A stretch of DNA of 64,000 bases from Escherichia coli (lineage in GTDB: Bacteria > Pseudomonadota > Gammaproteobacteria > Enterobacterales > Enterobacteriaceae). The notes beneath the pieces are model-generated. The model made no database searches. It was given only the letters and a program-made list of their open reading frames with translations, and was not told where the DNA came from. Of the stretch, positions 1-64,000 are shown piece after piece (positions within the stretch are counted from its first letter, which is position 1; each line of letters starts with the position of its first letter). The position numbers were made by a program, and so were the translations under genes. The stretch lies in assembly GCF_003018255.1 (NCBI RefSeq), contig NZ_CP027440.1. One strand, given 5' to 3'.

Positions 1-1068
<1,068 letters not shown>

Positions 1069-1077
1069 TAAAGACAA

Positions 1078-1110
1078 GGCGCAACCTTCACGGGTTGCGC
1101 CTGTGTTTTT
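1078..1110. terminator. Rho-independent terminator between convergent mdtK and ydhQ
   Basis: GC stem ggcgcaacc/ggttgcgcc followed by tgtgttttt directly after mdtK stop. Confidence 0.55.
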
Positions 1111-2365
1111 ACGCAGGCTGGAGCGTTGCGCCAATCCCGTCTTCGTCTGGCTGTAGTTTCAGTGCGTTACACAGAGTTTGCCGACTGGCATCTGTTATCT
1201 CAACGTGTATATCACCAGTAACTTCCCCTTTCACATTGATGAAGTCAGGTGAAATTTCTTTCGCACTGGTTTGCAGGCAAATCGCTCCCTCTCCGCGCAG
1301 GCGTTTCACTTTCAGTTGCACATGCGTTGCCGCACCAGTGATTAGCCACAGTTTTCCGCCATTTAGATTGATGCTACCAACACTGAAAGTGACACTGTCA
1401 CCTTTTACCGTACTGCCGTCGAGAATCAATACACCGCCCTGCTGTACAGTAATCGTTGATTGTTGCAGATCTGCGCCATAGCCAATAATCATTGAAGCGC
1501 CGTCCAGTAATGCAACACTACCGGTCAGTTCAACCGGTGCGCGATCTTCCTCTACGACAAAATTTTCGTCCGCGCTGGTGGGTGACAACAGGATGACTGT
1601 CCCACCTTGTATTACCGCATTTTCCAGCGTACCGGCATGCACTTCAGCCCGACCACCCACATTAACGGACAGGTTTTGCGTCTTACCGGAACTGTAGAGC
1701 TGAAGACCATCCGTCCCCAGACGATAAGTGGATCCATTCTCAACAATAGTGTCAGAGTCTTCACCACCGAGATTATTCATGGTGCCACCAGCAAGCAATG
1801 TATCACTGGCTTTCCCCGCCAGCATAAAAACGCCGCCCTGATTAATCTCACAATTGCTGGCTTCCCCACCTGGATACACCAACAATTCACCACCTTCATC
1901 TACCACGACCGCTGAGGTTGTCCCATTGACCAACAGGCCACCCTCTTGATCGAGAATAATTTTTTCCGCGCGATGGCCTTCCAGTACACGCAGGTTACCG
2001 CCATTTTCCAGCAACAAACCGCAGGCATAACCTTTATCAACGCTGAATTCACCTTCGGGATGGCGGCCATTAACCGTAGCGAGCGTAGAGAGACTAATTG
2101 CGCCTCCCTCGGACTGAACAATATCTGTGGCAATGGCACCGTCGCTGACCGATAGCGTGCCATTGTTGCCGTACTGTGTGCATTTGGCGATCCCACCGGT
2201 TGCCACTTTCAACCAGCCAGCCCCCGTGACCACGGTATTTTCGGCTCTTCCGCCAGCTTCAACAATTAACTCACCTTCAGTAAGTTGCGTCGCGCCAATG
2301 ACCTCGCCGGTCTTAACAATTTGCACGTTCCCGTCGCTCATCAAGTTTTTCGCATCAGATCCCAT
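1109..2365 (-). CDS. ydhQ: Autotransporter-adhesin-related beta-helix repeat protein, 418 aa
   Basis: ORF 1109..2365 minus; ATG at 2365 with AGGA-type RBS upstream; Gly/Thr/Val-rich degenerate repeats; position next to mdtK and valV. Confidence 0.85.
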   Translation of the reverse strand: MGSDAKNLMSDGNVQIVKTGEVIGATQLTEGELIVEAGGRAENTVVTGAGWLKVATGGIAKCTQYGNNGTLSVSDGAIATDIVQSEGGAISLSTLATVNGRHPEGEFSVDKGYACGLLLENGGNLRVLEGHRAEKIILDQEGGLLVNGTTSAVVVDEGGELLVYPGGEASNCEINQGGVFMLAGKASDTLLAGGTMNNLGGEDSDTIVENGSTYRLGTDGLQLYSSGKTQNLSVNVGGRAEVHAGTLENAVIQGGTVILLSPTSADENFVVEEDRAPVELTGSVALLDGASMIIGYGADLQQSTITVQQGGVLILDGSTVKGDSVTFSVGSINLNGGKLWLITGAATHVQLKVKRLRGEGAICLQTSAKEISPDFINVKGEVTGDIHVEITDASRQTLCNALKLQPDEDGIGATLQPA

Positions 2366-2618
2366 GATTTATTCCTTTGCTGCATCTGTGTGCCTTTATT
2401 GCTACCTAAGTGTAAAGGCTACGGAGGATTTATCCACGACAGATTTTGAGATGGTGGCAAACAACTCTGTTTAAACTCTGATACACGGATTATTGGGTTG
2501 TATCTGATGTAAATGCGATCCTGAATAAAAATCGCCCTTGCAAATCAACAAAATATAGCCAATTTGCTTAAAAGCTCTGCAAACGGTCGAAATAGCGCAG
2601 AAAATTACGTTTTGCCTC

Positions 2619-2647
2619 TTGCCACCTTCCCACTCTGCCGCTAATAT
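2619..2647 (+). promoter_or_regulatory. Sigma70 promoter of the valV-valW tRNA operon
   Basis: TTGCCA, 17-nt spacer, TAATAT, then GC-rich discriminator tcgtcccc about 25 nt before the tRNA 5' end. Confidence 0.5.
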
Positions 2648-2673
2648 TCGTCCCCGTTGTCACCTACAACGTT

Positions 2674-2750
2674 GCGTTCATAGCTCAGTTGGTTAGAGCA
2701 CCACCTTGACATGGTGGGGGTCGTTGGTTCGAGTCCAATTGAACGCACCA
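2674..2750 (+). tRNA. valV: tRNA-Val (anticodon GAC), 77 nt, encoded CCA
   Basis: Sequence GCGTTCATAGCTCAGTTGGTTAGAGCACCACCTTGACATGGTGG...CGCACCA recognised as tRNA-Val; anticodon loop cttGACat. Confidence 0.95.
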
Positions 2751-2754
2751 TCCT

Positions 2755-2831
2755 GCGTCCGTAGCTCAGTTGGTTAGAGCACCACCTTGACATGGTGGGG
2801 GTCGGTGGTTCGAGTCCACTCGGACGCACCA
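2755..2831 (+). tRNA. valW: tRNA-Val (anticodon GAC), 77 nt, encoded CCA; tandem copy 4 nt after valV
   Basis: Near-identical cloverleaf to valV with acceptor-stem and T-arm substitutions (GCGTCCG...CGGACGCACCA). Confidence 0.95.
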
Positions 2832-2938
2832 GATTTTCTTAATCTGGTCTTCTCCTTTTTCCCTCTGTTTCTTCTCTATATCCAATACGTTAAAAGATTT
2901 ACACTGTCTTCGTATGCGTTATCAGAAGGAGAATCGCT

Positions 2939-3244
2939 ATGGCAACTTTGTTACAACTTCATTTTTCTTTCAATGGCCCATTTGGCGACGCAATGGCTGA
3001 GCAGCTTAAACCGCTTGCTGAGTCGATTAATCAGGAACCTGGTTTTCTGTGGAAGGTATGGACAGAAAGTGAAAAGAACCACGAAGCCGGTGGGATCTAC
3101 CTTTTTACTAATGAAAAAAGCGCCCTTGCCTATCTGGAAAAACATACTGCCCGACTGAAAAATCTCGGCGTTGAGGAAGTTGTCGCCAAAGTTTTCGATG
3201 TCAATGAGCCACTTAGTCAAATCAATCAGGCAAAACTCGCCTGA
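2939..3244 (+). CDS. ydhR: Putative monooxygenase-like small protein, 101 aa
   Basis: ORF with AAGGAGAA RBS 6 nt upstream; sequence and position match YdhR. Confidence 0.85.
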
Positions 3245-3369
3245 CAGAATTTAATCAAGGGCGGTTAGCGCCCTTTTCATCCCTGTCTGAAATTTCTCAA
3301 ATTCTAAAAATCTCAACCAAACTTATCTGATAACACTAAATTCGAAAGAATGCGTACAGGTAAGTAACA

Positions 3370-4980
3370 ATGAAAAAAATTGCTATTGTGGGTGCCGGGC
3401 CTACGGGGATCTACACCTTATTCTCGCTTCTACAGCAACAAACTCCACTTTCTATTTCTATCTTCGAGCAGGCTGATGAAGCCGGTGTCGGGATGCCATA
3501 CAGTGATGAGGAAAACTCAAAAATGATGCTGGCAAATATTGCCAGTATTGAAATACCGCCGATTTATTGTACGTATCTCGAATGGCTACAAAAGCAAGAA
3601 GCCAGCCATCTCCAGCGTTATGGCGTTAAAAAAGAAACCTTGCACGATCGTCAGTTTTTACCGCGAATTCTGCTGGGCGAATATTTCCGCGATCAATTTT
3701 TACGATTAGTAGACCAGGCACGACAGCAAAAATTTGCAGTGGCTGTTTATGAATCATGCCAGGTTACCGATCTGCAAATTACAAATGCTGGCGTCATGCT
3801 CGCTACAAATCAGGATTTACCCAGCGAGACGTTTGATTTAGCGGTGATCGCCACGGGTCACGTCTGGCCTGATGAAGAAGAAGCAACCCGAACGTATTTT
3901 CCCAGCCCGTGGTCAGGCCTGATGGAAGCAAAGGTCGATGCGTGTAACGTGGGTATTATGGGAACATCCTTGAGCGGACTGGATGCGGCAATGGCAGTGG
4001 CTATTCAGCATGGTTCGTTCATTGAAGATGATAAACAACACGTCGTTTTTCACCGCGATAACGCAAGTGAAAAGCTAAATATTACGTTGATGTCGCGTAC
4101 GGGTATTTTACCCGAAGCCGATTTCTATTGCCCTATTCCCTACGAGCCCTTACACATCGTCACCGATCAAGCATTAAATGCTGAGATTCAAAAAGGCGAA
4201 GTGGGCCTTTTGGATCGGGTATTTAGATTGATAGTAGAGGAAATCAAATTTGCTGATCCAGACTGGAGCCAACGCATAGCCTTAGAAAGCCTGAATGTCG
4301 ATTCCTTTGCTCAAGCCTGGTTTGCCGAGCGCAAACAACGCGACCCATTCGACTGGGCAGAAAAAAATCTCCAGGAAGTCGAACGCAATAAACGAGAAAA
4401 ACATACTGTTCCCTGGCGTTATGTCATTCTGCGCCTGCATGAAGCCGTACAGGAAATTGTTCCTCATCTGAATGAACACGACCATAAACGGTTCAGTAAA
4501 GGCCTTGCCCGGGTTTTCATCGATAATTATGCGGCAATCCCTTCAGAGTCTATTCGTCGACTACTGGCCTTACGTGAAGCGGGAATCATTCATATTCTCG
4601 CCCTCGGTGAAGACTACGAAATGGAAATTAATGAGTCGCGCACCGTCCTGAAAACGGAAGACAATAGCTACTCGTTTGACGTTTTTATTGATGCCCGTGG
4701 GCAGCGTCCGCTTAAAGTGAAAGATATTCCTTTCCCTGGACTACGCGAACAATTACAGAAAACAGGGGATGAAATCCCTGATGTTGGCGAAGATTATACG
4801 CTACAGCAACCCGAAGAAATTCGTGGGCGCGTAGCGTTCGGCGCGTTGCCCTGGTTGATGCACGACCAGCCATTCGTACAGGGACTTACGGCATGTGCAG
4901 AAATTGGTGAGGCGATAGCTCAGGCGGTCGTAAAGCCTGCATCCCGTGCTCGTCGGCGTCTTTCGTTTAATCAAATGTAA
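3370..4980 (+). CDS. ydhS: FAD/NAD(P)-binding domain protein, 536 aa
   Basis: N-terminal GxGxxG dinucleotide-binding motif (IVGAGPTG); synteny. Confidence 0.85.
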   Translation: MKKIAIVGAGPTGIYTLFSLLQQQTPLSISIFEQADEAGVGMPYSDEENSKMMLANIASIEIPPIYCTYLEWLQKQEASHLQRYGVKKETLHDRQFLPRILLGEYFRDQFLRLVDQARQQKFAVAVYESCQVTDLQITNAGVMLATNQDLPSETFDLAVIATGHVWPDEEEATRTYFPSPWSGLMEAKVDACNVGIMGTSLSGLDAAMAVAIQHGSFIEDDKQHVVFHRDNASEKLNITLMSRTGILPEADFYCPIPYEPLHIVTDQALNAEIQKGEVGLLDRVFRLIVEEIKFADPDWSQRIALESLNVDSFAQAWFAERKQRDPFDWAEKNLQEVERNKREKHTVPWRYVILRLHEAVQEIVPHLNEHDHKRFSKGLARVFIDNYAAIPSESIRRLLALREAGIIHILALGEDYEMEINESRTVLKTEDNSYSFDVFIDARGQRPLKVKDIPFPGLREQLQKTGDEIPDVGEDYTLQQPEEIRGRVAFGALPWLMHDQPFVQGLTACAEIGEAIAQAVVKPASRARRRLSFNQM

Positions 4981-4985
4981 AGCTA

Positions 4986-5798
4986 TCAGCACTCAACAAA
5001 CTGATGCTGTTCATTAAGGCGATAGCGGACTCCGGCTCGAATATTGTTTTCACCTTCAATGGCGACGGCGAAGCGAACTCTTTCGCCGTCATGATATGCC
5101 AGTGCGGCGCTTCCCCCTGGCCCGAGAATAATTGAGTCGACCACGCCCGTGCTCACTATTGTTGAATCTTCACCGCTGGCAATGATGTGTACATTGTCGC
5201 CGCTGTTGGCAATTCTGGCGTTTGCGCCAAAGCTGGCGATTTGCACCAGGTCACCATTACTGGCGACATGACATCGTTCACCCAATGTACAAACGCGTAC
5301 TCGCATTCCGGTATTCGCAATCCGACTGCTATCTCCAGCGCTGCTTATCCGCGAAGAATTACCGGTTACAGCAACCCGTGCGCGTTCACCGGAGCTGCCA
5401 ATGTGACTGTTAAAGCCGACACTTCCAATCCGCACGCTATAACCCATACTGGCAATTTGCGCGGCATACCCAGCGGTTGCGATTCTGGCATTATCCTCAC
5501 AACAGCCGATGCGAGCATGATCGTCGCTGCGGGCAAACTGACTGCAAAATGCTCTCTCTCCGGGATCTGTGGCCAGTTTTTGCATAGAAGAAACTTCCTG
5601 ATGCGCGAAGTTTTCATCCGCCAGCCATTTTTTCCACGCATACTCAACCAGACTCTCCGCCCAGTCCGTATATCCTTCCTCAATCAGTGCATGATGAATA
5701 TCGGCATAACTACCGCCGCGTGGGAAATGGCGCAGAAACCAGCGATACATCACCGCTCCGATACGCCATTCTCGCAGGTCTGCTCGTGTAATGATCAT
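4986..5798 (-). CDS. ydhT: Uncharacterised protein, last gene of ydhYVWXUT operon, 270 aa
   Basis: ORF 4986..5798 minus, starts 4 nt after ydhU stop; degenerate Gly/Ser-rich repeats in central region. Confidence 0.8.
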   Translation of the reverse strand: MIITRADLREWRIGAVMYRWFLRHFPRGGSYADIHHALIEEGYTDWAESLVEYAWKKWLADENFAHQEVSSMQKLATDPGERAFCSQFARSDDHARIGCCEDNARIATAGYAAQIASMGYSVRIGSVGFNSHIGSSGERARVAVTGNSSRISSAGDSSRIANTGMRVRVCTLGERCHVASNGDLVQIASFGANARIANSGDNVHIIASGEDSTIVSTGVVDSIILGPGGSAALAYHDGERVRFAVAIEGENNIRAGVRYRLNEQHQFVEC

Positions 5799-5801
5799 TC
5801 G

Positions 5802-6587
5802 TTAGTGCCGGTGATAGCCATCGACCATGCTTTTAAAGGTTTCGTGTGGCGTACGCCCCGTGGTGCAAAGATAAAGATGACCGAAGATAAAAAAGAGGCT
5901 TATAAATGCCAGAGCAAAATGCGCCTGCAATAACCAGTATCTTACGCCAGGAAACATATCTCCCACGGCTTGCGGATAGAGACACAGCAGCCCCGTCAAT
6001 AGTAACAATGGCAGCAATCCATACATGACACCAACATAGGCGACCTGCTGTAAGGGATTAAATTTAGACTGGGTTGTTGCCGGGAAAGGATGTTCTTCCC
6101 CCTGCATAATGCCAAACAAATAGAATCGCGTTTGTTTTGCCGCTCGCTCCAGCCCCCCCTGACGACGAATGCGATAGTGGTGACCATTACCCCCAACGGC
6201 ATTGATCAGAACAAAGCCGAGCCAGCATGCCAGTAACAAAAATCCGCAAACTTCATGCACCGCAACCAGACTTTTAACCGTAGTTGCGCCCACCAGCGCA
6301 AAGTGATTTATCAGCCCACTTGCCAGCAACAATACAAAGAGTAACGCATTCGACCAGTGCCATAATCTGACCGCTTTGCTGTAAAGATAAACCTTCTCAC
6401 CATGGTCGTTGGCTGATTTCTTCACGCCACGAGCACGAAGCAAGGCATGCAGCCCCAGCACCAACCACATCCCTACCAGCAATAGTCCGGCAATGATCAA
6501 CCACACCGGCCAAAATTGGGGAGTGAACAGTGGCACATAGTTCGCCAACTGGCTCTGAAACTGTTCAGCATGTTGCGACGGGTTCAT
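5802..6587 (-). CDS. ydhU: Integral membrane cytochrome b-type subunit (PhsC/NrfD-like), 261 aa
   Basis: Hydrophobic multi-TM ORF; ATG overlaps ydhX stop (ATGA). Confidence 0.8.
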   Translation of the reverse strand: MNPSQHAEQFQSQLANYVPLFTPQFWPVWLIIAGLLLVGMWLVLGLHALLRARGVKKSANDHGEKVYLYSKAVRLWHWSNALLFVLLLASGLINHFALVGATTVKSLVAVHEVCGFLLLACWLGFVLINAVGGNGHHYRIRRQGGLERAAKQTRFYLFGIMQGEEHPFPATTQSKFNPLQQVAYVGVMYGLLPLLLLTGLLCLYPQAVGDMFPGVRYWLLQAHFALAFISLFFIFGHLYLCTTGRTPHETFKSMVDGYHRH

Positions 6588-7252
6588 ACATTTTCCTTTT
6601 TAATCAAATGTTGACCGAACCGGCGATACAGGTGCGGTTTCCCGGCACCAGGTAGCTGATATTGATAGTATTTATTTTCCTGCAACCACGCCTGAATTTC
6701 TGGGCTATCTTCGCGACCAAAGATCAATGCGTGTTCCGGACAGGCGCTGACGCAAATGGGCGGAAAGCCTTTTGCCAGTCGGGACTCAGCGCAGAAATCA
6801 CATTTATCTGCCACTTTAGTGACAGGGTTAAGGTAGCGAACCTGGTAAGGACAAGCGCCAATGCAATAACTGCAGCCGATGCACTGCGATTTTTCTACCC
6901 GCACGATCCCCTGCTCATCACGCCACGACGCCCCTGTCGGGCAAACGTCGATGCAAGGAGCATCTTCACAGTGCTGGCATGACTGGCGAAAAAAGTGATA
7001 CTGCGTTTCGTTGTCGTTATCGGTGACTGGAATGTGTGCTATCGATAAACGGCTTCCCTGAGCGGGGACGTGGTTAGTTTTACGGCATGCGCGGGCGCAA
7101 ATATTACAGCCATTGCACCGTGACTCGTCATGAATCATGGCATACCGAACTTTCTTTTCTTGCATCGTGTTCGCTAACAGAGAAGACGCAGAACCAGTAA
7201 AAAAGATTACTGTTCCCATCCCCAGAACAAATTTGCGTCGAGTGAAGGACAT
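6584..7252 (-). CDS. ydhX: Tat-exported 4Fe-4S ferredoxin-like protein, 222 aa (in-frame alternative start at 7303)
   Basis: Twin-arginine motif FTRRKFVLG near N-terminus; multiple CxxCxxCxxxCP clusters. Confidence 0.8.
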   Translation of the reverse strand: MSFTRRKFVLGMGTVIFFTGSASSLLANTMQEKKVRYAMIHDESRCNGCNICARACRKTNHVPAQGSRLSIAHIPVTDNDNETQYHFFRQSCQHCEDAPCIDVCPTGASWRDEQGIVRVEKSQCIGCSYCIGACPYQVRYLNPVTKVADKCDFCAESRLAKGFPPICVSACPEHALIFGREDSPEIQAWLQENKYYQYQLPGAGKPHLYRRFGQHLIKKENV

Positions 7253-7315
7253 CTGATTATCCCCTAATGCAGTGGCTGCTACTGTCCACCCTATCCATGA
7301 CATCTCCCTGAAATT

Positions 7316-7963
7316 TCAGGGGTTCTGAAACTGCTCTACCTCGAACCATTCGCATAAGCCATACGCCTTGCCATAGGTCATAAATCGCTCGCTAAACAAG
7401 TACAACACCGCCGTCGATGACTCCACCTGCCGTATATCAGCATATTCAGGTGCAATATCCATCGCGGCGATCGCGGCTTCGATCTGCGCTTCCTGGAAGT
7501 AATATGGCGCTTGCATCAGCATGGCGACTTTGTAAGGACGAGGATACGTCTGGCACTCAAAACGAACGGCGTGTGCAATGGCGCGACAAATGTCCTGCTC
7601 CACAACTTGCAAAGACATCGCCGCGTAGTTTTCACTCATGGCCTGCGTTGAGTAATAGTAATCATCCTGGCTTCCCGTCATACACGCGATATCCGCGTGG
7701 TCTCCGTTCTGCTTAATGTTTTCCAGCAAAACTGACAGTTCCTCTTCTGCAACCGAATAGGGCGGCGAGAGAAACACGGCGCGCGCCACCAGCTGCCCAG
7801 CCGCAGAATGCTGACGAATGAACTCTGCCAGGATTTCAGCAGGTTCTGGTTCGGTTACCGTATCAACGGGGTGACGCATCCCCTGCAACCATTGCCGCTT
7901 CGCCTCATCAACTTCGCTGACTTTCGCTAACGGCAATTCATCCTGATGGTTCATCTCACCCAT
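7316..7963 (-). CDS. ydhW: Uncharacterised operon protein, 215 aa
   Basis: ORF 7316..7963 minus, start 4 nt after ydhV stop; synteny. Confidence 0.75.
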   Translation of the reverse strand: MGEMNHQDELPLAKVSEVDEAKRQWLQGMRHPVDTVTEPEPAEILAEFIRQHSAAGQLVARAVFLSPPYSVAEEELSVLLENIKQNGDHADIACMTGSQDDYYYSTQAMSENYAAMSLQVVEQDICRAIAHAVRFECQTYPRPYKVAMLMQAPYYFQEAQIEAAIAAMDIAPEYADIRQVESSTAVLYLFSERFMTYGKAYGLCEWFEVEQFQNP

Positions 7964-7966
7964 TCC

Positions 7967-10716
<2,750 letters not shown>

Positions 10717-10917
10717 TTATTTCGCATCCTCTTCGCAAACACAGTGCTGACAATTCAGCAGCCTGATATTAGGCACTCAACTAATACGCTGCTGACTCTG
10801 TCCTCAACACCAGATATTTTCCCTAACCCAATAGTGTATGAGAAAAGATTTAACGCTGATAAACTAATCCTTTATGGTTAGGAGAAAAAATAATGTGATT
10901 ATTCTGGGCTCTTAACA

Positions 10918-10931
10918 TTGATCGTTATCAA
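10918..10931. promoter_or_regulatory. FNR/CRP-type palindrome TTGAT-CGTT-ATCAA upstream of ydhY
   Basis: Perfect inverted repeat in the AT-rich ydhY-ydhZ intergenic region; the ydhY operon is known to be FNR-activated. Confidence 0.4.
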
Positions 10932-11171
10932 TTAAAATCACAAAGCAAGAAATTATAAGTGAACTGATATTTATTATCATTTGAAATAAATTTAACTTAA
11001 CCGACAATTATTTGTGAAGTTCATCGCAGAAAATAAAAATAACTTTATCGCTATAAATTAAAATACACACCGAAATTCGTATAATTTCAGCAGTTGTTAT
11101 TTAGAATGATTAACTGGACCGCAACTGAAGCAAGAATATCAGGATGAAGCTTACCGCCTCATCCTGAATGG

Positions 11172-11381
11172 TCATTTTACCAGTGCGTTAATGACGGTTT
11201 CCATCGCCTGCTTTTCCAGCTCACTGCGCTGAATGCGTTTATTGGCTAATGCTGTACGTAATACGCCTGCGATAACAATATGCTTTGGTTCCTGCCCCAG
11301 ATCGCGCATTTCCAGCACAACTTTACCGACAACTCTGCACATTTCTCGGTACAGTTCATCCTCTTTTGTCCGATTTCCCAT
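11172..11381 (-). CDS. fumD: Small protein, 69 aa (fumarase D / YdhZ)
   Basis: ORF 11172..11381 minus; sequence and position match YdhZ; hairpin caggatga...tcatcctg just downstream at about 11139-11165. Confidence 0.8.
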   Translation of the reverse strand: MGNRTKEDELYREMCRVVGKVVLEMRDLGQEPKHIVIAGVLRTALANKRIQRSELEKQAMETVINALVK

Positions 11382-11695
11382 TCTTTATACCTATTTATCA
11401 TGCCAACTATCAGCATATATCAATCTAACCAATTAAACAAAAATCAAACAAAATCAGACAAATAACGCGATAAATTATTTTAACTGTAGCAATTGAGCGA
11501 TGATGTATTTATACACCGGATGAACTTTCACTTATCTTCACAGTGACAACCCCGGCACCAGACGTTGCGCAAACAGCGAAGTTTTTGCGTAACCTTTTCC
11601 CTGGAACGTTAAATCTTTGATAACAATTTATTGTCTAACAAGTTGTATATTTTTTGAAACGCTGTTTTTGTTTTCCTTTTGGATTAATTTCAGCG

Positions 11696-11701
11696 TATAA
11701 T
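11696..11701 (+). promoter_or_regulatory. Candidate -10 hexamer (TATAAT) of a pykF promoter
   Basis: Consensus TATAAT about 240 nt upstream of the pykF ATG; no strong -35 seen. Confidence 0.35.
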
Positions 11702-11716
11702 GCGCGCCAATTGACT

Positions 11717-11732
11717 CTTGAATGGTTTCAGC
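11717..11732. promoter_or_regulatory. Cra (FruR)-like operator TGAATGGTTTCA downstream of the candidate pykF -10
   Basis: Match to Cra half-site pattern TGAA-N4-TTCA; pykF is a known Cra-repressed gene. Confidence 0.45.
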
Positions 11733-11937
11733 ACTTTGGACTGTAGAACTCAACGACTCAAAAACAGGCACTCACGTTGGGCTGAGACACAAGCACACAT
11801 TCCTCTGCACGCTTTTTCGATGTCACCTATCCTTAGAGCGAGGCACCACCACTTTCGTAATACCGGATTCGCTTTCCGGCAGTGCGCCCAGAAAGCAAGT
11901 TTCTCCCATCCTTCTCAACTTAAAGACTAAGACTGTC

Positions 11938-13350
11938 ATGAAAAAGACCAAAATTGTTTGCACCATCGGACCGAAAACCGAATCTGAAGAGATGTTAGCT
12001 AAAATGCTGGACGCTGGCATGAACGTTATGCGTCTGAACTTCTCTCATGGTGACTATGCAGAACACGGTCAGCGCATTCAGAATCTGCGCAACGTGATGA
12101 GCAAAACTGGTAAAACCGCCGCTATCCTGCTTGATACCAAAGGTCCGGAAATCCGCACCATGAAACTGGAAGGCGGTAACGACGTTTCTCTGAAAGCGGG
12201 TCAGACCTTTACTTTCACCACTGATAAATCTGTTATCGGCAACAGCGAAATGGTTGCGGTAACGTATGAAGGTTTCACTACTGACCTGTCTGTTGGCAAC
12301 ACCGTACTGGTTGACGATGGTCTCATCGGTATGGAAGTTACCGCCATTGAAGGTAACAAAGTTATCTGTAAAGTGCTGAACAACGGCGACCTGGGTGAAA
12401 ACAAAGGTGTGAACCTGCCTGGCGTTTCCATTGCCCTGCCAGCACTGGCTGAAAAAGACAAACAGGACCTGATCTTTGGTTGCGAACAAGGCGTAGACTT
12501 TGTTGCTGCTTCCTTTATTCGTAAGCGTTCTGACGTTATCGAAATCCGTGAGCACCTGAAAGCGCACGGCGGCGAAAACATCCACATCATCTCCAAAATC
12601 GAAAACCAGGAAGGCCTCAACAACTTCGACGAAATCCTCGAAGCCTCTGACGGCATCATGGTTGCGCGTGGCGACCTGGGTGTAGAAATCCCGGTAGAAG
12701 AAGTTATCTTCGCCCAGAAGATGATGATCGAAAAATGTATCCGTGCACGTAAAGTCGTTATCACTGCGACCCAGATGCTGGATTCCATGATTAAAAACCC
12801 ACGCCCGACTCGCGCAGAAGCCGGTGACGTTGCAAACGCCATCCTCGACGGTACTGACGCAGTGATGCTGTCTGGTGAATCCGCAAAAGGTAAATACCCG
12901 CTGGAAGCGGTTTCTATCATGGCGACCATCTGCGAACGTACCGACCGCGTGATGAACAGCCGTCTCGAGTTCAACAATGACAACCGTAAACTGCGCATTA
13001 CCGAAGCGGTATGCCGTGGTGCCGTTGAAACTGCTGAAAAACTGGATGCCCCGCTGATCGTGGTTGCTACCCAGGGCGGTAAATCTGCTCGCGCAGTACG
13101 TAAATACTTCCCGGATGCCACCATCCTGGCACTGACCACCAACGAAAAAACGGCTCATCAGTTGGTACTGAGCAAAGGCGTTGTGCCGCAGCTGGTTAAA
13201 GAGATCACTTCTACTGATGATTTCTACCGTCTGGGTAAAGAACTGGCTCTGCAGAGCGGTCTGGCACACAAAGGTGACGTCGTAGTTATGGTTTCTGGTG
13301 CACTGGTACCGAGCGGCACTACTAACACCGCATCTGTTCACGTCCTGTAA
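11938..13350 (+). CDS. pykF: Pyruvate kinase I, 470 aa
   Basis: Track ORF starts at 11722, but the ATG at 11938 gives the pyruvate kinase N-terminus [19 protein letters not shown]. Confidence 0.95.
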
Positions 13351-13379
13351 TATTGCTTTTGTGAATTAATTTGTATATC

Positions 13380-13409
13380 GAAGCGCCCTGATGGGCGCTT
13401 TTTTTATTT
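13380..13409 (+). terminator. Rho-independent terminator of pykF
   Basis: Stem gaagcgccc/gggcgcttt followed by a T-run, 30 nt after the pykF stop. Confidence 0.7.
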
Positions 13410-13586
13410 AATCGATAACCAGAAGCAATAAAAAATCAAATCGGATTTCACTATATAATCTCACTTTATCTAAGATGAATCCGATGGAAGCATCCTGTTT
13501 TCTCTCAATTTTTTTATCTAAAACCCAGCGTTCGATGCTTCTTTGAGCGAACGATCAAAAATAAGTGCCTTCCCATCAAAAAAATA

Positions 13587-13615
13587 TTCTCAACATAAAA
13601 AACTTTGTGTAATAC
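13587..13615 (+). promoter_or_regulatory. lpp sigma70 promoter (-35 TTCTCA, 17-nt spacer, -10 TAATAC)
   Basis: Hexamers with an A-rich upstream tract, about 45 nt before the lpp ATG. Confidence 0.65.
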
Positions 13616-13648
13616 TTGTAACGCTACATGGAGATTAACTCAATCTAG

Positions 13649-13897
<249 letters not shown>

Positions 13898-13913
13898 TAG
13901 TACCTGTGAAGTG

Positions 13914-13945
13914 AAAAATGGCGCACATTGTGCGCCATTTTTTTT
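13914..13945. terminator. Bidirectional Rho-independent terminator between lpp and ldtE
   Basis: Stem atggcgcac/gtgcgccat flanked by an A-run on the 5' side and a T-run on the 3' side. Confidence 0.8.
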
Positions 13946-13960
13946 GCCTGCCATTTACCG

Positions 13961-14965
13961 CTACTGCGTCGCGCGTAACATATTCCCTTGCTCTGGTTCA
14001 CCATTCTGCGCTGACTCTACTGAAGGCGCATTGCTGGCTGCGGGAGTTGCTCCACTGCTCACCGCAACCGGATACCCTGCCCGACGATACAACGCTTTAT
14101 CGACTAATTTCTGATCTACACCCTTATTGTCTTTAAATTGCGTAAAGCCTGCTGGCAGTGTGTATGGCATTGTCTGAACGTTCTGCTGTTCTTCTGCCGA
14201 TAGTGGTCGATGTACTTCAACATAACGCATCCCGTTAGGCTCCACGGAATATTTCACCGGTTCGTTGATCACTTTCACCGGCGTTCCCGTCCGCACGCTG
14301 GAGAATAAGGCTTTAATATCCGGTGCATTCATGCGAATACACCCTGAACTGACGCGCAAACCGACGCTGTCCGGCGCACTGGTGCCGTGAATGAGGTATT
14401 CGCCATTACCATGCGCGAGGCGCAGTGCGTAACGTCCTAGTGGGTTATTGGGCCCGGCAGGAACGACTGGTGGTAATTTAATGCCACGTTCCAGCGAACG
14501 TTGACGAATGCCCGCCGTAGGCGTCCAGGTTGGGTTAGGGATTTTCTGCCCCACACGCGTTTCCATCACCGGCGTTTCCAGCCCCTGCAAACCAATACCT
14601 ATCGGATAAACCTGCACGATATTTTCTCCCGGCGGATAATTATAAAGGCGCAGCTCTGCAAGGTTTACAATAATCCCCTGACGCGGCGCATCAGGTAATA
14701 ATAGTTGTGAAGGAATAGTTATCGTCGTACCGGGTTTTGGCACCGGGGCGATAGTGTTATTGGCTTCAAGGATCAACATTGCCGCAGTATCAAAACGTCG
14801 GGCGATGGCCTGAAGGTTTTTATCCCCTTCTTGCACCGTATACGTTTGATTTTGCCCAACCAGTCGACTGCCGGTTGGTGGTAGCGGATAATCAACCGCC
14901 CAGGCAGCCTGGATGGCGCTAAAAGCGCCGATAAGCGTGAGTGTAAGCAAAGACGCGCATTTCAT
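13961..14965 (-). CDS. ldtE: L,D-transpeptidase with N-terminal LysM domain, 334 aa
   Basis: Signal peptide; YkuD-type catalytic region with HGT...SSGCIRM motif. Confidence 0.9.
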
Positions 14966-15113
14966 TGTAAACCTCCTGTATTTGCCGGAGACTCACGCTG
15001 AAACGTCGGATGGCGCTTATGTTCACCTGAAACCAAAACACTCCTGTGCAGGCCAGTGTAAACATTGACCACCCGGCAATGTGAGCCAACCGGATGAAAG
15101 CTGTCCCTTTAGT

Positions 15114-15530
15114 TTAGCTAAGTGCAGCGGCTTTGGCGCGAATTGCGCGAATCATCGCTTCCAGACCTTGTGAGCGTGATGGGGTGAGATGTTGGGTGAG
15201 CGCCATTTTTTCAAACCACGGGCGCACATCGAAATTGACAATATCCTGCGGCGTCATTTGATCGTAAAGAATAAAGACGACCGCAATAAGCCCTTTTACA
15301 ATGGCCGCATCGCTGTCGCCCTGTAATTCAATAATTCCCTGCGCATTTTGACGCATCACAATCCACACCTGACTCTGGCAGCCCTGGATGCTATTTTGCG
15401 GGCTTTTGTCTTCGTCACGTAATTCTGGCAGACGCTGACCCAACTCAATAATGTAGAGATATTTCTCTTCCCAGTTGGCGCAGCGTAAAAAATTACGCAG
15501 CAATTTTTCTTTATCCGGCAATAAAGCCAT
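15114..15530 (-). CDS. sufE: Cysteine desulfuration sulfur-acceptor protein, 138 aa
   Basis: Sequence and position at the distal end of the suf operon. Confidence 0.95.
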
Positions 15531-15542
15531 AGTGCCTCCCTG

Positions 15543-16763
15543 TTATCCCAGCAGACGGTGAATACGTTGCAGGCCGGTCACCAGACGATCCACTTCTTCA
15601 TGGGTGTTATACATGGCCAGCGATGCCCGACACATCGCAGGGACGTTGTAATAGGCCATTAATGGCATTGCGCAGTGATGTCCGGTACGCACAGCAATGC
15701 CGTAATTATCGAGAAAACTGCCAACATCATAGGCGTGGTGTTTACCGAGATTAAAAGCAATAACGCCAAGCCTGTTTTGTGGGCCATAGAGAGTGAGATC
15801 CGGTACAGATTCCAACTGTGATAACGCGTAATGCATCAGATTCTGTTCATACTCGGCTATGTTATTAAGCCCCAGCGCCGAAACATACTCCAGCGCCGCG
15901 CCAAGACCAATGATGCCTCCGGTATTGGGTGTACCGGCTTCAAACCGCCATGGTGCTTTGGTCCAGGTAGTGCCTTCACTCAGGCTGACGGTGGCGATCA
16001 TAGAACCGCCCCCTTCCCACGGCGGCATCTCCTGCAACAAGGCTTCTTTGACATAAAGAATGCCAATTCCGGTAGGGCCATACAGTTTATGCCCGGAGAA
16101 CACGTAAAAATCGCAATCCAGCGCCTGAACATCCACCGGATGATGCATCACCGCCTGAGCGCCATCCACCAGCACTTTTGCGCCATGTTGATGCGCAAGT
16201 GTGATCATCTCCGCCAGCGGATTTTCTGTCCCAAGCACGTTGGAGACATGAGTAATTGCCAGCAGACGAGTTTTCTCATCAAACAGCGTAGGCAGCGTCT
16301 CCAGTTGCAGAGTACCGTCGGGGTTGAGCGGGATCACACGCAGCTCTGCGCCAACGCGTGCACAAAGCATCTGCCAGGGGACAATGTTAGCGTGGTGCTC
16401 CATCTGACTGATGATGATGTTATCGCCCGCTCGCACATTGCTGTTGCCCCAGCTATTGGCGACCAGATTGATCCCTTCCGTCGTGCCGCGGACGAACACC
16501 AGCTCTTCCGCCGAACGGGCATTAATAAACAGCGATGCCCGCTTGCGCACGTTCTCCATTTTCTCGGTCGCCTGGGCGCTTAAGGTATGAATACCGCGAT
16601 GCACCGCCGCGTAGCCATGACGATAAAACTCAGCCTCGGCATCAATCACCTGGCTCGGTTTCTGCGCACTGGCGGCGCTGTCGAGATAAGCCAGCGGCAA
16701 ACCGTTTACCTCACGAGAAAGCACCGGAAAGTCGGCCCGCACTTTGTCGACGGAAAAAGTCAT
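15543..16763 (-). CDS. sufS: Cysteine desulfurase (PLP-dependent), 406 aa
   Basis: Class V aminotransferase sequence; start overlaps sufD stop (ATGA). Confidence 0.95.
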
Positions 16764-18031
16764 CTTGCACCTCCTGGCAGTCGTTGACCGATTCGGGCCA
16801 GCACCTGCTGTTTAAGCCCCTCATCACGCAGTGCTTCCGTCAGTTCGGCAGCAAAGGCGTAAATGATCATCTGCTGGGCATCTTGCTGATTGATCCCGCG
16901 CGAGCGCAGATAAAACATCTGTTCGTCATCAATACGCCCCACCGTCGCGCCGTGGCTGCATTTCACATCATCTGCATAGATTTCCAGCTGCGGTTTCGTA
17001 TCCACTTCCGCCAGTTTGCCCATCAGCAGATTATTGTTGGTCATCTGACCATCCGTTTTGATGGCGTGCTGCGCGACGTTGATCAAACCGTTAAATACCG
17101 CGCGGCCTTTGTCGCTGACGATAGTTTTGTGCAACTGTCGGCTGTTACAAAAACCTTTATTGTGTTCCAACCAGGTACGAGTATCACACACCTCGTTTTT
17201 CACCGGCATCGCCAGGCTATTGATCCGCAGCGTGCTGTTTTCGCCATTGAGTTGCGTACTGGTGTTGTGTCGTAATACTGCGCCACCCAGCAGGAAACTG
17301 TGGCTAAATGCGGTGGCATCGTCAGCCAGCAACAAATCGTTATGAGCAAAGTGGTGACTGAGCGGGTTTTCAAACGCCAGCTTGATATGCTGCAAATGGG
17401 CGTTCGCTGCGACGTTGATAGTGAACCGTGCGCCGGTGAAGTGACGAGCATCATTAAGGCTGACAAAATGTTCGATCACCGTTGCTTCGGCACCTTCCGC
17501 CAGATCCAGATGATGCCGGTAATGGGCAGTATTCACCTCTTCACCTGCCACGCCCTGGGTGATATGCATTAACAGCAATGGCTTTGCCGGCCGTTGACCG
17601 CGCTTCACGGCGATATGCGTCACGCTTTGTGCCAGGCTTTCCGTCAAATGCAGAAACACTTCCGCCTGAATAGCATCGGGTAACCCCTGACGGTCGTCGT
17701 TAATGCTCACTTCATATCCGCTGCCTTCAGTTGCATCGCTCAGTGCGGGCACGTAACGTCCATCGACAAACACCAGCCGCACGGCGTCTAATGTTAACGC
17801 TAAGGCATCACGCTGCTGTGGGGATATCTCCCCCGCAATGCTGACAAACTGGCTATTGGTCAGCCCGTCCAGCGGCGTATATTTCCAGTTTTCATGTTTA
17901 CGTGTCGGCAGTCCGGTACGCAGCAATTGTTGTAAATGCTGCTGTGCTTGCGGGGAGCGTTTCGCCCCTTCAGCTTCAAACAAATGATGCCACTGTTGCA
18001 GTGCGTTACTGCTGTTCGGTAAGCCAGCCAT
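16760..18031 (-). CDS. sufD: Fe-S cluster assembly protein SufD, 423 aa
   Basis: Start overlaps the 3' end of sufC by 26 nt. Confidence 0.9.
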
Positions 18032-18752
18032 AACCCTGCTCCTCCAGTTGTTTGACCAACGTGAAATCGCCGGATTTCACAATTCGTCCCTGATACAGCA
18101 CATGGACGTAATCAGGCTTGATGTAGTCGAGAATGCGTTGGTAGTGCGTAACAATGATGAATGAACGCTTGCCGTCACGCAGCGAGTTCACGCCATCGGC
18201 AACCACTTTTAATGCGTCAATATCCAGCCCGGAGTCTGACTCATCAAGAATGCATAACTCCGGTTCCAGCACCGCCATTTGCAAAATATCGTTGCGCTTT
18301 TTCTCACCGCCGGAAAAACCAACGTTTACCGAACGGGTTAATAAATCTTCCGGCATCTTCAGGAGAGCGATTTTCTCTTCCATCAAATCCTGAAAATCAA
18401 AGCGGTCGAGCGTTTCCTGGCCGCGATAGCTGCGCACCGCATTAAGTGCCGTTTGCAGGAAAAACTGGTTACTGACGCCGGGAATTTCCACCGGATACTG
18501 GAAGGCCATAAAGATGCCTTCACCTGCACGATCTTCCGGTGACAGCGCAAGCAAATCTTTGCCTTTGAACTCAACCGTGCCGCCCGTCACCTCATAATCT
18601 TCTCGCCCGGCAAGCGTTGCCGATAAGGTACTTTTGCCAGAACCGTTTGGCCCCATAATGGCGTGAACTTCGCCGGGACGAACGTCGAGGCTTAATCCAC
18701 GCAGGATAGCTTTATCTTCCACGCTGACGTGTAAATCTTTAATACTTAACAT
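18006..18752 (-). CDS. sufC: Fe-S cluster assembly ATPase, 248 aa
   Basis: Walker A GPNGSGKST and ABC signature LSGGEKKR. Confidence 0.95.
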   Translation of the reverse strand: MLSIKDLHVSVEDKAILRGLSLDVRPGEVHAIMGPNGSGKSTLSATLAGREDYEVTGGTVEFKGKDLLALSPEDRAGEGIFMAFQYPVEIPGVSNQFFLQTALNAVRSYRGQETLDRFDFQDLMEEKIALLKMPEDLLTRSVNVGFSGGEKKRNDILQMAVLEPELCILDESDSGLDIDALKVVADGVNSLRDGKRSFIIVTHYQRILDYIKPDYVHVLYQGRIVKSGDFTLVKQLEEQGYGWLTEQQ

Positions 18753-18761
18753 GTTTATTCC

Positions 18762-20249
18762 TTATCCGACGCTGTGTTCAAGACTGATGGCGAGGAGTTT
18801 TTGTGCTTCAACGGCAAATTCCAGCGGCAGTTCCGAGAACACGTCTTTGCAAAAACCGTTAACAATCATCGAGATGGCATCTTCTTCGCTGATCCCGCGT
18901 TGCAGGCAGTAAAACAGTTGATCTTCACCAATACGTGATGTCGTTGCCTCGTGCTCCAGCTGAGCGCTGTTATTGCGACATTCGACATACGGGAAGGTAT
19001 GCGCCCCACAATTAGCGCCAATCAGCATTGAATCGCACTGAGTGAAATTGCGCGCATTGGTTGCCGTCGGCATGATTTTCACTAAGCCGCGATAACTGTT
19101 CTGACTATGTCCGGCAGAGATCCCTTTCGAGATAATGGTCGATTTGGTGTTTTTACCGATGTGGATCATCTTGGTGCCGGTATCCGCTTGCTGATGACCG
19201 CTGGTCAGCGCCACTGAGTAAAACTCACCAATGGAGTTATCGCCGCGCAAAATGCAGCTGGGATATTTCCACGTAATCGCTGACCCGGTTTCTGATTGCG
19301 TCCATGACATTTTGCTGTTTTCGCCTTCGCACAACGCACGCTTGGTGACGAAGTTGAGAATACCGCCGGTGTTGTTATCGCCAGGGAACCAGTTTTGTAC
19401 CGTGGAATATTTCACCTCGGCGTTTTTATGGATGATGACTTCCACCACCGCCGCGTGTAACTGATAGCTGTCACGCACCGGAGCGGAACAGCCTTCAATG
19501 TAGCTAACGTAGCTGTCTTCGTCGGCCACCAGAATGGTGCGCTCAAACTGCCCGGTTTTTTCCGCGTTAATGCGAAAATAGGTGGAAAGTTCCATCGGGC
19601 AACGCACGCCTTTAGGCACATAAATAAACGTACCGTCAGAGGCTACCGCCGCATTAAGTGCGGCAAAGAAGTTGTCATTCCCCGGCACCACGGTGCCGAG
19701 ATATTTACGCACCAGTTCCGGGTGATCGTGGATCGCCTCGCCAAAGGAACAAAAAATAATTCCCTGCTCCGCCAGTTTTTCGCGATAAGTAGTGGCAACC
19801 GAAACAGAGTCGAAAATGGCATCCACTGCCACCTCTTTGCCTTCCCGCACGGGAACGCCCAACTGCTCAAACGCCGCCTCCACCTCTTTACTTAAAAAGG
19901 CGTTCGCGCCAGTTTGCTGCACCGCGCCGGGTTCAGACGCACAAGTGTCGTCACAATTACCGCACGATGGTGCCGAATAGTAGCTGTAATCCTGATAATT
20001 CAGCTTGTCGTAGTGCGCTTTCAACCAGTGCGGTTCTTCCATCTCCAGCCATGCGCGATAGGCATTTAGACGAAACTCCAGCATCCACTCCGGCTCATTA
20101 CGCTTCGCCGAAATTGCGCGCACCACCTCTTCGTTTATCCCCTTTGCCAGCTCATCGGTGGCTAACTGGGTGAAGAATCCTTCTTTATAATTCAGCGGGC
20201 CGCCGGTCCAGGTTTTGACATCGTCAGTTGCTTCAGTATTACGAGACAT
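18762..20249 (-). CDS. sufB: Fe-S cluster scaffold protein SufB, 495 aa
   Basis: Track ORF extends to 20288, but the ATG at 20249 gives N-terminus [10 protein letters not shown]. Confidence 0.9.
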
Positions 20250-20257
20250 AGTACCGC

Positions 20258-20626
20258 CTATACCCCAAAGCTTTCGCCACAGCCACATTCATTCTGGGCT
20301 TTAGGGTTGTGAAATTTGAATATCTGATTAAGTCCTTCACGAACGAAATCGACTTCCGTGCCATCAATAAACGGCATCGCTTGCAGCGGGACAAACAGCT
20401 TCGCGCCATCGTGTTCAAACAGCAGATCGTCTTTGTCCGGCTCGCTAACACTGTCGAGCACATAGCCAAAGCCCGCGCAGCCCGTTTGCTTCACGCCTAA
20501 GCGCACGCCGACCATACCCGGCTGCTTTGCCACCAGCTCGCGGATGTGGACAGCGGCTGCGGGTGTCAGCGTTAAGCCCTGCCAGGCGAAATCCTGTGGA
20601 TTAAAGGTTCCTGAATGCATGTCCAT
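20258..20626 (-). CDS. sufA: Fe-S cluster A-type carrier, 122 aa
   Basis: C-terminal CGCGESF motif; first gene of sufABCDSE. Confidence 0.95.
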
Positions 20627-20672
20627 CGATTTACCTCACTTCATCGCTTTCAGCGTATAACAGCATGTTAGT

Positions 20673-20685
20673 GATAATGATTATC
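20673..20685. promoter_or_regulatory. Fur box GATAATGATTATC within the sufA promoter
   Basis: Sits in the spacer of a minus-strand TTGAAC-16 nt-TAACAT promoter about 50 nt upstream of sufA. Confidence 0.6.
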
Positions 20686-20804
20686 AGTTCAACCCAGCAA
20701 ACGCAGGGACTTTAGCGTAAAACATGCTTTTTACCTGCTTTTAATAAGCATAGACCCTGATGTGTGGGTTAACAGGCACGCTAAGAATTAGGTATCTCAT
20801 TGTT

Positions 20805-20821
20805 AGATAATGATTATTATC
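20805..20821. promoter_or_regulatory. Second Fur-box-like palindrome TAGATAATGATTATTATCTA
   Basis: Near-perfect inverted repeat about 180 nt upstream of sufA; function not assignable from sequence. Confidence 0.3.
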
Positions 20822-20909
20822 TAAGGAGCATTAAGGCTGTGATGAAAAAGAAAAAGTTGTATTGAAAATGACTATTTAAGGGATAGGTAAAAAAGTGCAG
20901 CGTTCAGAA

Positions 20910-20985
20910 ATAAGAAAACCCTTAAGTCTGTGCGACACAGGCTTAAGGGTTTCTACCCCATCCGGCGCTTATCTCCGGCACTCAC
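20910..20985 (-). ncRNA. rydB: Candidate small RNA RydB (boundaries approximate)
   Basis: Minus-strand intrinsic terminator (stem aaacccttaag/cttaagggttt then TTTTCTTATTTC on minus) in the sufA-ydiH spacer where RydB is known to map. Confidence 0.4.
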
Positions 20986-21174
20986 AGTGGCTTAGCTCTT
21001 GAAGGGGCGATAAGAATAATCTCATAAAGCTAACCCGCCGTTTTAACACAAACTGCGATTAGTATTATTTTTGAACAATATCAGGCGGATAGATAAGCAG
21101 TATTAAGAAGGTCATCGAACCTGGACGGAGGTTAATCCAGGTCGATTTGGCAAAATTGCGGCATTAAGTCAGGA

Positions 21175-21363
21175 TCAATGCACGCCCAGACGCCAGGCAA
21201 AGTAGATTTCTTCTTTTAATTCAGCAGAAGAGAGAGTAAGCAGGTCAGCAAATTCAAGTTCTAGTTGTTTCAGACGTTTGAGATATTGGGCAGGTGAAAG
21301 ATTGCTCTGGTCACGGCGTAAAAATTCAATGGCCAGCTGGGTGGGATCAAGTTGAGTAGACAT
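21175..21363 (-). CDS. ydiH: Small uncharacterised protein, 62 aa
   Basis: Track ORF extends to 21444; the internal ATG at 21363 gives a 62-aa product matching YdiH. Confidence 0.65.
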   Translation of the reverse strand: MSTQLDPTQLAIEFLRRDQSNLSPAQYLKRLKQLELEFADLLTLSSAELKEEIYFAWRLGVH

Positions 21364-21462
21364 AGCATCCTCGCTTTTAGACAAGACCTGCACAGTATAC
21401 CACCGTTTACTGTGCAGATAATGACCAAAAGCAATATGCGTCACACTTTTCTGGTGACAACG

Positions 21463-21873
21463 TCACAAAATGGCGGTCGTTAATCGTGACGAACAGCACA
21501 AACGCCCTTTCTCATCGAAGATTTCAATCTGCCAGACCTGGTGACGCGAACCGAGATGCAACGGTTTGCATACGCCGCGCACCCGCCCTTCTCGTGCCGA
21601 GCGGACGTGGTTAGCATTGATTTCCAGACCAACCACCTTTTGCTCACCTTCGGTACATAAATAACCGGCAACGGAACCGATACTTTCGGCCAGTACCACG
21701 GATGCCCCTCCATGCAGCAACCCGAAAGGCTGCTTTGTCCGCGAGTCTACTGGCATTGTCGCTTCAAGGGTGTCATCACCAATATGTTCAAAGCGAATAT
21801 CCAGCAACCCCACCATGTTTCCTTCACCCATGGCATTCAGTGCTTCCAGGGTGATTTTTCGTTTCCATATCAT
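21463..21873 (-). CDS. menI: Hotdog-fold thioesterase (1,4-dihydroxy-2-naphthoyl-CoA hydrolase), 136 aa
   Basis: PaaI/YdiI-family sequence; start overlaps ydiJ stop. Confidence 0.9.
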   Translation of the reverse strand: MIWKRKITLEALNAMGEGNMVGLLDIRFEHIGDDTLEATMPVDSRTKQPFGLLHGGASVVLAESIGSVAGYLCTEGEQKVVGLEINANHVRSAREGRVRGVCKPLHLGSRHQVWQIEIFDEKGRLCCSSRLTTAIL

Positions 21874-24800
21874 TTAATAATCTCCAGTAAAGCCTGCACA
21901 GGATGGCGTACCCCCGTGCCTTCGACCCGTTTTACCTGGCTACGGCAGGAATATCCGGTCGCCAGACAGCGATTACGCGGCAGTCGCTGCATCGCCTGAT
22001 GCCAGGATAACTCATAGATCCCGAGCGAATTTTTATGGTTTTTCGCTTCATGTCCGTAAGTCCCTGCCATGCCGCAGCACCCCACGCTGACATTTTCCAG
22101 TTTCGCGCCAAAACGGGCAAATATCGCAACCCATTGTGCTGGCGCGCCCGGCAAAGCGGTAACTTCGGTACAGTGACCAAAGAAATACCATGATTCACCG
22201 CTGACTGTAGCCACTGGCTGTGAGTCAAGTGCGCTTGCCAGCCATTCATTCGCCAGTAAGACGTTAAACTCGCCACGTTCCTCGCCCAGCGCCAGTTTAT
22301 ATTCATCGCGATAACAAAGTACCAGCGCCGGATCGACGCCCACCATTGGCATCCCCAGCTTCGCCATACGGTTGAGGAAATCCGCCGTCTTTTTCGCCGT
22401 CTTCGCAAAACGATTAAGAAAGCCTTTGATATGCTGGGCTTTGCCATTTGGCGAAAATGGCAGTAACACAGGCTGGAAACCTAATTTTTCAACCAGACGG
22501 ACAAAATCCGCCACCACTTGCGCATCGTAATAGCTGGTAAAGGGGTCCTGCACCACCAACACCGTGCGCGCTTTCTGCTCTGCATTGAGAGCTTCAAGCT
22601 GTTCCAGCGTCATATTCGCCGAGCGATGCCCCACCATTTGTTGTTGTAGCGAGGGGACTGACAGCAGTGGCAAATCAACCATGCCGATATGTTTTTCCGA
22701 GAGCTTGCGCACCAGCGGCTGGTTAATGAAGAAGTTAAAGGTTTTCGGCGCGCGTGCCATCAGCGGTGCGTAGCTCTCGACCGTAGCAACGAGGTGGTCA
22801 CGAAGCGGGCGTAAATAACGGGTGTGATAGAGCTGCAGAAAACGAGAGCGAAACTCCGGCACATCAATTTTGATGGGGCACTGGGTCGAACACGCTTTAC
22901 AGGCAAGACAGCCCGACATCGCCTCTTTGACTTCGTGTGAGAAGTCGTATTCGCCTTTATTCGCATGCCAGCTATTGCGCGTGCGGGCAATTAACGTCCG
23001 CAAACTGACGCCGGATTCAGGCAGTTCTTGTTCCAGTTTGAGTGGGTCAACGCCGCGATCCGCCAACAAGCGCAGCCATTCACGCACCAGCGTTGCGCGC
23101 CCTTTCGGTGAATGAATCCGGTTCTGGGTGATCTTCATCGACGGACACATCGAACTACGGGCATCAAAGTTGAAGCATAAACCGTTGCCGTTACACTCCA
23201 TCGCACCGCGCCACTGCTGGCGTACCGCAATGGGGATCTGCCGATCGAATGTACCGCGCTTCACCGCGTCCACTTTCATCATCGGCGCATCGAGACCTTC
23301 TGGCGGGCAAATCTTCCCTGGGTTGAGTCGGTTATGCGGGTCAAATGCCGCTTTCACTTTGCGCAGTTCTGCAAAAAGTTCCTCACCGAAAAACGCAGGG
23401 CTGTATTCGGCACGAAAACCTTTGCCGTGTTCGCCCCACAACAAACCACCGTATTTCGCGGTAAGCGCCACTACGTCATCAGAGATTTGCTTCATCAAAA
23501 TCTCTTGTTGCGGATCGCACATATCCAGCGCAGGACGGACGTGCAAGACACCTGCGTCGACGTGACCGAACATACCGTAGCTTAAGCCGTGGCTGTCGAG
23601 CAGCGCGCGAAATTCAGCAATATAATCGGCCAGATGTTCCGGCGGTACGCAGGTATCCTCAGCAAACGGAATTGGCTTAGCGGCACCTTTGGCATTGCCA
23701 AGCAGACCAACGGCTTTTTTGCGCATCGCATAGATACGTTCAACACCCGCCAGCTCGCGGCACACCTGCCAGCCAATCACACCTGCCTGTTGGCTGGCAA
23801 TCAGTTCATCCAACCGCGCACAGAGTGCATTTACCCGCTCATCAATCAGCGTCTCATCATCACCAGCAAATTCCACAATGTTCAGCCCGAGCATTTCTTT
23901 GTCAGGCACATCGGTAATCAACTCGCTGACGGAATGCCAGACAATATCTTCCCGCGCCAGATTCAGCACTTTTGAGTCCACCGTCTCTACCGAAAGCGCC
24001 CGCGCCTCAACCATAAACGGCGCGTTACGCAGCGCGGAGTCAAAAGAGTCATATTTGACGTTCACCAGACGGCGCACTTTAGGCAAGGGCGTAATATCCA
24101 GCCGCGCTTCGGTAATAAAGGCCAGCGTCCCTTCTGAACCCGTCAGAATGCGCGTCAGGTCGAACTCGGTCATCTCATCGTTAAAGACATGACGCAGATC
24201 GTAACCGGTAAGAAAGCGGTTAAGTTTGGGGAAGTTGTCGATGATTAACTGGCGTTGCTGACGGCAACATTGATAAACCGTGTTATAAATTCGCCCGATT
24301 GCGGTATTGGTTTTACCCAGCGTTTCTGCCAGTTCGACGGGTAAAGGTTGCGTATCGAGAATATCGCCCCCCAACAACACCGCGCGTACGCCAAGTACGT
24401 GATCTGACGTTTTGCCATAGACCAGCGATCCCTGACCGGATGCATCGGTATTGATCATCCCACCGAGCGTTGCCCGGTTGCTGGTCGAAAGTTCCGGCGC
24501 AAAAAAGTAGCCGAACGGTTTCAGGTACTGATTGAGTTGATCTTTTATCACCCCGGCCTCAACGCGCACCCAGCCCTCTTCAGGGTTAATTTCGATGATG
24601 CGGTTCATATGGCGGGACATATCAACAATAATCCCCTGGTTGAGCGCCTGACCGTTAGTGCCGGTGCCGCCGCCGCGGGGGGTAAAGATCAGCGATGAAT
24701 AGCGTTCCTGCGCGGCAAGACGGGCTATAAGCGCCACATCTGCGGTTGAACGCGGAAATACCACCGCATCGGGGAGAAGTTGGTAAATACTGTTGTCGGT

Positions 24801-24926
24801 CGACATTGTCAGACGATCGGCATAACTTGTCGCCGTATCGCCGGTAAAACCTTGTTGCTCCAGCTCTTGCAAAAAATTAAGCACCAGTTGAACGACGCCG
24901 GGTGCCTGGGAAATCTGTGGAATCAT
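21870..24926 (-). CDS. ydiJ: FAD-linked oxidase fused to Fe-S/CCG domains (D-2-hydroxyglutarate dehydrogenase family), 1018 aa
   Basis: Track ORF extends to 24998, but the ATG at 24926 gives MIPQISQAPG; cysteine cluster CLACKACSTQCP. Confidence 0.9.
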   Translation of the reverse strand: MIPQISQAPGVVQLVLNFLQELEQQGFTGDTATSYADRLTMSTDNSIYQLLPDAVVFPRSTADVALIARLAAQERYSSLIFTPRGGGTGTNGQALNQGIIVDMSRHMNRIIEINPEEGWVRVEAGVIKDQLNQYLKPFGYFFAPELSTSNRATLGGMINTDASGQGSLVYGKTSDHVLGVRAVLLGGDILDTQPLPVELAETLGKTNTAIGRIYNTVYQCCRQQRQLIIDNFPKLNRFLTGYDLRHVFNDEMTEFDLTRILTGSEGTLAFITEARLDITPLPKVRRLVNVKYDSFDSALRNAPFMVEARALSVETVDSKVLNLAREDIVWHSVSELITDVPDKEMLGLNIVEFAGDDETLIDERVNALCARLDELIASQQAGVIGWQVCRELAGVERIYAMRKKAVGLLGNAKGAAKPIPFAEDTCVPPEHLADYIAEFRALLDSHGLSYGMFGHVDAGVLHVRPALDMCDPQQEILMKQISDDVVALTAKYGGLLWGEHGKGFRAEYSPAFFGEELFAELRKVKAAFDPHNRLNPGKICPPEGLDAPMMKVDAVKRGTFDRQIPIAVRQQWRGAMECNGNGLCFNFDARSSMCPSMKITQNRIHSPKGRATLVREWLRLLADRGVDPLKLEQELPESGVSLRTLIARTRNSWHANKGEYDFSHEVKEAMSGCLACKACSTQCPIKIDVPEFRSRFLQLYHTRYLRPLRDHLVATVESYAPLMARAPKTFNFFINQPLVRKLSEKHIGMVDLPLLSVPSLQQQMVGHRSANMTLEQLEALNAEQKARTVLVVQDPFTSYYDAQVVADFVRLVEKLGFQPVLLPFSPNGKAQHIKGFLNRFAKTAKKTADFLNRMAKLGMPMVGVDPALVLCYRDEYKLALGEERGEFNVLLANEWLASALDSQPVATVSGESWYFFGHCTEVTALPGAPAQWVAIFARFGAKLENVSVGCCGMAGTYGHEAKNHKNSLGIYELSWHQAMQRLPRNRCLATGYSCRSQVKRVEGTGVRHPVQALLEIIK

Positions 24927-25314
24927 TATATTGACCCTTTCCTGCGGTCTGTGATGTAGGTCGATACACTGTTCTTTCAGGCGGCTGCAATAGCGCACTG
25001 AAAGGTGATGTTTGTTTACTCTATGGATTTCGTGTTGCAGGAAGGCGGCAAGCGAGTGAACTCCAGGAGCTTACAACAGTAAGTAACTGGGGTGAACGAA
25101 CGTAGCCGCAGCATATGCAACTTGAAATACGACGAGTAAATCGTTTGCGTGTTGCCTGAGTTGTTGTACCACATTTTTTTCTAACACGCCCATCAGAATT
25201 AAGGGCAGAATCGGCCTGTTAAAAACCGCTGAAATTGCTCATCATTATGCAGGTGAGTTTCGCGTGTTCACGTCGCGTCGACGATTTGACGCACAAAAAA
25301 GGTGAAAAGTAGTT

Positions 25315-26427
25315 ATGGTAAATGTTCGTCAGCCCAGGGATGTCGCACAAATTCTGCTTTCGGTGCTGTTTTTAGCCATCATGATTGTGGCATGTCTGTG
25401 GATTGTTCAACCCTTTATTCTCGGCTTTGCATGGGCCGGTACAGTGGTTATCGCCACCTGGCCGGTATTGTTACGTTTGCAAAAGATCATGTTTGGCCGC
25501 CGCTCTCTCGCCGTTCTGGTGATGACGCTGTTATTAGTGATGGTGTTTATCATCCCTATTGCCTTGTTGGTTAACAGTATTGTCGATGGCAGCGGTCCGC
25601 TAATTAAAGCCATTTCCAGCGGTGACATGACGTTACCCGATCTGGCGTGGCTTAATACCATTCCGGTGATTGGCGCGAAGCTATATGCAGGCTGGCACAA
25701 CTTGCTGGATATGGGGGGTACGGCGATCATGGCGAAAGTCCGTCCTTATATTGGCACCACCACCACCTGGTTCGTTGGGCAGGCGGCGCATATCGGGCGC
25801 TTTATGGTGCATTGTGCGCTGATGCTTCTCTTCAGTGCCCTGCTGTACTGGCGCGGTGAACAGGTGGCACAAGGCATTCGCCATTTTGCAACCCGTCTGG
25901 CAGGCGTTCGCGGTGATGCTGCTGTGCTACTGGCGGCACAGGCTATCCGCGCGGTGGCGCTGGGTGTGGTGGTGACGGCGTTAGTACAGGCAGTGCTTGG
26001 CGGTATCGGCCTCGCCGTATCCGGCGTACCTTATGCAACTTTGCTCACGGTGTTAATGATCCTCTCCTGCCTTGTCCAGCTTGGACCGTTGCCGGTACTG
26101 ATTCCGGCGATTATCTGGCTCTACTGGACCGGTGATACCACCTGGGGAACGGTATTGTTAGTGTGGAGCGGTGTGGTTGGCACGCTGGATAACGTCATCC
26201 GCCCAATGTTAATTCGCATGGGTGCCGATTTACCGCTGATCCTGATCCTCTCTGGTGTTATTGGTGGTTTGATTGCTTTCGGGATGATCGGCCTGTTTAT
26301 TGGTCCGGTTCTGTTAGCCGTTTCCTGGCGTCTTTTTGCCGCGTGGGTGGAAGAAGTCCCACCGCCGACGGACCAACCGGAAGAAATTCTCGAAGAACTT
26401 GGCGAAATCGAGAAATCGAATAAGTAA
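25315..26427 (+). CDS. ydiK: AI-2E (PerM) family membrane transporter, 370 aa
   Basis: Multi-TM hydrophobic ORF; synteny. Confidence 0.9.
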   Translation: MVNVRQPRDVAQILLSVLFLAIMIVACLWIVQPFILGFAWAGTVVIATWPVLLRLQKIMFGRRSLAVLVMTLLLVMVFIIPIALLVNSIVDGSGPLIKAISSGDMTLPDLAWLNTIPVIGAKLYAGWHNLLDMGGTAIMAKVRPYIGTTTTWFVGQAAHIGRFMVHCALMLLFSALLYWRGEQVAQGIRHFATRLAGVRGDAAVLLAAQAIRAVALGVVVTALVQAVLGGIGLAVSGVPYATLLTVLMILSCLVQLGPLPVLIPAIIWLYWTGDTTWGTVLLVWSGVVGTLDNVIRPMLIRMGADLPLILILSGVIGGLIAFGMIGLFIGPVLLAVSWRLFAAWVEEVPPPTDQPEEILEELGEIEKSNK

Positions 26428-26433
26428 TTTCTC

Positions 26434-26458
26434 ATCAGGCGGCTCTGCCGCCTGATTG
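26434..26458 (+). terminator. Weak terminator hairpin after ydiK
   Basis: Stem atcaggcggc/gccgcctgat with only a short T tract. Confidence 0.35.
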
Positions 26459-26612
26459 TTAACCCCTGCTAATTGATATTTGCTTGCTCTTCCCCATATT
26501 TTCCTGCTTACCGCCATTCAGCTGGTAGTACCTGTCGCAAATTCTTTACAGTTTTTAAACTAATGAGACGAATCTGATCGACGCAAAAAGTCCGTATGCC
26601 TACTATTAGCTC

Positions 26613-26717
26613 ACGGTTATAAATCAACATATTGATTTATAAGCATGGAAATCCCCTGAGTGAAACAACGAATTGCTGTGTGTAGTCTTTGCCCATCTCC
26701 CACGATGGGCTTTTTTT
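26613..26717 (+). ncRNA. rprA: RprA small regulatory RNA (RpoS translational activator), about 105 nt
   Basis: Sequence ACGGTTATAAATCAACATATTGATTTATAAGCATGGAAATCCCCTGAGTGAAACAACGAATTGCTGTGTGTAGTCTTTGCCCATCTCCCACGATGGGCTTTTTTTT recognised as RprA, with terminal hairpin and T-run. Confidence 0.9.
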
Positions 26718-26855
26718 TAACATTTTTCCGCTTTGCTATCTCGCCCCTCACGCTTTCCAATAATGTTGCACAAGATACTGTGACTCTCTTCAAGCCGTCA
26801 GCAGGCTGATAATGTTATTTATATTTTATTGTTTATTTCATGCAGCCATTACACG

Positions 26856-27212
26856 ATGAACGCTTATGAACTCCAGGCACTTCGCCATATTTTTGCCATG
26901 ACTATTGATGAATGCGCGACCTGGATTGCCCAGACCGATGACAGTGAAAGCTGGCGTCAGTGGGAAAATGGCAAATGCGCCATTCCTGATCGTGTAGTCG
27001 AGCAACTGTTGGCTATGCGTCAGCAACGAAAAAAACATCTTCATGCCATCATAGAGAAAATAAATAACCGCATCGGCAACAACACCATGCGTTTTTTCCC
27101 CGACTTAACCGTGTTTCAACAAGTCTACCCTGATGGCAATTTTATTGACTGGAAGATCTATCAATCGGTAGCCGCTGAATTATATGCACACGATCTGGAG
27201 CGGCTTTGTTAA
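26856..27212 (+). CDS. ydiL: Uncharacterised protein, 118 aa
   Basis: Track ORF begins at a TTG at 26829; the ATG at 26856 gives MNAYELQALRH. Confidence 0.8.
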   Translation: MNAYELQALRHIFAMTIDECATWIAQTDDSESWRQWENGKCAIPDRVVEQLLAMRQQRKKHLHAIIEKINNRIGNNTMRFFPDLTVFQQVYPDGNFIDWKIYQSVAAELYAHDLERLC

Positions 27213-27311
27213 TTTCTCCACACAAAGGAATTGTCTTTGTTACAACAATAATGAACGGATACTGACACAACATCTCTACACTTTTTAAAGCACCTTTGCT
27301 AAGTAGAACCT

Positions 27312-28526
27312 ATGAAAAATCCCTATTACCCTACCGCACTTGGGTTGTATTTTAATTACCTGGTGCATGGTATGGGCGTCATTTTGATGAGCCTGAATAT
27401 GGCCTCGCTGGAGACGCTTTGGCAGACTAATGCCGCGGGCGTCTCGATAGTTATCTCATCACTGGGCATTGGTCGATTAAGTGTCTTGCTTTTTGCAGGA
27501 TTATTATCCGATCGCTTTGGTCGCCGCCCTTTTATCATGCTCGGGATGTGCTGCTATATGGCCTTCTTTTTTGGCATCCTGCACACCAATAACATCATTA
27601 TCGCTTATGTTTTTGGCTTTCTGGCGGGAATGGCAAACAGTTTTCTCGATGCAGGCACCTATCCCAGTTTGATGGAAGCTTTTCCACGCTCACCGGGTAC
27701 AGCCAATATTTTAATTAAAGCATTTGTTTCCAGCGGACAATTTTTATTACCGCTAATTATCAGCCTGTTAGTGTGGGCTGAACTGTGGTTCGGTTGGTCC
27801 TTTATGATTGCCGCAGGCATTATGTTTATTAACGCTCTGCTTTTATACCGTTGTACGTTCCCACCCCATCCGGGTCGTCACTTACCTGTCATAAAGAAAA
27901 CCACCAGCTCTACGGAACATCGCTGTTCAATTATCGATTTAGCCAGTTATTCCCTATATGGCTATATCTCAATGGCAACGTTTTATCTGGTTAGCCAGTG
28001 GCTGGCACAATACGGACAATTTGTCGCCGGCATGTCATACACCATGTCGATCAAATTACTCAGTATCTACACCGTGGGTTCGCTGCTTTGTGTATTTATT
28101 ACCGCTCCACTCATTCGTAATACCGTTCGCCCAACAACATTACTGATGCTGTACACCTTTATCTCATTTATCGCCCTGCTCACCGTCTGCCTGCATCCCA
28201 CATTTTATGTGGTGATAATATTTGCTTTCGTCATCGGTTTTACCTCCGCAGGCGGTGTTGTACAAATTGGCCTGACGTTAATGGCGGAACGTTTTCCCTA
28301 CGCTAAAGGAAAAGCAACGGGGATCTATTACAGTGCGGGCAGCATTGCAACCTTTACTATTCCGTTGATTACGGCTCATCTTTCGCAAAGAAGTATTGCC
28401 GATATTATGTGGTTCGATACCGCCATCGCTGCCATCGGCTTTATACTGGCACTGTTTATTGGCTTACGCAGTCGCAAAGAAACGCGGCATCACTCGCTAA
28501 AGGAAAATGTCGCTCCGGGTGGGTAA
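27312..28526 (+). CDS. ydiM: MFS transporter, 404 aa
   Basis: 12-TM MFS-like hydrophobic profile with D-R/K motif (SDRFGRRP). Confidence 0.85.
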   Translation: MKNPYYPTALGLYFNYLVHGMGVILMSLNMASLETLWQTNAAGVSIVISSLGIGRLSVLLFAGLLSDRFGRRPFIMLGMCCYMAFFFGILHTNNIIIAYVFGFLAGMANSFLDAGTYPSLMEAFPRSPGTANILIKAFVSSGQFLLPLIISLLVWAELWFGWSFMIAAGIMFINALLLYRCTFPPHPGRHLPVIKKTTSSTEHRCSIIDLASYSLYGYISMATFYLVSQWLAQYGQFVAGMSYTMSIKLLSIYTVGSLLCVFITAPLIRNTVRPTTLLMLYTFISFIALLTVCLHPTFYVVIIFAFVIGFTSAGGVVQIGLTLMAERFPYAKGKATGIYYSAGSIATFTIPLITAHLSQRSIADIMWFDTAIAAIGFILALFIGLRSRKETRHHSLKENVAPGG

Positions 28527-28752
28527 TGCAATATTCTTTTCAGGTCATGCAAGATCTTACGGATAAATAACTCTTTCTGCGCTAACTAAGGAAAATCGCG
28601 ATCAAAAACAAACTATGACATGCAATATTCCTGGAAACATAAACTTTATGCCATGTACCCAGGGAAAATTATCTTCAGTATAGTAATTATGTAAACCGTC
28701 GGAGAACAATACGTACGGTAACGAAATTATCTTTCAGCAAGGAGCTGTGAAA

Positions 28753-30018
28753 ATGTCTCAAAATAAGGCTTTCAGCACGCCATTTATCCTGGCTGTTCTT
28801 TGTATTTACTTCAGCTATTTCCTGCACGGCATTAGTGTTATTACGCTTGCCCAAAACATGACATCTTTGGCAGAAAAGTTTTCCACTGACAACGCGGGCA
28901 TTGCCTATTTAATTTCCGGTATCGGATTGGGGCGATTGATCAGTATTTTATTCTTCGGAGTGATCTCCGATAAGTTTGGTCGTCGGGCGGTGATATTAAT
29001 GGCAGTAATAATGTATCTGCTATTCTTCTTTGGTATTCCTGCTTGCCCGAATTTAACTCTCGCCTACTGTCTGGCAGTGTGCGTAGGTATCGCTAACTCA
29101 GCGCTGGATACGGGTGGCTACCCCGCGCTTATGGAATGCTTTCCGAAAGCCTCTGGTTCGGCGGTCATACTGGTTAAAGCGATGGTGTCATTCGGGCAAA
29201 TGTTCTACCCAATGCTGGTGAGCTATATGTTGCTCAATAACATCTGGTACGGCTATGGGCTGATTATTCCGGGTATTCTGTTTGTACTGATCACGCTGAT
29301 GCTGTTGAAAAGCAAATTCCCCAGCCAGTTGGTGGACGCCAGCGTAGCTAATGAATTACCGCAAATGAACAGCAAACCGTTAGTCTGGCTGGAAGGTGTT
29401 TCATCAGTACTGTTCGGTGTAGCCGCATTCTCGACCTTTTATGTGATTGTGGTGTGGATGCCCAAATATGCGATGGCTTTTGCTGGTATGTCAGAAGCTG
29501 AGGCATTAAAAACCATCTCTTATTACAGTATGGGTTCGCTGGTCTGTGTCTTTATTTTTGCCGCCCTGCTGAAAAAAATGGTCCGGCCCATCTGGGCTAA
29601 TGTATTTAACTCTGCACTGGCAACAATAACAGCTGCCATTATCTACCTGTACCCTTCTCCATTGGTGTGTAATGCCGGAGCCTTTGTTATCGGTTTCTCA
29701 GCAGCTGGCGGCATTTTACAGCTCGGCGTTTCGGTCATGTCAGAGTTTTTCCCAAAAAGCAAAGCCAAAGTCACCAGTATATATATGATGATGGGTGGAC
29801 TGGCTAACTTTGTTATTCCGCTGATTACCGGTTATCTGTCGAACATCGGCCTGCAATATATCATTGTTCTCGATTTTACTTTCGCGCTGCTGGCCCTGAT
29901 TACCGCAATTATTGTTTTTATCCGCTATTACCGCGTTTTCATTATTCCTGAAAATGATGTGCGGTTTGGCGAGCATAAATTTAGCACCCGGTTAAACACG
30001 ATTAAGCATAGAGGTTAA
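28753..30018 (+). CDS. ydiN: MFS transporter paralogous to YdiM, 421 aa
   Basis: Track ORF begins at a GTG at 28747; ATG at 28753 follows an AAGGAG RBS; SDKFGRR motif. Confidence 0.85.
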
Positions 30019-30029
30019 AGGAGTTAATT

Positions 30030-30896
30030 ATGGATGTTACCGCAAAATACGAATTGATTGGGTTGATGGCCTATCCCATCCGCCACAGTTTATCGCCCGA
30101 AATGCAGAATAAAGCCTTAGAAAAAGCGGGATTGCCATTTACCTATATGGCCTTTGAAGTGGATAACGATAGTTTTCCCGGAGCAATTGAAGGATTAAAA
30201 GCCCTCAAAATGCGCGGAACTGGTGTATCAATGCCGAACAAACAACTGGCGTGTGAATATGTTGATGAATTAACGCCAGCGGCCAAACTGGTGGGAGCCA
30301 TCAACACCATCGTTAATGATGATGGCTATCTGCGTGGCTATAACACCGACGGCACGGGTCATATTCGCGCCATTAAAGAGAGCGGTTTTGATATCAAAGG
30401 CAAAACGATGGTGCTATTAGGGGCCGGTGGTGCCTCAACGGCAATTGGCGCGCAGGGGGCAATTGAAGGTTTAAAAGAAATTAAACTCTTTAACCGTCGG
30501 GATGAGTTCTTCGATAAAGCTCTCGCCTTCGCGCAGCGGGTTAACGAAAACACCGATTGCGTCGTGACAGTCACCGATCTCGCCGATCAGCAAGCCTTTG
30601 CAGAAGCCCTGGCTTCCGCCGACATTTTAACCAATGGCACCAAAGTGGGTATGAAACCCCTTGAGAATGAATCATTGGTTAATGATATCAGTCTGTTACA
30701 TCCGGGACTTCTGGTCACTGAATGCGTGTATAACCCTCATATGACGAAGTTATTGCAGCAGGCGCAACAAGCGGGTTGCAAAACGATTGATGGATACGGC
30801 ATGTTGTTGTGGCAAGGGGCTGAACAGTTCACGTTATGGACTGGCAAAGATTTCCCTCTGGAATATGTTAAACAGGTCATGGGGTTCGGTGCCTGA
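30030..30896 (+). CDS. ydiB: Quinate/shikimate 5-dehydrogenase (NAD(P)), 288 aa
   Basis: AroE-paralog sequence with GAGGA nucleotide-binding motif. Confidence 0.9.
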
Positions 30897-30926
30897 CAGG
30901 CTGACCGCGTGCAGAAAGGGTAAAAA

Positions 30927-31685
30927 ATGAAAACCGTAACTGTAAAAGATCTCGTCATTGGTACGGGCGCACCTAAAATCATCGTCTCGCTGATGGCGAA
31001 AGATATCGCCAGCGTGAAATCCGAAGCTCTCGCCTATCGTGAAGCGGACTTTGATATTCTGGAATGGCGTGTGGACCACTATGCCGATCTCTCCAATGTG
31101 GAGTCTGTCATAGCGGCAGCAAAAATTCTCCGTGAAACCATGCCAGAAAAACCGCTGCTGTTTACCTTCCGCAGTGCCAAAGAAGGCGGCGAGCAGGCGA
31201 TTTCCACCGAGGCTTATATTGCACTCAATCGTGCAGCCATCGACAGCGGCCTGGTTGATATAATCGATCTGGAGTTATTTACCGGCGATGATCAGGTTAA
31301 AGAAACCGTCGCCTACGCCCACGCGCATGATGTGAAAGTTGTCATGTCCAACCATGACTTCCATAAAACGCCGGAAGCCGAAGAAATCATTGCCCGTCTG
31401 CGCAAAATGCAGTCCTTCGATGCCGATATTCCTAAGATTGCGCTGATGCCGCAAAGTACCAGCGATGTGCTGACGTTGCTTGCTGCGACCCTGGAGATGC
31501 AGGAGCAGTATGCCGATCGTCCAATCATCACGATGTCGATGGCAAAAACTGGCGTAATTTCTCGTCTGGCTGGTGAAGTATTTGGCTCGGCGGCAACTTT
31601 TGGTGCGGTAAAAAAAGCCTCTGCGCCAGGGCAAATCTCGGTAAATGATTTGCGTACGGTATTAACTATTTTACATCAGGCATAA
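30927..31685 (+). CDS. aroD: 3-dehydroquinate dehydratase type I, 252 aa
   Basis: Sequence recognised as AroD; hairpin cggcggg...cccgccg follows the stop. Confidence 0.95.
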
Positions 31686-31830
31686 GCAATAATATTTCGG
31701 CGGGAATACTCTCCCCCGCCGAACTAAAAAAAGTATTTTTAACCGTATTTAATAAAAATATTTCGTGAGTCTCTGTGCGCTAATTCTCCATCTGGCGTAG
31801 GGAAAATCACACCTGAATCAGGAATTAACA

Positions 31831-33426
31831 ATGAAACCTGTAAAACCACCTCGCATTAATGGACGAGTGCCGGTCCTGTCGGCACAGGAAGCGGTGAATT
31901 ATATTCCCGACGAAGCAACACTTTGTGTGTTAGGCGCTGGCGGCGGTATTCTGGAAGCCACCACGTTAATTACTGCTCTTGCTGATAAATATAAACAGAC
32001 TCAAACACCACGTAATTTATCGATTATTAGTCCAACAGGGCTTGGCGATCGCGCCGACCGTGGTATTAGTCCGCTGGCGCAAGAAGGCCTGGTGAAATGG
32101 GCATTATGCGGTCACTGGGGACAATCGCCGCGTATTTCTGATCTCGCAGAACAAAATAAAATTATTGCTTATAACTATCCACAAGGTGTACTTACACAAA
32201 CCTTACGCGCCGCCGCAGCCCACCAGCCTGGTATTATTAGTGATATTGGCATCGGAACATTTGTCGATCCACGCCAGCAAGGCGGCAAACTGAATGAAGT
32301 CACTAAAGAAGACCTGATTAAACTGGTCGAGTTTGATAACAAAGAATATCTCTATTACAAAGCGATAGCGCCAGATATCGCCTTCATTCGCGCTACCACC
32401 TGCGACAGCGAAGGCTACGCCACTTTTGAAGATGAGGTGATGTATCTCGACGCATTGGTTATTGCTCAGGCGGTGCACAATAACGGCGGTATTGTGATGA
32501 TGCAGGTGCAGAAAATGGTTAAGAAAGCCACGCTGCATCCTAAATCTGTCCGTATTCCGGGTTATCTGGTGGATATTGTGGTGGTCGATCCGGATCAAAC
32601 CCAACTGTATGGCGGAGCGCCGGTTAACCGCTTTATTTCTGGTGACTTCACCCTTGATGACAGCACCAAACTTAGCCTGCCCCTAAACCAACGTAAATTA
32701 GTTGCACGGCGTGCATTATTCGAAATGCGCAAAGGCGCAGTGGGGAATGTCGGCGTCGGTATTGCTGACGGCATTGGCCTGGTCGCCCGGGAAGAAGGTT
32801 GTGCTGATGACTTTATTCTGACGGTAGAAACAGGTCCGATTGGCGGTATTACTTCACAGGGGATCGCCTTTGGCGCGAACGTGAATACCCGCGCCATTCT
32901 GGATATGACGTCCCAGTTTGATTTTTATCACGGTGGTGGTCTGGATGTTTGTTATTTGAGTTTTGCTGAAGTCGACCAGCACGGTAACGTCGGCGTGCAT
33001 AAATTCAATGGTAAAATCATGGGCACCGGTGGATTTATTGATATCAGTGCCACTTCGAAGAAAATCGTTTTCTGCGGCACATTAACTGCGGGCAGTTTAA
33101 AAACAGAAATTACCGACGGCAAATTAAATATCGTCCAGGAAGGACGGGTGAAGAAATTTATTCGGGAACTACCAGAAATTACTTTTAGCGGAAAAATCGC
33201 GCTCGAGCGAGGGCTGGATGTTCGTTATATCACTGAGCGCGCCGTATTCACGCTGAAAGAAGACGGCCTGCATTTAATCGAAATCGCTCCTGGCGTCGAT
33301 TTACAAAAAGATATTCTCGACAAAATGGATTTCACCCCAGTGATTTCGCCAGAACTCAAACTGATGGACGAAAGATTATTTATCGATGCGGCGATGGGTT
33401 TTGTCCTGCCTGAAGCGGCTCATTAA
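31831..33426 (+). CDS. ydiF: Acyl-CoA:acetate CoA-transferase with fused alpha/beta subunits, 531 aa
   Basis: Family I CoA-transferase sequence; synteny. Confidence 0.9.
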   Translation: MKPVKPPRINGRVPVLSAQEAVNYIPDEATLCVLGAGGGILEATTLITALADKYKQTQTPRNLSIISPTGLGDRADRGISPLAQEGLVKWALCGHWGQSPRISDLAEQNKIIAYNYPQGVLTQTLRAAAAHQPGIISDIGIGTFVDPRQQGGKLNEVTKEDLIKLVEFDNKEYLYYKAIAPDIAFIRATTCDSEGYATFEDEVMYLDALVIAQAVHNNGGIVMMQVQKMVKKATLHPKSVRIPGYLVDIVVVDPDQTQLYGGAPVNRFISGDFTLDDSTKLSLPLNQRKLVARRALFEMRKGAVGNVGVGIADGIGLVAREEGCADDFILTVETGPIGGITSQGIAFGANVNTRAILDMTSQFDFYHGGGLDVCYLSFAEVDQHGNVGVHKFNGKIMGTGGFIDISATSKKIVFCGTLTAGSLKTEITDGKLNIVQEGRVKKFIRELPEITFSGKIALERGLDVRYITERAVFTLKEDGLHLIEIAPGVDLQKDILDKMDFTPVISPELKLMDERLFIDAAMGFVLPEAAH

Positions 33427-33439
33427 CAGGAGTATAATG

Positions 33440-34591
33440 ATGGATTTTTCTTTAACTGAAGAACAAGAACTGCTGCTGGCCAGTATTCGCGAACTGATTA
33501 CGACTAACTTTCCGGAAGAGTATTTCCGCACCTGCGATCAAAACGGGACATACCCGCGTGAATTTATGCGGGCACTGGCGGATAACGGTATTTCCATGCT
33601 TGGCGTGCCGGAAGAATTTGGTGGTATCCCTGCGGATTACGTCACCCAAATGCTGGCGCTGATGGAAGTGTCAAAATGCGGTGCCCCGGCATTTTTGATC
33701 ACCAACGGTCAATGTATTCACAGTATGCGCCGTTTCGGTTCTGCAGAGCAGCTACGTAAAACGGCGGAAAGCACCCTGGAAACGGGTGATCCCGCCTATG
33801 CCCTGGCATTGACGGAACCAGGCGCAGGCTCAGATAACAACAGCGCCACCACCACTTACACGCGTAAAAACGGCAAGGTTTACATCAACGGCCAGAAAAC
33901 CTTTATTACCGGTGCGAAAGAGTACCCGTATATGCTGGTGCTGGCGCGCGATCCAGAACCGAAAGATCCGAAAAAGGCCTTCACCCTGTGGTGGGTCGAC
34001 TCCAGTAAGCCCGGCATTAAGATTAACCCGCTGCATAAAATCGGCTGGCATATGCTCAGCACCTGCAAAGTCTATCTCGACAACGTAGAGGTTGAAGAGA
34101 GCGACATGGTGGGCGAAGAAGGAATGGGTTTCCTCAATGTGATGTATAACTTTGAGATGGAGCGCCTGATCAACGCCGCGCGCAGCACCGGCTTTGCCGA
34201 GTGTGCCTTTGAAGATGCCGCCCGCTATGCCAACCAACGTATCGCTTTTGGTAAGCCCATTGGTCATAACCAGATGATCCAGGAAAAACTGGCGCTGATG
34301 GCGATTAAGATCGACAACATGCGCAACATGGTGTTGAAAGTGGCATGGCAAGCCGATCAGCATCAGTCACTGCGCACCAGCGCGGCGCTGGCAAAACTGT
34401 ACTGCGCACGTACCGCAATGGAAGTTATTGATGATGCGATTCAAATCATGGGCGGTCTGGGCTATACCGATGAGGCGCGCGTCTCTCGCTTCTGGCGTGA
34501 TGTCCGTTGTGAACGTATCGGCGGCGGTACAGACGAAATTATGATTTACGTAGCGGGTCGGCAGATCCTGAAAGATTATCAGAACAAATAA
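33440..34591 (+). CDS. ydiO: Acyl-CoA dehydrogenase family protein, 383 aa
   Basis: Track ORF begins at 33386; AGGAG RBS precedes the ATGATG pair at 33437/33440, giving MDFSLTEEQELL. Confidence 0.85.
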   Translation: MDFSLTEEQELLLASIRELITTNFPEEYFRTCDQNGTYPREFMRALADNGISMLGVPEEFGGIPADYVTQMLALMEVSKCGAPAFLITNGQCIHSMRRFGSAEQLRKTAESTLETGDPAYALALTEPGAGSDNNSATTTYTRKNGKVYINGQKTFITGAKEYPYMLVLARDPEPKDPKKAFTLWWVDSSKPGIKINPLHKIGWHMLSTCKVYLDNVEVEESDMVGEEGMGFLNVMYNFEMERLINAARSTGFAECAFEDAARYANQRIAFGKPIGHNQMIQEKLALMAIKIDNMRNMVLKVAWQADQHQSLRTSAALAKLYCARTAMEVIDDAIQIMGGLGYTDEARVSRFWRDVRCERIGGGTDEIMIYVAGRQILKDYQNK

Positions 34592-34596
34592 TCTGC

Positions 34597-34632
34597 AGGC
34601 GGCGCAGCTTCTTAACAAACTGCGCCGCCAGA
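34597..34632. terminator. Hairpin between convergent ydiO and ydiP
   Basis: Stem ggcggcgcag/ctgcgccgcc with a 12-nt loop; flanking T/A tracts are weak. Confidence 0.4.
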
Positions 34633-34633
34633 T

Positions 34634-35545
34634 TTATCCGGCAAGACTTATCGGTTGAGGAAATTCAGATAAGATTTCTTGTTCCGCAAAACAGTTTTTA
34701 AATTGCCTGCGGTAATCGCTGGGCGAACAGCCGACATGGCGCAAAAACAGTTTGGCAAAGTGATCGACATTTTCATAACCCACACGCCAGGAGATCTCTG
34801 CCTGTGATAATTCAGTATTAGTGAGTGACCATTTCGCTTCCGTCATACGCCGTTGAATAACATAGTTAATAGGGGAAATGCGATACTCTTTGGTAAATTC
34901 ATGGCAAATATAACTGACGCTGGCACGAAACTTTTTCGATAACTGCTCTAAAGTGATTTTTTCGCGATAATTATTATTCAGATAGAAAAGAATATCTTTT
35001 ATCAGAACATCTTTTTTAATATACCCCTGCTCCGAACGATAAGCATTTTTAAAGTTTTCATAGTAAAGAATTGCTAACGTATAGGCAAATGCGTCCCATA
35101 ACGAAGATGTTTGGCTATTTTTACTTTGCGGCAAAATCACACTTAGCTCATTAAATAAGGTTTTAATGACTTCTTTTCCCTGCCCTGCGGCAATTACCGG
35201 GCAAGAATGCGGTTGCAGTAGCTGATTTTCCTCAGCCCCCTGAAACTGAAAGCCGTACAGCGCACAGGTACACGTCGTTGCTGGATCGTTAACGTCAGAG
35301 GCCACCGCATGCAACCTGCCACGTTCTATCACCACAATGTCATCGGCATGCGCGACATATAACGAAGAATCGATGGTAAACCTTGCTACCCCTTTCTTGA
35401 CGTAAATCAACTCGGTTTCATTGTCATGAACGTGATGTCCGGACTCCCATTTTGGATCATCGCTAAATGCAAAACGTGAAAGCCGTGGCGTTTTACCGGC
35501 GACAAACAGCGTTTCGCTGGCGTTATCAAAACAGCGTTGATACAT
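34634..35545 (-). CDS. ydiP: AraC/XylS-family transcriptional regulator, 303 aa
   Basis: C-terminal AraC-type helix-turn-helix region; N-terminal cupin-like domain. Confidence 0.85.
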   Translation of the reverse strand: MYQRCFDNASETLFVAGKTPRLSRFAFSDDPKWESGHHVHDNETELIYVKKGVARFTIDSSLYVAHADDIVVIERGRLHAVASDVNDPATTCTCALYGFQFQGAEENQLLQPHSCPVIAAGQGKEVIKTLFNELSVILPQSKNSQTSSLWDAFAYTLAILYYENFKNAYRSEQGYIKKDVLIKDILFYLNNNYREKITLEQLSKKFRASVSYICHEFTKEYRISPINYVIQRRMTEAKWSLTNTELSQAEISWRVGYENVDHFAKLFLRHVGCSPSDYRRQFKNCFAEQEILSEFPQPISLAG

Positions 35546-35860
35546 GACAACCTCCCTATTCCATGAGCAAGCAAAAACAATATATGCCGGATAAAATACG
35601 GCGTGTATTGCGGTTATACAACCGTGTTTAGCGAGAGCTAAACAAGATTATTTACACTGAATGCAAGATTGTACGGTCATGGAATAACAACATTGCCGCA
35701 AATTGCACTTTTGTTTTAGCGATCGCATTTTTTTTGCAAGATTGTTGGCAAGGAAAACAGCTTGCTCCGTCGAAAACCCCGCACCGCTACCGCACACTAT
35801 TTTCAGGCCATTTTTACCTTCCATCGGAGATGGTTCCGTATGCGACTCACAGGAGAAATC

Positions 35861-36625
35861 ATGAAAATAATAACCTGCTTTAAGCTGGTGCCTGAAGAAC
35901 AGGACATTGTTGTCACTCCAGAATATACCCTGAATTTCGACAATGCCGACGCCAAAATCAGCCAGTTCGATCTCAATGCCATTGAAGCTGCAAGCCAGCT
36001 TGCAACAGATGACGATGAGATAGCCGCGCTGACCGTCGGCGGCTCTTTGTTGCAGAACTCGAAAGTGCGCAAAGACGTGCTATCCCGCGGGCCGCACAGC
36101 CTGTATATGGTGCAGGATGCACAACTTGAGCATGCACTGCCTCTCGATACCGCAAAGGCGCTGGCGACAGCAGTTGAAAAGATCGGCTTCGATTTACTGA
36201 TCTTTGGTGAAGGTTCCGGCGACCTTTATGCCCAGCAGGTTGGCTTGCTGGTCGGAGAAATTCTGCAACTTCCGGTGATTAATGCAGTGAGTGCCATTCA
36301 GCGTCAGGGCAATACACTGGTGATTGAACGCACGCTTGAAGATGATGTTGAAGTTATTGAACTCTCTGTTCCAGCCGTGCTCTGCGTCACCTCCGATATT
36401 AACGTACCACGTATTCCTTCGATGAAAGCCATCCTCGGCGCGGGTAAAAAACCGGTAAATCAGTGGCAGGCAAGTGATATTGGCTGGAGCCAGAGCGCAC
36501 CACTTGCTGAACTGACCGGCATTCGCGTACCGCCGCAAACAGAACGTAAGCACATCATTCTCGATAACGATTCGCCGGAGGCCATTGCCGAGCTGGCAGA
36601 ACATCTGAAGAAAGCCCTGAACTGA
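35861..36625 (+). CDS. ydiQ: Electron transfer flavoprotein beta-subunit-like protein, 254 aa
   Basis: Track ORF begins at 35762; the ATG at 35861 follows an AGGAG RBS and gives MKIITCFKLV. Confidence 0.85.
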   Translation: MKIITCFKLVPEEQDIVVTPEYTLNFDNADAKISQFDLNAIEAASQLATDDDEIAALTVGGSLLQNSKVRKDVLSRGPHSLYMVQDAQLEHALPLDTAKALATAVEKIGFDLLIFGEGSGDLYAQQVGLLVGEILQLPVINAVSAIQRQGNTLVIERTLEDDVEVIELSVPAVLCVTSDINVPRIPSMKAILGAGKKPVNQWQASDIGWSQSAPLAELTGIRVPPQTERKHIILDNDSPEAIAELAEHLKKALN

Positions 36626-36644
36626 AGCCTACGGAGAAGAAACG

Positions 36645-37583
36645 ATGAGTCAATTAAACAGCGTCTGGGTCTTTAGCGATAATCCTGAACGTTATGCTGA
36701 ACTGTTTGGCGGCGCTCAGCAATGGGGCCAACAGGTGTATGCCATTGTACAAAATACCGACCAGGCGCAGACAGTTATGCCTTATGGGCCAAAATGCATT
36801 TATGTTCTTGCGCAAAACGACGCGCTGCAACGTACTGAAAATTACGCCGAAAGCATTGCTGCCCTGCTGAAAGATAAACACCCTTCTATGTTGCTGCTGG
36901 CCGCGACGAAACGCGGTAAAGCTCTGGCTGCACGGTTAAGTGTGCAACTGAATGCGGCGCTGGTGAACGATGCCACTGCGGTGGATATTGTCGATGGTCA
37001 CATTTGCGCCGAACACCGGATGTATGGCGGGTTAGCGTTCGCACAGGAAAAGATCAATAGCCCGCTGGCGATCATTACCCTTGCGCCCGGTGTTCAGGAA
37101 CCGTGCACCAGTGATACCTCTAATCAGTGTCCGACAGAAACGGTACCTTATGTTGCCCCGCGTCATGAAATTCTCTGTCGCGAACGCCGTGCGAAAGCGG
37201 CAAGCAGCGTGGACCTGAGCAAAGCAAAACGTGTGGTTGGCGTCGGTCGTGGTCTGGCAGCGCAGGATGACCTGAAAATGGTCCACGAACTGGCGGCGGT
37301 GCTGAATGCTGAAGTCGGCTGTTCACGTCCAATTGCCGAAGGCGAGAACTGGATGGAGCGTGAACGTTATATCGGTGTCTCCGGCGTGTTGCTGAAATCC
37401 GATCTCTACCTGACGCTGGGGATCTCCGGGCAGATCCAGCATATGGTTGGCGGCAACGGCGCAAAAGTGATTGTCGCCATTAATAAAGATAAAAATGCGC
37501 CAATCTTCAACTATGCCGACTACGGTCTGGTGGGCGATATCTACAAAGTCGTCCCTGCCCTGATTAGCCAGTTGAGTCGCTGA
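36645..37583 (+). CDS. ydiR: Electron transfer flavoprotein alpha-subunit-like protein, 312 aa
   Basis: ETF-alpha-like sequence; synteny. Confidence 0.9.
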   Translation: MSQLNSVWVFSDNPERYAELFGGAQQWGQQVYAIVQNTDQAQTVMPYGPKCIYVLAQNDALQRTENYAESIAALLKDKHPSMLLLAATKRGKALAARLSVQLNAALVNDATAVDIVDGHICAEHRMYGGLAFAQEKINSPLAIITLAPGVQEPCTSDTSNQCPTETVPYVAPRHEILCRERRAKAASSVDLSKAKRVVGVGRGLAAQDDLKMVHELAAVLNAEVGCSRPIAEGENWMERERYIGVSGVLLKSDLYLTLGISGQIQHMVGGNGAKVIVAINKDKNAPIFNYADYGLVGDIYKVVPALISQLSR

Positions 37584-37637
37584 TTCCCTTTCAACCACAT
37601 CTCCCGCTGTAAACGCAGCGGGAAGGGAGCATAACGC

Positions 37638-38927
37638 ATGTCGGATGACAAATTTGATGCCATTGTGGTCGGTGCGGGCGTTGCCGGTAGCGTTGCCGCA
37701 CTGGTCATGGCGCGAGCCGGGCTGGATGTCCTGGTGATAGAACGCGGCGACAGTGCCGGATGTAAAAACATGACCGGCGGGCGTCTTTATGCCCACACAC
37801 TTGACGCAATTATTCCAGGCTTTGCAGCATCAGCGCCGGTAGAACGCAAGGTCACACGCGAGAAAATCTCCTTCTTAACCGAAGAAAGCGCCGTTACCCT
37901 CGATTTTCACCGCGAGCAACCAGATGTTCCGCAACACGCGTCTTATACCGTATTGCGTAATCGTCTGGACCCGTGGTTGATGGAACAAGCCGAGCAGGCG
38001 GGCGCGCAGTTTATCCCGGGCGTACGCGTCGATGCACTGGTTCGTGAAGGAAACAAGGTCACTGGCGTCCAGGCCGGGGATGATATTCTCGAAGCGAATG
38101 TGGTGATTCTGGCTGATGGCGTTAACTCGATGCTTGGCCGCTCGCTGGGAATGGTTTCCGCTTCCGATCCGCATCATTACGCTGTTGGTGTTAAAGAGGT
38201 TATAGGCCTGACACCAGAACAGATCAACGATCGCTTTAATGTTACGGGCGAGGAAGGTGCCGCCTGGCTGTTTGCCGGTTCCCCTTCTGACGGCCTGATG
38301 GGCGGCGGATTCCTCTATACCAACAAAGATTCCGTATCGTTGGGGCTGGTTTGTGGATTGGGTGATATCGCCCATGCGCAAAAAAGTGTGCCGCAAATGC
38401 TGGAAGATTTTAAACAACACCCCGCCATTCGCCCGCTGATTAGCGGCGGCAAACTGCTTGAATACTCCGCGCATATGGTGCCGGAGGGCGGTCTGGCAAT
38501 GGTGCCGCAGCTGGTTAACGATGGCGTGATGATCGTTGGTGACGCCGCAGGCTTCTGCCTGAATTTGGGTTTTACGGTCCGCGGCATGGATTTAGCCATT
38601 GCATCGGCTCAGGCTGCCGCCACAACAGTGATCGCCGCCAAAGAACGCGCGGATTTCTCCGCCAGCAGTCTTGCGCAATACAAACGTGAGCTGGAACAAA
38701 GCTGCGTCATGCGTGATATGCAGCATTTTCGCAAGATCCCGGCGCTGATGGAAAACCCGCGCCTGTTTAGCCAATACCCACGAATGGTCGCCGACATCAT
38801 GAACGAGATGTTCACCATCGACGGCAAACCTAACCAACCGGTACGCAAAATGATCATGGGACACGCGAAGAAAATTGGACTGATCAACTTGCTGAAAGAT
38901 GGCATTAAGGGAGCAACCGCGCTATGA
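37638..38927 (+). CDS. ydiS: FAD-dependent oxidoreductase (FixC / ETF-quinone oxidoreductase-like), 429 aa
   Basis: N-terminal FAD motif DAIVVGAGVAGS. Confidence 0.9.
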   Translation: MSDDKFDAIVVGAGVAGSVAALVMARAGLDVLVIERGDSAGCKNMTGGRLYAHTLDAIIPGFAASAPVERKVTREKISFLTEESAVTLDFHREQPDVPQHASYTVLRNRLDPWLMEQAEQAGAQFIPGVRVDALVREGNKVTGVQAGDDILEANVVILADGVNSMLGRSLGMVSASDPHHYAVGVKEVIGLTPEQINDRFNVTGEEGAAWLFAGSPSDGLMGGGFLYTNKDSVSLGLVCGLGDIAHAQKSVPQMLEDFKQHPAIRPLISGGKLLEYSAHMVPEGGLAMVPQLVNDGVMIVGDAAGFCLNLGFTVRGMDLAIASAQAAATTVIAAKERADFSASSLAQYKRELEQSCVMRDMQHFRKIPALMENPRLFSQYPRMVADIMNEMFTIDGKPNQPVRKMIMGHAKKIGLINLLKDGIKGATAL

Positions 38928-39217
38928 GCCAGAACGCTACGGTTAACGTCGACATCAAATTAGGCGTAAATAAATTCCATGTTGATGAGGGCCACCCGCA
39001 TATCATTCTGGCGGCAAATCCCGATATCAATGAATTCCGTAAATTAATGAAAGCCTGCCCTGCCGGACTTTATAAGCAGGATGACGCAGGAAACATTCAT
39101 TTCGATTCCGCCGGTTGTCTGGAGTGCGGCACCTGTCGGGTGCTGTGCGGCAACACTATTCTCGAACAGTGGCAATATCCCGCAGGCACCTTCGGTATTG
39201 AATTTCGCTACGGCTAA
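38924..39217 (+). CDS. ydiT: FixX-type ferredoxin-like protein, 97 aa
   Basis: CxxCxxC cysteine motif; start overlaps ydiS stop (ATGA). Confidence 0.85.
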   Translation: MSQNATVNVDIKLGVNKFHVDEGHPHIILAANPDINEFRKLMKACPAGLYKQDDAGNIHFDSAGCLECGTCRVLCGNTILEQWQYPAGTFGIEFRYG

Positions 39218-39219
39218 TC

Positions 39220-40920
39220 ATGCATCCCACAGGCCCGCATCTCGGGCCTGATGTTCTGTTTCGAGAGTCCAAAATGAAAGTGACATTAACGTTCAACGAA
39301 CAACGTCGTGCGGCGTATCGTCAGCAAGGGTTATGGGGCGATGCTTCACTGGCCGATTACTGGCAGCAGACCGCTCGTGCGATGCCAGACAAAATTGCCG
39401 TGGTCGACAATCATGGTGCAACGTACACTTATAGCGCGCTCGATCACGCCGCGAGCTGTCTGGCAAACTGGATGTTAGCGAAGGGTATTGAATCAGGCGA
39501 TCGCATCGCATTTCAACTGCCAGGCTGGTGTGAATTTACCGTTATCTATCTTGCCTGCCTGAAAACCGGTGCGGTTTCCGTGCCGCTGTTGCCTTCCTGG
39601 CGAGAAGCAGAACTGGTGTGGGTGCTCAATAAGTGTCAGGCAAAAATGTTCTTTGCACCGACGTTGTTTAAACAAACGCGTCCGGTAGATTTAATCCTGC
39701 CGCTGCAAAATCAGCTTCCACAACTACAACAAATTGTCGGCGTGGACAAACTGGCTCCCGCCACCTCTGCTCTCTCATTAAGTCAGATTATCGCCGACAA
39801 TACTCCTCTGACCACGGCGATAACGGTCCACGGCGATGAATTAGCCGCGGTGCTGTTTACCTCCGGAACCGAGGGTCTGCCAAAGGGCGTGATGCTAACG
39901 CATAACAATATTCTCGCCAGTGAGCGGGCTTATTGCGCGCGGCTAAATCTGACCTGGCAGGATGTCTTTATGATGCCTGCGCCACTTGGTCACGCAACGG
40001 GCTTTCTGCATGGCGTAACAGCACCTTTTTTGATTGGTGCTCGCAGCGTGTTGTTAGATATTTTCACTCCTGCTGCGTGTCTCGCGCTGCTTGAGCAGCA
40101 GCGTTGCACCTGTATGCTCGGCGCAACGCCGTTTGTCTATGATCTTTTGAATTTACTGGAGAAACAGCCCGCAGACCTTTCAGCGCTGCGTTTCTTTCTT
40201 TGCGGCGGTACCACAATCCCCAAAAAAGTGGCGCGTGAATGCCAGCAGCGCGGCATTAAATTATTAAGTGTTTATGGTTCCACAGAAAGTTCGCCGCATG
40301 CGGTGGTGAATCTCGATGATCCTTTGTCGCGCTTTATACACACCGATGGTTACGCTGCCGCAGGTGTAGAGATTAAAGTGGTCGATGACGCACGCAAGAC
40401 TTTACCGCCAGGTTGCGAAGGTGAAGAAGCCTCGCGTGGCCCCAATGTGTTTATGGGGTATTTTGATGAACCTGAATTAACCGCCCGTGCGCTGGATGAA
40501 GAAGGCTGGTATTACAGCGGCGATCTCTGCCGCATGGATGAGGCTGGCTATATAAAAATAACCGGGCGCAAGAAAGATATTATTGTCCGCGGCGGCGAAA
40601 ATATTAGCAGCCGTGAAGTAGAAGATATTTTATTGCAGCATCCTAAAATTCACGATGCTTGTGTGGTTGCAATGCCCGATGAACGCTTAGGTGAACGTTC
40701 ATGCGCTTATGTCGTGCTGAAAGCACCGCATCATTCATTATCGCTGGAAGATGTAGTGGCATTTTTTAGCCGTAAACGGGTCGCGAAATATAAATATCCT
40801 GAACATATCGTGGTAATCGAAAAACTACCGCGCACAGCCTCAGGTAAAATACAAAAGTTTTTGTTAAGGAAAGATATTATGCGGCGATTAACTCAGGATG
40901 TCTGTGAAGAGATTGAATAA
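39220..40920 (+). CDS. fadK: Short/medium-chain acyl-CoA synthetase, 566 aa (alternative start at 39274 would give 548 aa)
   Basis: AMP-binding motif FTSGTEGLPKG; ATG at 39220 lies 2 nt after the ydiT stop. Confidence 0.85.
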   Translation: MHPTGPHLGPDVLFRESKMKVTLTFNEQRRAAYRQQGLWGDASLADYWQQTARAMPDKIAVVDNHGATYTYSALDHAASCLANWMLAKGIESGDRIAFQLPGWCEFTVIYLACLKTGAVSVPLLPSWREAELVWVLNKCQAKMFFAPTLFKQTRPVDLILPLQNQLPQLQQIVGVDKLAPATSALSLSQIIADNTPLTTAITVHGDELAAVLFTSGTEGLPKGVMLTHNNILASERAYCARLNLTWQDVFMMPAPLGHATGFLHGVTAPFLIGARSVLLDIFTPAACLALLEQQRCTCMLGATPFVYDLLNLLEKQPADLSALRFFLCGGTTIPKKVARECQQRGIKLLSVYGSTESSPHAVVNLDDPLSRFIHTDGYAAAGVEIKVVDDARKTLPPGCEGEEASRGPNVFMGYFDEPELTARALDEEGWYYSGDLCRMDEAGYIKITGRKKDIIVRGGENISSREVEDILLQHPKIHDACVVAMPDERLGERSCAYVVLKAPHHSLSLEDVVAFFSRKRVAKYKYPEHIVVIEKLPRTASGKIQKFLLRKDIMRRLTQDVCEEIE

Positions 40921-40943
40921 GTTTCATCTTCGGGGATCACATA

Positions 40944-40980
40944 AACCCGGCGACAAAACGCCGCCGGGGATTTATTTTAT
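40944..40980. terminator. Terminator between convergent fadK and ppsA
   Basis: Stem cccggcg/cgccggg followed by gatttattttatttc; the T tract overlaps the ppsA stop. Confidence 0.55.
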
Positions 40981-43355
40981 TTCTTCAGTTCAGCCAGGCT
41001 TAACCAGGTTTGCACCACGGTATCCGGGTTCAGAGACAGGCTATCGATCCCCTCTTCCATCAACCATGCGGCAAAGTCTTCGTGGTCGGACGGACCCTGA
41101 CCGCAAATCCCGACATATTTGCCCTGTTTCTTCGCGGCACGAATCGCCATCGACAGCAGTGCTTTCACCGCATCGTTGCGCTCATCGAACAGTTCAGACA
41201 CCACTCCGGAGTCACGGTCCAGACCGAGCGCCAGCTGTGTCATGTCGTTTGAGCCAATTGAGAAGCCGTCGAAATATTCGAGGAACTGCTCTGCCAGCAA
41301 GGCGTTGGACGGAATTTCACACATCATGATGATTTTCAGCCCGTTCTCACCACGTTTCAGCCCCTGACGCGCCAGTTCCTCAACCACCGCTTTCGCCTGA
41401 TCTACGGTACGCACGAACGGGATCATGATCTCAACGTTGGTCAGCCCCATGTCGTTGCGCACACGTTTCACTGCTTCACACTCCAGCGCGAAGCAGTCGC
41501 GGAAGCTGTCGGAAACATAGCGGCCCGCGCCACGGAAGCCGAGCATCGGGTTCTCTTCATCTGGCTCGTAACGCTCACCACCGACCAGGTTGGCATATTC
41601 GTTCGATTTAAAATCAGAGAGACGGACAATGACGCGCTTCGGATAAAACGCGGCACCCAGCGTCGCGATCCCTTCAGTCAGACGCCCAACGTAAAATTCA
41701 CGCGGAGAATCAAAACCTTTCATCATCTCGCGGATTTCGTTTTGCAACTGCGGTTCCTGATCGTCAAACTCAAGCAGTGCGCGTGGGTGGACGCCAATCA
41801 TACGGTTGATGATAAATTCCAGACGCGCAAGGCCGACGCCTTCGTTCGGCAGGCAGGCGAAGTCGAAAGCACGGTCCGGGTTACCGACGTTCATCATCAC
41901 CTTCAACGGCAGATCAGGCATCGTTTCTACGCTGGAGCTTTTCACGCTAAATTCCAGCAACTCCGCATAGACGTAACCGGTATCACCTTCGGCACAAGAA
42001 ACAGTGACGTTCTCACCGTCTTTCATCCGTTCTGTTGCATCACCACAGCCCACTACCGCCGGAATGCCGAGTTCACGAGCGATGATCGCCGCGTGACAGG
42101 TACGACCGCCACGGTTGGTGACGATGGCAGATGCTTTCTTCATGATCGGTTCCCAGTCCGGGTCGGTCATGTCAGTGACCAGCACGTCTCCAGGTTCGAT
42201 GCGGTTCATTTCGCTGATGTCATGGATGACTTTCACCGGACCCGCACCGATGCGATGACCGATAGCACGGCCTTCGGCGATAATCTTACCCTGTGAATGC
42301 AGCGTATAACGCTCCATGACCTGACCGCGTGAGCGCACGGTTTCCGGACGCGCCTGCACAATGAACAGTTTACCGGTGTGGCCATCTTTCGCCCACTCAA
42401 TATCCATTGGGCGACCGTAGTGTTTCTCAATTTGTACGGCCTGTTTTGCCAGTTCCTGCACTTCTTCGTTGGTCAGCGAGAAGATGTCACGCTGTTCTTG
42501 CGGTACGTCCTCGATTTTAACCTGCTTGCCGTGCTCCTGGGTCGGCGCGTAAACCATGCGGATTTTTTTCGACCCCATGGTGCGGCGCACGATAGCCGGG
42601 CGATTCGCCGCCAGTGTCGGTTTGTGCACGTAAAACTCATCCGGGTTAACCGCACCCTGCACGACCATTTCACCAAGGCCCCATGCGGAAGTGATAAACA
42701 CCACCTGGTCAAAGCCGGATTCGGTATCAATGGAGAACATCACGCCAGAAGATGCGAGGTCGGAGCGCACCATCCGCTGAACACCGGCGGACAGCGCCAC
42801 GCCACGGTGATCGTAACCCTGGTGCACACGATAAGAGATGGCGCGATCGTTAAACAGAGAAGCAAATACATGTTTCACAGCCACGAGAACGGCGTCAAAA
42901 CCCTGAACGTTGAGGAAAGTTTCCTGCTGACCGGCAAAAGAAGCGTCCGGCATATCTTCTGCAGTAGCGGAGGAACGCACCGCAAACGAGGCGTTTTCGT
43001 CATCGGCGGAAAGCTGTGCATAGGCTTCGCGGATGGCGTTTTCCAGCTCAGGCTGGAAGGGAGTGTCGATAATCCACTGGCGGATTTGCGCGCCCGCTTT
43101 CGCAAGCTGGGTAACATCGTCAATATCCGTTTTATCCAGCAGTTCATAAATGCGCTGGTTTACGCCGCTTTGGTCCAGAAACTGGTTAAACGCGTCGGCG
43201 GTTGTGGCGAAACCATTCGGAACGGAAACACCCATTCCGGAAAGGTTAGTAATCATTTCACCCAGGGAGGCATTTTTGCCCCCAACCCTGTCTACATCAT
43301 TCATGCCGAGTTGGTTATACCAAAGCACCAGCGGTGACGAGCCATTGTTGGACAT
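40977..43355 (-). CDS. ppsA: Phosphoenolpyruvate synthase, 792 aa
   Basis: Pyruvate,water dikinase sequence recognised; full-length ORF. Confidence 0.95.
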
Positions 43356-43442
43356 CGAACAATCCTTTTGTGATAAATGAACGGTTTGAGAAACACATTT
43401 CTGCGCATTTATCTTTGCATATTTAACCGGATGAAAAAAACG

Positions 43443-43457
43443 GTGAATCGTTCAAGC
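43443..43457. promoter_or_regulatory. Cra (FruR)-like box GTGAATCGTTCAAGC upstream of ppsA
   Basis: Match to the TGAA-N4-TTCA pattern about 90 nt upstream of the ppsA ATG; ppsA is known to be Cra-activated. Confidence 0.45.
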
Positions 43458-43687
43458 AAATATATTTTTTTACTTTTTAAGACTGATCCCAGCGTTGCGC
43501 AAATCTGCTCTCTTCGACAATTTCCACATAAACCATCGGTATAAACGAAACCGTAAAAATGAAATGCTGTTTTCATAAAAAATAAAATTGAAGGTTCATT
43601 TTATAAACCAGACATAACGTTCTACGCTTCTGTGCGTTTTTAATTTATGCTTTCATAGAATTATGTCTGCATCACGGGAAGAACAAA

Positions 43688-44521
43688 ATGGATAATGCTG
43701 TTGATCGCCACGTTTTTTATATTTCTGATGGTACGGCAATAACTGCGGAGGTATTAGGACACGCAGTAATGTCACAATTTCCCGTCACTATCAGCAGCAT
43801 TACGCTGCCGTTTGTCGAAAATGAGAGCCGTGCACGGGCAGTGAAGGATCAGATTGACGCAATTTATCACCAGACAGGTGTGCGCCCGCTGGTCTTCTAC
43901 TCCATCGTGTTGCCGGAGATTCGCGCCATCATCTTGCAAAGTGAGGGCTTTTGCCAGGATATCGTTCAGGCGCTGGTTGCCCCGCTACAACAAGAGATGA
44001 AACTGGATCCAACGCCGATTGCTCATCGTACCCATGGCCTTAACCCTAATAATCTCAATAAATATGATGCGCGCATTGCTGCGATTGATTACACCCTCGC
44101 CCACGATGATGGCATTTCGTTACGCAATCTGGACCAGGCTCAGGTGATCCTGCTCGGCGTTTCTCGCTGTGGTAAAACCCCCACCAGTCTGTATCTGGCA
44201 ATGCAGTTTGGTATCCGCGCGGCAAACTACCCCTTTATTGCCGACGATATGGATAATCTTGTGCTACCCGCGTCGCTCAAACCGCTTCAGCATAAATTGT
44301 TCGGCCTGACTATCGACCCGGAACGTCTGGCGGCGATTCGCGAGGAACGTCGGGAGAACAGTCGCTATGCCTCGCTTCGTCAGTGCAGGATGGAAGTCGC
44401 GGAAGTGGAAGCGTTGTACCGTAAAAATCAGATCCCGTGGATTAACAGTACCAATTATTCGGTAGAAGAGATTGCCACCAAGATCCTCGATATCATGGGC
44501 CTTAGCCGTCGAATGTACTAG
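43688..44521 (+). CDS. ppsR: PEP synthase regulatory protein (bifunctional kinase / pyrophosphorylase), 277 aa
   Basis: P-loop GVSRCGKT; divergent from ppsA. Confidence 0.9.
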
Positions 44522-44534
44522 AGAACTAGTGCAT
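44515..44534. promoter_or_regulatory. TrpR operator of aroH (GTACTAGAGAACTAGTGCAT)
   Basis: Near-palindromic match to the trp operator consensus; overlaps the ppsR stop. Confidence 0.7.
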
Positions 44535-44677
44535 TAGCTTGTTTTTTTGTTATCATGCTAACCACCCGGCGAGGTGTGACACACCTCGCACTTGAAATCA
44601 GCTGCGATTGGTTTATCGTGATGCGCATCACTTCCCGGTAGTCCTGCCGTAGAAGCAACAAATTTCTGAGACTTGTA

Positions 44678-45724
44678 ATGAACAGAACTGACGAACTCCG
44701 TACTGCGCGTATTGAGAGCCTGGTAACGCCCGCCGAACTCGCGCTACGGTATCCCGTAACGCCTGGCGTCGCCACCCATGTCACCGACTCCCGCCGCAGA
44801 ATTGAAAAAATACTGAATGGTGAAGATAAGCGACTGTTGGTCATTATTGGCCCCTGCTCGATCCACGATCTCACCGCTGCAATGGAGTACGCCACCCGTC
44901 TGCAGTCGCTGCGCAACCAGTACCAGTCACGGCTGGAAATCGTAATGCGCACCTATTTTGAAAAACCACGAACTGTTGTCGGCTGGAAAGGGCTAATCTC
45001 CGATCCAGATTTAAACGGCAGCTATCGGGTAAATCACGGTCTGGAGCTGGCGCGCAAATTACTTTTACAGGTAAATGAGCTGGGCGTCCCTACCGCGACT
45101 GAGTTCCTCGATATGGTGACCGGTCAGTTTATTGCTGATTTAATCAGTTGGGGCGCGATTGGCGCACGTACTACCGAAAGTCAGATCCACCGTGAAATGG
45201 CTTCGGCACTCTCCTGTCCGGTAGGTTTTAAAAATGGTACCGATGGCAACACGCGGATTGCCGTGGATGCTATCCGCGCAGCCCGCGCCAGCCATATGTT
45301 CCTCTCGCCAGACAAAAATGGTCAGATGACCATCTATCAGACCAGCGGCAACCCGTATGGCCACATTATTATGCGTGGCGGCAAAAAACCGAATTATCAT
45401 GCCGATGATATCGCCGCAGCCTGCGATACGCTGCACGAGTTTGATTTACCTGAACATCTGGTGGTGGATTTCAGCCACGGTAACTGCCAGAAGCAGCACC
45501 GACGCCAGTTAGAAGTTTGTGAGGATATTTGTCAGCAAATCCGCAATGGATCTACGGCGATTGCTGGAATTATGGCGGAAAGTTTCCTGCGCGAAGGAAC
45601 GCAAAAAATCGTCGGCGGTCAGCCGCTCACTTACGGTCAATCCATTACCGACCCGTGTCTGGGCTGGGAAGATACCGAACGCCTGGTCGAAAAACTCGCC
45701 TCTGCGGTAGATACTCGCTTCTGA
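44678..45724 (+). CDS. aroH: DAHP synthase, Trp-sensitive isozyme, 348 aa
   Basis: Class I DAHP synthase sequence; TrpR operator upstream. Confidence 0.95.
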   Translation: MNRTDELRTARIESLVTPAELALRYPVTPGVATHVTDSRRRIEKILNGEDKRLLVIIGPCSIHDLTAAMEYATRLQSLRNQYQSRLEIVMRTYFEKPRTVVGWKGLISDPDLNGSYRVNHGLELARKLLLQVNELGVPTATEFLDMVTGQFIADLISWGAIGARTTESQIHREMASALSCPVGFKNGTDGNTRIAVDAIRAARASHMFLSPDKNGQMTIYQTSGNPYGHIIMRGGKKPNYHADDIAAACDTLHEFDLPEHLVVDFSHGNCQKQHRRQLEVCEDICQQIRNGSTAIAGIMAESFLREGTQKIVGGQPLTYGQSITDPCLGWEDTERLVEKLASAVDTRF

Positions 45725-45730
45725 ATGCGT

Positions 45731-45758
45731 GCCCATTCCTGACGGGATGGGCATTTCT
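45731..45758 (+). terminator. Terminator hairpin after aroH
   Basis: Stem gcccattcc/ggatgggc followed by atttctg. Confidence 0.5.
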
Positions 45759-45855
45759 GCGCAACTTGTTGTCTTCTCAACAAATTACTGCTTGCTCTGG
45801 CCCGCCATAATATTGATAATAAGAATCATTGTTATATAAATTATTATTAATTTTT

Positions 45856-46047
45856 ATGCGTTATACGGATAGCAGAAAACTCACGCCTGAAACGGATGCC
45901 AATCACAAGACCGCTTCCCCGCAGCCCATCCGGCGAATTACCAGCCAGACACTGTTAGGTCCGGATGGCAAACTGATTATCGATCATGACGGGCAAGAAT
46001 ATCTGCTCCGTAAAACTCAGGCTGGCAAGCTGCTGTTGACCAAGTAA
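45856..46047 (+). CDS. ydiE: HemP/HmuP-like small protein, 63 aa
   Basis: Track ORF begins at a TTG at 45829; the ATG at 45856 gives MRYTDSRKL. Confidence 0.75.
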
Positions 46048-46050
46048 CCT

Positions 46051-47526
<1,476 letters not shown>

Positions 47527-47549
47527 TTAAACACCAGCAAACAGGAGGG

Positions 47550-48263
47550 TTATCGCTGAACCAACGTCGTTATCTGATTTACAGGAACGGCAGGCCACAG
47601 GCATCCCTGGAGAGCATGGAAATCAAAGGGGGTAATCTGTGCCATTATTTCTGGCGTATCAATGCCCCCCGCGATGATGCAATTGCAACATGGGGAAATT
47701 TGAGCCTGGATCGCACGAATAAACGGTTCGAAGGAGCGATGCGTGATTTGTTGCTGAATAAAACTTTTATCCAGCATGACGCGGGTGAAAAGACCATCAA
47801 AAACCGCTTTCATTGTGCTATTGCCTGCGCCCAAATTACCTAACACAAGGGGATACATTTGCGATAAGGACAAAAGATCGCGATTATCTTTTCCTTCATC
47901 GAGATGCGGGTAATTCTCATTAATCAACAGTTCAATAAACGGATATTTTAATAGTTCGCCTGCGTAATTATCCCTGTCTAATAATAATGTAGCCACTTGT
48001 GGCGTTAAATTAAGCCAGGCAAAGAGTTTATGTTGAATAAAAAAGTGTTGGCATGATTTTAGTAATTCCAACTGCTCTGAAAATAATTGCCAATGTTGCT
48101 CCTCGGTAAGTTGCGCTATAACCCGACTCGTCGGGATACGAACCGTACCATCTTCACTGGAGAAATGGGTAATTAACTCAACGCCGACAAGGTCTTGCTG
48201 GTTATCTCTTATCGGCAGGAAATAGCAATCAGAATGATAAAGATTCTCCAAAAAAATCTTCAT
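47550..48263 (-). CDS. ydiV: Degenerate EAL-domain protein, anti-FlhD4C2 factor, 237 aa
   Basis: EAL-like fold recognisable; AT-rich codon usage; synteny. Confidence 0.9.
   Translation of the reverse strand: MKIFLENLYHSDCYFLPIRDNQQDLVGVELITHFSSEDGTVRIPTSRVIAQLTEEQHWQLFSEQLELLKSCQHFFIQHKLFAWLNLTPQVATLLLDRDNYAGELLKYPFIELLINENYPHLDEGKDNRDLLSLSQMYPLVLGNLGAGNSTMKAVFDGLFTRVMLDKSFIQQQITHRSFEPFIRAIQAQISPCCNCIIAGGIDTPEIMAQITPFDFHALQGCLWPAVPVNQITTLVQR

Positions 48264-64000: not shown

Follow-up and report, generated by a model that had tools for sequence, protein, structure and literature searches.

The window, a stretch of 64,000 nucleotides of Escherichia coli DNA, opens with the 3' part of mdtK, beyond which lie a terminator-like hairpin, the ydhQ gene, and the tRNA genes valV and valW (Table 1). 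The product of ydhQ begins MGSDAKNLMSDGNVQIV. It is covered over residues 1-418 of 418 by the NCBIfam equivalog model for YdhQ (NF007409, PRK09945), with a score of 938.5 bits against a cutoff of 830, and the PGAP label of the gene in E. coli genomes is 'ydhQ: AIDA repeat-containing protein'. The gene is separated from mdtK by 40 nt and from valV by 308 nt, and these flanks are too small to hold a translocator remnant or an upstream exon for a signal peptide. The G+C content of ydhQ (51%) is ordinary for the region (49% in the window), arguing that the gene is not a recent import. We used positions 900-2700 as a megablast query against 5426 complete E. coli genomes. The ydhQ region was found in 5425 of them, with more than 80% of the query covered in 5424, and the identity was 99.9% to DETEC-S792 and 97.8% to K-12. 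One strain carries an ISEcp1 insertion within ydhQ, occasional strains encode an in-frame shortened YdhQ of 370-402 aa, and the gene is present in Shigella flexneri too.

Table 1. Features of the ydhQ locus and of the ydhQ coding sequence (positions in the window; residues are those of YdhQ)
Feature	Position	Strand	Remarks
mdtK, 3' part (MATE efflux transporter)	1..1068	+	convergent with ydhQ
G+C-rich inverted repeat, terminator-like hairpin	1077..1102	readable on both strands	between the convergent mdtK and ydhQ
ydhQ CDS	1109..2365	-	418 codons; TAA stop at 1109-1111; from the ORF list, NCBIfam NF007409 and PGAP annotation in E. coli
Partial Pertactin/autochaperone domain (PF03212)	1157..1381	-	residues 329-403; model positions 1-78 of 121; 26.7 bits
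YdhQ-specific acidic loop SPTSADENFVVEEDRAPVEL	1526..1585	-	residues 261-280; about 9 aa longer than that of YejO
Top-scoring AIDA module (PF16168)	1889..2071	-	residues 99-159; one of three
Stretch nearest to solved Ag43 passengers	1940..2290	-	residues 26-142; overlaps the most conserved part of ydhQ
Shine-Dalgarno sequence AGGA	2373..2376	-	-11 to -8, 7 nt from the ATG; inside the conserved block at about 2366-2420
valV and valW, two tandem tRNA-Val(GAC) genes	2674..2831 (2674-2750, 2755-2831)	+	divergent from ydhQ

The only Pfam matches in YdhQ at an E value of 1 or below were to AIDA (PF16168; three stretches, 8.7e-29, 99.8 bits, above the gathering threshold of 27) and to Pertactin (PF03212). 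The TIGR04415 model, an 'O-heptosyltransferase target' repeat, also matched (43.7 bits against a cutoff of 30, 2e-11). The repeats are degenerate and about 19 residues long; over residues 1-200, autocorrelation peaked at lags of 18-19, 36, and 54, with a z of about 4 relative to shuffled sequences. TRF detected no tandem repeats in the ydhQ DNA, the periodicity being confined to the protein level. An AlphaFold2 model, computed from an alignment of 18 sequences (eight orthologues and ten trimmed passenger segments), was all-β with a mean pLDDT of 91.4 and a pTM of 0.88, and pLDDT fell below 50 only at residues 1-8 and 265-274. The top Foldseek matches of this model had a probability of 1.0, and a phmmer search against the PDB aligned YdhQ residues 26-142 with residues 201-317 of Ag43 (E 1.7e-25). 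The first-pass annotation of this DNA had described degenerate repeats typical of a β-helix passenger and had proposed structure prediction as a check, a non-β-helix fold being the outcome that would speak against the description. The PF16168 matches, the all-β model, and the 18-19-residue periodicity agree with it, and no such other fold was obtained. Its wording 'Gly/Thr/Val/Asn-rich' was roughly right, and understated leucine and alanine: the protein contains 15% G, 10.5% L, 9% V, 8% each of A and T, and 5% N. YdhQ is acidic, with a pI of about 4.4.

Two segments of the protein set YdhQ apart. In the acidic loop at residues 261-280, which includes the predicted disordered residues 265-274 (pLDDT below 50), 17 of the 20 positions are invariant in nine orthologues. 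The C-terminal tail, KLQPDEDGIGA, is conserved in YdhQ and is without counterpart in relatives.

The start of the reading frame is well defined. An in-frame TAA lies two codons 5' of the ydhQ ATG, and the remaining two frames are closed at 13 and 17 codons upstream. Start, Shine-Dalgarno sequence, and closed frames are identical in E. albertii, E. marmotae, Escherichia sp. MOD1-EC7003, and a deeper Escherichia lineage, and the ydhQ-proximal block of about 55 nt (about 2366-2420) is conserved across all five lineages compared. The start codon, the Shine-Dalgarno sequence, and the stop codon have thus been kept in five lineages, and an upstream start with a hidden signal peptide was ruled out, given that each of the three frames meets a stop no more than 17 codons upstream, here and likewise in the four other lineages. 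The beginning of the protein, MGSDAKNL, is conserved as well; M1, G2, S3, D4, N7, and L8 do not vary among orthologues, so that 6 of the first 8 positions are invariant even though this segment is predicted to be disordered in the AlphaFold2 model. No hydrophobic segment was found: the maximum Kyte-Doolittle mean was 1.25 for 11-residue windows in the first 60 residues, and 1.28 for 19-residue windows across the entire protein. The ESPR was not detected by Pfam, and SignalP 6.0 is stated to be negative for a YdhQ signal peptide in a 2026 toolkit report (PMC13101318). A scan for sigma-70 promoters upstream of ydhQ gave zero minus-strand matches. We also considered FlhDC control and flagellar export; the gSELEX box at 2582-2623 is not convincing for ydhQ, because it sits in the valV-proximal conserved block.

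The C-terminal half of an autotransporter's export apparatus is likewise missing. The PF03797 barrel is absent from YdhQ (Pfam, E value of 1 or below), and PF18883 (AC_1) was not detected by Pfam. When five barrel-bearing autotransporters were used as tblastn queries, no barrel homology was found in the whole 64-kb window; the homology to autotransporters stops at about nt 1190, and the ORF ends at 1109. A translocator elsewhere in the window was thereby rejected, and neither an autotransporter nor a glycosyltransferase is linked to ydhQ there. What the first-pass annotation had said of the gene's architecture holds in each respect: a 418-aa ORF at 1109-2365 with the N-terminus given above (its strand, not stated there, is minus), a product with no hydrophobic signal sequence, an upstream frame that is closed (by the TAA two codons 5' of the ATG, as in all five lineages), and a protein too short to carry a C-terminal barrel. 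The search for the missing translocator domain that it recommended was run on the 64-kb window, and none was found.

The autochaperone domain of type Va autotransporters helps the passenger to fold at the cell surface. In full-length relatives, the PF03212 match spans model positions 1-120 and coincides with AC_1 (PF18883), while YdhQ ends only 15 residues past its partial Pertactin match, and the last residues of the YdhQ-YejO alignment are 'ITDAS'. By this comparison, YdhQ is cut at both ends, with the C-terminal cut falling within the autochaperone domain, about two thirds of the way through it. Its start falls within the repeat region, so that the protein corresponds to an internal slice of a passenger. 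Of the elements of a type Va autotransporter, YdhQ has the β-helical passenger, and lacks the signal peptide, the PF03797 barrel, and a complete autochaperone domain. We conclude that, by secretion architecture, YdhQ is not a type Va autotransporter and is instead a member of its own family, NF007409.

The relative that allows the cuts to be placed is YejO, a type Va autotransporter of the E. coli core and the sole full-length relative collinear with nearly all of YdhQ. Its gene, a neighbor of ccmH and narP, bears the annotation 'autotransporter YejO' in E. coli genomes. YdhQ residues 7-396 align with residues 77-490 of the 771-aa form of YejO at 31% identity, and the two proteins have in common the order of AIDA modules, a segment of the form 'MxNLG.D..T.V..G..Y.LG', and the start of the Pertactin/autochaperone domain. 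Unlike YdhQ, YejO continues through a full Pertactin domain (residues 414-538, model positions 2-120) into a PF03797 barrel (residues 585-771), and it has passenger sequence upstream of the aligned region, where YdhQ has none. Conversely, YdhQ carries the extra acidic loop and 3-6 cysteines, whereas the aligned YejO passenger has no cysteine. We considered cysteine enrichment as a sign of a cytoplasmic location and found it weak, the content of YdhQ being 0.7-1.4% against a homologue median of 0.5%, with 27% of aligned segments equally rich.

The better known members of this group, which associate head to tail on the cell surface and so make cells aggregate, differ from YdhQ in similar ways. 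The self-association interface of Ag43 lies in the N-terminal part of its α-domain, within the first ~200 residues, a part that is without counterpart in YdhQ. The Ag43 (Flu) α-domain (PDB 4KH3, 7KOH, 7KO9, and 7KOB) is exported by Sec and its own barrel and is then cleaved and displayed. Scores of YdhQ on the equivalog models of Ag43 (NF033177, 88.8 bits) and AIDA-I (NF033176, 52 bits) lie far below the cutoff, which is 1200 in both cases. TibA and AIDA-I are self-associating autotransporters that are heptosylated; each has a signal peptide, a barrel, and an adjacent dedicated glycosyltransferase gene, and YdhQ has none of the three. YdhQ is homologous to a passenger of the AIDA-I/Ag43/TibA type and would work like one.

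Orthologues of 418 aa are encoded by E. ruysiae (90% identity), Escherichia sp. E4742 (87%), E. marmotae (83%), and E. albertii (80%). The YdhQ of the deeper lineage has 419 aa and 72% identity; the mdtK gene of this lineage is 82.8% identical to that of E. coli at the nucleotide level, compared with 87.1% for E. albertii. The order mdtK-ydhQ-tRNA-Val-ydhR is kept in E. albertii and E. marmotae. Contigs of the deeper lineage are short and show mdtK and the valV-side spacer only; the adjacency to mdtK is preserved there too. We searched 1.84 billion cluster representatives exhaustively with HMMER and obtained 535 matches at an E value of 1e-3 or below, among which there was one full-length YdhQ cluster; the others were YdhQ fragments or relatives, mostly long autotransporters, with at most 46% identity. 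The long autotransporters that ranked directly after the YdhQ cluster had no more than 38% identity. No YdhQ orthologue outside Escherichia was found among these representatives, and a word-based search that started from the orthologue with the greatest divergence recovered the same set of 25 proteins. Three apparent 'orthologues' of 55-72% identity turned out to be E. coli ydhQ in damaged or frameshifted translation.

We compared the ydhQ gene of the window, as reference, with that of each lineage by the Nei-Gojobori method (NG86). The dN/dS ratio was 0.10 for E. albertii (dS 1.12) and 0.13 for E. marmotae (dS 0.76); the value of 0.06 for the deeper lineage is unreliable, as dS is saturated (3.3). 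For comparison, the ratios of the neighboring genes are 0.06-0.09 (ydhR) and 0.01-0.02 (mdtK). In a sliding analysis, constraint was strongest in codons 1-150 (dN/dS 0.03-0.06) and weakest in codons 300-390 (about 0.3). Among the named Escherichia species, ydhQ shows zero indels, frameshifts, stops, and length changes. A neutral ORF of 1.25 kb would be expected to gain stops and indels at a dS of about 1, arguing that ydhQ is not dead. We conclude that the gene is under purifying selection across the genus Escherichia and is not a decaying fragment. The higher dN/dS in codons 300-390 may explain why ydhQ has been listed as a positively selected core gene (PMC9110714). That listing and the ratio of about 0.3 in these codons form a pattern commoner in surface-exposed proteins, and they run against a cytoplasmic reading of YdhQ.

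Published observations on the protein point in several directions. The toolkit report cited above (PMC13101318) calls YdhQ a 'leaderless autotransporter' and uses it as an 'autotransporter' anchor; it takes the adhesin label from Roux et al. 2005, and the section consulted contains no discussion of the missing barrel. In this report, without an added signal peptide a YdhQ-pFAST fusion was fluorescent in the cytoplasm and agarase was inactive, and with a foreign signal peptide, surface display was claimed on the basis of higher surface reporter activity. These localizations concern over-expressed fusions and not native YdhQ. The display claimed with a foreign signal peptide would not be classical autotransport, because YdhQ has no barrel, and in the assays with an added signal peptide, surface exposure and periplasmic leakage are indistinguishable. 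Elsewhere, ydhQ is stated to be needed for early adhesion (PMC9110714), and YdhQ is among the COG3468 proteins in vesicle proteomes (PMC10458587). RNA crosslinking with OOPS recovered 17 proteins that lack annotation, YdhQ being one of them (bioRxiv 10.1101/2023.07.03.547468), and YdhQ was co-purified with EF-Tu (PMC2672614); both of these data sets come from high-throughput screens. The gene is a computationally predicted target of CsrA, picked up by integrative omics (PMC5389547). The protein has been quantified, with a 5.5-fold change in abundance under vanillin stress (PMC6561319). The Keio ydhQ deletion has served as a neutral control and the locus as an integration site (PMC6962156, bioRxiv 10.1101/2023.03.28.534373). 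The adhesion statement, the vesicle listing, and the absence of a deletion phenotype are further points against a cytoplasmic reading.

We consider it rather likely that YdhQ is an orphan fragment of an autotransporter passenger that has been domesticated and acts in the cytoplasm, and it is probably a working intracellular protein. It would have originated as an internal piece of an autotransporter of the AIDA-I/Ag43/TibA type, the passenger of YejO being the closest collinear relative. Gone from the N-terminal side are the signal peptide and the initial portion of the passenger; the C-terminal side lacks the final third of the autochaperone domain together with the linker and the 12-stranded barrel. 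YdhQ would then be made in the cytoplasm and fold there into a rod, a right-handed parallel β-helix that is soluble and acidic, and it would stay there because it has no route across either membrane. That purifying selection acts on it throughout the genus, at one chromosomal site, suggests that YdhQ does something. A binding scaffold seems the most likely role, with the near-invariant AIDA hairpin module (residues ~75-148) and the acidic loop at residues 261-280 as candidate working surfaces; the cytoplasmic function and these working parts are what we infer here. A more specific version, in which a β-helix from a secreted adhesin was exapted for use inside the cell, perhaps in a role linked to RNA or translation and exerted through the AIDA hairpin and the SPTSADENFVVEEDRAPVEL loop, is possible and is offered only tentatively. 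Both export elements would have been lost in an ancestor of Escherichia, and the cytoplasmic task gained afterwards. The hints of a link to RNA or translation are the OOPS recovery and the co-purification with EF-Tu; it is unlikely that a protein with a pI of 4.4 binds RNA directly.

One could envisage that YdhQ is still a surface adhesin that leaves the cell by an unconventional exit and contributes to early adhesion. A leaderless signal in the disordered N-terminus, vesicles, the barrel of another autotransporter, or BAM/TAM might provide such an exit, and the invariance of six of the first eight residues despite their predicted disorder would fit the first of these options. The reported requirement for early adhesion and the reported positive selection (both PMC9110714), the higher dN/dS in the C-terminal third, the presence in the COG3468 list of vesicle proteomes (PMC10458587), and the surface reporter activity that rose with an exogenous signal peptide (PMC13101318) are all in keeping with this proposal. 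However, YdhQ carries neither a hydrophobic stretch nor a signal of the Sec, Tat, or ESPR kind, the barrel is missing both from the protein and from the 64-kb window, and the autochaperone domain is cut. Recovery by RNA crosslinking places native YdhQ beside RNA, and in the toolkit report the fusion without a signal peptide was cytosolic, with inactive agarase. The assays with a signal peptide do not separate surface exposure from periplasmic leakage. We therefore regard an adhesin with an unconventional exit as improbable. That YdhQ is shorter at both ends than any full-length relative, with the C-terminal cut inside a domain, could also be read as the mark of a functionless relic, a dead autotransporter gene expressed as noise, and neither the lack of a laboratory phenotype upon deletion nor the in-frame shortened forms (370-402 aa) and the ISEcp1 insertion in occasional strains would be surprising for such a gene. 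This reading is strongly disfavored and has only a very slight chance of being correct, in view of the dN/dS of about 0.1 at a dS of 0.8-1.1 with zero frameshifts, stops, or length changes among named species, the start, Shine-Dalgarno sequence, and stop kept in five lineages, the presence of the gene in 5424 of 5426 E. coli genomes, including Shigella flexneri, and the near invariance of an insertion loop found only in YdhQ.

It is also conceivable that cytoplasmic YdhQ engages, as a partner or a decoy, the factors that attend AIDA-type passengers ahead of export, for example chaperones or heptosyltransferases of the Aah/TibC type, and so modulates the production of genuine autotransporters such as YejO or Ag43. 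The match to TIGR04415 (2e-11) would be explained in this way, as would the finding that the most conserved part of YdhQ is the AIDA module common to Ag43, AIDA-I, and TibA, and YejO, the closest paralogue, is also an E. coli core gene. To our knowledge, however, Aah/TibC-type heptosyltransferases are confined to particular pathotypes and lie outside the E. coli core that contains ydhQ, and no autotransporter or glycosyltransferase gene is linked to ydhQ within the window. A partner or decoy role is accordingly quite unlikely, and we return to the reading of YdhQ as a domesticated passenger fragment that acts in the cytoplasm.

The name 'autotransporter adhesin' is routinely attached to YdhQ, which is by now also engineered as such, and citations connect the gene with biofilms or antibiotic resistance. 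Because YdhQ lacks a leader and a barrel and its autochaperone domain is cut, it cannot autotransport, and caution is warranted with that label and with conclusions that depend on it. The gene, its annotation, and the missing leader were already public; the mapped truncation points, YejO as the closest collinear paralogue, the purifying selection across the genus, and the YdhQ-specific loop are new here. The identity and fold of YdhQ, the absence of both export elements, the truncation points, the selection, and the synteny were computed in this work. Strong purifying selection, throughout a genus, on a fragment of a secretion substrate would be a small example of a secreted fold that is possibly re-used inside the cell, and if the cytoplasmic function is true, YdhQ would be, as far as we know, the first passenger of an autotransporter with a demonstrated cytoplasmic function. 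The gain lies in a corrected annotation and a testable hypothesis of cytoplasmic function, and not in a new kind of system.

We also compared YdhQ with defense and phage protein collections. The PADLOC defense-system models gave no match, and the PHROG matches were to long β-helix families of unassigned function that are probably Ag43-like.

The deepest lineage in which ydhQ was located is represented by two Logan assemblies (SRR26188688 and SRR31578456), which carry a YdhQ of 419 aa with 72% identity; the gene adjoins mdtK and has the valV-side spacer upstream. When nucleotide identity of mdtK to the window was compared, this lineage gave 82.8% and E. albertii 87.1%, the mdtK of the former being the more distant from the window. 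None of the searches returned an E. fergusonii YdhQ. Several database proteins (P0027, P0028 and P0079) appeared at first to be orthologues with 55-72% identity, and were rejected as damaged or frameshifted E. coli ydhQ reads. P0028, for example, has Ser, Asn or Lys in place of most Gly and Asp/Glu residues, a pattern of systematic base damage. Such damaged ydhQ entries could pass for distant members of the YdhQ family.

The spacer between ydhQ and valV contains two blocks that are conserved down to the deepest lineage, one of about 55 nt next to ydhQ and one of approximately 125 nt next to valV, and the sequence between them has diverged, with indels. The FlhDC gSELEX box published in PMC9962212 maps within the valV-proximal block, and is therefore more probably related to the promoter region of the tRNA genes than to ydhQ. 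The 62-aa ORF opposite the tRNA genes was rejected as a gene: it arises artefactually from the two tRNA sequences, which are nearly identical.

Features in the neighbourhood of ydhQ (window positions)
Feature	Position	Strand	Remark
ydhQ-valV spacer	2366-2673		
ydhQ-proximal block	2366-2420		
valV-proximal block	about 2538-2662		
FlhDC gSELEX box	2582-2623		
62-aa ORF	2641-2829	minus	exactly opposite both tRNA-Val genes
ydhT	4986-5798	minus	270-aa product

In E. coli AR_0013 (NZ_CP032204.1, 675-3592), an ISEcp1 transposase is inserted within ydhQ and splits it into two halves, both annotated as pseudogenes; among the genomes listed, this was the only one with a match over only about half of the query.

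The gene content beside ydhQ varies between species. Within 2939-6587, the window carries both ydhS and the ydhT-ydhU oxidoreductase operon. In E. albertii (locus L002, 4251-5432), ydhS is absent and ydhR directly adjoins ydhT, while in E. marmotae (locus L004, 2778-5426) ydhS is followed by DUF2767, ynhH and pykF, which occupy the place of the ydhT-ydhU operon.

The ydhT gene lies two genes from ydhQ. The central part of its product contains about 10 degenerate 'S.G...RI...G' repeats, and this suggests that YdhT is another small repeat or beta-helix-like protein near ydhQ. A Pfam scan gave no match for the YdhT of the window; PF27195 (YdhT_N) is given for the E. albertii orthologue in a precomputed table.

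Follow-up and report, generated by a model that had tools for sequence, protein, structure and literature searches.

The tandem tRNA-Val(GAC) pair in an Escherichia coli window corresponds to the valV-valW operon

Two tRNA-Val genes with the same GAC anticodon lie side by side in the 64,000-nt stretch of Escherichia coli DNA that we analyzed (hereafter, the window), and their acceptor and T stems differ. Which locus is this, how is it expressed, and does the divergence between the two copies have a meaning? We conclude that the segment 2619-2880 is almost certainly the E. coli valV-valW operon, a locus that is already known and has been characterized experimentally. These are textbook E. coli genes, for which bench work has already mapped the transcript, its starts and the way it is processed, and the discovery value of finding them here is small. 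The operon is of interest as a model case in which RNase P, and not RNase E, separates certain polycistronic tRNA precursors. This separation has been proposed as RNase P's essential role (PMC7049720). The present analysis makes small additions to that picture: a valV-type tRNA found only in Enterobacteriaceae among the matches listed, a core promoter under strong constraint, and a predicted hairpin that holds the CCA end of valW.

Identity of the locus and its spread in E. coli

Over positions 2535-2878 the sequence is 100% identical to E. coli K-12 MG1655. This interval covers the promoter, the two tRNAs and 47 nt of trailer after them, and the tRNA genes in MG1655 are valV (b1665, coordinates 1746435-1746511) and valW (b1666, 1746516-1746592). 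Over the wider interval 2400-2960 we counted four substitutions and one single-base indel relative to MG1655, all of them in the flanks and none within 2535-2878. The neighbors are also those of K-12: ydhQ precedes the pair on the opposite strand, and ydhR follows it. The UCCU spacer, the -10 and -35 hexamers and the start sites are the same as those published for K-12, and there are no differences within 2619-2831. Nothing in the analysis contradicted the identification as valV-valW.

The initial annotation had described two 77-nt tRNA-Val(GAC) genes 4 nt apart, and this reading held. ARAGORN found tRNA-Val(gac) at 2674-2750 and 2755-2831 on the plus strand as the sole tRNAs in the window. 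Both genes are 77 nt long and encode their CCA. The covariance model for tRNA (Rfam RF00005) recognized each copy over the full model (1-71), at 70.1 bits for valV and 69.6 bits for valW against a gathering score of 29 (E ~1e-13). Failure of either copy in this model had been named as the result that would speak against the pair, and both copies passed. The features of the operon are as follows.

2599-2617, plus strand: A/T-rich region AGAAAATTACGTTTTGCCT preceding the -35 hexamer; six Enterobacteriaceae sequences share an unchanged AGAAA at 2599-2603
2619-2624, plus strand: -35 hexamer TTGCCA, 5/6 to consensus; found by promoter scan and matching the published -35 (5/6)
2642-2647, plus strand: -10 hexamer TAATAT, 4/6 to consensus, after a 17-bp spacer; found by promoter scan and matching the published -10 (4/6)
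2648-2653, plus strand: G+C-rich discriminator TCGTCC, read from the sequence; invariant in six species from five genera
2654-2655, plus strand: transcription starts at two adjacent C, 7-8 nt past the -10 hexamer, from published primer extension
2654-2673, plus strand: 5' leader (19-20 nt) that RNase P takes off, with a hairpin within it
2655-2671, plus strand: leader hairpin of 6 bp (CGUUGU/ACAACG) in the predicted fold of the precursor
2674-2750, plus strand: valV, tRNA-Val(GAC), acceptor GCGUUCA/UGAACGC, T stem GUUGG/CCAAU; from ARAGORN, Rfam and identity to b1665
2751-2754, plus strand: intergenic spacer TCCT (UCCU), 4 nt, read from the sequence; the same in K-12, with no A/U-rich RNase E site
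2755-2831, plus strand: valW, tRNA-Val(GAC), acceptor GCGUCCG/CGGACGC, T stem GGUGG/CCACU; from ARAGORN, Rfam and identity to b1666
2828-2848, plus strand: hairpin from the terminator scan, in which the valW 3' end ACCAGAUU pairs with AAUCUGGU (8 pairs, 3 of them G-C)
2849-2880, plus strand: 3' trailer and termination region, C/U-rich and G-poor by composition; exonucleolytic removal from the literature

The locus is nearly universal in the species. A megablast search with 2300-3200 gave matches in 5,425 of 5,426 complete E. coli genomes, annotated as ydhQ, two tRNA-Val genes and ydhR. The 213-bp unit 2619-2831 was likewise present in 5,425 of the 5,426 and was at least 99% identical in 5,416. 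The genome-wide E. coli searches returned a median of two matched places per genome, which is what the off-diagonal match of one tandem tRNA copy to the other would give. One of the few E. coli genomes without an intact 213-bp unit is CEC96047 (NZ_AP026104.1, positions 1-486). There, '...CCATCCT' and then valW come right after the end of an IS3-family transposase gene, and valW is thereby cut off from valV and from its native promoter.

Gene order throughout the window is that of E. coli (mdtK, ydhQ, valV, valW, ydhR ... suf ... rprA ... pheST, thrS ... yniA). This order was confirmed against the near-identical strain JNE23-011, in a comparison whose base-by-base alignment was lost after ~24 kb at an indel.

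Promoter, transcript and 3' end

A promoter had been placed at 2619 in the initial annotation. The -35 hexamer TTGCCA begins at this position, and the promoter corresponds to the experimentally mapped valV promoter, whose hexamers and starts match (PMC2190699). In that work, Mohanty and Kushner located two starts by primer extension. Each is a C, they lie 18 and 19 nt upstream of the 5' end of mature valV, and a -10 (4/6) and a -35 (5/6) sequence precede them. Positions 2654 and 2655 are the only adjacent C pair that fits the published starts, with an uncertainty of +/-1 nt that comes from the counting convention of the paper. The consensus match alone was not above chance, with 2 overlapping registers in the window sequence and 1.1 +/- 1.0 in shuffles. 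The promoter is validated by the published primer-extension starts and by conservation across genera, and not by its match to the consensus.

We aligned the promoter region from E. coli, E. albertii, Citrobacter werkmanii, Enterobacter cloacae, Enterobacter sp. Bisph1 and Superficieibacter electus. Two segments were invariant across the alignment: CTTGCC (2618-2623) and a 24-nt block (2639-2662) that holds the -10 hexamer, the discriminator, the start and the first transcribed bases. The 17-bp spacer and the flanks vary freely in the same six species. The comparison gives good evidence for a core promoter that is functional and under strong constraint, the discriminator included. Further upstream, a pattern of A-tracts and T-tracts in the 2599-2617 region is kept in five of the six sequences, and the region is possibly a putative UP-element-like or Fis-type site.

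The G+C-rich discriminator that the annotation had claimed is present, with TCGTCCCC directly after TAATAT (TCGTCC(CC)). In stable-RNA promoters, G+C-rich discriminators correlate with stringent control and with supercoiling sensitivity (PMC8422995). The valV promoter shares a sigma-70 architecture, non-consensus hexamers and a G+C-rich discriminator with the stringent stable-RNA promoters tyrT, hisR and rrn P1. Unlike rrnB P1, which has a 16-bp spacer and a purine start, it has a 17-bp spacer and starts at a pyrimidine (C). From such features and from general knowledge of stable-RNA promoters, we infer that valV is probably under stringent-type control (ppGpp/DksA, growth-rate control via the discriminator). 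We consider this well founded but not a demonstrated fact, and we found no direct ppGpp/DksA or stringent-control measurement for the valV promoter in the literature searched.

Expression of the operon proceeds as follows. The sigma-70 promoter (TTGCCA, 17 bp, TAATAT, G+C-rich discriminator) directs initiation at the two C residues, ~19-20 nt upstream of valV, and yields one dicistronic precursor made of leader, valV, UCCU, valW and trailer. RNase P cuts at each mature 5' end, which at once separates the tRNAs and matures their 5' ends with no need for RNase E. PNPase and RNase II remove the trailer in the 3'-to-5' direction, followed by the usual trimming back to the encoded CCA.

Published experiments cover most of this pathway. 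A single dicistronic valV-valW transcript was reported, with a UCCU spacer that lacks an RNase E site (PMC2190699). In the same study, the precursors VW1 and VW2 (full-length) accumulated and mature tRNA fell in an rnpA49 mutant, and rne-1 had no effect; it follows that RNase P separates both tRNAs and makes both 5' ends. The 3' trailer was found to be removed by PNPase and RNase II (PMC2190699). Later papers from the same group confirmed the processing, and the operon has been used as a reporter of RNase P activity (PMC4176162, PMC7049720). Experiments in the literature have thus shown where transcription starts, that processing depends on RNase P, that exonucleases remove the trailer, that Val2 is aminoacylated and that Val2 occurs as two separable species.

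The leuQ leuP leuV, valU valX valY lysV and lysT operons resemble valV-valW in having short spacers that are not A/U-rich, in being separated by RNase P and not by RNase E, and in encoding CCA. They are not alike at the 3' end: the valU and lysT operons have Rho-independent terminators that are removed first by RNase P, whereas valV-valW is described as Rho-terminated, with exonucleolytic removal of its trailer.

The predicted leader hairpin is conserved in its stem. GUUGU/ACAAC is invariant in the six Enterobacteriaceae species, and the 5-nt loop is variable. The sites at which RNase E was found to cleave in the published rnpA49 mutant (-10, -8 and -6) fall in the loop and the 3' strand of this hairpin.

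Termination of valV-valW was called Rho-dependent on the ground that no recognizable terminator was present ('data not shown'), and not on the basis of Rho inhibition (PMC2190699). On Rho or bicyclomycin effects at valW, the literature search yielded this 2007 paper and no other. Our terminator scan found the hairpin at 2828-2848, which sequesters the CCA end of valW. It has a predicted free energy of -12.1 kcal/mol (z ~ -3.9), and none of 200 shuffled sequences was equally stable. The statement that there is no hairpin, and hence that termination is Rho-dependent, overlooks this statistically significant structure.

These observations raise the alternative that the 8-bp hairpin and the U/C-rich tract after it form a weak intrinsic terminator, which would end transcription instead of Rho or besides it. 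Equivalent hairpins that include the CCA end of the tRNA, although with different sequences, occur in E. albertii, Citrobacter and E. cloacae; the Citrobacter hairpin has 11 bp and is followed by TTTTCTCC. This recurrence, the stability of the E. coli hairpin and the indirect basis of the published Rho label are all in favor of an intrinsic terminator. However, only 3 pairs of the E. coli stem are G-C, and the tail CUUCUCCUUU is broken by C. Such a site is also about as frequent as expected by chance, with one in the sequence and 0.7 +/- 0.8 in shuffles. Five of the nine Enterobacterales loci have no hairpin, yet the trailers of all the loci are rich in C and poor in G, the composition one would expect if Rho loads there. 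In E. coli, the interval 2832-2880 contains 13 C, 27 T, 4 G and 5 A. Moreover, a trailer-bearing transcript (VWT) accumulates in the exonuclease-defective rnpA49 pnp-7 rnb-500 strain, which indicates that sequence downstream of valW is transcribed and is normally removed exonucleolytically. We regard intrinsic termination as an unlikely alternative, if one that keeps some weight. Given the few G-C pairs in the stem and the interrupted U tract, Rho is the more likely terminator.

Divergence of the two tRNAs

The acceptor 5' strands GCGTTCA and GCGTCCG and the divergence in the T arm, which the initial annotation had reported, proved exact to the base. The two are genuine isodecoders, with the GAC anticodon in common and with differences in the acceptor and T stems. 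valV and valW differ at 6 of 77 positions (raw positions 5, 7, 51, 65, 67 and 69), and these are confined to the two stems. Mapped on the cloverleaf of the covariance model, the six differences resolve into three base pairs with both sides changed: 5:68 is U:A in valV and C:G in valW, 7:66 is A:U and G:C, and 50:64 is U:A and G:C. Every difference between the copies is therefore fully compensated.

Thermodynamic folding gave -31.4 kcal/mol for valW and -27.6 kcal/mol for valV. When the tRNAs were folded singly by minimum free energy, the acceptor, D and anticodon arms came out but the canonical T arm did not, as is usual for tRNAs. Structure was consequently judged by the covariance model and by covariation counts, and not by minimum-free-energy folding.

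We scanned one genome per species for the common core of D arm and anticodon arm, which yielded at least 120 stretches in a small and arbitrary sample. The D/anticodon core is identical in many Gamma- and Betaproteobacteria, and the acceptor and T stems vary among the matches listed. Across 40 distinct related tRNA-Val(GAC) sequences, 99.6% of the cells at cloverleaf pairs were paired and 11 pairs showed double changes; the D and anticodon stems are invariant in this set because the search pattern fixed them. None of 500 shuffles reached the observed covariation score, and controls in which the pairing was slid gave 29-50% paired. The pairs of this family that covary most strongly include the three by which valV and valW differ, with 25, 10 and 18 double changes.

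None of these three pairs is at a known identity position for valyl-tRNA synthetase (ValRS). The determinants are A35, C36, A73, G3:C70, U4:A69 and a regular acceptor helix (PMC9976931). Both copies have the GAC anticodon, the discriminator base A, G3:C70, U4:A69 and acceptor stems that are fully Watson-Crick. A minor determinant, G20 in the variable pocket, was defined on tRNA-Val1 and is not found here: the D loop reads AGUUGGUUA, with U20 in both copies (in our numbering). E. coli Val2 naturally has U20, and it is charged in vivo. Aminoacylation of Val2 (valV, valW) in vivo has been put at 38-47% (PMC4176162, Table 3). The valV and valW tRNAs most likely do the same job, since the compensated changes leave the ValRS identity positions untouched.

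The RNA products are known as well. Val2, with anticodon GAC, reads GUC and GUU, is also named Val2A/Val2B and is encoded by valV and valW; the source gives the two names and the two genes without a one-to-one pairing (PMC7568582, supplement). Another paper that uses the name 'Val2A' was rejected as a source for the assignment because the name there refers to an unrelated ligand (PMC9023258). According to the literature, the two Val2 species are separable on a 2-D gel, and both Val2A and Val2B are among the E. coli tRNAs with acp3U47. The valW product is perhaps Val2A and that of valV Val2B.

All six Enterobacteriaceae species sampled (five genera) have a valV-type gene first and a valW-type gene second, separated by 4-12 nt. 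The valV-type form (GCGUUCA/GUUGG) was found only in Enterobacteriaceae among the matches listed. The tandem tRNA-Val(GAC) genes of Photorhabdus, Rahnella and Yersinia have D and anticodon arms identical to those of E. coli and acceptors of the GCGUCCG type. Their clusters differ from the divergent E. coli pair: among the matches listed, Photorhabdus has two and Rahnella three identical valW-type copies, whereas Yersinia aldovae has its own, lineage-specific variants. For Enterobacterales, this sample suggests that the valW form is ancestral.

Beyond the Enterobacterales, most beta- and gammaproteobacterial tRNA-Val(GAC) genes with the E. coli D and anticodon arms have A1:U72 (AGGCGCG.../...CGCGCCU) among the matches listed. 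Those of Enterobacterales and Pasteurellaceae have G1:C72 instead, again among the matches listed. One contig from a metagenome-assembled genome labeled 'Klebsiella pneumoniae' carries a tRNA-Val(GAC) of Burkholderiales type, with an AGGCGCG acceptor and no enterobacterial tandem; this contig is probably mis-binned.

Could selection maintain the two forms? The isodecoders might be functionally specialized in stability, modification, processing kinetics, or susceptibility to toxins or phage nucleases, with selection keeping both. If so, there would be selection for two distinct tRNA-Val(GAC), for example through stability and turnover under stress, RNase P kinetics in the precursor, or escape from nucleases. 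The fixed order of valV then valW in six species from five genera agrees with this idea, as the copies have stayed un-homogenized although they lie only 81-89 bp apart. The identical copies of Photorhabdus and Rahnella provide a contrast in the same direction, as does the greater predicted stability of valW. On the other hand, the differences are compensated stem pairs outside the ValRS determinants, and co-transcription leaves no room for separate control at initiation. Persistence of the pair may simply reflect a low rate of gene conversion over 77-bp repeats, and the species sample behind the pattern is small and arbitrary (among the matches listed). We consider specialization improbable. 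The un-homogenized pair is compatible with neutral persistence.

Weaker readings and other features of the window

Rfam also reported a match on the opposite strand. HPnc0260 (RF02194) matched 2793-2955 on the minus strand at full length, with 112.4 bits against a gathering score of 59, and it overlaps the 3' half of valW, the intergenic region and the ydhR start codon. Taken at face value, this would be an antisense small RNA of the HPnc0260 family, and a score of 103.5 bits in E. albertii might be read the same way. However, in its structured 3' part the model simply corresponds to a tRNA T arm plus acceptor strand in reverse complement. valV alone scores 36.6 bits, and in Citrobacter, Enterobacter and Photorhabdus the strand opposite valW-type tRNAs scores 54-68 bits despite unrelated flanks. 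We found no sigma-70-like promoter on the minus strand in 2800-3300, and the family was defined in Helicobacter pylori, where according to the literature the RNA is transcribed divergently from ureA. Because the complement of a tRNA also scores elsewhere and no promoter-like site was seen on the minus strand, we rejected a real HPnc0260 antisense gene, which we hold to be very improbable. What anchors the match appears to be the tRNA complement, and the match is probably spurious. As for the extra ~45 bits in Escherichia, the Rfam seed may contain Escherichia-like sequence.

Two matches below the Rfam threshold were also seen at the tRNAs. YrlA (Y RNA-like) spans both genes at 2698-2804 on the plus strand with 28 bits, and Plastid-ycf2 lies antisense to each tRNA within 2674-2829 on the minus strand with 30-32 bits. 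Both most likely reflect tRNA-like sequence and are not separate elements.

That one copy is a decaying duplicate or tRNA pseudogene has the difference between the copies as its sole support, and we rejected this reading as having a negligible chance of being correct, as both copies score ~70 bits with each difference compensated, both forms are kept across genera, and two separable Val2 RNA species exist, with Val2A and Val2B both listed as carrying acp3U47.

Elsewhere in the window, Rfam matches above the gathering score indicate four further RNA features.

20948-21008, minus strand: rydB, from the Rfam match alone
26613-26720, plus strand: RprA, from the Rfam match and from annotation at the matching position in a near-identical strain
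51397-51555, minus strand: STnc540, from the Rfam match alone
55396-55520, minus strand: Phe leader (pheM), from the Rfam match and from annotation at the matching position in a near-identical strain

Between thrS and yniD, at ~59300-60400 on the plus strand, the JNE23-011 annotation has a frameshifted pseudogene of a ShET2/EspL2-family type III effector. This is presumably the arpB pseudogene of K-12.

Follow-up and report, generated by a model that had tools for sequence, protein, structure and literature searches.

How transcription of ydhY is brought about in the stretch of Escherichia coli DNA analysed here (the window, 64 kb) is a question raised by the long spacer that precedes the gene. 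The original prediction drew attention to a perfect TTGAT-N4-ATCAA inverted repeat about 200 nt from the ydhY ATG and offered two alternatives, namely that the repeat is the activating FNR site of an operon with an unusually long leader, or that a second promoter lies closer to the gene. The spacer was also described as long and AT-rich, and this is borne out: the ydhY–fumD (ydhZ) spacer occupies 10717-11171, exactly 455 bp, and has a GC content of 33.4% (26.1% in its core, 10932-11138), compared with 49.4% for the whole window. The window strain is not K-12 and is 97.6% identical to it over 10600-11300; gene names are those that RefSeq gives to the matching E. coli genomes. The spacer and its flanks contain:

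10090..10716, minus strand: ydhY, open reading frame with its ATG at 10716
11172..11381, minus strand: fumD (ydhZ), open reading frame upstream of ydhY, same direction
11139..11167, minus strand: intrinsic-terminator-like hairpin of fumD (ydhZ), directly past the fumD stop codon

The hairpin has a 12-bp stem with six G-C pairs and the tail TATTCTTGCT, and alignment reveals that a hairpin is kept at the fumD 3' end in other Escherichia and in Citrobacter, with differing arm sequences. It marks the upstream boundary of the ydhY control region. Since fumD is co-directional with ydhY and ends in a terminator, the FNR box can serve ydhY alone. A Fur box, a NarL/NarP-type site and a ModE-type operator, all treated below, had no place in the original prediction.

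The core of the control region, read towards ydhY, is made up of the following elements:

10918..10931, unstranded: FNR box, TTGATCGTTATCAA (minus-strand reading TTGATAACGATCAA), centred at -42.5
10890..10895, minus strand: predicted -10 hexamer CATTAT of PydhY, placed by geometry, 22 nt past the end of the FNR box
10882, minus strand: transcription start of ydhY, deduced as the FNR box centre at 10924.5 minus the published 42.5, ±1 nt
10717..10882, minus strand: 5' untranslated leader of ydhYVWXUT, 166 nt from the start position (165 nt in K-12)

The repeat is confirmed as predicted: TTGATCGTTATCAA matches the consensus at 10/10 positions, is the sole exact TTGAT-N4-ATCAA in the 64-kb window and is centred 208.5 nt upstream of the ydhY ATG. 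It is identical in K-12; with an offset of 1,976 bp between U00096.2 and U00096.3, the centre of the K-12 box falls 20 bp away from the published ChIP peak centre of 1,752,688. Among 30 related loci from four genera (162 kb in total), the box at the orthologous place is perfect in 26 and has one mismatch in three (Leminorella, Limnobaculum), the 30th, from E. albertii, breaking off inside ydhY before any upstream DNA is reached; no further perfect FNR box is found in these 162 kb. An nAnTAT hexamer stands at the identical 22-nt spacing from the FNR box in all loci listed (GATTAT in Limnobaculum), and the columns of the -10 hexamer have a conservation of 0.93. The conservation maxima of the spacer are the Fur, FNR, -10 and 7-2-7 elements.

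These observations agree with published work on the operon. Myers et al. (2013, PMC3688515, Table 1) place ydhYVWXUT among the directly FNR-activated operons (Category 1), with an FNR ChIP-seq peak at ydhY, one FNR motif at -42.5 from the known transcription start, and sigma70 occupancy and expression that are both higher anaerobically. The same paper cites Partridge et al. (2008) for FNR binding at ydhY, which has also been detected by ChIP-qPCR (PMC2690998). Work published between 2008 and 2013 had already established the FNR site of ydhYVWXUT, the class II position of that site and the FNR-dependent induction of the operon. We conclude with high confidence that the palindrome is the single FNR site through which the known class II FNR-dependent promoter of ydhYVWXUT is activated, and the first of the two alternatives was therefore right, the published -42.5 giving a leader of 166 nt. 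The start to which the -42.5 refers is the known one from EcoCyc or Kim et al. and belongs to a strain other than this one; the position could be off by one nucleotide, i.e. -41.5 instead of -42.5, and the base at the deduced +1 is a pyrimidine. PydhY of K-12 (Partridge et al. 2008, Microbiology 154:608) is the same locus as that of the window, with the FNR box, -10 hexamer, Fur box and 7-2-7 site identical base for base, and differs in three bases of the interval that separates the FNR box from the -10 hexamer and in having a leader that is 1 nt shorter.

Immediately downstream of the start lies a further element:

10865..10880, unstranded: NarL/NarP-type 7-2-7 site, TAACCAT-AA-AGGATTA, at a deduced +3..+18

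This site matches TACYYMT-NN-AKRRGTA at 12/14 positions, which is not significant alone (2 matches compared with 3.0 expected), and no exact NarL heptamer occurs in the spacer. Its conservation is 0.88-0.95, its distance from the FNR centre is fixed at +52/+53 in Escherichia and Citrobacter, and the Limnobaculum version, TACCCACTTAGAGGTA, is closer to the consensus (13/14). The nitrate/nitrite regulators repress at ydhY, and the 7-2-7 site at +3..+18 is, judging from the sequence, the probable site of this repression. Regulation of ydhY by both NarL and NarP is given in the title of Partridge et al. (2008) and in Table 1 of PMC3141248.

In the upstream part of the spacer, an inverted repeat resembles the operators of the molybdate regulator ModE:

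11049..11072, unstranded: ModE-type operator candidate, CGGTGTGTA-TTTTAA-TTTATAGCG on the minus strand, centre at about -178.5

The E. coli ModE consensus is quoted in PMC545781 as ATCGNTATATA-N6-TATATANCGAT, and over its 16 specified core positions the candidate has three mismatches in the window and two in K-12. The allele of the window, CGGTGTGTA, is shared with CFT073, whereas K-12 has CGGTATGTA, with one mismatch fewer, near its coordinates 1,754,809-1,754,832. Allowing three mismatches, the candidate is the single match to CGNTATATA-N6-TATATANCG in 64 kb (0.18 expected), and in 37 kb of K-12 DNA this pattern has no matches other than the four classical ModE operators, all of which it retrieves. 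A matrix built from these four operators (modA, moaA, dmsA and napF) ranks the candidate first among the 63,977 positions of the window (16.8 bits; next 12.5) and gives the K-12 ydhY allele 19.1 bits, with true sites scoring 16.3-24.3 in leave-one-out analysis. The box has 0-2 mismatches in 22 of the orthologous loci and three in one, and its CG...CG ends do not vary among 25 distinct sequences, those of 24 loci and that of the window. Of the 23 matches to the pattern in the 162 kb of related loci, 22 are at the orthologous place and the 23rd is in a Limnobaculum ydhY spacer.

It could be argued that the CG-TATATA...TATATA-CG repeat at 11049-11072 is the site of another protein, or an H-NS nucleation element, and not a ModE operator. 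Such a reading would account for the three mismatches of the window allele, for the remoteness of the site from the start (about -178.5), for the absence of the box from C. sedlakii, from the second copy in Citrobacter sp. NCU1 and from Leminorella, and for a version in L. eriocheiris whose spacer is 2 bp shorter; it is also in keeping with the literature searched, a set without Kurata 2013, Tao 2005 and Studholme & Pau 2003, in which no link between ModE and ydhY was found. However, pattern and matrix retrieve exactly the four classical operators and the ydhY score falls within their range, while the conserved columns are those that the ModE consensus specifies and the spacer varies (1.65 bits in the specified columns, 0.85 in the N columns and 0.65 in the flanks). 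Limnobaculum allomyrinae, which belongs to a distant genus, has a one-mismatch box in the spacer upstream of ydhY; YdhV is a molybdenum enzyme, the only known bis-Mo-MPT enzyme of E. coli; and ModE sites are found at the FNR-dependent promoters of two more molybdoenzyme operons, dmsA and napF. We regard another identity for the repeat as less likely than not, and treat it below as a candidate ModE operator.

Comparison with these two operons is informative about the arrangement at ydhY. Like ydhY, dmsABC belongs to a molybdoenzyme and has a single FNR site (at -41.5), and its control region contains a ModE operator, CGCTATATAGGCTTGTATACATCG. The dmsA operator occupies the interval 74-97 bp ahead of the ATG, whereas the ydhY candidate lies about 136 bp upstream of the FNR box, and ModE action at dmsA is experimentally established, as the title of McNicholas et al. 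(1998) indicates, whereas the ydhY site is a candidate. NarL represses dmsABC, according to the title of Bearson et al. (2002). Similarly to ydhY, napF has an FNR-dependent promoter with a ModE operator, CGCTATATAAATATATTTATAACC, well upstream of the FNR site and about 210 bp from the napF ATG. The napF operator is centred near -133.5. At napF the nitrate/nitrite regulators activate, whereas at ydhY they repress.

Between the ModE-type box and the FNR box lies the best conserved part of the spacer:

10965..10981, unstranded: Fur box, AATGATAATAAATATCA on the minus strand, centred at about -90

The columns of this box have a conservation of 0.94-0.99. It matches the Fur 7-1-7 motif TGATAATNATTATCA at 14/15 positions (10965-10979, one mismatch), a motif with five matches in the window compared with 0.24 expected, the best being upstream of the suf genes. 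The classical 19-bp Fur consensus was tried and rejected, being matched at 14/19 positions only; the 7-1-7 reading fits much better. In CFT073 the box is centred at 1,910,872, 18 bp from the published Fur ChIP-seq maximum at 1,910,890, and Fur ChIP-seq peaks at ydhY have been published for both CFT073 and MG1655. The published ratio of ydhY expression in the fur mutant to that in the wild type is 0.07 (14-fold lower in the mutant), independently of RyhB, and ydhY and ydhV are members of the Fur-2 iModulon. Fur activates the ydhYVWXUT operon.

The original prediction further described the spacer as typical of H-NS-bound DNA on account of curved-DNA-like A-tracts. Its H-NS part is upheld by published data, the three ChIP-chip studies that PMC3661553 brings together all recording H-NS on the ydhY/ydhZ spacer; promoter island 1752593_318 ydhY/ydhZ of that paper corresponds to about 10808-11126 of the window. 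In PMC5797941 the spacer is marked G,K,O, with a 2.5-fold rise on SlyA overproduction. The proposed A-tract and curvature basis did not hold: the spacer has seven A or T runs of at least four bases, compared with 7.4 ± 2.4 in composition-matched shuffles, and their spacing is irregular and unphased. Neither enrichment nor phasing of A-tracts rises above composition, and the spacer is AT-rich, not demonstrably A-tract-rich.

At the ftnA promoter, Fe-Fur reportedly antagonises silencing by H-NS, a finding attributed to Nandal et al. 2010. Both ftn and ydhYVWXUT are Fur-bound, and in a fur mutant the expression of both falls by a RyhB-independent route (ratios of 0.16 and 0.07, respectively). In ftnA as in ydhY the core promoter is preceded by the Fur sites, and the ydhY spacer is bound by H-NS. 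The Fur ChIP peak is, however, small at ydhY (54.65 vs 1,065 at ftn), and displacement of H-NS by Fur is a feature of ftnA that would apply to ydhY by analogy. On this analogy we infer that Fur may act as an anti-silencer at PydhY.

Together, these elements show how PydhY most probably works. Upon anoxia, a [4Fe-4S]-FNR dimer occupies 10918-10931, 42.5 bp upstream of the start and overlapping the -35 region, and recruits RNA polymerase to the -10 hexamer CATTAT (10895-10890). Transcription then proceeds from about 10882 on the minus strand through the 166-nt leader into ydhY. The remainder of the 455-bp spacer serves further inputs, namely the Fur box, the H-NS-bound DNA, the probable NarL/NarP-type site and the candidate ModE-type operator. 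Fe-Fur just upstream of FNR would act chiefly by countering H-NS silencing, as is reported for ftnA, and molybdate-ModE would add an input reporting cofactor availability for the molybdoenzyme YdhV. The ModE-type site would be a modest addition to what is known, possibly an unreported one. We tentatively propose, with something less than even confidence, that there is a genuine unreported ModE operator at about -178.5, such that PydhY senses molybdate directly in addition to oxygen, nitrate/nitrite and iron, and that Fur, and perhaps ModE, relieve H-NS silencing of a horizontally acquired operon and do not contact RNA polymerase.

What results is a concise map, drawn across genera, of all 455 bp of the control region. 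The molybdoenzyme system encoded by ydhYVWXUT is an orphan with respect to its physiological role, and the ModE operator, if real, would tie its expression to molybdate supply. Combined with the positive effect of Fur and the H-NS cover, such a site would make PydhY a convenient model for the integration of metal and redox signals at a silenced promoter.

It may be asked whether an additional promoter in the AT-rich tract upstream of the FNR box also reads towards ydhY, which would be compatible with FNR activation at -42.5. The features that bear on this are:

10980..10952, minus strand: promoter-like ATGATA-17-TATAAT, with its -35 within the Fur box
11018..10989, minus strand: promoter-like TTCACA-18-TAAATT, overlapping the CRP-like box
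11013..11028, unstranded: CRP-like block, TGCGA-N6-TCACA on the minus strand, centred at about -138.5

The two promoter-like sites match at 10/12 and 9/12 positions, respectively, and the TCACA block is conserved. In addition, the cloned ydhY promoter region is transcribed better in vitro by E-sigmaS than by E-sigma70, and ydhY expression is rpoS-dependent in one medium. However, five promoter-like matches, compared with 2.8 ± 1.9 in shuffles, are no excess, and the TATAAT hexamer is not conserved, other species having TTTAAT or ATTAAT. A promoter repressed by Fur would predict a rise in the fur mutant, whereas a 14-fold drop is seen, and the promoter-island paper calls such regions transcriptionally defective. 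An additional upstream promoter is thus improbable in our view, although minor extra starts may occur in a 'promoter island' region with several promoter-like sites. The CRP-like block has one mismatch to TGTGA-N6-TCACA, with two matches in the window compared with 1.9 expected; a CRP site at 11013-11028 is not significant by sequence alone and was not adopted, the element being kept as an unexplained conserved block. Its TCACA half is conserved in Escherichia and Citrobacter, the distance by which it lies downstream from the ModE-type box being 40-41 bp in every case.

The second alternative of the original prediction, in which a second promoter, nearer the ATG, accounts for most transcription of ydhY and the palindrome is remote or unrelated, draws on the unusual distance of 208 nt between FNR box and ATG and on the abundance of promoter-like signals in a 'promoter island'. 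It fails at the point where such a promoter should lie, as sigma70-like sites are absent from the minus strand between 10882 and 10717. Moreover, the published position of the FNR motif, -42.5, is measured from a known start. Among relatives the spacing from box to -10 hexamer is fixed while the distance from box to ATG ranges over 138-241 nt, the pattern to be expected of a box that keeps its place relative to the start rather than to the gene. A closer main promoter is therefore very unlikely. That the palindrome is a functionless chance match in H-NS-coated DNA can be dismissed, for although AT-rich DNA enriches TTGAT and ATCAA words and a perfect consensus arises at least once in 11 of 100 shuffles of the window (mean 0.12), the box is conserved across four genera while adjacent bases vary, and FNR occupancy in vivo and FNR-dependent expression have both been published.

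Transcription from the FNR-activated start at 10882 implies a long leader, which contains:

10822..10828, minus strand: conserved block GGTTAGG, at +55..+61, complementary to nucleotides 1-7 of the transcript (CCTAACC)
10727..10732, minus strand: Shine-Dalgarno sequence AGAGGA, read from the sequence, 10 nt ahead of the ydhY ATG

All relatives have a long leader, of 113-199 nt in Escherichia and Citrobacter and of about 96-101 nt in Leminorella and Limnobaculum. The GGTTAGG block has a conservation of 0.90; the CCUAACC/GGUUAGG helix is paired in 96% of cases, with no covariation and with one pair broken in 5 of 20 sequences. A search of 10000-12000 with Rfam covariance models (E ≤ 1) gave no match, the Moco motif included, the leader folds no better than shuffled sequences (z-score -1.57), and the RNAalifold consensus amounts to just -5.5 kcal/mol with one covarying pair. 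A riboswitch or other known RNA was rejected, given the lack of an Rfam match, the weak fold and the C. koseri leader, which is without the middle ~70 nt. A leader peptide was likewise discarded, as no open reading frame of at least 20 aa begins within the leader on the minus strand, as was an attenuator at the hairpin 10760..10745, which has a weak 6-bp stem whose sequence is not kept in Citrobacter. Possession of a long leader is thus conserved across the four genera (96-199 nt), its RNA structure is not, and the final ~45 nt have a conservation of 0.98.

The palindrome TTGATCGTTATCAA at 10918-10931 is a site already described, the one through which FNR activates the ydhYVWXUT promoter (PydhY). 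It is the sole perfect TTGAT-N4-ATCAA in the 64-kb window, where 0.12 would be expected by chance, and 208.5 nt separate its centre from the ydhY ATG downstream. The original observation of a perfect FNR-type palindrome in a long, AT-rich ydhY-ydhZ spacer was correct in position, length and composition: GC content is 33.4% in the 455-bp spacer, 26.1% in its core (10932-11138) and 49.4% in the window. In the RefSeq annotation of matching records, the spacer is flanked by ydhY, which encodes a ferredoxin-like protein, and by fumD, previously called ydhZ. These two genes lie on the - strand, and ynhH, pykF and lpp follow beyond fumD. The features are as follows.

10090..10716, - strand: ydhY, window ORF
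10717-11171: ydhY-fumD spacer, exactly 455 bp
10880-10865 (+3..+18): TAACCAT-AA-AGGATTA, candidate 7-2-7 site, 12/14 consensus positions
10895-10890, - strand: CATTAT, candidate -10 element, at the place expected from the inferred start
10981-10965 (about -90): AATGATAATAAATATCA, Fur box, one mismatch to the 7-1-7 Fur motif
11049-11072 (about -178.5): CGGTGTGTA-TTTTAA-TTTATAGCG, candidate ModE-type operator
11167-11139, - strand: good terminator hairpin at the fumD end
11172..11381, - strand: fumD, window ORF

Myers et al. reported an FNR ChIP-seq peak at ydhYVWXUT (centre 1,752,688), a single FNR motif at -42.5 from the known transcription start (EcoCyc and Kim et al. starts), and raised anaerobic sigma70 occupancy and anaerobic expression of the operon; they cite Partridge et al. 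2008 as earlier binding evidence, and FNR was also seen at ydhY in vivo by independent ChIP-qPCR (PMC2690998). The K-12 box, at NC_000913.3 1,754,678-1,754,691, is the same as that of the window. Its centre falls 20 bp from the published peak centre, given an offset between U00096.2 and U00096.3 that we take to be 1,976 bp at this position.

Applied to the window, the -42.5 spacing places the ydhY start at about 10882 on the - strand, with a leader of 166 nt (165 nt in K-12), so that of the two arrangements first proposed, an unusually long leader is the right one. The other, a second promoter closer to ydhY, is without support, as a search of the - strand from this start to the ATG turned up no sigma70-like site. 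Nor is there another gene for the box to act on, because fumD runs in the same direction and ends in a terminator hairpin. The suggestion of curved-DNA-like A-tracts did not hold: the spacer contains 7 runs of at least four A or T, compared with 7.4 +/- 2.4 in shuffled sequences, and these are unphased. The finding is real, correctly located and correctly interpreted, and it is already known, the promoter having been characterised in 2008-2013.

The arrangement is conserved among relatives. A YdhY protein scan, with one genome per species, yielded 30 loci from Escherichia, Citrobacter, Leminorella and Limnobaculum, plus a MAG that carries the label uncultured Raoultella. Of these loci, 26 have a perfect FNR box, and in Leminorella and the two Limnobaculum species the box has a single mismatch (TTGATAACGATCAC); the remaining locus, that of E. 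albertii, ends within ydhY and carries no upstream DNA. No further perfect box was found in the 162 kb of fetched loci. An nAnTAT hexamer lies exactly 22 nt past the box in every locus printed. The box-to-ATG distance ranges between 138 and 241 nt, so the position of the box follows the start point and not the gene; a long leader (∼96-199 nt) is itself a conserved property. When 21 spacers from Escherichia and Citrobacter are profiled column by column, conservation (fraction identical to the majority) peaks sharply: it is 0.94-0.99 for the Fur-type box, 0.95 for the FNR box, 0.93 for the -10 element, 0.88-0.95 for the +3..+18 block, 0.90 for the leader block GGTTAGG and 0.98 for the ribosome-binding region. 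Citrobacter sp. NCU1 has two ydhY copies, L008 (contig_21) and L025 (contig_92), with 92% and 88% matches to the query. In the second copy the FNR box is perfect and lies 198.5 nt away from the ATG, the 7-2-7 site is poor and the ModE-type box is absent.

Both the title of Partridge 2008 and PMC3141248 state that NarL and NarP regulate ydhYVWXUT. The 12/14 match at 10880-10865 is by itself not significant; the block is conserved at fixed spacing, with a better version, TACCCACTTAGAGGTA, in Limnobaculum, and we infer its assignment to NarL/NarP. As for the leader as an RNA element, it has no match in Rfam, its fold is no better than that of shuffles (z = -1.57), the consensus fold reaches just -5.5 kcal/mol, and C. 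koseri lacks ∼70 nt of the middle. Conservation of the leader is explained at the 5' end by the 7-2-7 site and at the 3' end by the ribosome-binding region. GGTTAGG, at 10822-10828 (+55..+61), is the reverse complement of the first 7 transcript nucleotides, CCTAACC, which overlap the 7-2-7 site. This block could form an RNA helix, in which no covariation was found in either direction, or be a further DNA site.

At the stringency of the Fur box, the 7-1-7 motif has 5 matches in the window against 0.24 expected, the best being upstream of the suf genes. Two 7-1-7 motifs, one perfect and one with two mismatches, lie ∼130 bp apart at 20672-20686 and 20805-20819, the expected place of the sufA promoter by K-12 gene order, and provide an informal positive control for the pattern. 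Fur ChIP-seq peaks occur at the ydhY promoter in both CFT073 and MG1655 (Banerjee et al. 2020, PMC7157518). In CFT073, the predicted Fur box centre (1,910,872) is 18 bp from the published peak maximum (1,910,890) and the FNR box 65 bp from it. Expression ratios for ydhY of 0.07 (fur-/wt), 1 (ryhB-/wt) and 0.11 (fur- ryhB-/wt) (PMC7157518 Table S1) indicate that the Fur effect is positive and RyhB-independent; the Fur-2 iModulon includes ydhY and ydhV. The spacer is also one of 78 'promoter islands' (1752593_318, roughly 10808-11126), recorded as H-NS-bound in every ChIP-chip study compiled (PMC3661553), and ydhYV-T rises 2.5-fold on SlyA overproduction (PMC5797941). In vitro, the cloned ydhY promoter region is transcribed better by E-sigmaS than by E-sigma70. 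A promoter-like ATGATA-17-TATAAT (10952-10980, - strand, 10/12 match) lies upstream of the FNR box with its -35 within the Fur box; its TATAAT is not kept in other species.

On sequence grounds, the element at 11049-11072 is a candidate ModE-type operator, possibly a new one. The E. coli ModE consensus, as quoted in PMC545781, is ATCGNTATATA-N6-TATATANCGAT; its core pattern with up to 3 mismatches has this single match in the window (0.18 expected). As positive controls, the same pattern picked out the operators of modA and moaA and no others in 27 kb of K-12, and those of dmsA and napF, again with no others, in two 5-kb regions. With a matrix built from these four sites, the ydhY site ranks first of 63,977 window positions (16.8 bits; runner-up 12.5), and the K-12 allele, whose left arm is CGGTATGTA, scores 19.1, compared with 16.3-24.3 for the true sites by leave-one-out. 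In Escherichia and Citrobacter, 22 loci carry the orthologous box with 0-2 mismatches and a further locus has it with 3. The CG dinucleotides at its two ends never vary among 25 distinct sequences (the window and 24 loci), although the setting is AT-rich. Consensus-specified columns hold 1.65 bits of information, compared with 0.85 in N columns and 0.65 in flanks. Across the 162 kb, 22/23 pattern matches are at the orthologous position; the remaining one, with one mismatch, lies in the 630-bp spacer ahead of ydhY in Limnobaculum allomyrinae (locus L027, 2032-2055). At this place the sister species L. eriocheiris (locus L026, 2028-2049) has CGTTATATATAACTTCATATCG, with half-sites 2 bp closer. 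The box is missing from C. sedlakii, the second NCU1 copy and Leminorella. A molybdate sensor here makes biological sense, since YdhV belongs to the molybdenum enzymes and contains bis-Mo-MPT (Reschke et al. 2019, as summarised in PMC13328260). No ModE-ydhY link was found in the literature searched, a set excluding Kurata 2013 (ModE SELEX), Tao 2005 and Studholme & Pau 2003.

A promoter-like TTAAAA-16-TATAAT (11058-11085, + strand, 10/12 match) has its -35 within the ModE-type box and is directed away from ydhY, antisense into fumD. The CRP-like TGCGA-N6-TCACA (11013-11028) is not significant on sequence alone; its TCACA half is kept in both Escherichia and Citrobacter, where the distance to the ModE-type box is always 40-41 bp. 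Citrobacter (e.g. locus L013) has ∼10 bp more than Escherichia between the TCACA block and the Fur box (window ∼10982-11012), and the distance between the ModE-type box and the FNR centre is 136 bp in Escherichia and 143-149 bp in Citrobacter; the difference is about one helical turn, so helix faces are kept.

In the literature, FNR binds its box and activates anaerobic transcription from a start 42.5 bp downstream, Fur binds nearby and is required for ydhY expression, H-NS covers the region, and NarL and NarP regulate the operon. Our analysis adds the geometry of the elements, their cross-genus conservation, the coincidence of Fur box and ChIP summit, and the candidate ModE-type operator. The 7-2-7 site at +3..+18 would block polymerase in the presence of nitrate or nitrite. 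Fe-Fur at -90 may counter H-NS silencing, given that its site lies ahead of the core promoter and that it has a positive effect; in both respects it resembles ftnA, where Fur counters H-NS silencing from such a position. Molybdate-ModE would add a signal of cofactor availability, as at dmsA and napF. The candidate operator and the proposed role of Fur as an anti-silencer are modest, testable additions to a known promoter.

The stretch 10600-11300 is 100% identical to E. coli strain DETEC-S792 and 97.6% to K-12, and was found in 5,425/5,426 complete E. coli genomes, of which 5,390 cover 80% or more of the stretch. In the other 35, coverage is below 80%, which suggests that a few strains have insertions or deletions at the ydhY promoter. 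In strain N25 (NZ_CM165897.1), the match comprises the last 74 of 701 query bases only, on the fumD side. A 70-codon ORF just upstream of pykF (11718-11930, + strand) lies where the annotation of K-12 and MC4100 has the small protein YnhH (b4817). The mechanical ydhV ORF (7967-10153, - strand, 728 aa) overlaps the ydhY end, whereas K-12 RefSeq ydhV has 700 aa and starts ∼20 nt past the ydhY stop; the longer ORF probably just reflects an upstream in-frame ATG.

Follow-up and report, generated by a model that had tools for sequence, protein, structure and literature searches.

The DNA at positions 11673-11732 is best explained as the distal sigma-70 promoter of pykF, pykFp, joined to an operator for the regulator Cra (FruR), with transcription starting at A11709 and Cra acting as a steric repressor. 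The probability of this reading is estimated at about 0.9. Positions are those of the window, which is the whole 64,000-nucleotide stretch of Escherichia coli DNA that was analysed, and features are on the plus strand unless stated otherwise. The pykF upstream region is the already known Cra-repressed pykFp promoter, and there is nothing new in the promoter or the operator. The only element that might represent new biology is an open reading frame in the pykF leader, which is conserved in position and drifts in sequence.

The spacer that carries these elements is 556 bp long (11382-11937) and fits exactly between the start of fumD (ydhZ) and the pykF ATG at 11938, as the initial annotation had delimited it. 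On its left edge, fumD occupies 11172-11381 on the minus strand; it is a 69-aa ORF with a RefSeq annotation and matches the NCBIfam model NF007630 FumD at E=1.4e-45. Its transcription start lies at 11405 on the minus strand and gives a 24-nt 5' UTR (1753189, minus strand, 7 reads in the table of Kim 2012, converted to the window via the pykF ATG). On the right, the ORF of pykF, annotated in RefSeq and encoding pyruvate kinase I, extends from 11938 to 13350. The chromosome is of the O157:H7 type. Used as a query, the spacer is 100% identical to that of E. coli O157:H7 strain PV15-279 and 98.9% identical to that of K-12-type strains, and of 5426 complete E. coli genomes all but one contain it (5425; identity 95-100%). 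The region from -50 to +40 is the same in the K-12 derivative C600. A related copy is present on the E. coli plasmid pB19374_2 (NZ_CP142917.1), where positions 4001-4916 are a piece of chromosomal origin that shares ~86% identity with the window and that we take to be Citrobacter-like. On this piece lie the pykF promoter, an ORF resembling ynhH, and a pykF gene truncated beside IS26, and its match begins at window position 11652, just before the conserved promoter region.

The distal promoter has a perfect -10 hexamer, TATAAT, at 11696-11701, which corresponds to pykFP of Olvera 2009 and which, as TATAAT or TATACT, stands at a fixed distance of 17 nt from the Cra box in 78 of the 80 loci compared below. 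The -35 element TTCCTT (11673-11678) is separated from it by a 17-bp spacer, lies within a conserved T-rich tract, and is weak, agreeing with the consensus at 2 of 6 positions; in Erwiniaceae it reads TTGGTT. A G+C-rich discriminator, GCGCGCC (11702-11708), connects the -10 hexamer to the start. A generic sigma-70 promoter scan does not list the distal promoter because of its poor -35.

Transcription from this promoter has been mapped in two genera. The start-site table for E. coli MG1655 contains a pykF start at 1753493 with 88 reads, a 229-nt UTR, and an upstream string ending GCGTATAATGCGCGCCA (Kim 2012); this start is window position 11709, 8 nt after the -10 hexamer. In the dRNA-seq table of Salmonella SL1344, start P732 falls on the base homologous to A11709 and is likewise 8 nt from the -10 hexamer. 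P732 has 6 reads in the wild type versus 43 in a relA spoT mutant, and these counts suggest that the distal promoter is repressed by ppGpp. Published work assigns the pykF promoter to sigma-70 and reports its repression by Cra. In the promoter catalogue of Olvera 2009, pykFP appears as a known, inferred promoter that starts at -231 and has FruR as its regulator; the source cited there is Bledig, Ramseier and Saier 1996. The catalogued promoter string, TGTTTTCCTTTTGGATTAATTTCAGCGTATAATGCGCGC, is present in the spacer, and the catalogued start differs by 2 nt from the sequenced one at -229. The 5'RACE experiments of Olvera 2009 gave no 5' end at pykFP, including those with nearby primers, and recovered ends only at -97, -80, and -34. 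The mapped start yields a leader of 229 nt, close to the length of about 220 nt that had been deduced from the sequence of the region. The coordinates first given for TATAAT (11696-11701) and for the Cra-type box TGAATGGTTTCA (11719-11730) are exact.

Two other sequence features are located upstream of the promoter. An inverted repeat, TGAAAC-N3-GTTT(T/C), spans 11655-11669, or approximately -54 to -40 relative to the distal start, and is centred ~62 bp upstream of the middle of the Cra box. Its arms are conserved in Enterobacteriaceae and its 3-nt centre is variable; it could be the site of another factor or an auxiliary half-site. Farther upstream, a terminator-like hairpin with a T run is found at 11563-11578 on the plus strand, where there is no plus-strand gene upstream to terminate. 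It is probably a chance occurrence, as the region holds 2 such sites versus 0.8 expected.

The Cra operator CTTGAATGGTTTCAGC occupies 11717-11732, which is +9 to +24 of the distal transcript, and its core (11719-11730) lies at +11 to +22. For Cra, the motif gcTGAAtCGaTTCAgc has been published (Kim et al. 2018). The operator agrees with this motif at 12 of 16 positions and has one mismatch at a high-information position, a change of the central C to G. Scoring was performed with a crude weighting of the published motif, for which the ppsA site served as a positive control. By this measure the operator is the top Cra-like 16-mer in the spacer and joint top in the 64-kb window, with a score of 10.5 compared to 10.0 for the ppsA site GGTGAATCGTTCAAGC. 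The latter is located at 43442-43457, 87 bp upstream of the 792-aa ppsA ORF (40977-43355, minus strand), and is presumably the site of ppsA activation by Cra. Both the pykF and the ppsA site are equalled in score by the 16-mers at window positions 59932, 6554, 3017, and 57250.

Counts of the separate motifs stay close to expectation. TATAAT occurs 20 times in the window versus 26.8 expected, which is at chance level. When up to 2 mismatches are allowed, the count for the idealised Cra palindrome TGAAACGTTTCA is 4 versus 4.07 expected. The form taken from the published motif, TGAAWCGWTTCA, is seen twice at up to 1 mismatch versus 0.86 expected, which is not above chance. The composite pattern TATAAT-N17-TGAAN4TTCA is found once versus 0.01 expected, for a pattern that was defined after the site had been seen. 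The motif statistics of the window alone are uninformative, and the real support lies outside the window, in the comparison of loci and in the mapped starts.

The comparison covers 80 pykF loci fetched across Enterobacterales, from Escherichia to Proteus, Xenorhabdus, Yersinia, Erwinia, Dickeya, and Budvicia. The sequence TGAA[A/T]GG[A/T]TTCA followed by GC is present in 78 of them, 211-279 nt upstream of the ATG, and in each of these 78 loci exactly 17 nt separate the box from a preceding TATAAT or TATACT. In a leader alignment of 49 genera the mean column identity is 44%, and the box columns are invariant. The fixed distance between the -10 hexamer and the box across the order fits a position-dependent mechanism. 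The first of the two exceptions is an assembly of Plesiomonas whose upstream region is different. The second is Rosenbergiella, which keeps TATAAT and has a box decayed to CTGAAAAGGTCTTTAC. In Rosenbergiella epipactidis (-256 to -215 from the ATG) the decay involves an insertion and substitutions, and the distal promoter is retained; this may mark the loss of Cra control in a nectar bacterium.

The pykF promoter has served as a reporter of Cra activity and metabolic flux, and its variant with a mutated Cra site is de-regulated. The dynamic range of the pykF reporter is reported as small. The supplement of Kotte 2014 does not include the sequence of the mutated site, and the main text of the Cra ChIP-exo paper does not mention pykF. 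Olvera 2009 places the Cra site 197 nt upstream of the pykF ATG, which would be window position 11741. This position is at odds with the box, which spans -219 to -208 from the ATG. Motif scoring of the spacer found no second Cra-like site near -197, and the sites that rank next in the spacer have weak scores. Another regulator, PdhR, has also been linked to this region: Anzai et al. 2020 reported a genomic-SELEX peak of PdhR in the spacer between fumD and pykF, together with a clear gel shift and a twofold reduction of pykF mRNA in a pdhR mutant, and the coordinate of the PdhR box predicted there falls inside pykF and not in the spacer.

The manner of repression follows from the location of the operator. 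The open complex of RNA polymerase covers the initially transcribed region. The pykF operator lies within this polymerase-covered region, and steric repression by Cra is therefore the best-supported mechanism, as inferred from this geometry and from the general positional rule for Cra. According to that rule, a Cra site on or after the promoter represses (Kim et al. 2018). The repressing operator downstream of the promoter that had been proposed at the outset is thus borne out by the position of the box relative to the mapped start and by the documented Cra repression of pykF. In the proposed sequence of events, RNA polymerase would use TATAAT with the weak -35 and start at A11709, and the operator CTTGAATGGTTTCAGC would fall within the DNA that the polymerase must occupy for open complex formation and promoter clearance. 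During low glycolytic flux or gluconeogenic growth, Cra free of fructose phosphates would bind and hinder initiation or escape. At high flux the effector would release Cra, and pykFp would fire. The distal transcript carries a 229-nt leader with the ynhH ORF, a second promoter that bypasses the operator, and a conserved hairpin.

This second promoter lies in a conserved block at 11783-11836, recognised from the conservation profile of the alignment, which contains the proximal -10 element TATCCT (11828-11833) and ends in CACCTATCCTTAG. In the Enterobacteriaceae alignment the identity of the block to the E. coli base is 0.89, 0.86, and 0.84 at the three codon positions. In the Pectobacteriaceae, the position of the proximal -10 reads TCTATACTTA in Dickeya and Pectobacterium; Dickeya, Pectobacterium, and Brenneria have CATCTATACTTA at the position of CACCTATCCTTAG, which in our estimation resembles a sigma-S extended -10. 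The proximal transcription start is G11840, 7 nt after TATCCT and downstream of the Cra operator, with a 98-nt 5' UTR. It corresponds to the pykF start 1753624 of Kim 2012, which has 145 reads, the same 98-nt UTR, and an upstream string ending GTCACCTATCCTTAGAGCG. In Salmonella, the start P733 is labelled sigma 38, and its distance from P732 is 131 nt, the same as between 11709 and 11840 in E. coli. Moreover, Olvera 2009 gives pykFP4-P5 a high sigma-38 score and also obtained the -97 end by in vitro transcription. The proximal start is apparently a second and stronger one, with a sigma-S-like -10 that is conserved across the order. Since it lies beyond the operator, Cra bound there cannot sterically block all pykF transcription. 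The initial annotation had expected the start upstream of the box and had named a start beyond the box as evidence against its reading. Both starts exist: the one at 11709 is upstream of the box as expected, and the one at 11840 is an addition to it and not a replacement.

With two promoters, Cra control via the operator could be real but minor, most pykF mRNA being made from the proximal promoter, which has a -10 of the sigma-S/sigma-70 type and lies 110 nt beyond the operator. This is the most serious of the alternatives, and we regard it as somewhat improbable. It is favoured by the larger number of proximal than distal reads (145 versus 88) and by the 5' ends of Olvera 2009, which are all proximal and of which those at -97 and -34 were seen by in vitro transcription. 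The conservation of the proximal -10 block across the order, the sharing of the proximal start with Salmonella, and the small dynamic range of the pykF reporter agree with it as well. However, the 15-nt operator is invariant throughout the order and keeps its distance to the -10 hexamer, which argues for strong selection. Furthermore, a comparison of the native promoter with the site-mutated promoter in reporters yields a clear Cra-dependent signal, and the read counts come from one pooled start-site experiment and are not quantitative.

The leader of the distal transcript contains ynhH, a 64-codon ORF with a TTG start at 11736-11930 (RefSeq CDS WP_240806354.1), whose TAA stop (11928-11930) is 7 nt before the pykF ATG. 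Its product matches Pfam PF23642 over residues 1-64 (E=6.5e-50) and has no NCBIfam model, and recognisable YnhH homologues occur only in Escherichia, Citrobacter, and Salmonella. Neither a primary paper nor ribosome-profiling support for the annotation or translation of ynhH was found in the literature searched. In 74 of 79 non-redundant leaders, one frame, followed from immediately downstream of the box, is free of stops up to ~25 nt before the ATG and comprises 64-93 codons, and open runs in the other two frames are typically 16-45 codons long. When only the tested core is dinucleotide-shuffled, 35.3 open leaders out of 79 are expected, compared to the 74 observed. Among genus representatives, 14 of 16 are open versus 6.3 expected (P about 8e-6 if these are independent), and with one representative per family the count is 6 of 7 (P = 0.007). 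For E. coli alone, an open frame of the length of ynhH is unremarkable (P = 0.13).

The frame that is open shifts relative to pykF between genera, and the open frame has therefore survived frameshifting indels. Its first codon is either a TTG that overlaps the box edge or a near-invariant TTG/ATG 16-17 nt after the start of the box, the latter being the annotated start of E. coli ynhH. It ends 8-18 nt before the ATG, on the ATG as ATGA in 18 leaders, or 11 nt past it in Yersinia. The pooled pN/pS of the leader ORF over 20 within-clade pairs is 0.98, and dN/dS values of 0.28-0.5 are seen only in comparisons that include E. coli. With pN/pS about 1, YnhH as a conserved protein was rejected outside the Escherichia lineage. 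These patterns in the aligned leaders suggest that selection acts on the translation of the leader and not on the peptide. Another possible frame starts at ATG 11722 inside the Cra box (TGAATGG) and in E. coli and E. albertii is stop-free into pykF, forming a 542-aa ORF (11722-13350). Two of the three leader frames are thus open in these two species, and in other genera the corresponding MVSA... frame stops after 20-68 codons.

The leader also contains a covarying hairpin, GCTTTCCG...CCAGAAAGC, at 11871-11896, inside ynhH and ~40-65 nt before the ATG. In Enterobacteriaceae, 77% of its cells are paired versus 31-51% when the partners are slid; 6 of its 8 pairs change on both sides, and none of 500 shuffles (0/500) reaches its score. 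Most other genera are also predicted to form a hairpin there, with a sequence unrelated to this one. Single-sequence folds have a mean z of -0.95, and 16 of 78 reach p <=0.05. A covariance model of the hairpin, which is short and whose signal is sequence-driven, recovered only Enterobacteriaceae, so that outside this family the hairpin rests on single-sequence folds. The 5' end at -34 of Olvera 2009 (window position 11904) lies just 3' of the hairpin and may be a processing product. Searches of the region 10800-12300 on both strands with the Rfam covariance models gave no match at E <=1, and a sequence scan detected no terminator-like site in the pykF leader. The supplements of Adams 2021 have no pykF entry for Rho-dependent or intrinsic 3' ends in the leader.

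At the start of pykF, the block ATCCTTCTCAACTTAAAGACTAAGACTGTCATGA (11908-11941) consists of columns that are invariant or near-invariant in the alignment. It provides stops in both frames other than that of pykF, namely TAA at 11921-11923, TAA at 11928-11930, and TGA at 11939-11941. The 30 nt preceding the ATG are nearly invariant, and the Shine-Dalgarno-like sequence is weak. The suggestion that the long leader leaves room for additional control is supported, in that the leader holds the second promoter, the ynhH ORF, and the hairpin. A tentative proposal, which we consider somewhat unlikely at present, is that the leader ORF is a translated uORF conserved across Enterobacterales, annotated (as ynhH) in no more than its E. 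coli, Salmonella, and Citrobacter form, in which the presence of the frame, its start after the operator, and its end at the pykF start are selected and the peptide is not. Its translation on the Cra-controlled distal transcript would either open the hairpin and feed ribosomes to the pykF start with its weak Shine-Dalgarno-like sequence, or shield the C-rich leader from Rho, and the mRNAs from the two promoters would then differ in translational efficiency.

A leader of this kind also allows a different view of the box, namely that it is conserved mainly as a signal in the RNA or in translation, as the 5' end of the mRNA or in initiation of the leader ORF (TTG 11718, ATG 11722, TTG 11736). Candidate start codons are indeed located in or just after the box, its central TGG is invariant although the Cra consensus is TCG, and a TTG/ATG 4-5 nt after it is nearly invariant. 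Nevertheless, this view is very improbable, since the conserved positions are the symmetric half-sites TGAA and TTCA plus GC, which is the Cra pattern, and mutation of the Cra site de-regulates the reporter. The box is kept in Proteus and Budvicia, which have no leader ORF, whereas Rosenbergiella has lost the box and kept an open frame of 75 codons. The conservation of the box is therefore not a by-product of the ORF, and the two features are separable. Moreover, the sole RNA structure predicted at the box is a trivial 4-bp stem formed by the palindrome, with no covariation; RNAalifold on the 49-genus leader alignment, which is too gappy in its variable parts, returned this Cra palindrome only. 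Finally, chance co-occurrence of a consensus -10 and a Cra-like dodecamer in an A+T-rich spacer, with which the single-motif counts of the window and the silence of the generic scan would agree, is refuted by the order-wide invariance with fixed spacing and by the starts mapped in two genera, and the literature on Cra control of pykF also speaks against it.

The pykFp promoter with its operator is a textbook target of Cra and already serves as a biosensor of glycolytic flux. To this picture the comparative data add that the operator and its distance from the -10 are frozen across a bacterial order, that pykF has two conserved promoters of which only one is under the operator, and that the open leader frame drifts freely. 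If translation of the leader is required for PykF synthesis, it would constitute an unrecognised post-transcriptional layer of control on pyruvate kinase, and reporter constructs that contain the leader could not be equated with those that lack it. Pyruvate kinase exerts major control over flux and is hit repeatedly in experimental evolution and in strain engineering.

Compared to known systems, the closest is E. coli K-12 pykFp with its Cra operator (Bledig 1996; RegulonDB, EcoCyc), which, in the form in which Olvera 2009 relays these sources, is the same locus with the same sequence and no substantive difference. The Cra operators of pfkA, tpiA, gapA, epd-pgk-fbaA, and pdhR-aceEF share the regulator, the motif, and the positional logic (Kim et al. 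2018). In contrast to these sites, which cover the -35, the -10, or the start, the pykF operator, at +9 to +24, falls entirely within the initially transcribed region. Unlike these operons, pykF also has a second promoter that bypasses the operator. The Cra site of ppsA has the same motif and a comparable score. However, it is located upstream of the ppsA promoter, where Cra activates, and the opposite outcome is set by position. The lac operator O1 is a palindromic site just downstream of the transcription start, bound by LacI, a repressor of the LacI/GalR family that a sugar-derived effector releases. The pykF system shares this operator logic with lac O1, whereas the protein, the effector, and the motif differ. 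In tnaC-tnaA and mgtL-mgtA, translated leader ORFs govern the downstream gene, and overlapping ATGA junctions are a feature of translational coupling. Similar to these ORFs, the putatively translated pykF leader ORF lies in a long leader, ends at or on the start of the downstream gene, and is conserved in position but not in peptide. In contrast, no terminator, Rho-dependent 3' end, or sensing codons were found in it, and with 64-93 codons it is far longer than the classical leader peptides.

Follow-up and report, generated by a model that had tools for sequence, protein, structure and literature searches.

The six start/stop overlaps between neighbouring genes in this stretch of Escherichia coli DNA are probably (we put this at about 0.7) ordinary, correctly annotated overlaps within polycistronic operons. 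The overlap finding is already known, all six distances being tabulated for E. coli K-12 by Huber et al. 2023 (PMC10666635). The overlaps of the suf region are real and catalogued, and only the conserved 26-base overlap between sufC and sufD is mildly unusual; we infer that the five junctions at -4 or -1 are members of the commonest bacterial junction class.

The window, that is, the whole stretch of 64,000 nucleotides analysed, is E. coli chromosome, and positions 15114-20626 correspond exactly to sufABCDSE on the minus strand (Table 1). All 59 PGAP genes (59/59) mapped to the window as intact ORFs. By megablast, several RefSeq E. coli genomes annotated sufA to sufE match the suf stretch at 100% identity, and the stretch shares 97.5% nucleotide identity, without indels, with K-12. 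The six co-directional genes are homologous to those of the K-12 sufABCDSE operon for Fe-S cluster assembly (b1684-b1679), and the gene set, order, lengths and stop-to-start distances (sufA>sufB +8, sufB>sufC +9, sufC>sufD -26, sufD>sufS -4, sufS>sufE +12) are identical. Only strain-level substitutions separate the two, e.g. at residue 2 SufS has Thr in this stretch and Ile in K-12, with ATGA retained. Neither promoter-like sites (4 versus 5.9 expected) nor terminator-like sites (5 versus 7.5 expected) are in excess inside suf, and sufABCDSE is listed as one transcription unit in the supplement of PMC10666635. The suf genes are thus, by strand, internal sites and listing, co-directional neighbours on one transcript.

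Table 1. Genes, overlaps and Shine-Dalgarno sequences in the window.
Feature	Position	Strand	Observation
sufA (122 aa)	20258..20626	-	PGAP mapping; first gene of sufABCDSE; INRI-seq 618-974 CPM at K-12 start
sufB (495 aa)	18762..20249	-	ATG 8 nt past sufA stop
sufC (248 aa)	18006..18752	-	ATG 9 nt past sufB stop; INRI-seq 41-67 CPM
sufD (423 aa)	16760..18031	-	only conserved in-frame start is ATG at 18031
sufS (406 aa)	15543..16763	-	INRI-seq 55-70 CPM in 5/5 replicates
sufE (138 aa)	15114..15530	-	ATG 12 nt past sufS stop
sufC/sufD overlap, 26 nt, ATGGCTGGCTTACCGAACAGCAGTAA	18006..18031	-	sequence read; -26 for K-12 in PMC10666635 supplement
sufD Shine-Dalgarno GGAGGAG	18039..18045	-	7 nt before ATG; anti-SD duplex -9.3 kcal/mol
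sufD stop/sufS start, ATGA (-4)	16760..16763	-	sequence read
sufS Shine-Dalgarno AGGAGGT, within sufD 3' end	16769..16775	-	-13.9 kcal/mol
ydhX stop/ydhU (phsC) start, ATGA	6584..6587	-	INRI-seq ydhU 17-26 CPM; K-12 -4 in PMC10666635 table
ydiJ stop/menI start, ATGA	21870..21873	-	INRI-seq menI 757-1613 CPM; K-12 -4 in PMC10666635 table
ydiS stop/ydiT start, ATGA	38924..38927	+	K-12 -4 in PMC10666635 table; no ydiT peak in INRI-seq
btuE stop/btuD start, 1-nt overlap TAATG	49802..49802	-	INRI-seq btuD 78-144 CPM

Each of the six overlaps named in the initial annotation exists, and the list is complete: none of the other same-strand adjacent pairs of the window (45 in all) overlaps. The 26 nt shared by sufC and sufD and the ATGA of sufD/sufS were both read directly in the sequence. 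The junctions outside suf had been described as equally tight; this held for ydhX/ydhU, ydiJ/menI and ydiS/ydiT, which are ATGA (-4), but btuE/btuD is TAATG (-1) and not ATGA, and the pair given as menI/ydiJ does overlap but in the other order, ydiJ being the upstream gene. To call the overlaps extensive was an overstatement: two of the five suf junctions overlap, and the 6/45 pairs of the window (13%) compare with about 15% typical of E. coli. The junction class from -8 to +6 accounts for 8/45 pairs versus 707/2987 (24%) genome-wide in K-12, and no enrichment of the window over the genome was found for overlaps (binomial p=1.0) or for this class (p=0.48).

The junctions sufD/sufS, ydhX/ydhU, ydiJ/menI and ydiS/ydiT (-4) and btuE/btuD (-1) fall within the spacing of termination-reinitiation-coupled (TeRe) gene pairs, about -8 to +6 nt, and sufC/sufD (-26) falls outside it. 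The Shine-Dalgarno of the downstream gene is located within the upstream gene's 3' end, with anti-SD duplex energies of -13.9 (sufS, the strongest among the same-strand junctions of the window), -9.3 (sufD), -7.6 (ydiT), -6.4 (menI), -5.6 (ydhU) and -2.6 kcal/mol (btuD, weak). The five short junctions resemble TeRe pairs at -4 (ATGA) or -1 (TAATG/TGATG) (Huber et al. 2019, PMC6728339; Huber et al. 2023, PMC10666635) in their exact spacings and in each having some purine-rich SD-like sequence in the upstream 3' end. They differ in lying outside the experimentally tested set, in the near lack of a Shine-Dalgarno at btuD and in that several of their starts initiate de novo in vitro.

The start codons that define the overlaps were compared with data from K-12, which has an identical junction sequence. 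The N-terminal proteomics check proposed in the initial annotation left the sufD/sufS and btuE/btuD overlaps in place: the TRAINSPOTTER data contain the K-12 N-terminal peptides of SufS (MIFSVDKVR) and BtuD (residues 2-15), which begin at annotated residue 1 or 2. Peptides for sufB, sufC, sufD, pykF, ydiJ, ydhV, ydiQ, menI, ydiT and ydhU were not among the matches listed. INRI-seq (in-vitro initiation-site profiling) gave clear K-12 starts for sufS, menI, btuD and ydhU, a marginal one for sufD and no peak for ydiT, zeros being common and not specific in this assay (sufB, ydhX and btuC are likewise zero). In vivo Ribo-RET (Meydan column of the INRI-seq table) was 0 for all six downstream genes and is uninformative; their expression in rich medium is probably poor. 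The ydiT start has as its sole warrant that no alternative precedes codon 42.

It is scarcely credible that faulty annotation created the overlaps and that sufD, sufS and the other downstream genes truly start beyond the stop codons of their upstream neighbours. Wrongly placed starts are in principle frequent, the longest ORF exceeding the annotated gene in 18 of the 59 window genes, and the marginal or absent INRI-seq signals of sufD and ydiT could be read in this sense. Mis-set starts are ruled out, however, for sufS and btuD by the N-terminal peptides and for sufD by conservation, and are largely refuted overall. The next sufD candidates, TTG17 and TTG36, have no Shine-Dalgarno (-2.5 and +0.3 kcal/mol) and are not conserved; no other conserved in-frame sufD start precedes codon 36, and E. 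coli lacks that one. SufD residues 11-19 (LQQWHxLFE), directly past the sufC stop, are conserved, and the synonymous sites of the sufD Shine-Dalgarno and ATG are frozen in sufC. For YdiT, which has 97 aa, the next candidate start is ATG42. The evidence shows all six downstream starts to be the annotated ones.

As had been pointed out, several ORFs run longer than the genes (sufB 508 versus 495 aa, ydhV 728 versus 700, ydiJ 1042 versus 1018, pykF 542 versus 470, ydiQ 287 versus 254). The longest sufB ORF starts at 20288; in about 16 related species an in-frame stop separates this codon, at -13, from the annotated ATG, so that the annotated ATG is the only start common to all species. The warning that mis-set automated starts would hide the overlaps was not borne out, the PGAP annotation and the K-12 record both carrying them.

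At sufC/sufD the downstream ATG (18031-18029) precedes the upstream TAA (18008-18006), and the reading frame of sufD lies one base after that of sufC. The codons of SufC Tyr241-Gly242 (TAT GGC) supply the sufD ATG, and those of Glu237-Glu238 (GAG GAG) make up its Shine-Dalgarno. The -26 distance with ATG occurs in 80/80 Enterobacteriaceae species, the one genome scan behind this set having returned that family only. Such invariance follows in part from dual-coding constraint and is by itself no proof of function. GAG GAG at SufC 237-238 is codon-invariant in 78/78 species, and the tail as a whole has 5/11 codon-invariant codons (GAG237, GAG238, TAT241, GGC242 and GAA246) versus 0/116 comparable codons in the sufC body (Fisher p=1.8e-6). 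As judged from these codon comparisons, selection is visible on the sufC synonymous sites that form the sufD Shine-Dalgarno and ATG. At sufD/sufS, ATGA is found in 78/80 species, the remaining two having +1 and +2, and the junction sequences of related species show a run of GGAGG or GGGG where the sufS Shine-Dalgarno lies. The non-overlapping suf junctions drift among Enterobacteriaceae species (+2 to +10, +9 to +31 and +8 to +15, i.e. up to 22 nt). Both suf overlaps are shown, at the level of sequence, to be evolutionarily stable.

With 26 = 8 + 18, sufC/sufD belongs to the long overlaps in the -8 reading phase (more than 8 nt and congruent with -8 modulo 3), which are described as typically uncoupled (PMC10666635). 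Like other members of that class (Huber et al. 2023), it is retained, and no point mutation can bring it down to -4 or -1; it differs from them in being no recent accident, since it is fixed in all 80 species with selected sufC synonymous sites. In prokaryotes at large the spacing of the SufC>SufB/D COG pair seems as a rule to be much tighter, values of 2.6, -4 and 18.3 nt being tabulated for 1,139 genomes in the PMC10666635 supplement.

The sufD start region also invites comparison with coupling by RNA unfolding (PMC12548453): ribosomes finishing sufC traverse it and would melt structure there, and its predicted opening energy is high (13.2 kcal/mol, second-highest of the 59 start regions in the window). 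In isolation this region is a poor initiator in vitro, with a marginal INRI-seq signal of 0/0/6/0/10 CPM. On the other hand, no significantly stable or covarying structure was found at sufD, and an occluding hairpin that pairs the sufD AUG with the sufC stop was not supported (z=-0.86, 34/200 shuffles folding equally well). No covariation was found in the predicted hairpin: most species have a C.A mismatch at the U18-A45 pair, and the remaining stem never varies. The rpmI-rplT pair, which lies in the window and is a classic case of coupling by RNA unfolding, differs from sufC/sufD in acting across a gap of +53 nt. The sufE start region combines a high predicted opening energy with a strong INRI-seq signal. 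A SufC-SufD fusion through +1 frameshifting in the overlap was set aside, there being neither a slippery motif nor supporting evidence for it.

The initial annotation held that the overlaps imply translational coupling. By analogy this is reasonable for the five -4/-1 pairs, and it is weakest at sufC/sufD. Among other native E. coli ATGA pairs tested, 4/5 are coupled and bioBF is uncoupled, the role of the Shine-Dalgarno varying by pair (PMC6728339). Coupling drops steeply with growing overlap, and a synthetic operon showed none at -25 nt (review PMC12548453). A literature search found no published coupling test for any of the six pairs and, for suf, one incidental match only. The templates used in INRI-seq include no more than 30 nt upstream of the start, which rules out translation of the upstream gene; sufS, menI, btuD and ydhU nevertheless initiate, and overlap therefore does not amount to obligatory coupling.

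It is quite unlikely that all the overlaps, the 26-nt one among them, impose tight coupling by termination-reinitiation and thereby fixed 1:1 amounts of neighbouring proteins. The coupled native pairs would agree with it, as would the poor or absent in-vitro initiation of the isolated sufD and ydiT start regions and the 4.5-fold enrichment of short overlaps among E. coli heteromeric-complex genes (PMC10666635), SufC and SufD sharing one complex. These points are set against the uncoupled synthetic operon at -25 nt and the four starts that initiate without upstream translation; moreover, BtuE is no BtuCD subunit, and YdiJ/MenI have no known complex ('CMPLX not' in the PMC10666635 table). SufBC2D is itself 1:2:1, and a Salmonella ribosome profiling preprint ascribes stoichiometric SufB/C/D production mainly to differing translation efficiency, which argues against simple 1:1 coupling of sufC and sufD. 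It is also unlikely that the overlaps arose neutrally from operon compactness and from drift of stop or start codons, the downstream genes initiating independently de novo at their own Shine-Dalgarno. De novo initiation in vitro at 4/6 overlapped starts, the uncoupled bioBF pair, a window overlap frequency equal to the genome background and the fact that any ATG start is one mutation from ATGA (PMC10666635) are in agreement with that explanation. Neutral drift would sit poorly, however, with the near fixity of ATGA at sufD/sufS beside junctions that vary by up to 22 nt, with -4 and -1 being more than 10 times commoner than neighbouring distances in 1,695 genomes (PMC10666635) and with the weak or absent initiation of isolated sufD and ydiT.

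If the six are ordinary overlaps within polycistronic operons, as we prefer, a ribosome terminating at a -4/-1 junction would often re-initiate at the adjacent start, aided by the Shine-Dalgarno inside the upstream gene; this coupling would be facultative, because several of those start regions initiate alone. The sufC/sufD junction is different: the sufD initiation region (GGAGGAG, 7-nt spacer, AUG) is encoded in conserved SufC tail codons (..L-E-E-Q-G-Y-G-W..), 26 nt separate its AUG from the sufC stop further downstream, and translation of sufD most likely begins at this internal, SD-driven site. Ribosomes translating sufC may help, either by holding the site open or by supplying subunits locally, at an efficiency below 1:1, and such partial assistance would fit a SufB1C2D1 complex with a translationally set subunit ratio. 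It is doubtful that the 26-nt overlap is a selected attenuator, in which the placement of the sufC stop and the strong embedded Shine-Dalgarno would make re-initiation deliberately inefficient, with SufD made at about half the rate of SufC to match SufB1C2D1. An attenuator is compatible with the invariance, across the 80 species, of both the arrangement and the sufC synonymous sites, and plain dual-coding constraint is equally so.

The overlaps matter little beyond annotation quality control, in which the starts of the region are confirmed as right; a longest-ORF rule would here make a false 31-nt sufA/sufB overlap and lengthen 18/59 genes. Their biological interest is modest: the ribosome-binding site and start codon of sufD, lying in conserved SufC tail residues, constrain SufC synonymous sites family-wide, and sufC/sufD offers a clean natural test case for coupling that survives at a long overlap and for a 2:1 subunit ratio set within one mRNA.

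Gene coordinates were taken from the PGAP annotation of the near-identical genome NZ_AP045067.1 and carried over to the window, in which all 59 PGAP protein genes have intact ORFs. The 5.5-kb suf stretch was matched in 5,424 of the 5,426 complete E. coli genomes, several of which are 100% identical over it and are annotated there as sufA-sufB-sufC-sufD-sufS-sufE. The suf operon of the window showed 97.5% identity to that of K-12 MG1655, with no indels and with identical gene coordinates, and experimental data from K-12 are therefore applicable to it. Promoter-like and terminator-like matches within suf were at or below the shuffled expectation, and sufABCDSE is a recorded transcription unit (PMC10666635 supplement), which fits a single suf mRNA on which junction effects would act. 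A full-length match to the small RNA rydB (Rfam RF00118, 83 bits), absent from the PGAP records used, lies upstream of the suf promoter, within the 548 nt that separate ydiH from sufA. Two long antisense ORFs inside sufS and sufD, obtained by mechanical listing, are in all likelihood shadow ORFs reflecting the coding strand.

Junctions and other features of the window (distance from upstream stop to downstream start; minus, overlap; plus, gap)
Feature	Position	Strand	Distance (nt)	Remark
sufABCDSE	15114-20626	-		exactly sufE stop to sufA start
sufA>sufB			+8	
sufB>sufC			+9	
sufC>sufD	18031-18029; 18008-18006	-	-26	sufD ATG; sufC TAA
sufD>sufS	16763-16760	-	-4	ATGA
sufS>sufE			+12	
ydhX>ydhU			-4	
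ydiJ>menI			-4	upstream gene ydiJ
ydiS>ydiT			-4	
btuE>btuD			-1	TAATG
sufC codons 235-248	18006-18047	-		
thrS>infC, pheT>ihfA, pheS>pheT, rpmI>rplT	51796-56887	-	+3, +4, +14, +53	tight, non-overlapping
ydiT/fadK junction	39217-39274	+		fadK starts at 39220 and 39274
ynhH	11736-11930	+		64 aa, TTG start; region 11718-11938
rydB	20948-21008	-		small RNA
RprA	26613-26720	+		
Antisense ORF	15831-16583	+		250 aa
Antisense ORF	16535-17275	+		246 aa

Junctions on the minus strand were read directly, and distances were computed for all same-strand neighbours in the window. The reading bore out the long sufC/sufD overlap and the ATGA of sufD/sufS described in the initial annotation. The same tight junction had been claimed for four further pairs, and three of them do overlap by 4 nt, whereas btuE/btuD shares a single nucleotide and is not an ATGA. 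Since no others were found among the 45 same-strand adjacent pairs, this list of six overlaps is complete. ORFs running longer than the real genes were correctly noted for sufB, ydhV, ydiJ, pykF and ydiQ, and the same applies to 18 of the 59 window genes in all; the concern that automated annotation would hide the overlaps was not confirmed, as both PGAP and the K-12 record show them. In about 16 species an in-frame stop separates the annotated sufB ATG from that of the longer ORF, which supports the shorter gene as annotated. The pykF ORF also looks overlong, because the 542-aa ORF from 11722 crosses in another frame the DNA of the small ORF ynhH, whose end lies 7 nt upstream of the pykF ATG. 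Four tight but non-overlapping junctions at 51796-56887 were absent from the initial annotation; at one of them the infC start codon is ATT. Although they lie +53 nt apart, rpmI and rplT are a classic example of translational coupling, and overlap is therefore neither necessary nor sufficient for coupling.

Overlaps are no more frequent in the window than in E. coli generally. In most prokaryotic groups roughly 15% of co-directional gene pairs overlap (PMC6728339); here the proportion is 6/45 (binomial p=1.0). In K-12, 707 of 2,987 unidirectional pairs (24%) fall in the -8 to +6 class and a further 7% at +9 to +12 (PMC10666635); the corresponding window counts are 8/45 (binomial p=0.48) and 4/45, the latter including sufB>sufC and sufS>sufE. 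Among prokaryotes as a whole, no spacings are commoner than -4 and -1 (PMC10666635). The overlaps are already published and the finding is known: the E. coli table of that study lists all six pairs with the same distances, sufC-sufD as "-26, CMPLX yes".

N-terminal proteomics and ribosome profiling had been proposed as checks of the chosen starts, and some such data now exist. The K-12 N-terminomics set TRAINSPOTTER contains the SufS peptide MIFSVDKVR (residues 1-9) and a BtuD peptide (residues 2-15), both at the database start, and its authors noted Ribo-RET and INRI support. INRI-seq, in which initiation is arrested by retapamulin in a pure in vitro system on synthetic mRNAs comprising 150 nt of coding sequence preceded by just 30 nt, gave 55-70 CPM at the annotated start of sufS, 757-1613 at menI, 78-144 at btuD and 17-26 at ydhU; the sufD start was barely called (0, 0, 6, 0 and 10 CPM) and the ydiT start was not detected. 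No in-frame upstream start candidate was found for any of the six downstream genes, and the closest alternatives further downstream either have no Shine-Dalgarno sequence or are far off (TTG17 and TTG36 in sufD, ATG42 of the 97-aa protein in ydiT). The apparent tightness of the ydiT/fadK junction depends on the fadK start chosen: the 548-aa start used by PGAP and by the INRI-seq table for K-12 (15-30 CPM) leaves +56 nt after ydiT, and the longest ORF (566 aa), an older start still in the PMC10666635 table, leaves +2 nt.

The observation is confirmed with small corrections, and its interpretation, that the overlaps imply translational coupling, is partly supported. Four of five native E. coli ATGA pairs were coupled, the Shine-Dalgarno contribution differing from pair to pair (PMC6728339), and by analogy termination-reinitiation coupling would be the default expectation at the -4 and -1 junctions. 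Such coupling is not obligatory, since sufS, menI, btuD and ydhU initiate on INRI-seq templates without translation of the upstream gene. The interpretation is weakest for sufC/sufD, where the literature points away from coupling: coupling drops faster with growing overlap than with growing gap, a synthetic operon showed none at -25 (PMC12548453), and long overlaps in the phase of -26 are described as typically uncoupled (PMC10666635). According to a Salmonella ribosome-profiling preprint, the stoichiometric production of SufBCD is controlled chiefly at the translational level, which speaks against a 1:1 coupling of sufC and sufD. On its own, the sufD start region initiated poorly in vitro, and its predicted opening energy (13.2 kcal/mol) is the second-highest of the 59 window start regions. 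A hairpin predicted at the sufD start was neither significant (z=-0.86) nor conserved. As to the degree and mode of sufC/sufD coupling, we infer that sufD would initiate at an internal site driven by its own Shine-Dalgarno sequence, that sufC translation may assist but not dictate this initiation, and that sufD output would be below sufC output.

Conservation was analyzed in 80 Enterobacteriaceae species (75-98% amino-acid identity) from one SufD scan of species-representative genomes. The sufD/sufS junction is ATGA in 78 of them; the exceptions, read at two related-species loci (L057 3830-3875 and L062 3830-3875), are Salmonella enterica subsp. arizonae (+2, ...GGAGGCTGAGCATG) and Kosakonia sacchari (+1, ...GGGGCGTAGCATG), in both of which the overlap has given way to an earlier stop codon. 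Upstream of sufS, a GGAGG or GGGG run persists despite variation in the C-terminal residues of SufD. The non-overlapping suf junctions vary across species (sufA>sufB +2 to +10, sufB>sufC +9 to +31, sufS>sufE +8 to +15). Across prokaryotes, judging by the values tabulated in the PMC10666635 supplement, the COG pairs are typically very tight (SufC>SufB/D 2.6/-4/18.3 nt and SufB/D>SufS -1/-4/25.2 nt), and the -26 sufC/sufD junction therefore looks like a lineage-specific variant.

The comparison established the sufD start and its conservation. In 80/80 species the sufD ATG lies inside sufC, with the sufC stop 26 nt downstream, and no other conserved in-frame sufD start was found before codon 36, where 58/80 species, but not E. 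coli, have a start. The conserved SufD peptide LQQWHxLFE begins directly after the sufC stop, so that sufD translation must begin inside sufC. The initiation region is embedded in the SufC tail codons, GAG GAG (Glu237-Glu238) contributing to the Shine-Dalgarno sequence GGAGGAG and TAT GGC (Tyr241-Gly242) to the ATG. Among degenerate codons of invariant residues in 78 species, 0/116 were codon-invariant in the sufC body compared with 5/11 in codons 235-248 (Fisher p=1.8e-6); the five frozen codons, GAG, GAG, TAT, GGC and GAA, are at sites encoding the Shine-Dalgarno sequence, ATG and first codons of sufD. This pattern of codon use is direct evidence that selection acts on the synonymous sites of sufC to preserve the sufD Shine-Dalgarno sequence and start. 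The family-wide invariant 26-nt overlap, together with the frozen synonymous sites of sufC that specify the ribosome-binding site and start of sufD, is mildly notable and the sole result of this kind.

Follow-up and report, generated by a model that had tools for sequence, protein, structure and literature searches.

The spacer between sufA and ydiH in the Escherichia coli stretch analysed here (64,000 nucleotides in all, hereafter the window) is the well-studied suf switch region together with the small RNA gene rydB, and little of what it holds is new. Taken as a whole, we consider it probable that the spacer comprises two independent, already-described minus-strand units, namely the rydB gene and a composite sufA control region, and that a second, Fur-like palindrome within the latter is the flank of an IHF site. 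The suf operon serves iron-sulfur cluster assembly in enterobacteria at times of stress, and the joint action of Fur, IscR, OxyR and IHF on its promoter has become a textbook example of signal integration; our analysis mainly confirms this picture and places each of its elements on the sequence.

The interval was matched in 5421 of 5426 complete E. coli genomes, and RefSeq annotation (NC_000913.3 as well as identical and near-identical E. coli records) gives the gene order sufA, rydB, ydiH. The open reading frame list and the RefSeq annotation of E. coli records place the sufA coding sequence at 20258-20626 on the minus strand, with its start codon at A20626, and that of ydiH at 21175-21363 on the same strand. 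The anatomy, conservation and covariation described below are results of this analysis, and the assignment of sites to proteins and of RNA ends is taken from the literature. Three sequence features pointed out in an initial annotation of the spacer, a Fur box, a second palindrome and a hairpin, are all present at the coordinates given there or within 1-2 nt of them.

The rydB gene and the hairpin that follows it

On the minus strand, Rfam family RF00118 was matched over its full length (model positions 1-61 of 61) from 21008 to 20948, with a score of 83 bits against a gathering score of 50 and an E-value of 3.5e-18. Together with the annotation of NC_000913.3, this match bears out the earlier placement of RydB between sufA and ydiH and not elsewhere, and a permissive Rfam scan of 20500-21500 returned no family except rydB. 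The mature RNA is 61 nt long (20948-21008, minus strand). Its 5' end, G21008, is the counterpart of a start mapped in Salmonella by dRNA-seq, and its 3' end, C20948, is the counterpart of a published K-12 Term-seq end (1764708) at the base of the hairpin discussed below. Seven nucleotides upstream of G+1 lies an extended -10 element, TGaGATTAT (21024 to 21016, minus strand), which emerged when 17 rydB upstream regions were aligned; T87, G88, G90, A91, T93, T95, T96 and C97 do not vary among them. A further conserved block, TTTGTGTTAAA, is found upstream of this element at about 21043-21053, and the Salmonella rydB promoter string obtained by dRNA-seq ends in ...TTATGAGATTATTCTTATG(+1). We propose that rydB is transcribed from this promoter of its own, with synthesis starting at G21008 and proceeding through the 61-nt conserved body into the hairpin and its T-run.

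rydB and the hairpin occur as one unit in 26 of the 81 sources, which belong to Escherichia, Citrobacter, Salmonella, Leclercia, Silvania and Pseudenterobacter, and rydB always lies on the sufA strand, at a distance from sufA that ranges from 382 to about 2300 nt, whether or not ydiH adjoins it. Within the rydB body, the closing stem (helix 1) carries changes on both sides in 3 of 11 pairs, and 98.3% of cells are paired; at most positions this covariation says little either way because those positions are invariant. Pairing between RydB and the sufA leader, assessed with RNAduplex, was no better than that of shuffled sequences, 13.8% of which equalled it. Closer to ydiH, a short hairpin of the form ACCTGGA-N10-TCCAGGT (21119-21142, minus strand) lies 3' of the ydiH stop codon and may be a ydiH 3' structure; its arms are invariant across seven Escherichia sequences.

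The hairpin downstream of rydB is built from two 17-nt arms (20916-20932 and 20936-20952) around a 3-nt loop, with one C.A mismatch on the minus-strand RNA, which folds at -22 kcal/mol (z = -5.6). The T-run UUUUCUUAUUUCU follows directly (20918 to 20906), giving 9 U in 13 nt. Compensatory changes were found in 11 of 16 hairpin pairs and 98% of cells are paired, compared to 24-55% in slid controls, and none of 500 shuffles reached the observed values. RepRanger lists rydB with a rho-independent terminator (RIT), and a simple terminator scan of the region found nothing, having missed the hairpin because of its one internal mismatch. Based on this structure and conservation, we read the hairpin and T-run (20952-20906, minus strand) as the rydB intrinsic terminator. 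The initial annotation had presented the hairpin, at about 20915-20952 with a U-tract on the minus strand, as an orphan. Position and strand hold up, but the hairpin is no orphan: it is rydB's own conserved terminator module, present directly after rydB in 26 of 26 rydB loci, whatever the gene neighbours. The accompanying suggestion that it represents the 3' end of RydB is correct insofar as the hairpin lies on the 3' side of rydB, but the abundant Term-seq end maps to the hairpin base (20948) and not after the U-tract.

Among Term-seq 3' ends, 1764708 (window 20948, the hairpin foot) is the only one in the E. coli spacer and none is called at the T-run, so the case for termination at the hairpin is one of structure and conservation. 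Since abundant RydB ends at C20948, the mature RNA has apparently lost the terminator stem after termination, through a 3' processing step that we infer. Alternatively, the hairpin could mainly be a determinant of RydB 3' processing or stability, or a terminator for read-through from ydiH or menI, and not the terminator of rydB transcription: the sole 3' end at the hairpin base has very high read counts, and the T-run is interrupted in four divergent loci. Nonetheless, such a role is very unlikely in our estimation, given that a 17-bp stem with 9 U in the next 13 nt constitutes a canonical intrinsic terminator, that RepRanger scores it as an RIT and that the Salmonella annotation of RydB, at 105 nt, takes in the hairpin. 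Moreover, the hairpin is kept with rydB in loci where ydiH is 2 kb distant or absent, and is therefore not a ydiH terminator. As the rydB intrinsic terminator, the hairpin may also shield the suf control region from upstream transcription. Separately, we discarded the idea that the rydB 5' region forms an antiterminator with the 3' arm of the hairpin, since this 5' region is the same in loci whose stem sequence is wholly different.

The sufA promoters and their control sites

The core promoter of sufA, P1 (20658-20692, minus strand), can be read from the sequence as a -35 hexamer TTGAAC (20692 to 20687), a 16-nt spacer and a -10 hexamer TAACAT (20670 to 20665). Promoter geometry would put its start at A20658 with a 32-nt leader, in keeping with what we take to be the start position in Lee 2004 and Outten 2004. 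The P1 spacer is filled by the Fur operator TGATAATnATTATCA (20672-20686), a perfect palindrome (TGATAAT-g-ATTATCA) with 0 mismatches to the 7-1-7 motif. Compared to the canonical 19-bp Fur box, GATAATGATAATCATTATC, the 19-mer at 20667-20685 agrees at 16 of 19 positions, and it is the only match to this consensus with at most 3 mismatches in the 64-kb window, where 0.02 would be expected. The Fur box that the initial annotation saw in the sufA promoter spacer is thus confirmed, the 13-mer at 20673-20685 being correct and the full palindrome extending over 20672-20686. Across Enterobacteriaceae, 79 of 80 loci have the box between -60 and -68 relative to the inferred sufA start, carrying 0-2 mismatches, the exception to this fixed distance being a locus with an insertion (L058). 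The sufA entry for K-12 in the genome scan of Chen 2007 gives a single Fur cluster, at -53 from the ATG, and Fur repression of sufABCDSE is cited in PMC4676285.

We propose that Fe2+-Fur occludes P1 through the perfect 7-1-7 operator (20686-20672) that fills the whole 16-nt spacer, and that apo-IscR activates P1 from a site overlapping the -35 hexamer. This IscR type-2 site, or ORE-III, lies at 20693-20714 on the minus strand (-56 to -35 of P1, overlapping the -35 hexamer), a position which we take to be that of Lee 2004 and Yeo 2006. The CCCCTG...GGGTTGAA block at this site is conserved in the alignment. PsufA is described in PMC8561392 as having a -35 hexamer TTGAAC, a short spacer and a -35 embedded in a type II IscR site.

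Each of the sufA control elements coincides with a block conserved across Enterobacteriaceae. Read by the established OxyR motif, the OxyR site, or ORE-I, occupies 20861-20897 on the minus strand (-203 to -239 of P1) and has the form CTAT-N7-ATAG-N7-CAAT; its conserved block, CTATCnnnnAAATAGnCATTnnCnATACAnCTTT, is present across genera, and the final CAAT of the window is CTAT in most of them. The IHF site, or ORE-II, occupies 20785-20814 on the minus strand, which presumably corresponds to the limits of -156 to -127 of P1 in Lee 2004. Of 81 sequences, 46 carry a perfect match to its consensus, WATCAANNNNTTR, nearly always at -147, and 70 have at most one mismatch. At the aligned position, the core-equivalent TAACAATGAGATA of the window (20805 to 20793) matches 11 of 13 nucleotides, with two mismatches to consensus. 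This core falls at -135 to -147 of P1, and hence, on the presumed limits, at the published location, with the OxyR site on one side and the promoter on the other. IHF bound there would bend the DNA so that oxidised OxyR, about 210 bp upstream, reaches RNA polymerase. Action of a far-upstream OxyR site through IHF is described in PMC8593673, and the ORE-I/II/III architecture of the suf control region in PMC8300815 and PMC8593673.

Between ORE-II and ORE-III lies the block AGGGTCTATGCTTA (20758 to 20745, minus strand), which varies less than any other in the region. We read this block as the -10 element of an upstream sufA promoter of putative sigma-S/sigma-70 type, P2 (20742-20775, minus strand), whose start is mapped in Salmonella and predicted in E. 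coli. P2 would consist of a -35-like CTGTTA (20775 to 20770), 17 nt and a -10 hexamer TATGCT (20752 to 20747) within the block, with a start at about A20742 and a predicted leader of 116 nt. In most of the 80 loci, 128-131 nt (at most 136) separate the block from the inferred sufA start; four loci with indels have it at 110-119 or 226 nt. When compared to the consensus KCTAYRCTTAA, it matches 10 of 11 positions in the window and 11 of 11 in 39 loci. The string KCTAYRCTTAA occurs in PMC5650638. The dRNA-seq data for Salmonella (Ramachandran 2014, Table S1) give a primary sufA start with a leader of 117 nt and the promoter string ...GGGTCTATGCTTAATA(+1), which ends in the same invariant block and so compares closely with the 116-nt leader predicted here. 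This start is found 4 nt beyond TATGCT, and two growth phases, one of them represented by an early-stationary-phase map, place it at the same nucleotide, although it was mapped with low read counts (4 and 2). In the E. coli literature on the region, leaving primary promoter papers and E. coli start-site maps outside its scope, our search did not find the upstream promoter. Comparison of the block by eye with NsrR, IscR type 1 and type 2, MarA/SoxS, ArcA, sigma-54 and sigma-E motifs gave no convincing match.

The second palindrome

A second palindrome, TTAGATAAT-gatt-ATTATCTAA (20803-20824), is centred 134.5 nt from the centre of the proximal one and has a 9-4-9 layout, with perfect 9-nt arms and a non-symmetric 4-nt spacer. 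The initial annotation had located a second near-perfect palindrome at 20805-20821; such an element does exist, but these limits are 1-2 nt off, the quoted 20-mer TAGATAATGATTATTATCTA lying at 20804-20823. When the 548-nt region is shuffled with its dinucleotide composition preserved, 2.35% of the shuffles contain a perfect inverted repeat of at least 9 nt with a spacer of at most 8 nt. As an RNA hairpin, the palindrome reaches only -6 kcal/mol, and its transcription would depend on read-through or on a promoter that is itself unproven.

The two arms differ in their distribution. The proximal arm (20803-20811) falls within the IHF site, where it aligns with the A/T-rich flank and the first core bases, and it is the only one conserved outside Escherichia. 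The distal arm, 20816-20824, is specific to Escherichia, being degraded in E. albertii and E. whittamii and unalignable outside the genus. IHF sites are normally not palindromic. Based on these patterns of sequence conservation, the second palindrome is best read as an IHF-site flank with a symmetric distal arm that was acquired in the Escherichia lineage, and its resemblance to a Fur box would then result from the A/T-rich IHF flank and the added symmetry. That the distal arm has no function, or a weak one, is likewise something we infer. At least 96.7% of E. coli genomes carry both arms unchanged, however, and the statistics of the repeat are unusual, so the symmetry may have a function of its own, weak Fur binding included.

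The initial annotation regarded both palindromes as Fur-type and named IHF as an alternative for the second. For the proximal palindrome the Fur assignment stands, whereas the second overlaps the IHF site ORE-II, has hexamers that are 3 bp off and in its K-12 allele carries 3 mismatches; the IHF alternative is the better supported, given this overlap and the conservation of the inside arm only. The Fur reading of the second palindrome thus appears weak. In its fullest form, it would make the palindrome an auxiliary, low-affinity Fur operator that arose in Escherichia atop the IHF site, at which Fur bound under plentiful iron would compete with IHF and so damp the OxyR/IHF route of suf activation. 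The window allele agrees with the 7-1-7 motif at 12 of 14 positions, and a second 7-1-7 match with at most 2 mismatches is equalled by only 0.4% of local shuffles; furthermore, three of the four other matches at this threshold in the 64-kb window are known or predicted Fur sites (sufA, ydhY, ydiE). According to Chen 2007, Fur sites commonly overlap with an offset of 3 bp, and two 7-1-7-like frames with this displacement can be read in the palindrome. Set against these observations, and against the fixation of both arms in E. coli, is the geometry of the site. Although its GATAAT and ATTATC hexamers are perfect, it reads GATAAT-GATTAT, and ATTATC begins 3 bp too soon, such that the outer hexamers are 3 bp closer than in the canonical box, the three-hexamer 19-bp register is lost and the best 19-mer match is 14 of 19. 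According to the summary in Chen 2007, Escolar 1998 found that two GATAAT units allow weak binding only, at high Fur concentrations, and the sufA row for K-12 in Chen 2007 shows only the proximal cluster.

Variation at the site also argues against a Fur operator. The window allele is carried by 1977 of 5414 E. coli genomes and the K-12 allele by 3258 of 5414, the difference lying only in the spacer, for which GATT and GGTT are the natural forms, and K-12 together with the 60% of E. coli that share its allele has 3 mismatches to 7-1-7 (attained by 3.9% of shuffles) compared to 2 for the window allele. A 7-1-7 match with at most 2 mismatches at the distal site is restricted to the window and the loci L006 and L007. 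While the proximal operator does not vary, the distal arm has decayed in E. albertii and E. whittamii and is missing from all other genera. Taken together, we regard an auxiliary Fur operator as unlikely. The more specific proposal that an IHF bending site was remodelled in Escherichia into a Fur-like 9-4-9 element, creating a weak second Fur operator about 135 bp upstream that competes with IHF, strikes us as quite improbable. Were it true, Fur at the second palindrome would make peroxide activation of suf through OxyR and IHF conditional on iron status, and the common T/C spacer polymorphism (36% versus 60% of E. coli genomes) would tune the competition between Fur and IHF.

The distal arm could also be viewed as supplying the -10 GATAAT (20821 to 20816) of an extra sigma-70 promoter, ATCACA-16-GATAAT, that would drive sufA from about 20809. 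A consensus scan picks this combination at 20843 to 20816 with 9 of 12 matches, and Shimada 2014 lists the same string as a sufA RpoD 'constitutive promoter' in the sufA-rydB spacer. That table gives one consensus-type string for the spacer, and because we assume that this string was picked by its consensus match from a low-resolution SELEX-chip peak, we do not treat it as evidence separate from the scan. The scan itself overlooks the true P1 (8 of 12) and found 3 sites where 2.0 were expected, the ATCACA region is unconserved outside Escherichia, and the sole upstream sufA start found in the data is that at the invariant block, mapped in Salmonella. We therefore give this promoter very little credence and retain the reading of the palindrome as an IHF-site flank.

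Comparison with the known suf region and RydB

Beyond the textbook description, the analysis adds a few modest points. The most invariant block of the region would be the -10 element of the upstream sufA promoter; the E. coli IHF site carries a lineage-specific, Fur-like palindrome; the annotation of rydB in K-12 is displaced by 12 nt; and a strongly covarying terminator is absent from both that annotation and the Rfam model. These points would change the understanding of suf only if Fur proves to bind the second palindrome.

RydB as found here does not differ in kind from known RydB (RF00118; E. coli b4430; Salmonella rydB), with which it shares its strand and its position between ydiH and sufA. 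The MG1655 annotation of rydB (1764713-1764780) is shifted, its start lying 12 nt upstream of the inferred +1 and inside the -10 hexamer, and the Rfam model and K-12 annotation omit the conserved terminator hairpin that the Salmonella annotation includes. Relative to IHF sites in general (WATCAANNNNTTR with an A/T-rich 5' flank), most genera carry a perfect consensus at the orthologous position. The accessible text of the published ORE description mentions neither the 9-4-9 palindrome in ORE-II nor the invariant -10-like block between ORE-II and ORE-III. The control region conforms to the E. coli sufA architecture of an OxyR site at ORE-I, an IHF site at ORE-II and IscR and Fur sites at ORE-III, with all elements at their expected distances from P1.

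The rydB gene and its hairpin

The 548-nt interval at 20627-21174 holds a gene and a control region that have both been described before. It is matched in 5421 of 5426 complete E. coli genomes, with 100% identity to one strain and ~98.4% to K-12. The surrounding genes all lie on the minus strand in the order sufB, sufA (20258-20626), the spacer, ydiH (21175-21363) and menI. PGAP-annotated E. coli records leave this spacer empty, without annotation of rydB; the curated MG1655 record places rydB in it. The initial annotation, which had inferred that RydB maps between sufA and ydiH, was right in substance: in addition to the MG1655 record, comparison of the minus strand with the Rfam rydB model gave a full-length match at 21008->20948 (83 bits against a gathering score of 50). 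Since this match ends at 20948, the adjacent hairpin, whose 17-nt arms occupy 20916-20932 and 20936-20952, begins four nt inside the model's end. Folded as minus-strand RNA, the hairpin has a free energy of -22 kcal/mol (z = -5.6); UUUUCUUAUUUCU comes after it.

To our comparison set of 80 sufA loci from different Enterobacteriaceae species (81 sources with the window) we applied a single-sequence search for rydB followed by a covariance model built from 22 sequences. Together these found rydB and the hairpin in 26 of 81 sources, belonging to Escherichia, many Citrobacter, Salmonella, Leclercia, Silvania and Pseudenterobacter. Although the hairpin had been described as an orphan terminator, it lies directly 3' of the rydB body in 26 of 26 loci while the neighboring genes differ: rydB and sufA are 770-2300 nt apart in Salmonella and some Citrobacter, 2 kb separate ydiH from rydB in other Citrobacter, and Leclercia and Silvania carry rydB without ydiH. 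Because the hairpin always adjoins rydB as its neighborhood varies, we assign it to rydB rather than to ydiH or suf. Its stem shows two-sided changes in 11 of 16 pairs, with 98% of cells paired compared to 24-55% in slid controls, and in four loci a wholly different stem sequence occupies the same place.

The rydB promoter consists of a conserved extended -10 element, TGaGATTAT, seven nt 5' of G21008, and Salmonella dRNA-seq places the RydB start at the G equivalent to G21008. E. coli Term-seq (Adams 2021) reports a single, highly abundant 3' end within the spacer, 1764708, corresponding to C20948 in the window (table checked against lpp and MG1655 coordinates), and lists none at the T-run. 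G21008 to C20948 is 61 nt, exactly the Rfam span. The proposal that the hairpin forms the RydB 3' end therefore holds insofar as the hairpin belongs to the gene, but the abundant end falls at the hairpin foot and not at the T-run. Most simply, transcription would terminate at the hairpin and the stem would then be removed from RydB. The Salmonella annotation gives a 105-nt RydB that includes the hairpin, and RepRanger assigns rydB a rho-independent terminator (RIT). The MG1655 rydB annotation (NC_000913.3 1764713-1764780, 68 nt; L083:814-881; window 20953-21020) differs at both ends, beginning 12 nt 5' of the inferred +1, within the -10 hexamer, and stopping 5 nt short of the Term-seq 3' end. 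The published accounts surveyed contain no defined RydB function; a preprint claims that rydB is under CRP control.

Several further elements were noted nearby. A block, AATCGCAgTTTGTGTTAAAA (21043-21060, minus strand), lies 35-50 nt 5' of the rydB start, is kept in Escherichia, Citrobacter and Salmonella, and is too distant for a standard -35 hexamer; a regulator might bind there. A 14-nt inverted repeat, 79% complementary, pairs the rydB body (GCTAAGCCACTGT, 20984-20997) with the promoter spacer (21028-21041) and is probably due to chance, because that spacer varies in other species. The hairpin ACCTGGA-N10-TCCAGGT (21119-21142, minus strand), ~30 nt past the ydiH stop codon, has arms unchanged across the seven Escherichia sequences, is not followed by a clear T-run, and may be a ydiH 3' structure. 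The remaining Rfam matches in the window (26613-26720, 51397-51555, 55396-55520 and 2674-2955) are RprA, STnc540, the pheST leader, two tRNAs and 'HPnc0260', the last of which, antisense to and overlapping the tRNAs, is probably a spurious match caused by tRNA similarity.

The sufA promoter region and the proximal Fur operator

On the sufA strand, the core promoter P1 reads TTGAAC-TGATAATCATTATCAC-TAACAT-N6-A, followed by a 32-nt leader and ATG. According to Mettert and Kiley (PMC8561392), the PsufA -35 hexamer is TTGAAC, within the type II IscR site, and the spacer is one nt below the usual length. As initially annotated, this spacer holds a Fur box. The palindrome, TGATAAT-g-ATTATCA (20672-20686), agrees fully with the 7-1-7 Fur motif (7-nt arms, 1-nt center), and no other site in the window comes within 3 mismatches of the 19-bp Fur consensus. 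The box occupies the entire P1 spacer, which accounts for both occlusion as the mode of repression and the reported Fur-IscR competition at this promoter (PMC8300815). Of the 80 loci, 79 carry the box at -60 to -68 relative to the inferred sufA start, with 0-2 mismatches, and the remaining one has an insertion; the genome scan of Chen 2007 gives one sufA Fur cluster only, -53 from the ATG. Other 7-1-7 matches in the window, with 1-2 mismatches, lie at 10965-10979, 45814-45828 and 60269-60283, the first two coinciding with Fur clusters that Chen 2007 predicts for ydhY and ydiE.

The region's most invariant stretch, AGGGTCTATGCTTA, lies between the IHF and IscR sites and is invariant across all 80 Enterobacteriaceae loci. 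In most of them its distance from the inferred sufA start is 128-131 nt (up to 136); the four with indels give 110-119 or 226 nt. The block fits the sigma-S-type -10 consensus KCTAYRCTTAA, and Salmonella dRNA-seq maps the primary sufA start directly after its equivalent, with a 117-nt leader, at the same position in early and late stationary phase and with low read counts. The invariant block and the Salmonella start together argue for an upstream sufA promoter at 20742-20775 on the minus strand, whose equivalent start near A20742 implies a predicted 116-nt leader. Such a leader would run through the IscR site, P1 and the Fur box. The E. coli suf papers surveyed make no mention of this promoter. 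A variable inverted repeat, CCCTG-N13-CAGGG, lies just 5' of AGGGTCTATGCTTA (20755-20777, minus strand, and orthologous positions in loci L003-L082), overlapping the -35/spacer of the upstream promoter; it shows apparently compensatory variants in several loci (CTCTG/CAGAG, CCGT/ACGG, CGCT/AGCG) and is missing in Kluyvera.

The second palindrome as a probable IHF-site flank

Reviews divide the suf upstream region into ORE-I (OxyR), ORE-II (IHF) and ORE-III (IscR/Fur), with IHF bringing the far-upstream OxyR site to the promoter (PMC8300815, PMC8593673). The OxyR block, CTAT-N7-ATAG-N7-C(A/T)AT (20886-20861), is conserved across genera. The second palindrome had been annotated 1-2 nt off and is indeed present, as TTAGATAAT-gatt-ATTATCTAA at 20803-20824, or -145 to -166 from the inferred P1 start at A20658; a perfect inverted repeat as large arises in 2.35% of region shuffles. 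Lee 2004 reportedly places ORE-II at -156 to -127 (20785-20814), an interval that includes the promoter-proximal arm and excludes the distal arm. The IHF consensus WATCAANNNNTTR is perfect at aligned -147 in 46 of 81 sequences and within one mismatch in 70, and the proximal arm ATTATCTAA aligns with its conserved A/T-rich flank and the first bases of the IHF core. Outside Escherichia the distal arm TTAGATAAT has no alignable counterpart, and it is eroded in E. albertii (CCGATAAGA) and E. whittamii (TCGGTAATA). Another idea, that the distal arm could be the -10 of a promoter, ATCACA-16-GATAAT, is based on a consensus match without conservation, from a scan that misses the true P1.

The palindrome had also been called Fur-type, and a weak auxiliary Fur operator remains a live but minor rival, one we consider improbable. 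The window allele matches the 7-1-7 motif at 12 of 14 positions, equalled in only 0.4% of local shuffles, and at least 96.7% of 5414 E. coli genomes carry both arms unchanged. However, its perfect GATAAT and ATTATC hexamers stand 3 bp closer than in the 19-bp box, its best 19-mer Fur match is 14 of 19, and with the K-12 spacer GGTT the 7-1-7 match falls to 3 mismatches. The spacer holds the only common variant, being GGTT in 60% of these genomes and GATT, as in the window, in 36%. The non-canonical register, the Escherichia-only distal arm and the position of the proximal arm in the IHF flank fail to support the Fur assignment. Weighing the footprinting and non-canonical Fur layout against the 7-1-7 match and fixed arms, we find the palindrome best explained as a flank of the IHF site whose symmetry is specific to the Escherichia lineage.

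An 8-7-8 repeat, AATGCATT-N7-AATGCATT, encloses the IHF site at ~-158 to -136 of the sufA start in Enterobacter, some Klebsiella and one Citrobacter (loci L031, L032, L036, L037, L039-L041, L043, L044, L046, L081 and L009). Complementarity is kept in two variants, AATACATT/AATGTATT and AATCCATT/AATGGATT, and E. coli retains only TCATT-N7-AATGA. In appearance, this repeat around the IHF site is similar to NsrR half-sites.

Follow-up and report, generated by a model that had tools for sequence, protein, structure and literature searches.

The ydiJ and menI genes of Escherichia coli overlap at their ends, and the locus raises the question of whether this overlap reflects a relationship between the two products or is incidental. 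An earlier note, made from the sequence alone, had described a very large fusion of FAD-linked oxidase and Fe-S domains that was translationally coupled to menI, and had taken the coupling as a hint of a functional link between the thioesterase and a 2-hydroxyacid dehydrogenase. We analyzed the locus in a window of 64,000 nucleotides, the whole stretch of DNA under study (GCF_003018255.1 NZ_CP027440.1), and the features are collected in Table 1.

Table 1. Features of the ydiJ-menI locus, with positions counted from the first nucleotide of the window.
Feature	Position	Strand	Basis
ydiJ CDS, 1018 aa, D-2-hydroxyglutarate dehydrogenase	21870..24926	-	ORF; NCBIfam NF049975; RefSeq, same coordinates
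FAD_binding_4 (residues 52-192)	24351..24773	-	Pfam PF01565, E 1.9e-38
FAD-oxidase_C (residues 281-539)	23310..24086	-	Pfam PF02913, E 2.9e-68
Ferredoxin-like Fe-S region (residues 577-687)	22866..23198	-	Pfam Fer4_8
CLACKACSTQCP ferredoxin-type motif (residues 673-684)	22875..22910	-	Regex on translation
Predicted GlpC/HdrB-like region (residues ~700-1016)	21879..22829	-	NCBIfam GlpC; invariant columns; AlphaFold model
GGAG Shine-Dalgarno-like tetramer for menI	21882..21885	-	Read from sequence
ATGA junction: menI ATG 21873..21871 overlaps ydiJ TGA 21872..21870	21870..21873	-	Sequence and RefSeq
menI	21463..21873	-	NCBIfam NF007631; Pfam 4HBT; PDB 4K49/1SBK YdiI
Sigma-70-like site TTGTCA-16-CATATT, downstream of menI	21433..21460	-	Promoter scan
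Divergent ydiJ/ydiK intergenic region	24927..25314	.	Must hold the ydiJ promoter

Both genes were already known. The ydiJ reading frame begins with an ATG at 24926, ends with the TGA at the menI junction and encodes 1018 residues (MIPQISQ...LLEIIK). The longest mechanical ORF starts further upstream, at GTG 24998 (1042 aa); the 1018-residue start agrees with the RefSeq annotation of NZ_AP025214.2, whose record is 100% identical, with an end-to-end alignment to the 1018-position NCBIfam YdiJ profile and with homologues of 1018 aa. The product scored 1727.2 bits on this equivalog profile (NF049975; cutoff 1350), with residues 1-1016 covering profile positions 1-1017 of 1018, and it shared 98-99% identity with the common clusters of E. 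coli YdiJ proteins. Most E. coli genomes matched the locus at 95-99% identity, and the neighbors (ydiK, menI, ydiH and suf) were those of E. coli K-12, whose YdiJ (P77748 / NP_416202) is encoded by the same gene with no difference of substance.

The ydiJ gene is a characterized D-2-hydroxyglutarate dehydrogenase (D2HGDH) gene. Samsonov et al. (2022, PMC9504171) identified YdiJ as the enzyme that recycles this SerA by-product; a ydiJ knockout accumulated D-2-hydroxyglutarate (D-2-HG), and the purified protein showed a Km of 83 uM and strict specificity. The oxidation of D-2-hydroxyglutarate to 2-ketoglutarate by E. coli YdiJ is experimental both in that report and in a second one (PMC12297413), which further found that the GlcD and GlpC halves were both indispensable and that deletion of serA abolished the accumulation of D-2-HG. 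The earlier designation as a 2-hydroxyacid dehydrogenase was thus right, since the profile match and the literature agree on the D-2-hydroxyglutarate enzyme.

Profile-HMM annotation resolved YdiJ into FAD_binding_4, FAD-oxidase_C and Fer4_8 domains. The first two are predicted to form a GlcD-like half together, and PDB sequence matches of the FAD half included LctD, glycolate oxidase, D-LDH and D2HGDH. The Fe-S region that follows contained one incomplete motif (C578/C584/C594) and one complete motif (C673-x2-C676-x2-C679-x3-C683-P), and all seven of these cysteines were invariant among 26 diverse homologues; chemoproteomics has assigned C673 and C683 as cluster ligands. YdiJ contains 20 cysteines, of which 11 were invariant across the 26 homologues. 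As evident from these results, the earlier note had correctly read the 1018-residue product, the fusion of an FAD oxidase with a C-terminal Fe-S part, the cysteine-rich character of that part, including CLACKACSTQCP, and the overlap of the menI start with the ydiJ stop, which is annotated alike in RefSeq.

The C-terminal half was more divergent. The NCBIfam GlpC profile aligned with residues 664-1016 at an E-value of 5e-32, which was under its cutoff, and the Pfam CCG domain was absent from residues 700-1018 (the C-terminal 319 residues) even at E <= 1. Cysteines are retained at the second CCG-type site only, with C919, C950-C951-G952 (CCG codons at 22071-22079) and C994 invariant among the 26 homologues. 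The AlphaFold model of this half (pLDDT 91.2) matched the folds of EtfD and HdrB at E-values of 1e-5 to 5e-4. Judged from the modeled fold and the C...CCG...C pattern, the C-terminal half is HdrD/GlpC-like, with one of the two usual sites.

Upon comparison with known systems, YdiJ resembled several of them without being identical to any. Its N-terminal half aligned with GlcD of the GlcD/GlcF glycolate oxidase (E 1.9e-56), and its C-terminal half aligned with GlpC of the anaerobic glycerol-3-phosphate dehydrogenase, as described above, although the GlcD and GlpC profile scores were far under the equivalog cutoffs. YdiJ joins the flavoprotein and Fe-S parts in one chain, whereas the GlcD/GlcF and GlpC systems have a separate subunit for each; additionally, the first ferredoxin motif of YdiJ is incomplete and cysteines are kept at one CCG site only. 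The best fold match of the C-terminal half was mycobacterial EtfD (PDB 9ojn; PMC13083937; E 1.4e-5), and HdrB also matched (E 4e-4; TM 0.56 on the target). Like YdiJ, these proteins carry a pair of [4Fe-4S]-binding domains ahead of CCG domains, and the YdiJ pattern C919-x30-CC-x35-C987-x6-C994 resembles the noncubane cluster D2 site of EtfD (C-x34-CC-x35-C-x2-C). In contrast, the first CCG cluster position of the HdrB/EtfD type has no cysteines in YdiJ, and the large rmsd of the YdiJ-EtfD alignment (11.9 Å) indicates that the domain arrangement differs. Two Pseudomonas putida proteins share the two-half architecture, namely PP4493, a D2HGDH composed of GlcD and GlpC parts that is reported to be 51% identical to YdiJ, and PP4737, an Fe-S D-lactate dehydrogenase that uses quinone (PMC12297413).

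From this architecture, the GlcD-like FAD domain would oxidize D-2-hydroxyglutarate, formed by SerA, back to 2-ketoglutarate, and the electrons would pass from FAD through the ferredoxin-like [4Fe-4S] region and the HdrD/GlpC-like CCG region to an acceptor, which would probably be a quinone of the membrane. EtfD has a transmembrane heme-b domain, which is its route to menaquinone; YdiJ has none, so a direct reaction with quinone is not established.

The downstream gene is menI, which encodes a thioesterase of the menaquinone pathway. Its product scored 312.2 bits on the NCBIfam MenI model (NF007631; cutoff 226) and matched the PDB entries 4K49/1SBK of YdiI with E-values of ~1e-89 to 3e-89. MenI (YdiI) and its paralogue EntH (YbdB) are both hotdog-fold thioesterases; on the EntH model the product reached 195.9 bits, under the cutoff of 237, and it is therefore closer to MenI than to EntH.

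At the junction, the GGAG tetramer lies within the ydiJ codons CTG GAG (Leu-Glu), 8 nt upstream of the menI ATG, so that ydiJ codons would supply the ribosome-binding site of menI. Because this in-frame GGAG is combined with the overlap of the ydiJ TGA and the menI ATG, the most likely route to MenI is translation of the ydiJ message, with ribosomes either terminating at the junction or binding there. No RNA structure masking the menI start was found at the junction (z = -0.08), and strict coupling by unmasking of the start site is thus not indicated. The two genes are thus putatively coupled in translation.

An alternative is that a promoter within the ydiJ coding sequence drives menI separately and that the overlap plays no part in menI expression. 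Promoters within genes are frequent in E. coli. The earlier note had named independent promoters and a lack of co-expression as signs of an incidental overlap. No sigma-70-like menI promoter was predicted in the 3' end of ydiJ or at any other minus-strand position within the gene; the scan was crude and of limited sensitivity, and it also missed the promoter of ydiJ itself. The same scan revealed no promoter-like or terminator-like site between the two genes, and the first promoter-like site on the minus strand lay past menI. The hexamers of that site are those of the constitutive ydiH promoter described by Shimada (2014; PMC3946193), and it likely marks both where the ydiJ-menI unit ends on its 3' side and a separate ydiH promoter. 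The divergent region between ydiJ and ydiK contains a 126-nt imperfect palindromic element. The operon label 'ydiJI', which lists the genes as one unit, already appears in Shimada 2014 (PMC3946193), and together with the sequence features this label supports a predicted two-gene operon of ydiJ and menI. Apart from this one label, the text searches for co-expression or transcription-unit data found gene lists. We consider a separate menI promoter improbable, also in view of the comparative results described below, which fit ribosomes that reach menI along the ydiJ message or are recruited at the end of that message.

We compared 80 species-level ydiJ loci from Enterobacterales and related orders. 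An ATGA or TGATG/TAATG junction, corresponding to an overlap of -4 or -1, was present in 43 of the 80 loci, and GGAG was found in the last ydiJ codons of 40 of these 43, in contrast to 2 of the other 37. Within Enterobacterales alone, the tetramer was present at 39/42 overlapping and 1/10 other loci (Fisher p = 5.6e-7, in a test that ignores the phylogenetic relatedness of the loci). Loci with a spacer between the genes mostly had, in place of GGAG, a new SD-like motif within that spacer. This covariation of GGAG with the overlap points to selection on the translation of menI from the ydiJ message.

The pairing itself was also conserved. A MenI-type hotdog gene immediately followed ydiJ in 48 of 52 Enterobacterales, and a hotdog gene did so in five of six Pasteurellales, with one pair split by an IS; the downstream hotdog gene was also found in all six Aeromonas and in Psychromonas. 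The hotdog proteins linked to ydiJ outside Enterobacterales are members of the MenI/EntH (YbdB) subfamily; the MenI model and the EntH model gave them equal scores, under both cutoffs. The genes ydiK, sufA and ydiH never adjoined ydiJ outside Enterobacterales among the 80 loci. New here are the conserved adjacency of ydiJ and the hotdog gene, with an overlap kept across several bacterial orders, and the covariation of the overlap with GGAG.

The pair was absent from all ten Vibrionaceae, from Moritella, Rheinheimera, Lacimicrobium and Desulfuromusa, and from four Erwiniaceae and six distant homologues. Among the Erwiniaceae, Pantoea, Tatumella and Rosenbergiella have lost menI at this position. 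In Aeromonas, ydiJ and the hotdog gene are separated by a terminator and by a 162-aa ORF for which neither Pfam nor NCBIfam gave a family. No serA gene was found within 6 kb of ydiJ in any of the 80 loci, and in two of the six distant loci a SerA-like gene immediately preceded the ydiJ-type gene in the same orientation, which fits the role in D-2-HG recycling. These two loci resemble the serA-d2hgdh pairing known from the coupling of SerA and D2HGDH in L-serine synthesis (cited in PMC9504171), whereas the conserved partner of ydiJ among the 80 loci was the hotdog gene. None of the six distant homologue loci sampled had a hotdog thioesterase neighbor.

The conserved pairing may nevertheless be a product of neutral operon packing, in which menI came to lie behind ydiJ historically and the tight junction serves menI expression with no shared physiology, comparable to btuE in btuCED. 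We give this reading somewhat less than an even chance. A 4-nt overlap is in itself not unusual, and within the same 50 kb we observed overlaps of 4 nt at ydiS/ydiT and at sufD/sufS and of 1 nt at btuE/btuD; BtuE, a peroxidase, has no relation to B12 transport, and this pair is a local counter-example to the expectation that overlapping genes are functionally related. The absences in Vibrionaceae and in all six distant lineages sampled, the tolerance of Aeromonas for an inserted ORF and terminator, and the lack of a 4HBT domain in the five longest YdiJ homologues (1056-1144 aa) are in line with neutral packing, and our literature search found no paper linking YdiJ and MenI. On the other hand, the adjacency with the hotdog gene outlasts every other neighbor of ydiJ over at least three orders, and in comparative genomics such persistence usually marks functionally linked pairs. 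The coupling proposed in the earlier note is thus not incidental in evolution, given the adjacency in Enterobacterales, Pasteurellales, Aeromonas and Psychromonas and the covarying GGAG; the functional link proposed with it is plausible but is still only a hint, in view of the absences, the split pair in Aeromonas, the missing fusions, the silent literature and btuE/btuD.

The physiological reason for the pairing may lie in a connection of YdiJ and MenI to the naphthoquinone pool, a proposal that we make tentatively. YdiJ would pass electrons to demethylmenaquinone or menaquinone, and MenI would be co-expressed so that the supply of acceptor follows the supply of the dehydrogenase; this is possible but unlikely. 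MenI releases DHNA, the precursor of the naphthoquinone head group, and the pair is kept in Pasteurellaceae, which rely on demethylmenaquinone. Against this connection, the pairing is missing from the Vibrionaceae, YdiJ lacks membrane and heme domains, and the thioesterase step is not known to limit the supply of menaquinone. PMC9504171 states explicitly that the physiological electron acceptor of YdiJ is unknown, and direct electron transfer from the GlpC half to quinone has been proposed by analogy to PP4737 (PMC12297413). The alignment to GlpC and the fold match to EtfD, a protein that wires electrons to menaquinone, likewise speak for the quinone connection. However, homologues work in Pseudomonas, which has ubiquinone only (PP4493; PMC12297413), and the YdiJ family is therefore not tied to naphthoquinones. 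It is doubtful that the selected ydiJ-menI coupling marks YdiJ as naphthoquinone-linked, with demethylmenaquinone or menaquinone as its acceptor in enterics and Pasteurellaceae.

A direct partnership appears highly improbable, whether as an equimolar YdiJ-MenI complex or as metabolite repair in which the hotdog enzyme hydrolyzes a CoA thioester related to 2-hydroxyglutarate and feeds YdiJ. Translational coupling often serves subunit stoichiometry, YdiJ is reported to be a homotetramer (PMC9504171), and YdiI crystallizes with multiple chains (16 in three PDB entries). Conversely, the five longest homologues contained no fusion, many lineages do without the pairing, and YdiI reportedly favors aromatic and long-chain acyl-CoAs. 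In addition, purified YdiJ is active alone (PMC9504171).

Taken together, we consider it likely that this locus encodes a single-chain D2HGDH in an overlapping ydiJ-menI operon, an arrangement that dates back to the ancestor of the Enterobacterales-Pasteurellales-Aeromonadales group and would have been kept by selection on menI expression. Expression of menI seems to rely on the ydiJ message and its final codons. MenI, and with it menaquinone, could therefore be reduced by ydiJ insertions or deletions in which the promoter-proximal transcript or the GGAG is lost, and this would confound the phenotypes of ydiJ mutants and of D-2-HG production strains. Apart from these points, the locus is a well-annotated segment of the E. 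coli chromosome. The conserved pairing also suggests a specific hypothesis for the acceptor of YdiJ, naphthoquinone versus ubiquinone; if true, a naphthoquinone-linked YdiJ would tie the recycling of a serine-pathway by-product to the anaerobic respiratory chain.

The window is chromosomal E. coli DNA. The minus-strand reading frame of ydiJ encodes 1018 residues, and its surroundings in the window (21100-25320) were 100% identical to NZ_AP025214.2 and were found in 5423 of 5426 complete E. coli genomes. In RefSeq, the divergent ydiK lies upstream of ydiJ, and menI, ydiH and sufA lie downstream. The earlier note had described the product as a FAD-linked oxidase fused to a cysteine-rich Fe-S part, and the ORF, the Pfam domains and the CLACKACSTQCP motif (residues 673-684) bear this out. 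The profile HMM annotation that it had proposed revealed FAD_binding_4 (residues 52-192), FAD-oxidase_C (281-539) and Fer4_8 (577-687), and the NCBIfam equivalog 'D-2-hydroxyglutarate dehydrogenase YdiJ' was matched end to end with 1727 bits (cutoff 1350). An alignment with GlpC covered the last 350 residues. This fusion type is widespread: at E <= 1e-30, it was represented by 2235 clusters of 50% identity, of which many are full length.

Coordinates of the features (L, ydiJ homologue loci in other genomes, with their own coordinates; all others, the window)
Feature	Coordinates	Strand	Remark
ydiJ	24926..21870	-	ATG 24926, TGA 21872..21870; RefSeq exactly the same
menI	21873..21463	-	RefSeq, after ydiJ
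ydiH	21363..21175	-	RefSeq, after menI
menI-ydiH hairpin	21358-21465	-	intergenic
rydB small RNA (Rfam)	20948-21008	-	between sufA and ydiH
RprA small RNA (Rfam)	26613-26720	+	after ydiK
Imperfect palindromic element	25015-25140		ydiJ/ydiK divergent intergenic region
Edwardsiella ictaluri ydiJ extension	L043:9030-9100
Aeromonas 162-aa ORF	L047:9057-9545, L048:9063-9551, L055:9078-9566
Rodentibacter heidelbergensis insert	L062:9070-10523
Vibrio gene after ydiJ	L061:9065-9526, L064:9099-9560, L070:9027-9488
SerA-like gene	L082:1515-2744, L083:1693-2940		upstream of distant ydiJ

The function of YdiJ is already settled by the literature. Its knockout leads to D-2-hydroxyglutarate (D-2-HG) build-up in E. 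coli and Pantoea ananatis, and the purified enzyme (110 kDa, homotetramer, Km 83 uM) is strictly specific, its primary electron acceptor being stated as 'unknown' (Samsonov et al. 2022, PMC9504171). A 2025 study (PMC12297413) reported that loss of either the GlcD half or the GlpC half abolishes function, named SerA as the D-2-HG source, and, from the analogy with PP4737, a quinone-using Fe-S D-lactate dehydrogenase of Pseudomonas putida, put quinone forward as the acceptor.

When 26 full-length homologues (34-58% identical) were aligned, 11 cysteines proved invariant: C578, C584, C594, C673, C676, C679, C683, C919, C950, C951 and C994. A chemoproteomic study identified Fe-S ligands at C673 and C683 and described the first ferredoxin motif as incomplete. 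No Pfam sequence match to a CCG domain was found in YdiJ. The solved structures that best matched the AlphaFold model of residues 545-1018 (pLDDT 91.2) in fold were mycobacterial EtfD (9ojn, E 1.4e-5) and HdrB (E ~4e-4; 5odc_B and others). In EtfD, two [4Fe-4S] domains and two CCG domains wire electrons to heme b and on to menaquinone, and the noncubane cluster D2 has the pattern C-x34-CC-x35-C-x2-C (PMC13083937). This pattern is echoed in YdiJ as C919-x30-CC-x35-C987-x6-C994, only in the second CCG-like region; in contrast to EtfD, YdiJ lacks both a membrane and a heme domain.

The minus-strand junction reads ...CTG GAG ATT ATT AAA TGA TAT GG, so the menI ATG and the ydiJ TGA overlap as ATGA, as in RefSeq; the earlier note had stated that the menI start overlaps the ydiJ stop. 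An overlap of 4 nt is by itself nothing special: the same 50 kb contain two further ones, at ydiS/ydiT and sufD/sufS, and a 1-nt overlap at btuE/btuD, despite which BtuE is unconnected with B12 transport. We therefore tested conservation in a species-representative genome scan of 80 loci encoding YdiJ (59-98% identity), scoring neighbours and junctions by tblastn and a junction script. Among 52 Enterobacterales loci, 42 had an overlap of -4 (ATGA/GTGA) or -1 (TGATG/TAATG), one a 38-nt overlap (Edwardsiella), four gaps of 14-51 nt (two Yersinia, Rouxiella, Budvicia) and one a 240-nt gap (Plesiomonas), while four were without menI (two Pantoea, Tatumella, Rosenbergiella). The six Pasteurellales loci comprised one overlap, three gaps of 4-13 nt, one IS-split pair and one absence. 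The hotdog (4HBT-fold) thioesterase gene was present in all six Aeromonas loci, ~600 nt downstream, with a 162-aa conserved ORF and then a terminator-like hairpin in between, and lay after a 22-nt gap in Psychromonas (one locus). The MenI-type gene was absent from 10/10 Vibrionaceae and from the five loci of Moritella, Rheinheimera, Lacimicrobium, Desulfuromusa and one MAG. As an internal control across the 80 loci, ydiK, sufA and ydiH never adjoined ydiJ outside Enterobacterales; thus, the ydiJ-hotdog pair outlasts background synteny. The paired proteins scored as MenI in Enterobacterales; elsewhere, MenI and EntH profile scores were equal and under both cutoffs, so the pairing seems, on these scores, to predate the split of MenI from its paralogue EntH.

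Several junctions were individually distinctive. Owing to a 1-nt difference at the junction, the ydiJ frame of Edwardsiella ictaluri misses its usual stop and enters menI by 38 nt. The ATG of the Aeromonas 162-aa ORF overlaps the ydiJ stop (TGATG), and this ORF matched no Pfam or NCBIfam family. The ~1.45 kb insert that separates ydiJ from the hotdog gene in Rodentibacter heidelbergensis appears, from its sequence, to be an opposite-strand transposase gene. In three Vibrio species, ydiJ is followed by a gene for a 153-aa PEMT/ICMT methyltransferase-type membrane protein; in one of these species, that gene shares 1 nt with the ydiJ stop.

GGAG occurred within the last seven ydiJ codons in 40/43 overlap loci, spelt there as Leu-Glu (CTG/TTG GAG), versus 2/37 other loci. 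For Enterobacterales alone, the counts were 39/42 and 1/10 (Fisher p = 5.6e-7, a test that ignores relatedness). The two features switched in several separate lineages (spacer Yersinia versus overlap Yersinia nurmii, Rouxiella, Budvicia, and Erwiniaceae without menI), and spacer loci mostly placed a Shine-Dalgarno-like motif in the spacer instead. This pattern would be expected if menI were translated off the ydiJ message via a ribosome-binding site that lies within ydiJ. No unusual structure was seen in the junction RNA. A promoter scan found no minus-strand site inside ydiJ, the first being TTGTCA-16-CATATT just past menI; these hexamers have been listed as the constitutive ydiH promoter, and the upstream unit has been named 'ydiJI' (Shimada et al. 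2014, PMC3946193).

The menI-ydiH intergenic region folds into a long, very stable hairpin (-46.3 kcal/mol, z = -5.95 versus shuffles) spanning the ydiH Shine-Dalgarno sequence and promoter-like hexamers. It was kept in seven ydiH-bearing loci, with six pairs altered on both sides. Within it are GTGnTATACTG, which is conserved and resembles an extended -10, and an inverted repeat of 9 bp without mismatches (CTGCACAGT..ACTGTGCAG). The hairpin could be an RNA element that stabilises the 3' end of the ydiJ-menI mRNA or masks the ydiH start in read-through transcripts, or it could be a DNA operator. RydB, unannotated in the matching RefSeq record, and RprA are both at their expected places. The 126-nt palindromic element has 25-nt arms (76% complementary), and its core appears similar to an ERIC/IRU repeat.

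The earlier note had also read the coupling as a hint of a functional link. This reading is partly supported. Our literature search found no paper linking YdiJ and MenI, and no fusion occurred among the homologues checked. Neutral operon packing, with selection only on menI expression, has slightly less than an even chance of being the explanation. Six more distant YdiJ-type loci had no hotdog gene, and two of them (homologues 49% and 44% identical) carried directly upstream, on the same strand, a SerA-like gene (2-Hacid_dh and ACT domains, 409-415 aa) seen at 0/80 closer loci. The partner of ydiJ thus differs by lineage, and this adjacency fits the D-2-HG role as a genomic echo of the metabolic coupling between SerA and D-2-HG dehydrogenase. 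The most economical functional reading, a quinone-pool link between YdiJ and MenI, draws on the acceptor reported as unknown (PMC9504171), the resemblance of the Fe-S half to the quinone-feeding modules GlpC and EtfD, and the release of the naphthoquinone head-group precursor by MenI. The pair is also retained in Pasteurellaceae. These bacteria use demethylmenaquinone. However, Pseudomonas, which has only ubiquinone, also has working members of the YdiJ family, the pairing is absent from Vibrionaceae and YdiJ lacks a membrane domain. We consider this link rather improbable.

The genes, their functions and the operon listing are already known; the depth of conservation of the pair and the in-frame Shine-Dalgarno covariation are new. 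Mutations in ydiJ may have polar effects on menI. The pairing also offers a direct way to test for the electron acceptor of YdiJ.

Follow-up and report, generated by a model that had tools for sequence, protein, structure and literature searches.

The hairpin in the Escherichia coli ydiJ–ydiK spacer is a polymorphic ERIC/IRU repeat located within the ydiJ 5′ leader

The palindrome between the divergent genes ydiJ and ydiK in the 64,000-nt stretch of E. coli DNA that we analysed (contig NZ_CP027440.1; hereafter the window) is a full-length copy of the ERIC/IRU repeat. It is an element of an ordinary, already described kind, a textbook dispersed repeat and not a new regulatory structure, and it occupies the spacer as an insertion that is polymorphic in E. 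coli. We consider it very nearly certain that this ERIC copy inserted beside the motif ATCGTTTGCG and is transcribed in the ydiJ mRNA, with the leader growing from a predicted 54 nt to 229 nt. A sequence-only reading of the same DNA had seen no known element here and had proposed a structured 5′ leader or a regulator binding site; the first of these statements was wrong, as the full-length match to the ERIC consensus and profile and the dispersal of the sequence show. The flanking genes had been named correctly: ydiJ lies on the minus strand with its start codon at 24926, and ydiK on the plus strand with its ATG at 25315. In the K-12 reference record the spacer between them is without any annotation. 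The value of the present analysis is mostly that it corrects the reading of the hairpin, which, being a textbook dispersed repeat, should not be chased as a new riboswitch or operator. The element consists of the following parts.

25015–25140, plus strand (ERIC2-sense core): full-length ERIC/IRU element of 126 bp, from consensus alignment and nhmmer profile
25015–25039, no strand assigned: left terminal inverted-repeat arm, 25 nt, pairing with 25116–25140 and 76% complementary to it
25116–25140, no strand assigned: right terminal inverted-repeat arm, pairing with 25015–25039
25056–25098, plus strand: conserved ERIC core with the ERIC1R and ERIC2 primer targets and both copies of gtgaac, from primer matches

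The family, also called IRU or RU-1, was reportedly described by Sharples & Lloyd in 1990, Hulton et al. in 1991 and Wilson & Sharp in 2006. ERICs are MITE-like sequences of ~127 bp with terminal inverted repeats, TA ends and a TA duplication; they form a single long stem-loop, and as RNA hairpins they act through RNase E on the genes next to them (PMC3184786, PMC2759123, PMC2267715). The window element resembles them in its length of 126 bp, in its sequence along the full length including the invariant central core, in being an imperfect palindrome that folds into one long stem-loop, and in its dispersed intergenic copies. It is extragenic within a transcribed region, between ydiJ and ydiK and inside the mapped ydiJ 5′ UTR, and filled and empty sites are both found among related genomes. 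Nothing essential sets it apart, although this copy is fairly diverged, lacks 1 nt in the core, no longer has intact TA termini, and is adjoined by an unexplained segment of 48–60 bp.

In an end-to-end alignment, the element shares 101 of 127 positions (79.5%) with the E. coli consensus of 127 nt that Wilson & Sharp published, in the form given by Delihas 2007 (PMC2759123); its identity to SeRU-1, the reference copy from Salmonella, is 83.5%. Against an ERIC profile of 127 positions, built from 83 independent canonical-length copies with the window locus excluded, nhmmer matched 25016–25138 to model positions 2–125 with 100.7 bits (E 1.2e-32). Searching metagenome contigs for the core yielded 101 distinct copies, and the window element aligns end to end with ~100 of these. 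The ERIC-PCR primer sequences are printed verbatim in 246 papers, and both have a match in the core that is not expected by chance: ERIC2 at 25077–25098 with 3 mismatches, and the reverse complement of the ERIC1R core at 25063–25076 with 1 mismatch. The divergence extends to the ends, where the left terminus reads TTTACTC vs TATACCC in the family and the right terminus GAGTAAA vs GGGTATA. This copy therefore has TT...AA in place of the family's TA...TA; the empty site does contain a TA (GATTAATCG). When the window's diverged copy was used as the query, the 136-nt region was detectable in 5425 of the 5426 complete E. coli genomes, the median number of places in a genome being 10 (range 2–15); the number of ERIC copies given for K-12 is 19–21 (PMC2267715). 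In the literature searched we found no link between ERIC and either ydiJ or ydiK.

Two other repeat or RNA families were considered. The REP consensus differs from the ERIC consensus. REP/BIME (PU) sequences are also enterobacterial, intergenic, palindromic and transcribed repeats, but the REP unit is ~40 bp long (PMC2267715) and without sequence similarity to the window element. An Rfam scan of 24000–27500 gave no family at threshold on the element, with the unrelated RprA RNA (see below) as the only one to pass. The model of RF02818 (V_AS5, Vibrio RNA AS5) matched 25014–25136 on the plus strand over its full length (model positions 1–129) at 32.9 bits, and membership of that family was rejected because the gathering threshold of 96 was not reached. 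Since ERICs are present in V. cholerae (PMC2267715), V_AS5 is probably itself ERIC-derived, which suggests that this Vibrio "antisense RNA" family was built on an ERIC-type repeat.

The pairing that had been noticed by eye, between GTTGCA...GCGGC (25035–25050) and GCCGC...TGCAAC (25106–25122), is real and present in the minimum-energy fold. Its extent had been drawn too small, as it forms the centre of the 126-nt imperfect palindrome 25015–25140. As plus-strand RNA the element folds into a single long hairpin of -55.1 kcal/mol (z -6.8), and as minus-strand RNA it reaches -38.6 kcal/mol (z -4.6); in both cases none of 200 shuffles was as good. Across 82 copies of the family, compensatory changes were seen in 19 of 30 predicted pairs of the hairpin, and all 82 folded better as the plus strand (means of -54.6 vs -43.7 kcal/mol). 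The window ERIC is transcribed in the less well folding, minus-strand orientation, at -38 vs -53 kcal/mol. No intrinsic terminator, which would be a short GC-rich stem with a T-run after it, was found within 25015–25140.

To place the element relative to transcripts we used a single dataset of transcription starts, that of Kim et al. 2012 (PMC3415461, Table S1), obtained by exonuclease (TEX)-enriched 5′ RACE sequencing of mid-log MG1655. The published 5′ ends were mapped onto the window exactly, with 0 mismatches.

25155, minus strand: main ydiJ start, 49 reads, 229-nt 5′ UTR (PMC3415461)
25006, minus strand: second ydiJ 5′ end, 25 reads, 80-nt 5′ UTR (PMC3415461)
25253, plus strand: proximal ydiK 5′ end, 2 reads, 62-nt 5′ UTR, with a CATTAT -10-like hexamer upstream (PMC3415461)
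25085, plus strand: ydiK 5′ end in the centre of the ERIC, 3 reads, 230-nt 5′ UTR (PMC3415461)
24798, plus strand: ydiK 5′ end inside the ydiJ coding region, 4 reads, 517-nt 5′ UTR (PMC3415461)
25163–25171, minus strand: inferred ydiJ extended -10 promoter TGgTACAAC, directly upstream of the mapped start and conserved across genera

With the ydiJ start at 25155 on the minus strand, the ERIC (25140 to 25015) begins 15 nt downstream and lies wholly inside the 229-nt leader, which shows that it forms part of the ydiJ transcript. Start-site mapping, proposed earlier as a check for both genes, thus brought the element into the ydiJ mRNA, whereas the proximal ydiK start at 25253, weakly supported by its reads, excludes it from that transcript (PMC3415461). 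The plus-strand 5′ ends at 24798 and 25085 are probably noise. The block TTGTTGTAyCACATTTTTTT around the ydiJ -10 is conserved across genera, and we infer from this conservation and from its position that 25163–25171 functions as the ydiJ promoter.

For the 229-nt leader, folding predicts two hairpins that total -61.9 kcal/mol, one from the ERIC at nt 16–141 and one from a second segment, described below, at nt 152–181. The second ydiJ 5′ end corresponds to nt 150 and lies 9 nt past the ERIC, where the two predicted hairpins are joined by the single-stranded, A-rich linker CAAACAUCA; it could mark either processing of the transcript or a weak promoter. Such a linker is a typical endonuclease context, and the 25006 end may have arisen by cleavage in it, just past the ERIC hairpin. 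The TEX library is enriched for primary (triphosphate) ends, which argues somewhat against processing. On the other account, the ERIC now serves as a promoter that faces outward, and its terminus has created a true start at 25006, which gives strains with the longer spacer a second ydiJ promoter. The 25 reads in a TEX-enriched library speak for this, as do the location 9 nt beyond the end of the element and a TAAACA hexamer at -12 to -7. However, the hexamers are poor, with 3/6 matches at both the -10 (where TAAACA is the best candidate) and the -35, and a strict sigma-70 consensus scan flagged no promoters, though it also missed the extended -10 of the mapped ydiJ start. The position in the single-stranded linker fits a promoter less well, and a 5′ end beside a hairpin can survive TEX treatment. 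We therefore regard a second promoter as a minority possibility, albeit one to be kept in mind.

We compared the locus among 5423 E. coli genomes that contain it, of which 4255 carried a long allele with the ERIC and ~1168 a short allele (~78% vs ~22%). The short allele is 175 bp shorter, with 11 nt (ATGAGAGATTA) in place of 186 nt of the long allele, and the indel exceeds the 126 bp of the ERIC. In 80 loci from other Enterobacterales (~70 species), the orthologous spacers are typically 196–213 bp long and without the element. Many Citrobacter spacers are exactly 213 bp long and have TTGTGAATTTA at the position of the short-allele 11 nt; the counterpart in C. amalonaticus is TGAGAGTTA. This homology marks the short allele as an empty site of ancestral type. 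E. albertii, E. whittamii and Escherichia sp. E1V33 share the long allele, which makes the insertion an old one that predates the diversification of E. coli; Escherichia sp. MOD1-EC7003 carries the short form. Because the termini have decayed to TT...AA, the target duplication of the window copy itself is unreadable.

The sequence by which the indel exceeds the ERIC amounts to 48–60 bp gained beside it, and includes the following segment.

24957–25004, no strand assigned: single-copy segment, gained or absent together with the ERIC and absent from short alleles and outgroups

This companion segment is bracketed by GTGATG direct repeats (24951–24956 and 25005–25010) and contains a 7-bp stem, CTTTCAG-17 nt-CTGAAAG. 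It occurs once in each of the 4255 long-allele genomes and only there. In a search against the ERIC profile (nhmmer --max, E<=10) it had no match, and among 1.35 Mb of fetched loci it matched only its own locus. We also considered the extra ~60 bp to the left as the remnant of an ERIC that had decayed or lost internal sequence, comparable to a fragment beside the copy of Enterobacter sp. JUb54, and rejected this on the grounds that there is no profile match and no occurrence beyond the locus.

The distribution of the two alleles can also be read in the opposite direction, with the short allele as a secondary deletion of the ERIC-containing segment rather than a retained empty site. The early date of the insertion, which follows from the long allele in E. 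albertii, E. whittamii and E1V33, is compatible with such a loss, and the GTGATG repeats at the borders could have mediated it. However, the short-allele 11 nt are homologous to Citrobacter sequence and absent from the long allele, and a deletion would not recreate them, which makes this reading quite improbable.

The same comparison bears on the two functions first proposed for the hairpin. As a structured 5′ leader, the proposal held in part: the element does lie inside the 229-nt ydiJ 5′ UTR and is predicted to fold, but it is neither a leader specific to this locus nor an operator. At this locus the pairing is not conserved in the spacers of related genomes, because the whole element is missing from them, an outcome that the sequence-only reading had named as refuting its proposal; outside Escherichia only independent ERIC insertions supply such a structure. 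A dedicated RNA leader (a riboswitch, thermosensor or attenuator) evolved to control ydiJ or ydiK would agree with the strong structure and the location in the ydiJ 5′ UTR, but ~70 other enterobacterial species and ~22% of E. coli lack the element in the orthologous spacer, the same sequence occurs at ~10 or more sites per genome, and no Rfam family reached threshold; copy number and presence/absence at the locus effectively refute it. A palindromic operator for a regulator of ydiJ or ydiK can be given practically no weight either, since dyad symmetry in a divergent promoter region is here that of a multi-copy 126-bp palindrome far exceeding operator length, downstream of the ydiJ start and upstream of the ydiK start, with a conservation that tracks the repeat family rather than the locus.

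The short repeats noticed in the region are present as reported, with cgtgttgc at 25031–25038 and 25148–25155 and gtgaac at 25056 and 25093, but they are incidental. The cgtgttgc copy inside the element is a lineage-specific variant of the ERIC arm, where the family consensus has TCGAGTTGC, and the other copy belongs to the ancestral flank, so that the repetition is coincidental. As both copies of gtgaac are part of the conserved ERIC core, neither sequence was retained as a candidate binding motif.

In a profile scan of the orthologous loci we found that ERICs entered the ydiJ–ydiK spacer independently in several lineages, as listed here.

L042, Enterobacter sp. JUb54, 914–1038: ERIC
L048, Enterobacter genomosp. 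O, 904–1027: ERIC in inverted orientation
L052, CACSKA010000003.1, 791–914 and 1031–1155: two ERIC copies
L019, C. amalonaticus S646, 845–1046: ERIC split by an internal insertion of ~83 bp

Four insertions, that of Escherichia included, abut the same few nucleotides to the left of ATCGTTTGCG, and one of them is inverted. The second copy in L052 shows a clean TA duplication, with GGATT-TA-[TACCC...GGGTA]-TA-TCATC vs the empty GGATT-TA-TCATC in L057. Repeated capture near the ATCGTTTGCG junction suggests either a target preference or a site at which insertions are tolerated or selected. ERICs have landed at the ydiJ–ydiK junction repeatedly, in more than one genus, which bears on the mechanism of ERIC mobility.

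Several other features of these loci were seen in passing. The record of L052 is titled Chryseobacterium sp. 18061, yet it contains enterobacterial ydiJ and ydiK (83–87% identity to E. coli) along with its two ERICs, and the assembly is probably mislabelled or contaminated. The loci of Salmonella enterica arizonae and diarizonae (L017 and L021), with spacers of 263–264 bp, have a different, GC-rich insertion of ~50 bp (CCCGACCCGGCGAGCGCGAGCAG...) upstream of ydiK at the same junction. Internal insertions of the ~60–85-bp kind are known from some ERICs. We observed GC-rich internal insertions of ~60–85 bp in one arm of the ERICs of L088, L095, L101, L112, L113, L118 and L120 (an example of the inserted sequence is TTTGAACAGCGCTTGCGCTGGCCCCGTAAGGGGCGAGGCC...), and a GC-rich internal insertion likewise lies in an ERIC arm at 916–1012 of L019.

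A non-autonomous palindromic MITE, the ERIC inserted in an ancestor of most Escherichia beside the ancestral motif ATCGTTTGCG, and a unique segment of 48–60 bp was gained along with it. Together they lengthen the ydiJ leader, which at the empty site is predicted for the same start to be 54 nt long and unstructured (-6.3 kcal/mol, z 0.1), to 229 nt and give it two large predicted hairpins. In Yersinia, ERICs influence the stability of mRNA (De Gregorio et al. 2005, from the summaries in PMC3184786 and PMC2267715). Those repeats belong to the same family, are co-transcribed with a neighbouring gene and form an RNA hairpin, as in the window. According to the summaries of that work, RNase E cleavage was proposed near the Yersinia hairpin, and in the window a second 5′ end lies 9 nt past it. 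The same summaries place the Yersinia ERICs downstream of genes, where they act on the upstream mRNA, whereas the window ERIC is in a 5′ UTR. By this analogy, the minus-strand ERIC hairpin may alter the processing, stability or translation of ydiJ mRNA. Equally, the ERIC may be a tolerated passenger with little effect.

In its strongest form, the proposal is that the ERIC and its companion act as a natural regulatory switch, in which the double-hairpin leader and the new 5′ end at 25006, made by an RNase or by a promoter, give a different ydiJ expression; we hold this to be doubtful. If true, the ~78% of E. coli with the ERIC would express D-2-hydroxyglutarate dehydrogenase unlike the ~22% without it, and the recurrent, independent capture of ERICs at the same few nucleotides in at least four lineages would mean either that the element prefers this target specifically or that a structured ydiJ leader is selected for. 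Since the copy is polymorphic and lies inside a mapped 5′ UTR, the locus offers a convenient natural test of the effect of an ERIC on expression in E. coli.

Farther along the spacer, the palindrome cgtcgacg is present at 25276–25283 as had been noted, and proved to be the E. coli version of part of a conserved dyad that is separate from the ERIC.

25275–25292, plus strand: conserved hairpin GCGTCGA cgat TTGACGC in the ydiK leader, from a 42-sequence alignment with an explicit stem

This real, conserved dyad would most simply be an RNA hairpin in the ydiK leader, ~10–15 nt upstream of the ydiK Shine-Dalgarno sequence and inside the 62-nt leader, the start of which was mapped with 2 reads. Because loop lengths differ, RNAalifold recovered 3 pairs only, and the hairpin was instead assessed with an explicit stem and slide controls. 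In the 42-sequence alignment, 84.4% of cells were paired, vs 22–45% with slid partners. Five of the 7 pairs change on both sides; for one pair, 20 sequences have C-G and 17 have U-A. A GC-rich hairpin is found at the same position in most genera with differing stem sequences (GCGTC..., GCGCC..., CGCCAG..., TGCGCCC...), and is followed by a T-rich run in Enterobacter and an A-run in E. coli. Downstream of ydiK, the small RNA RprA lies at 26613–26720 on the plus strand (Rfam RF00034, 118.5 bits, full length), an expected neighbour in E. coli.
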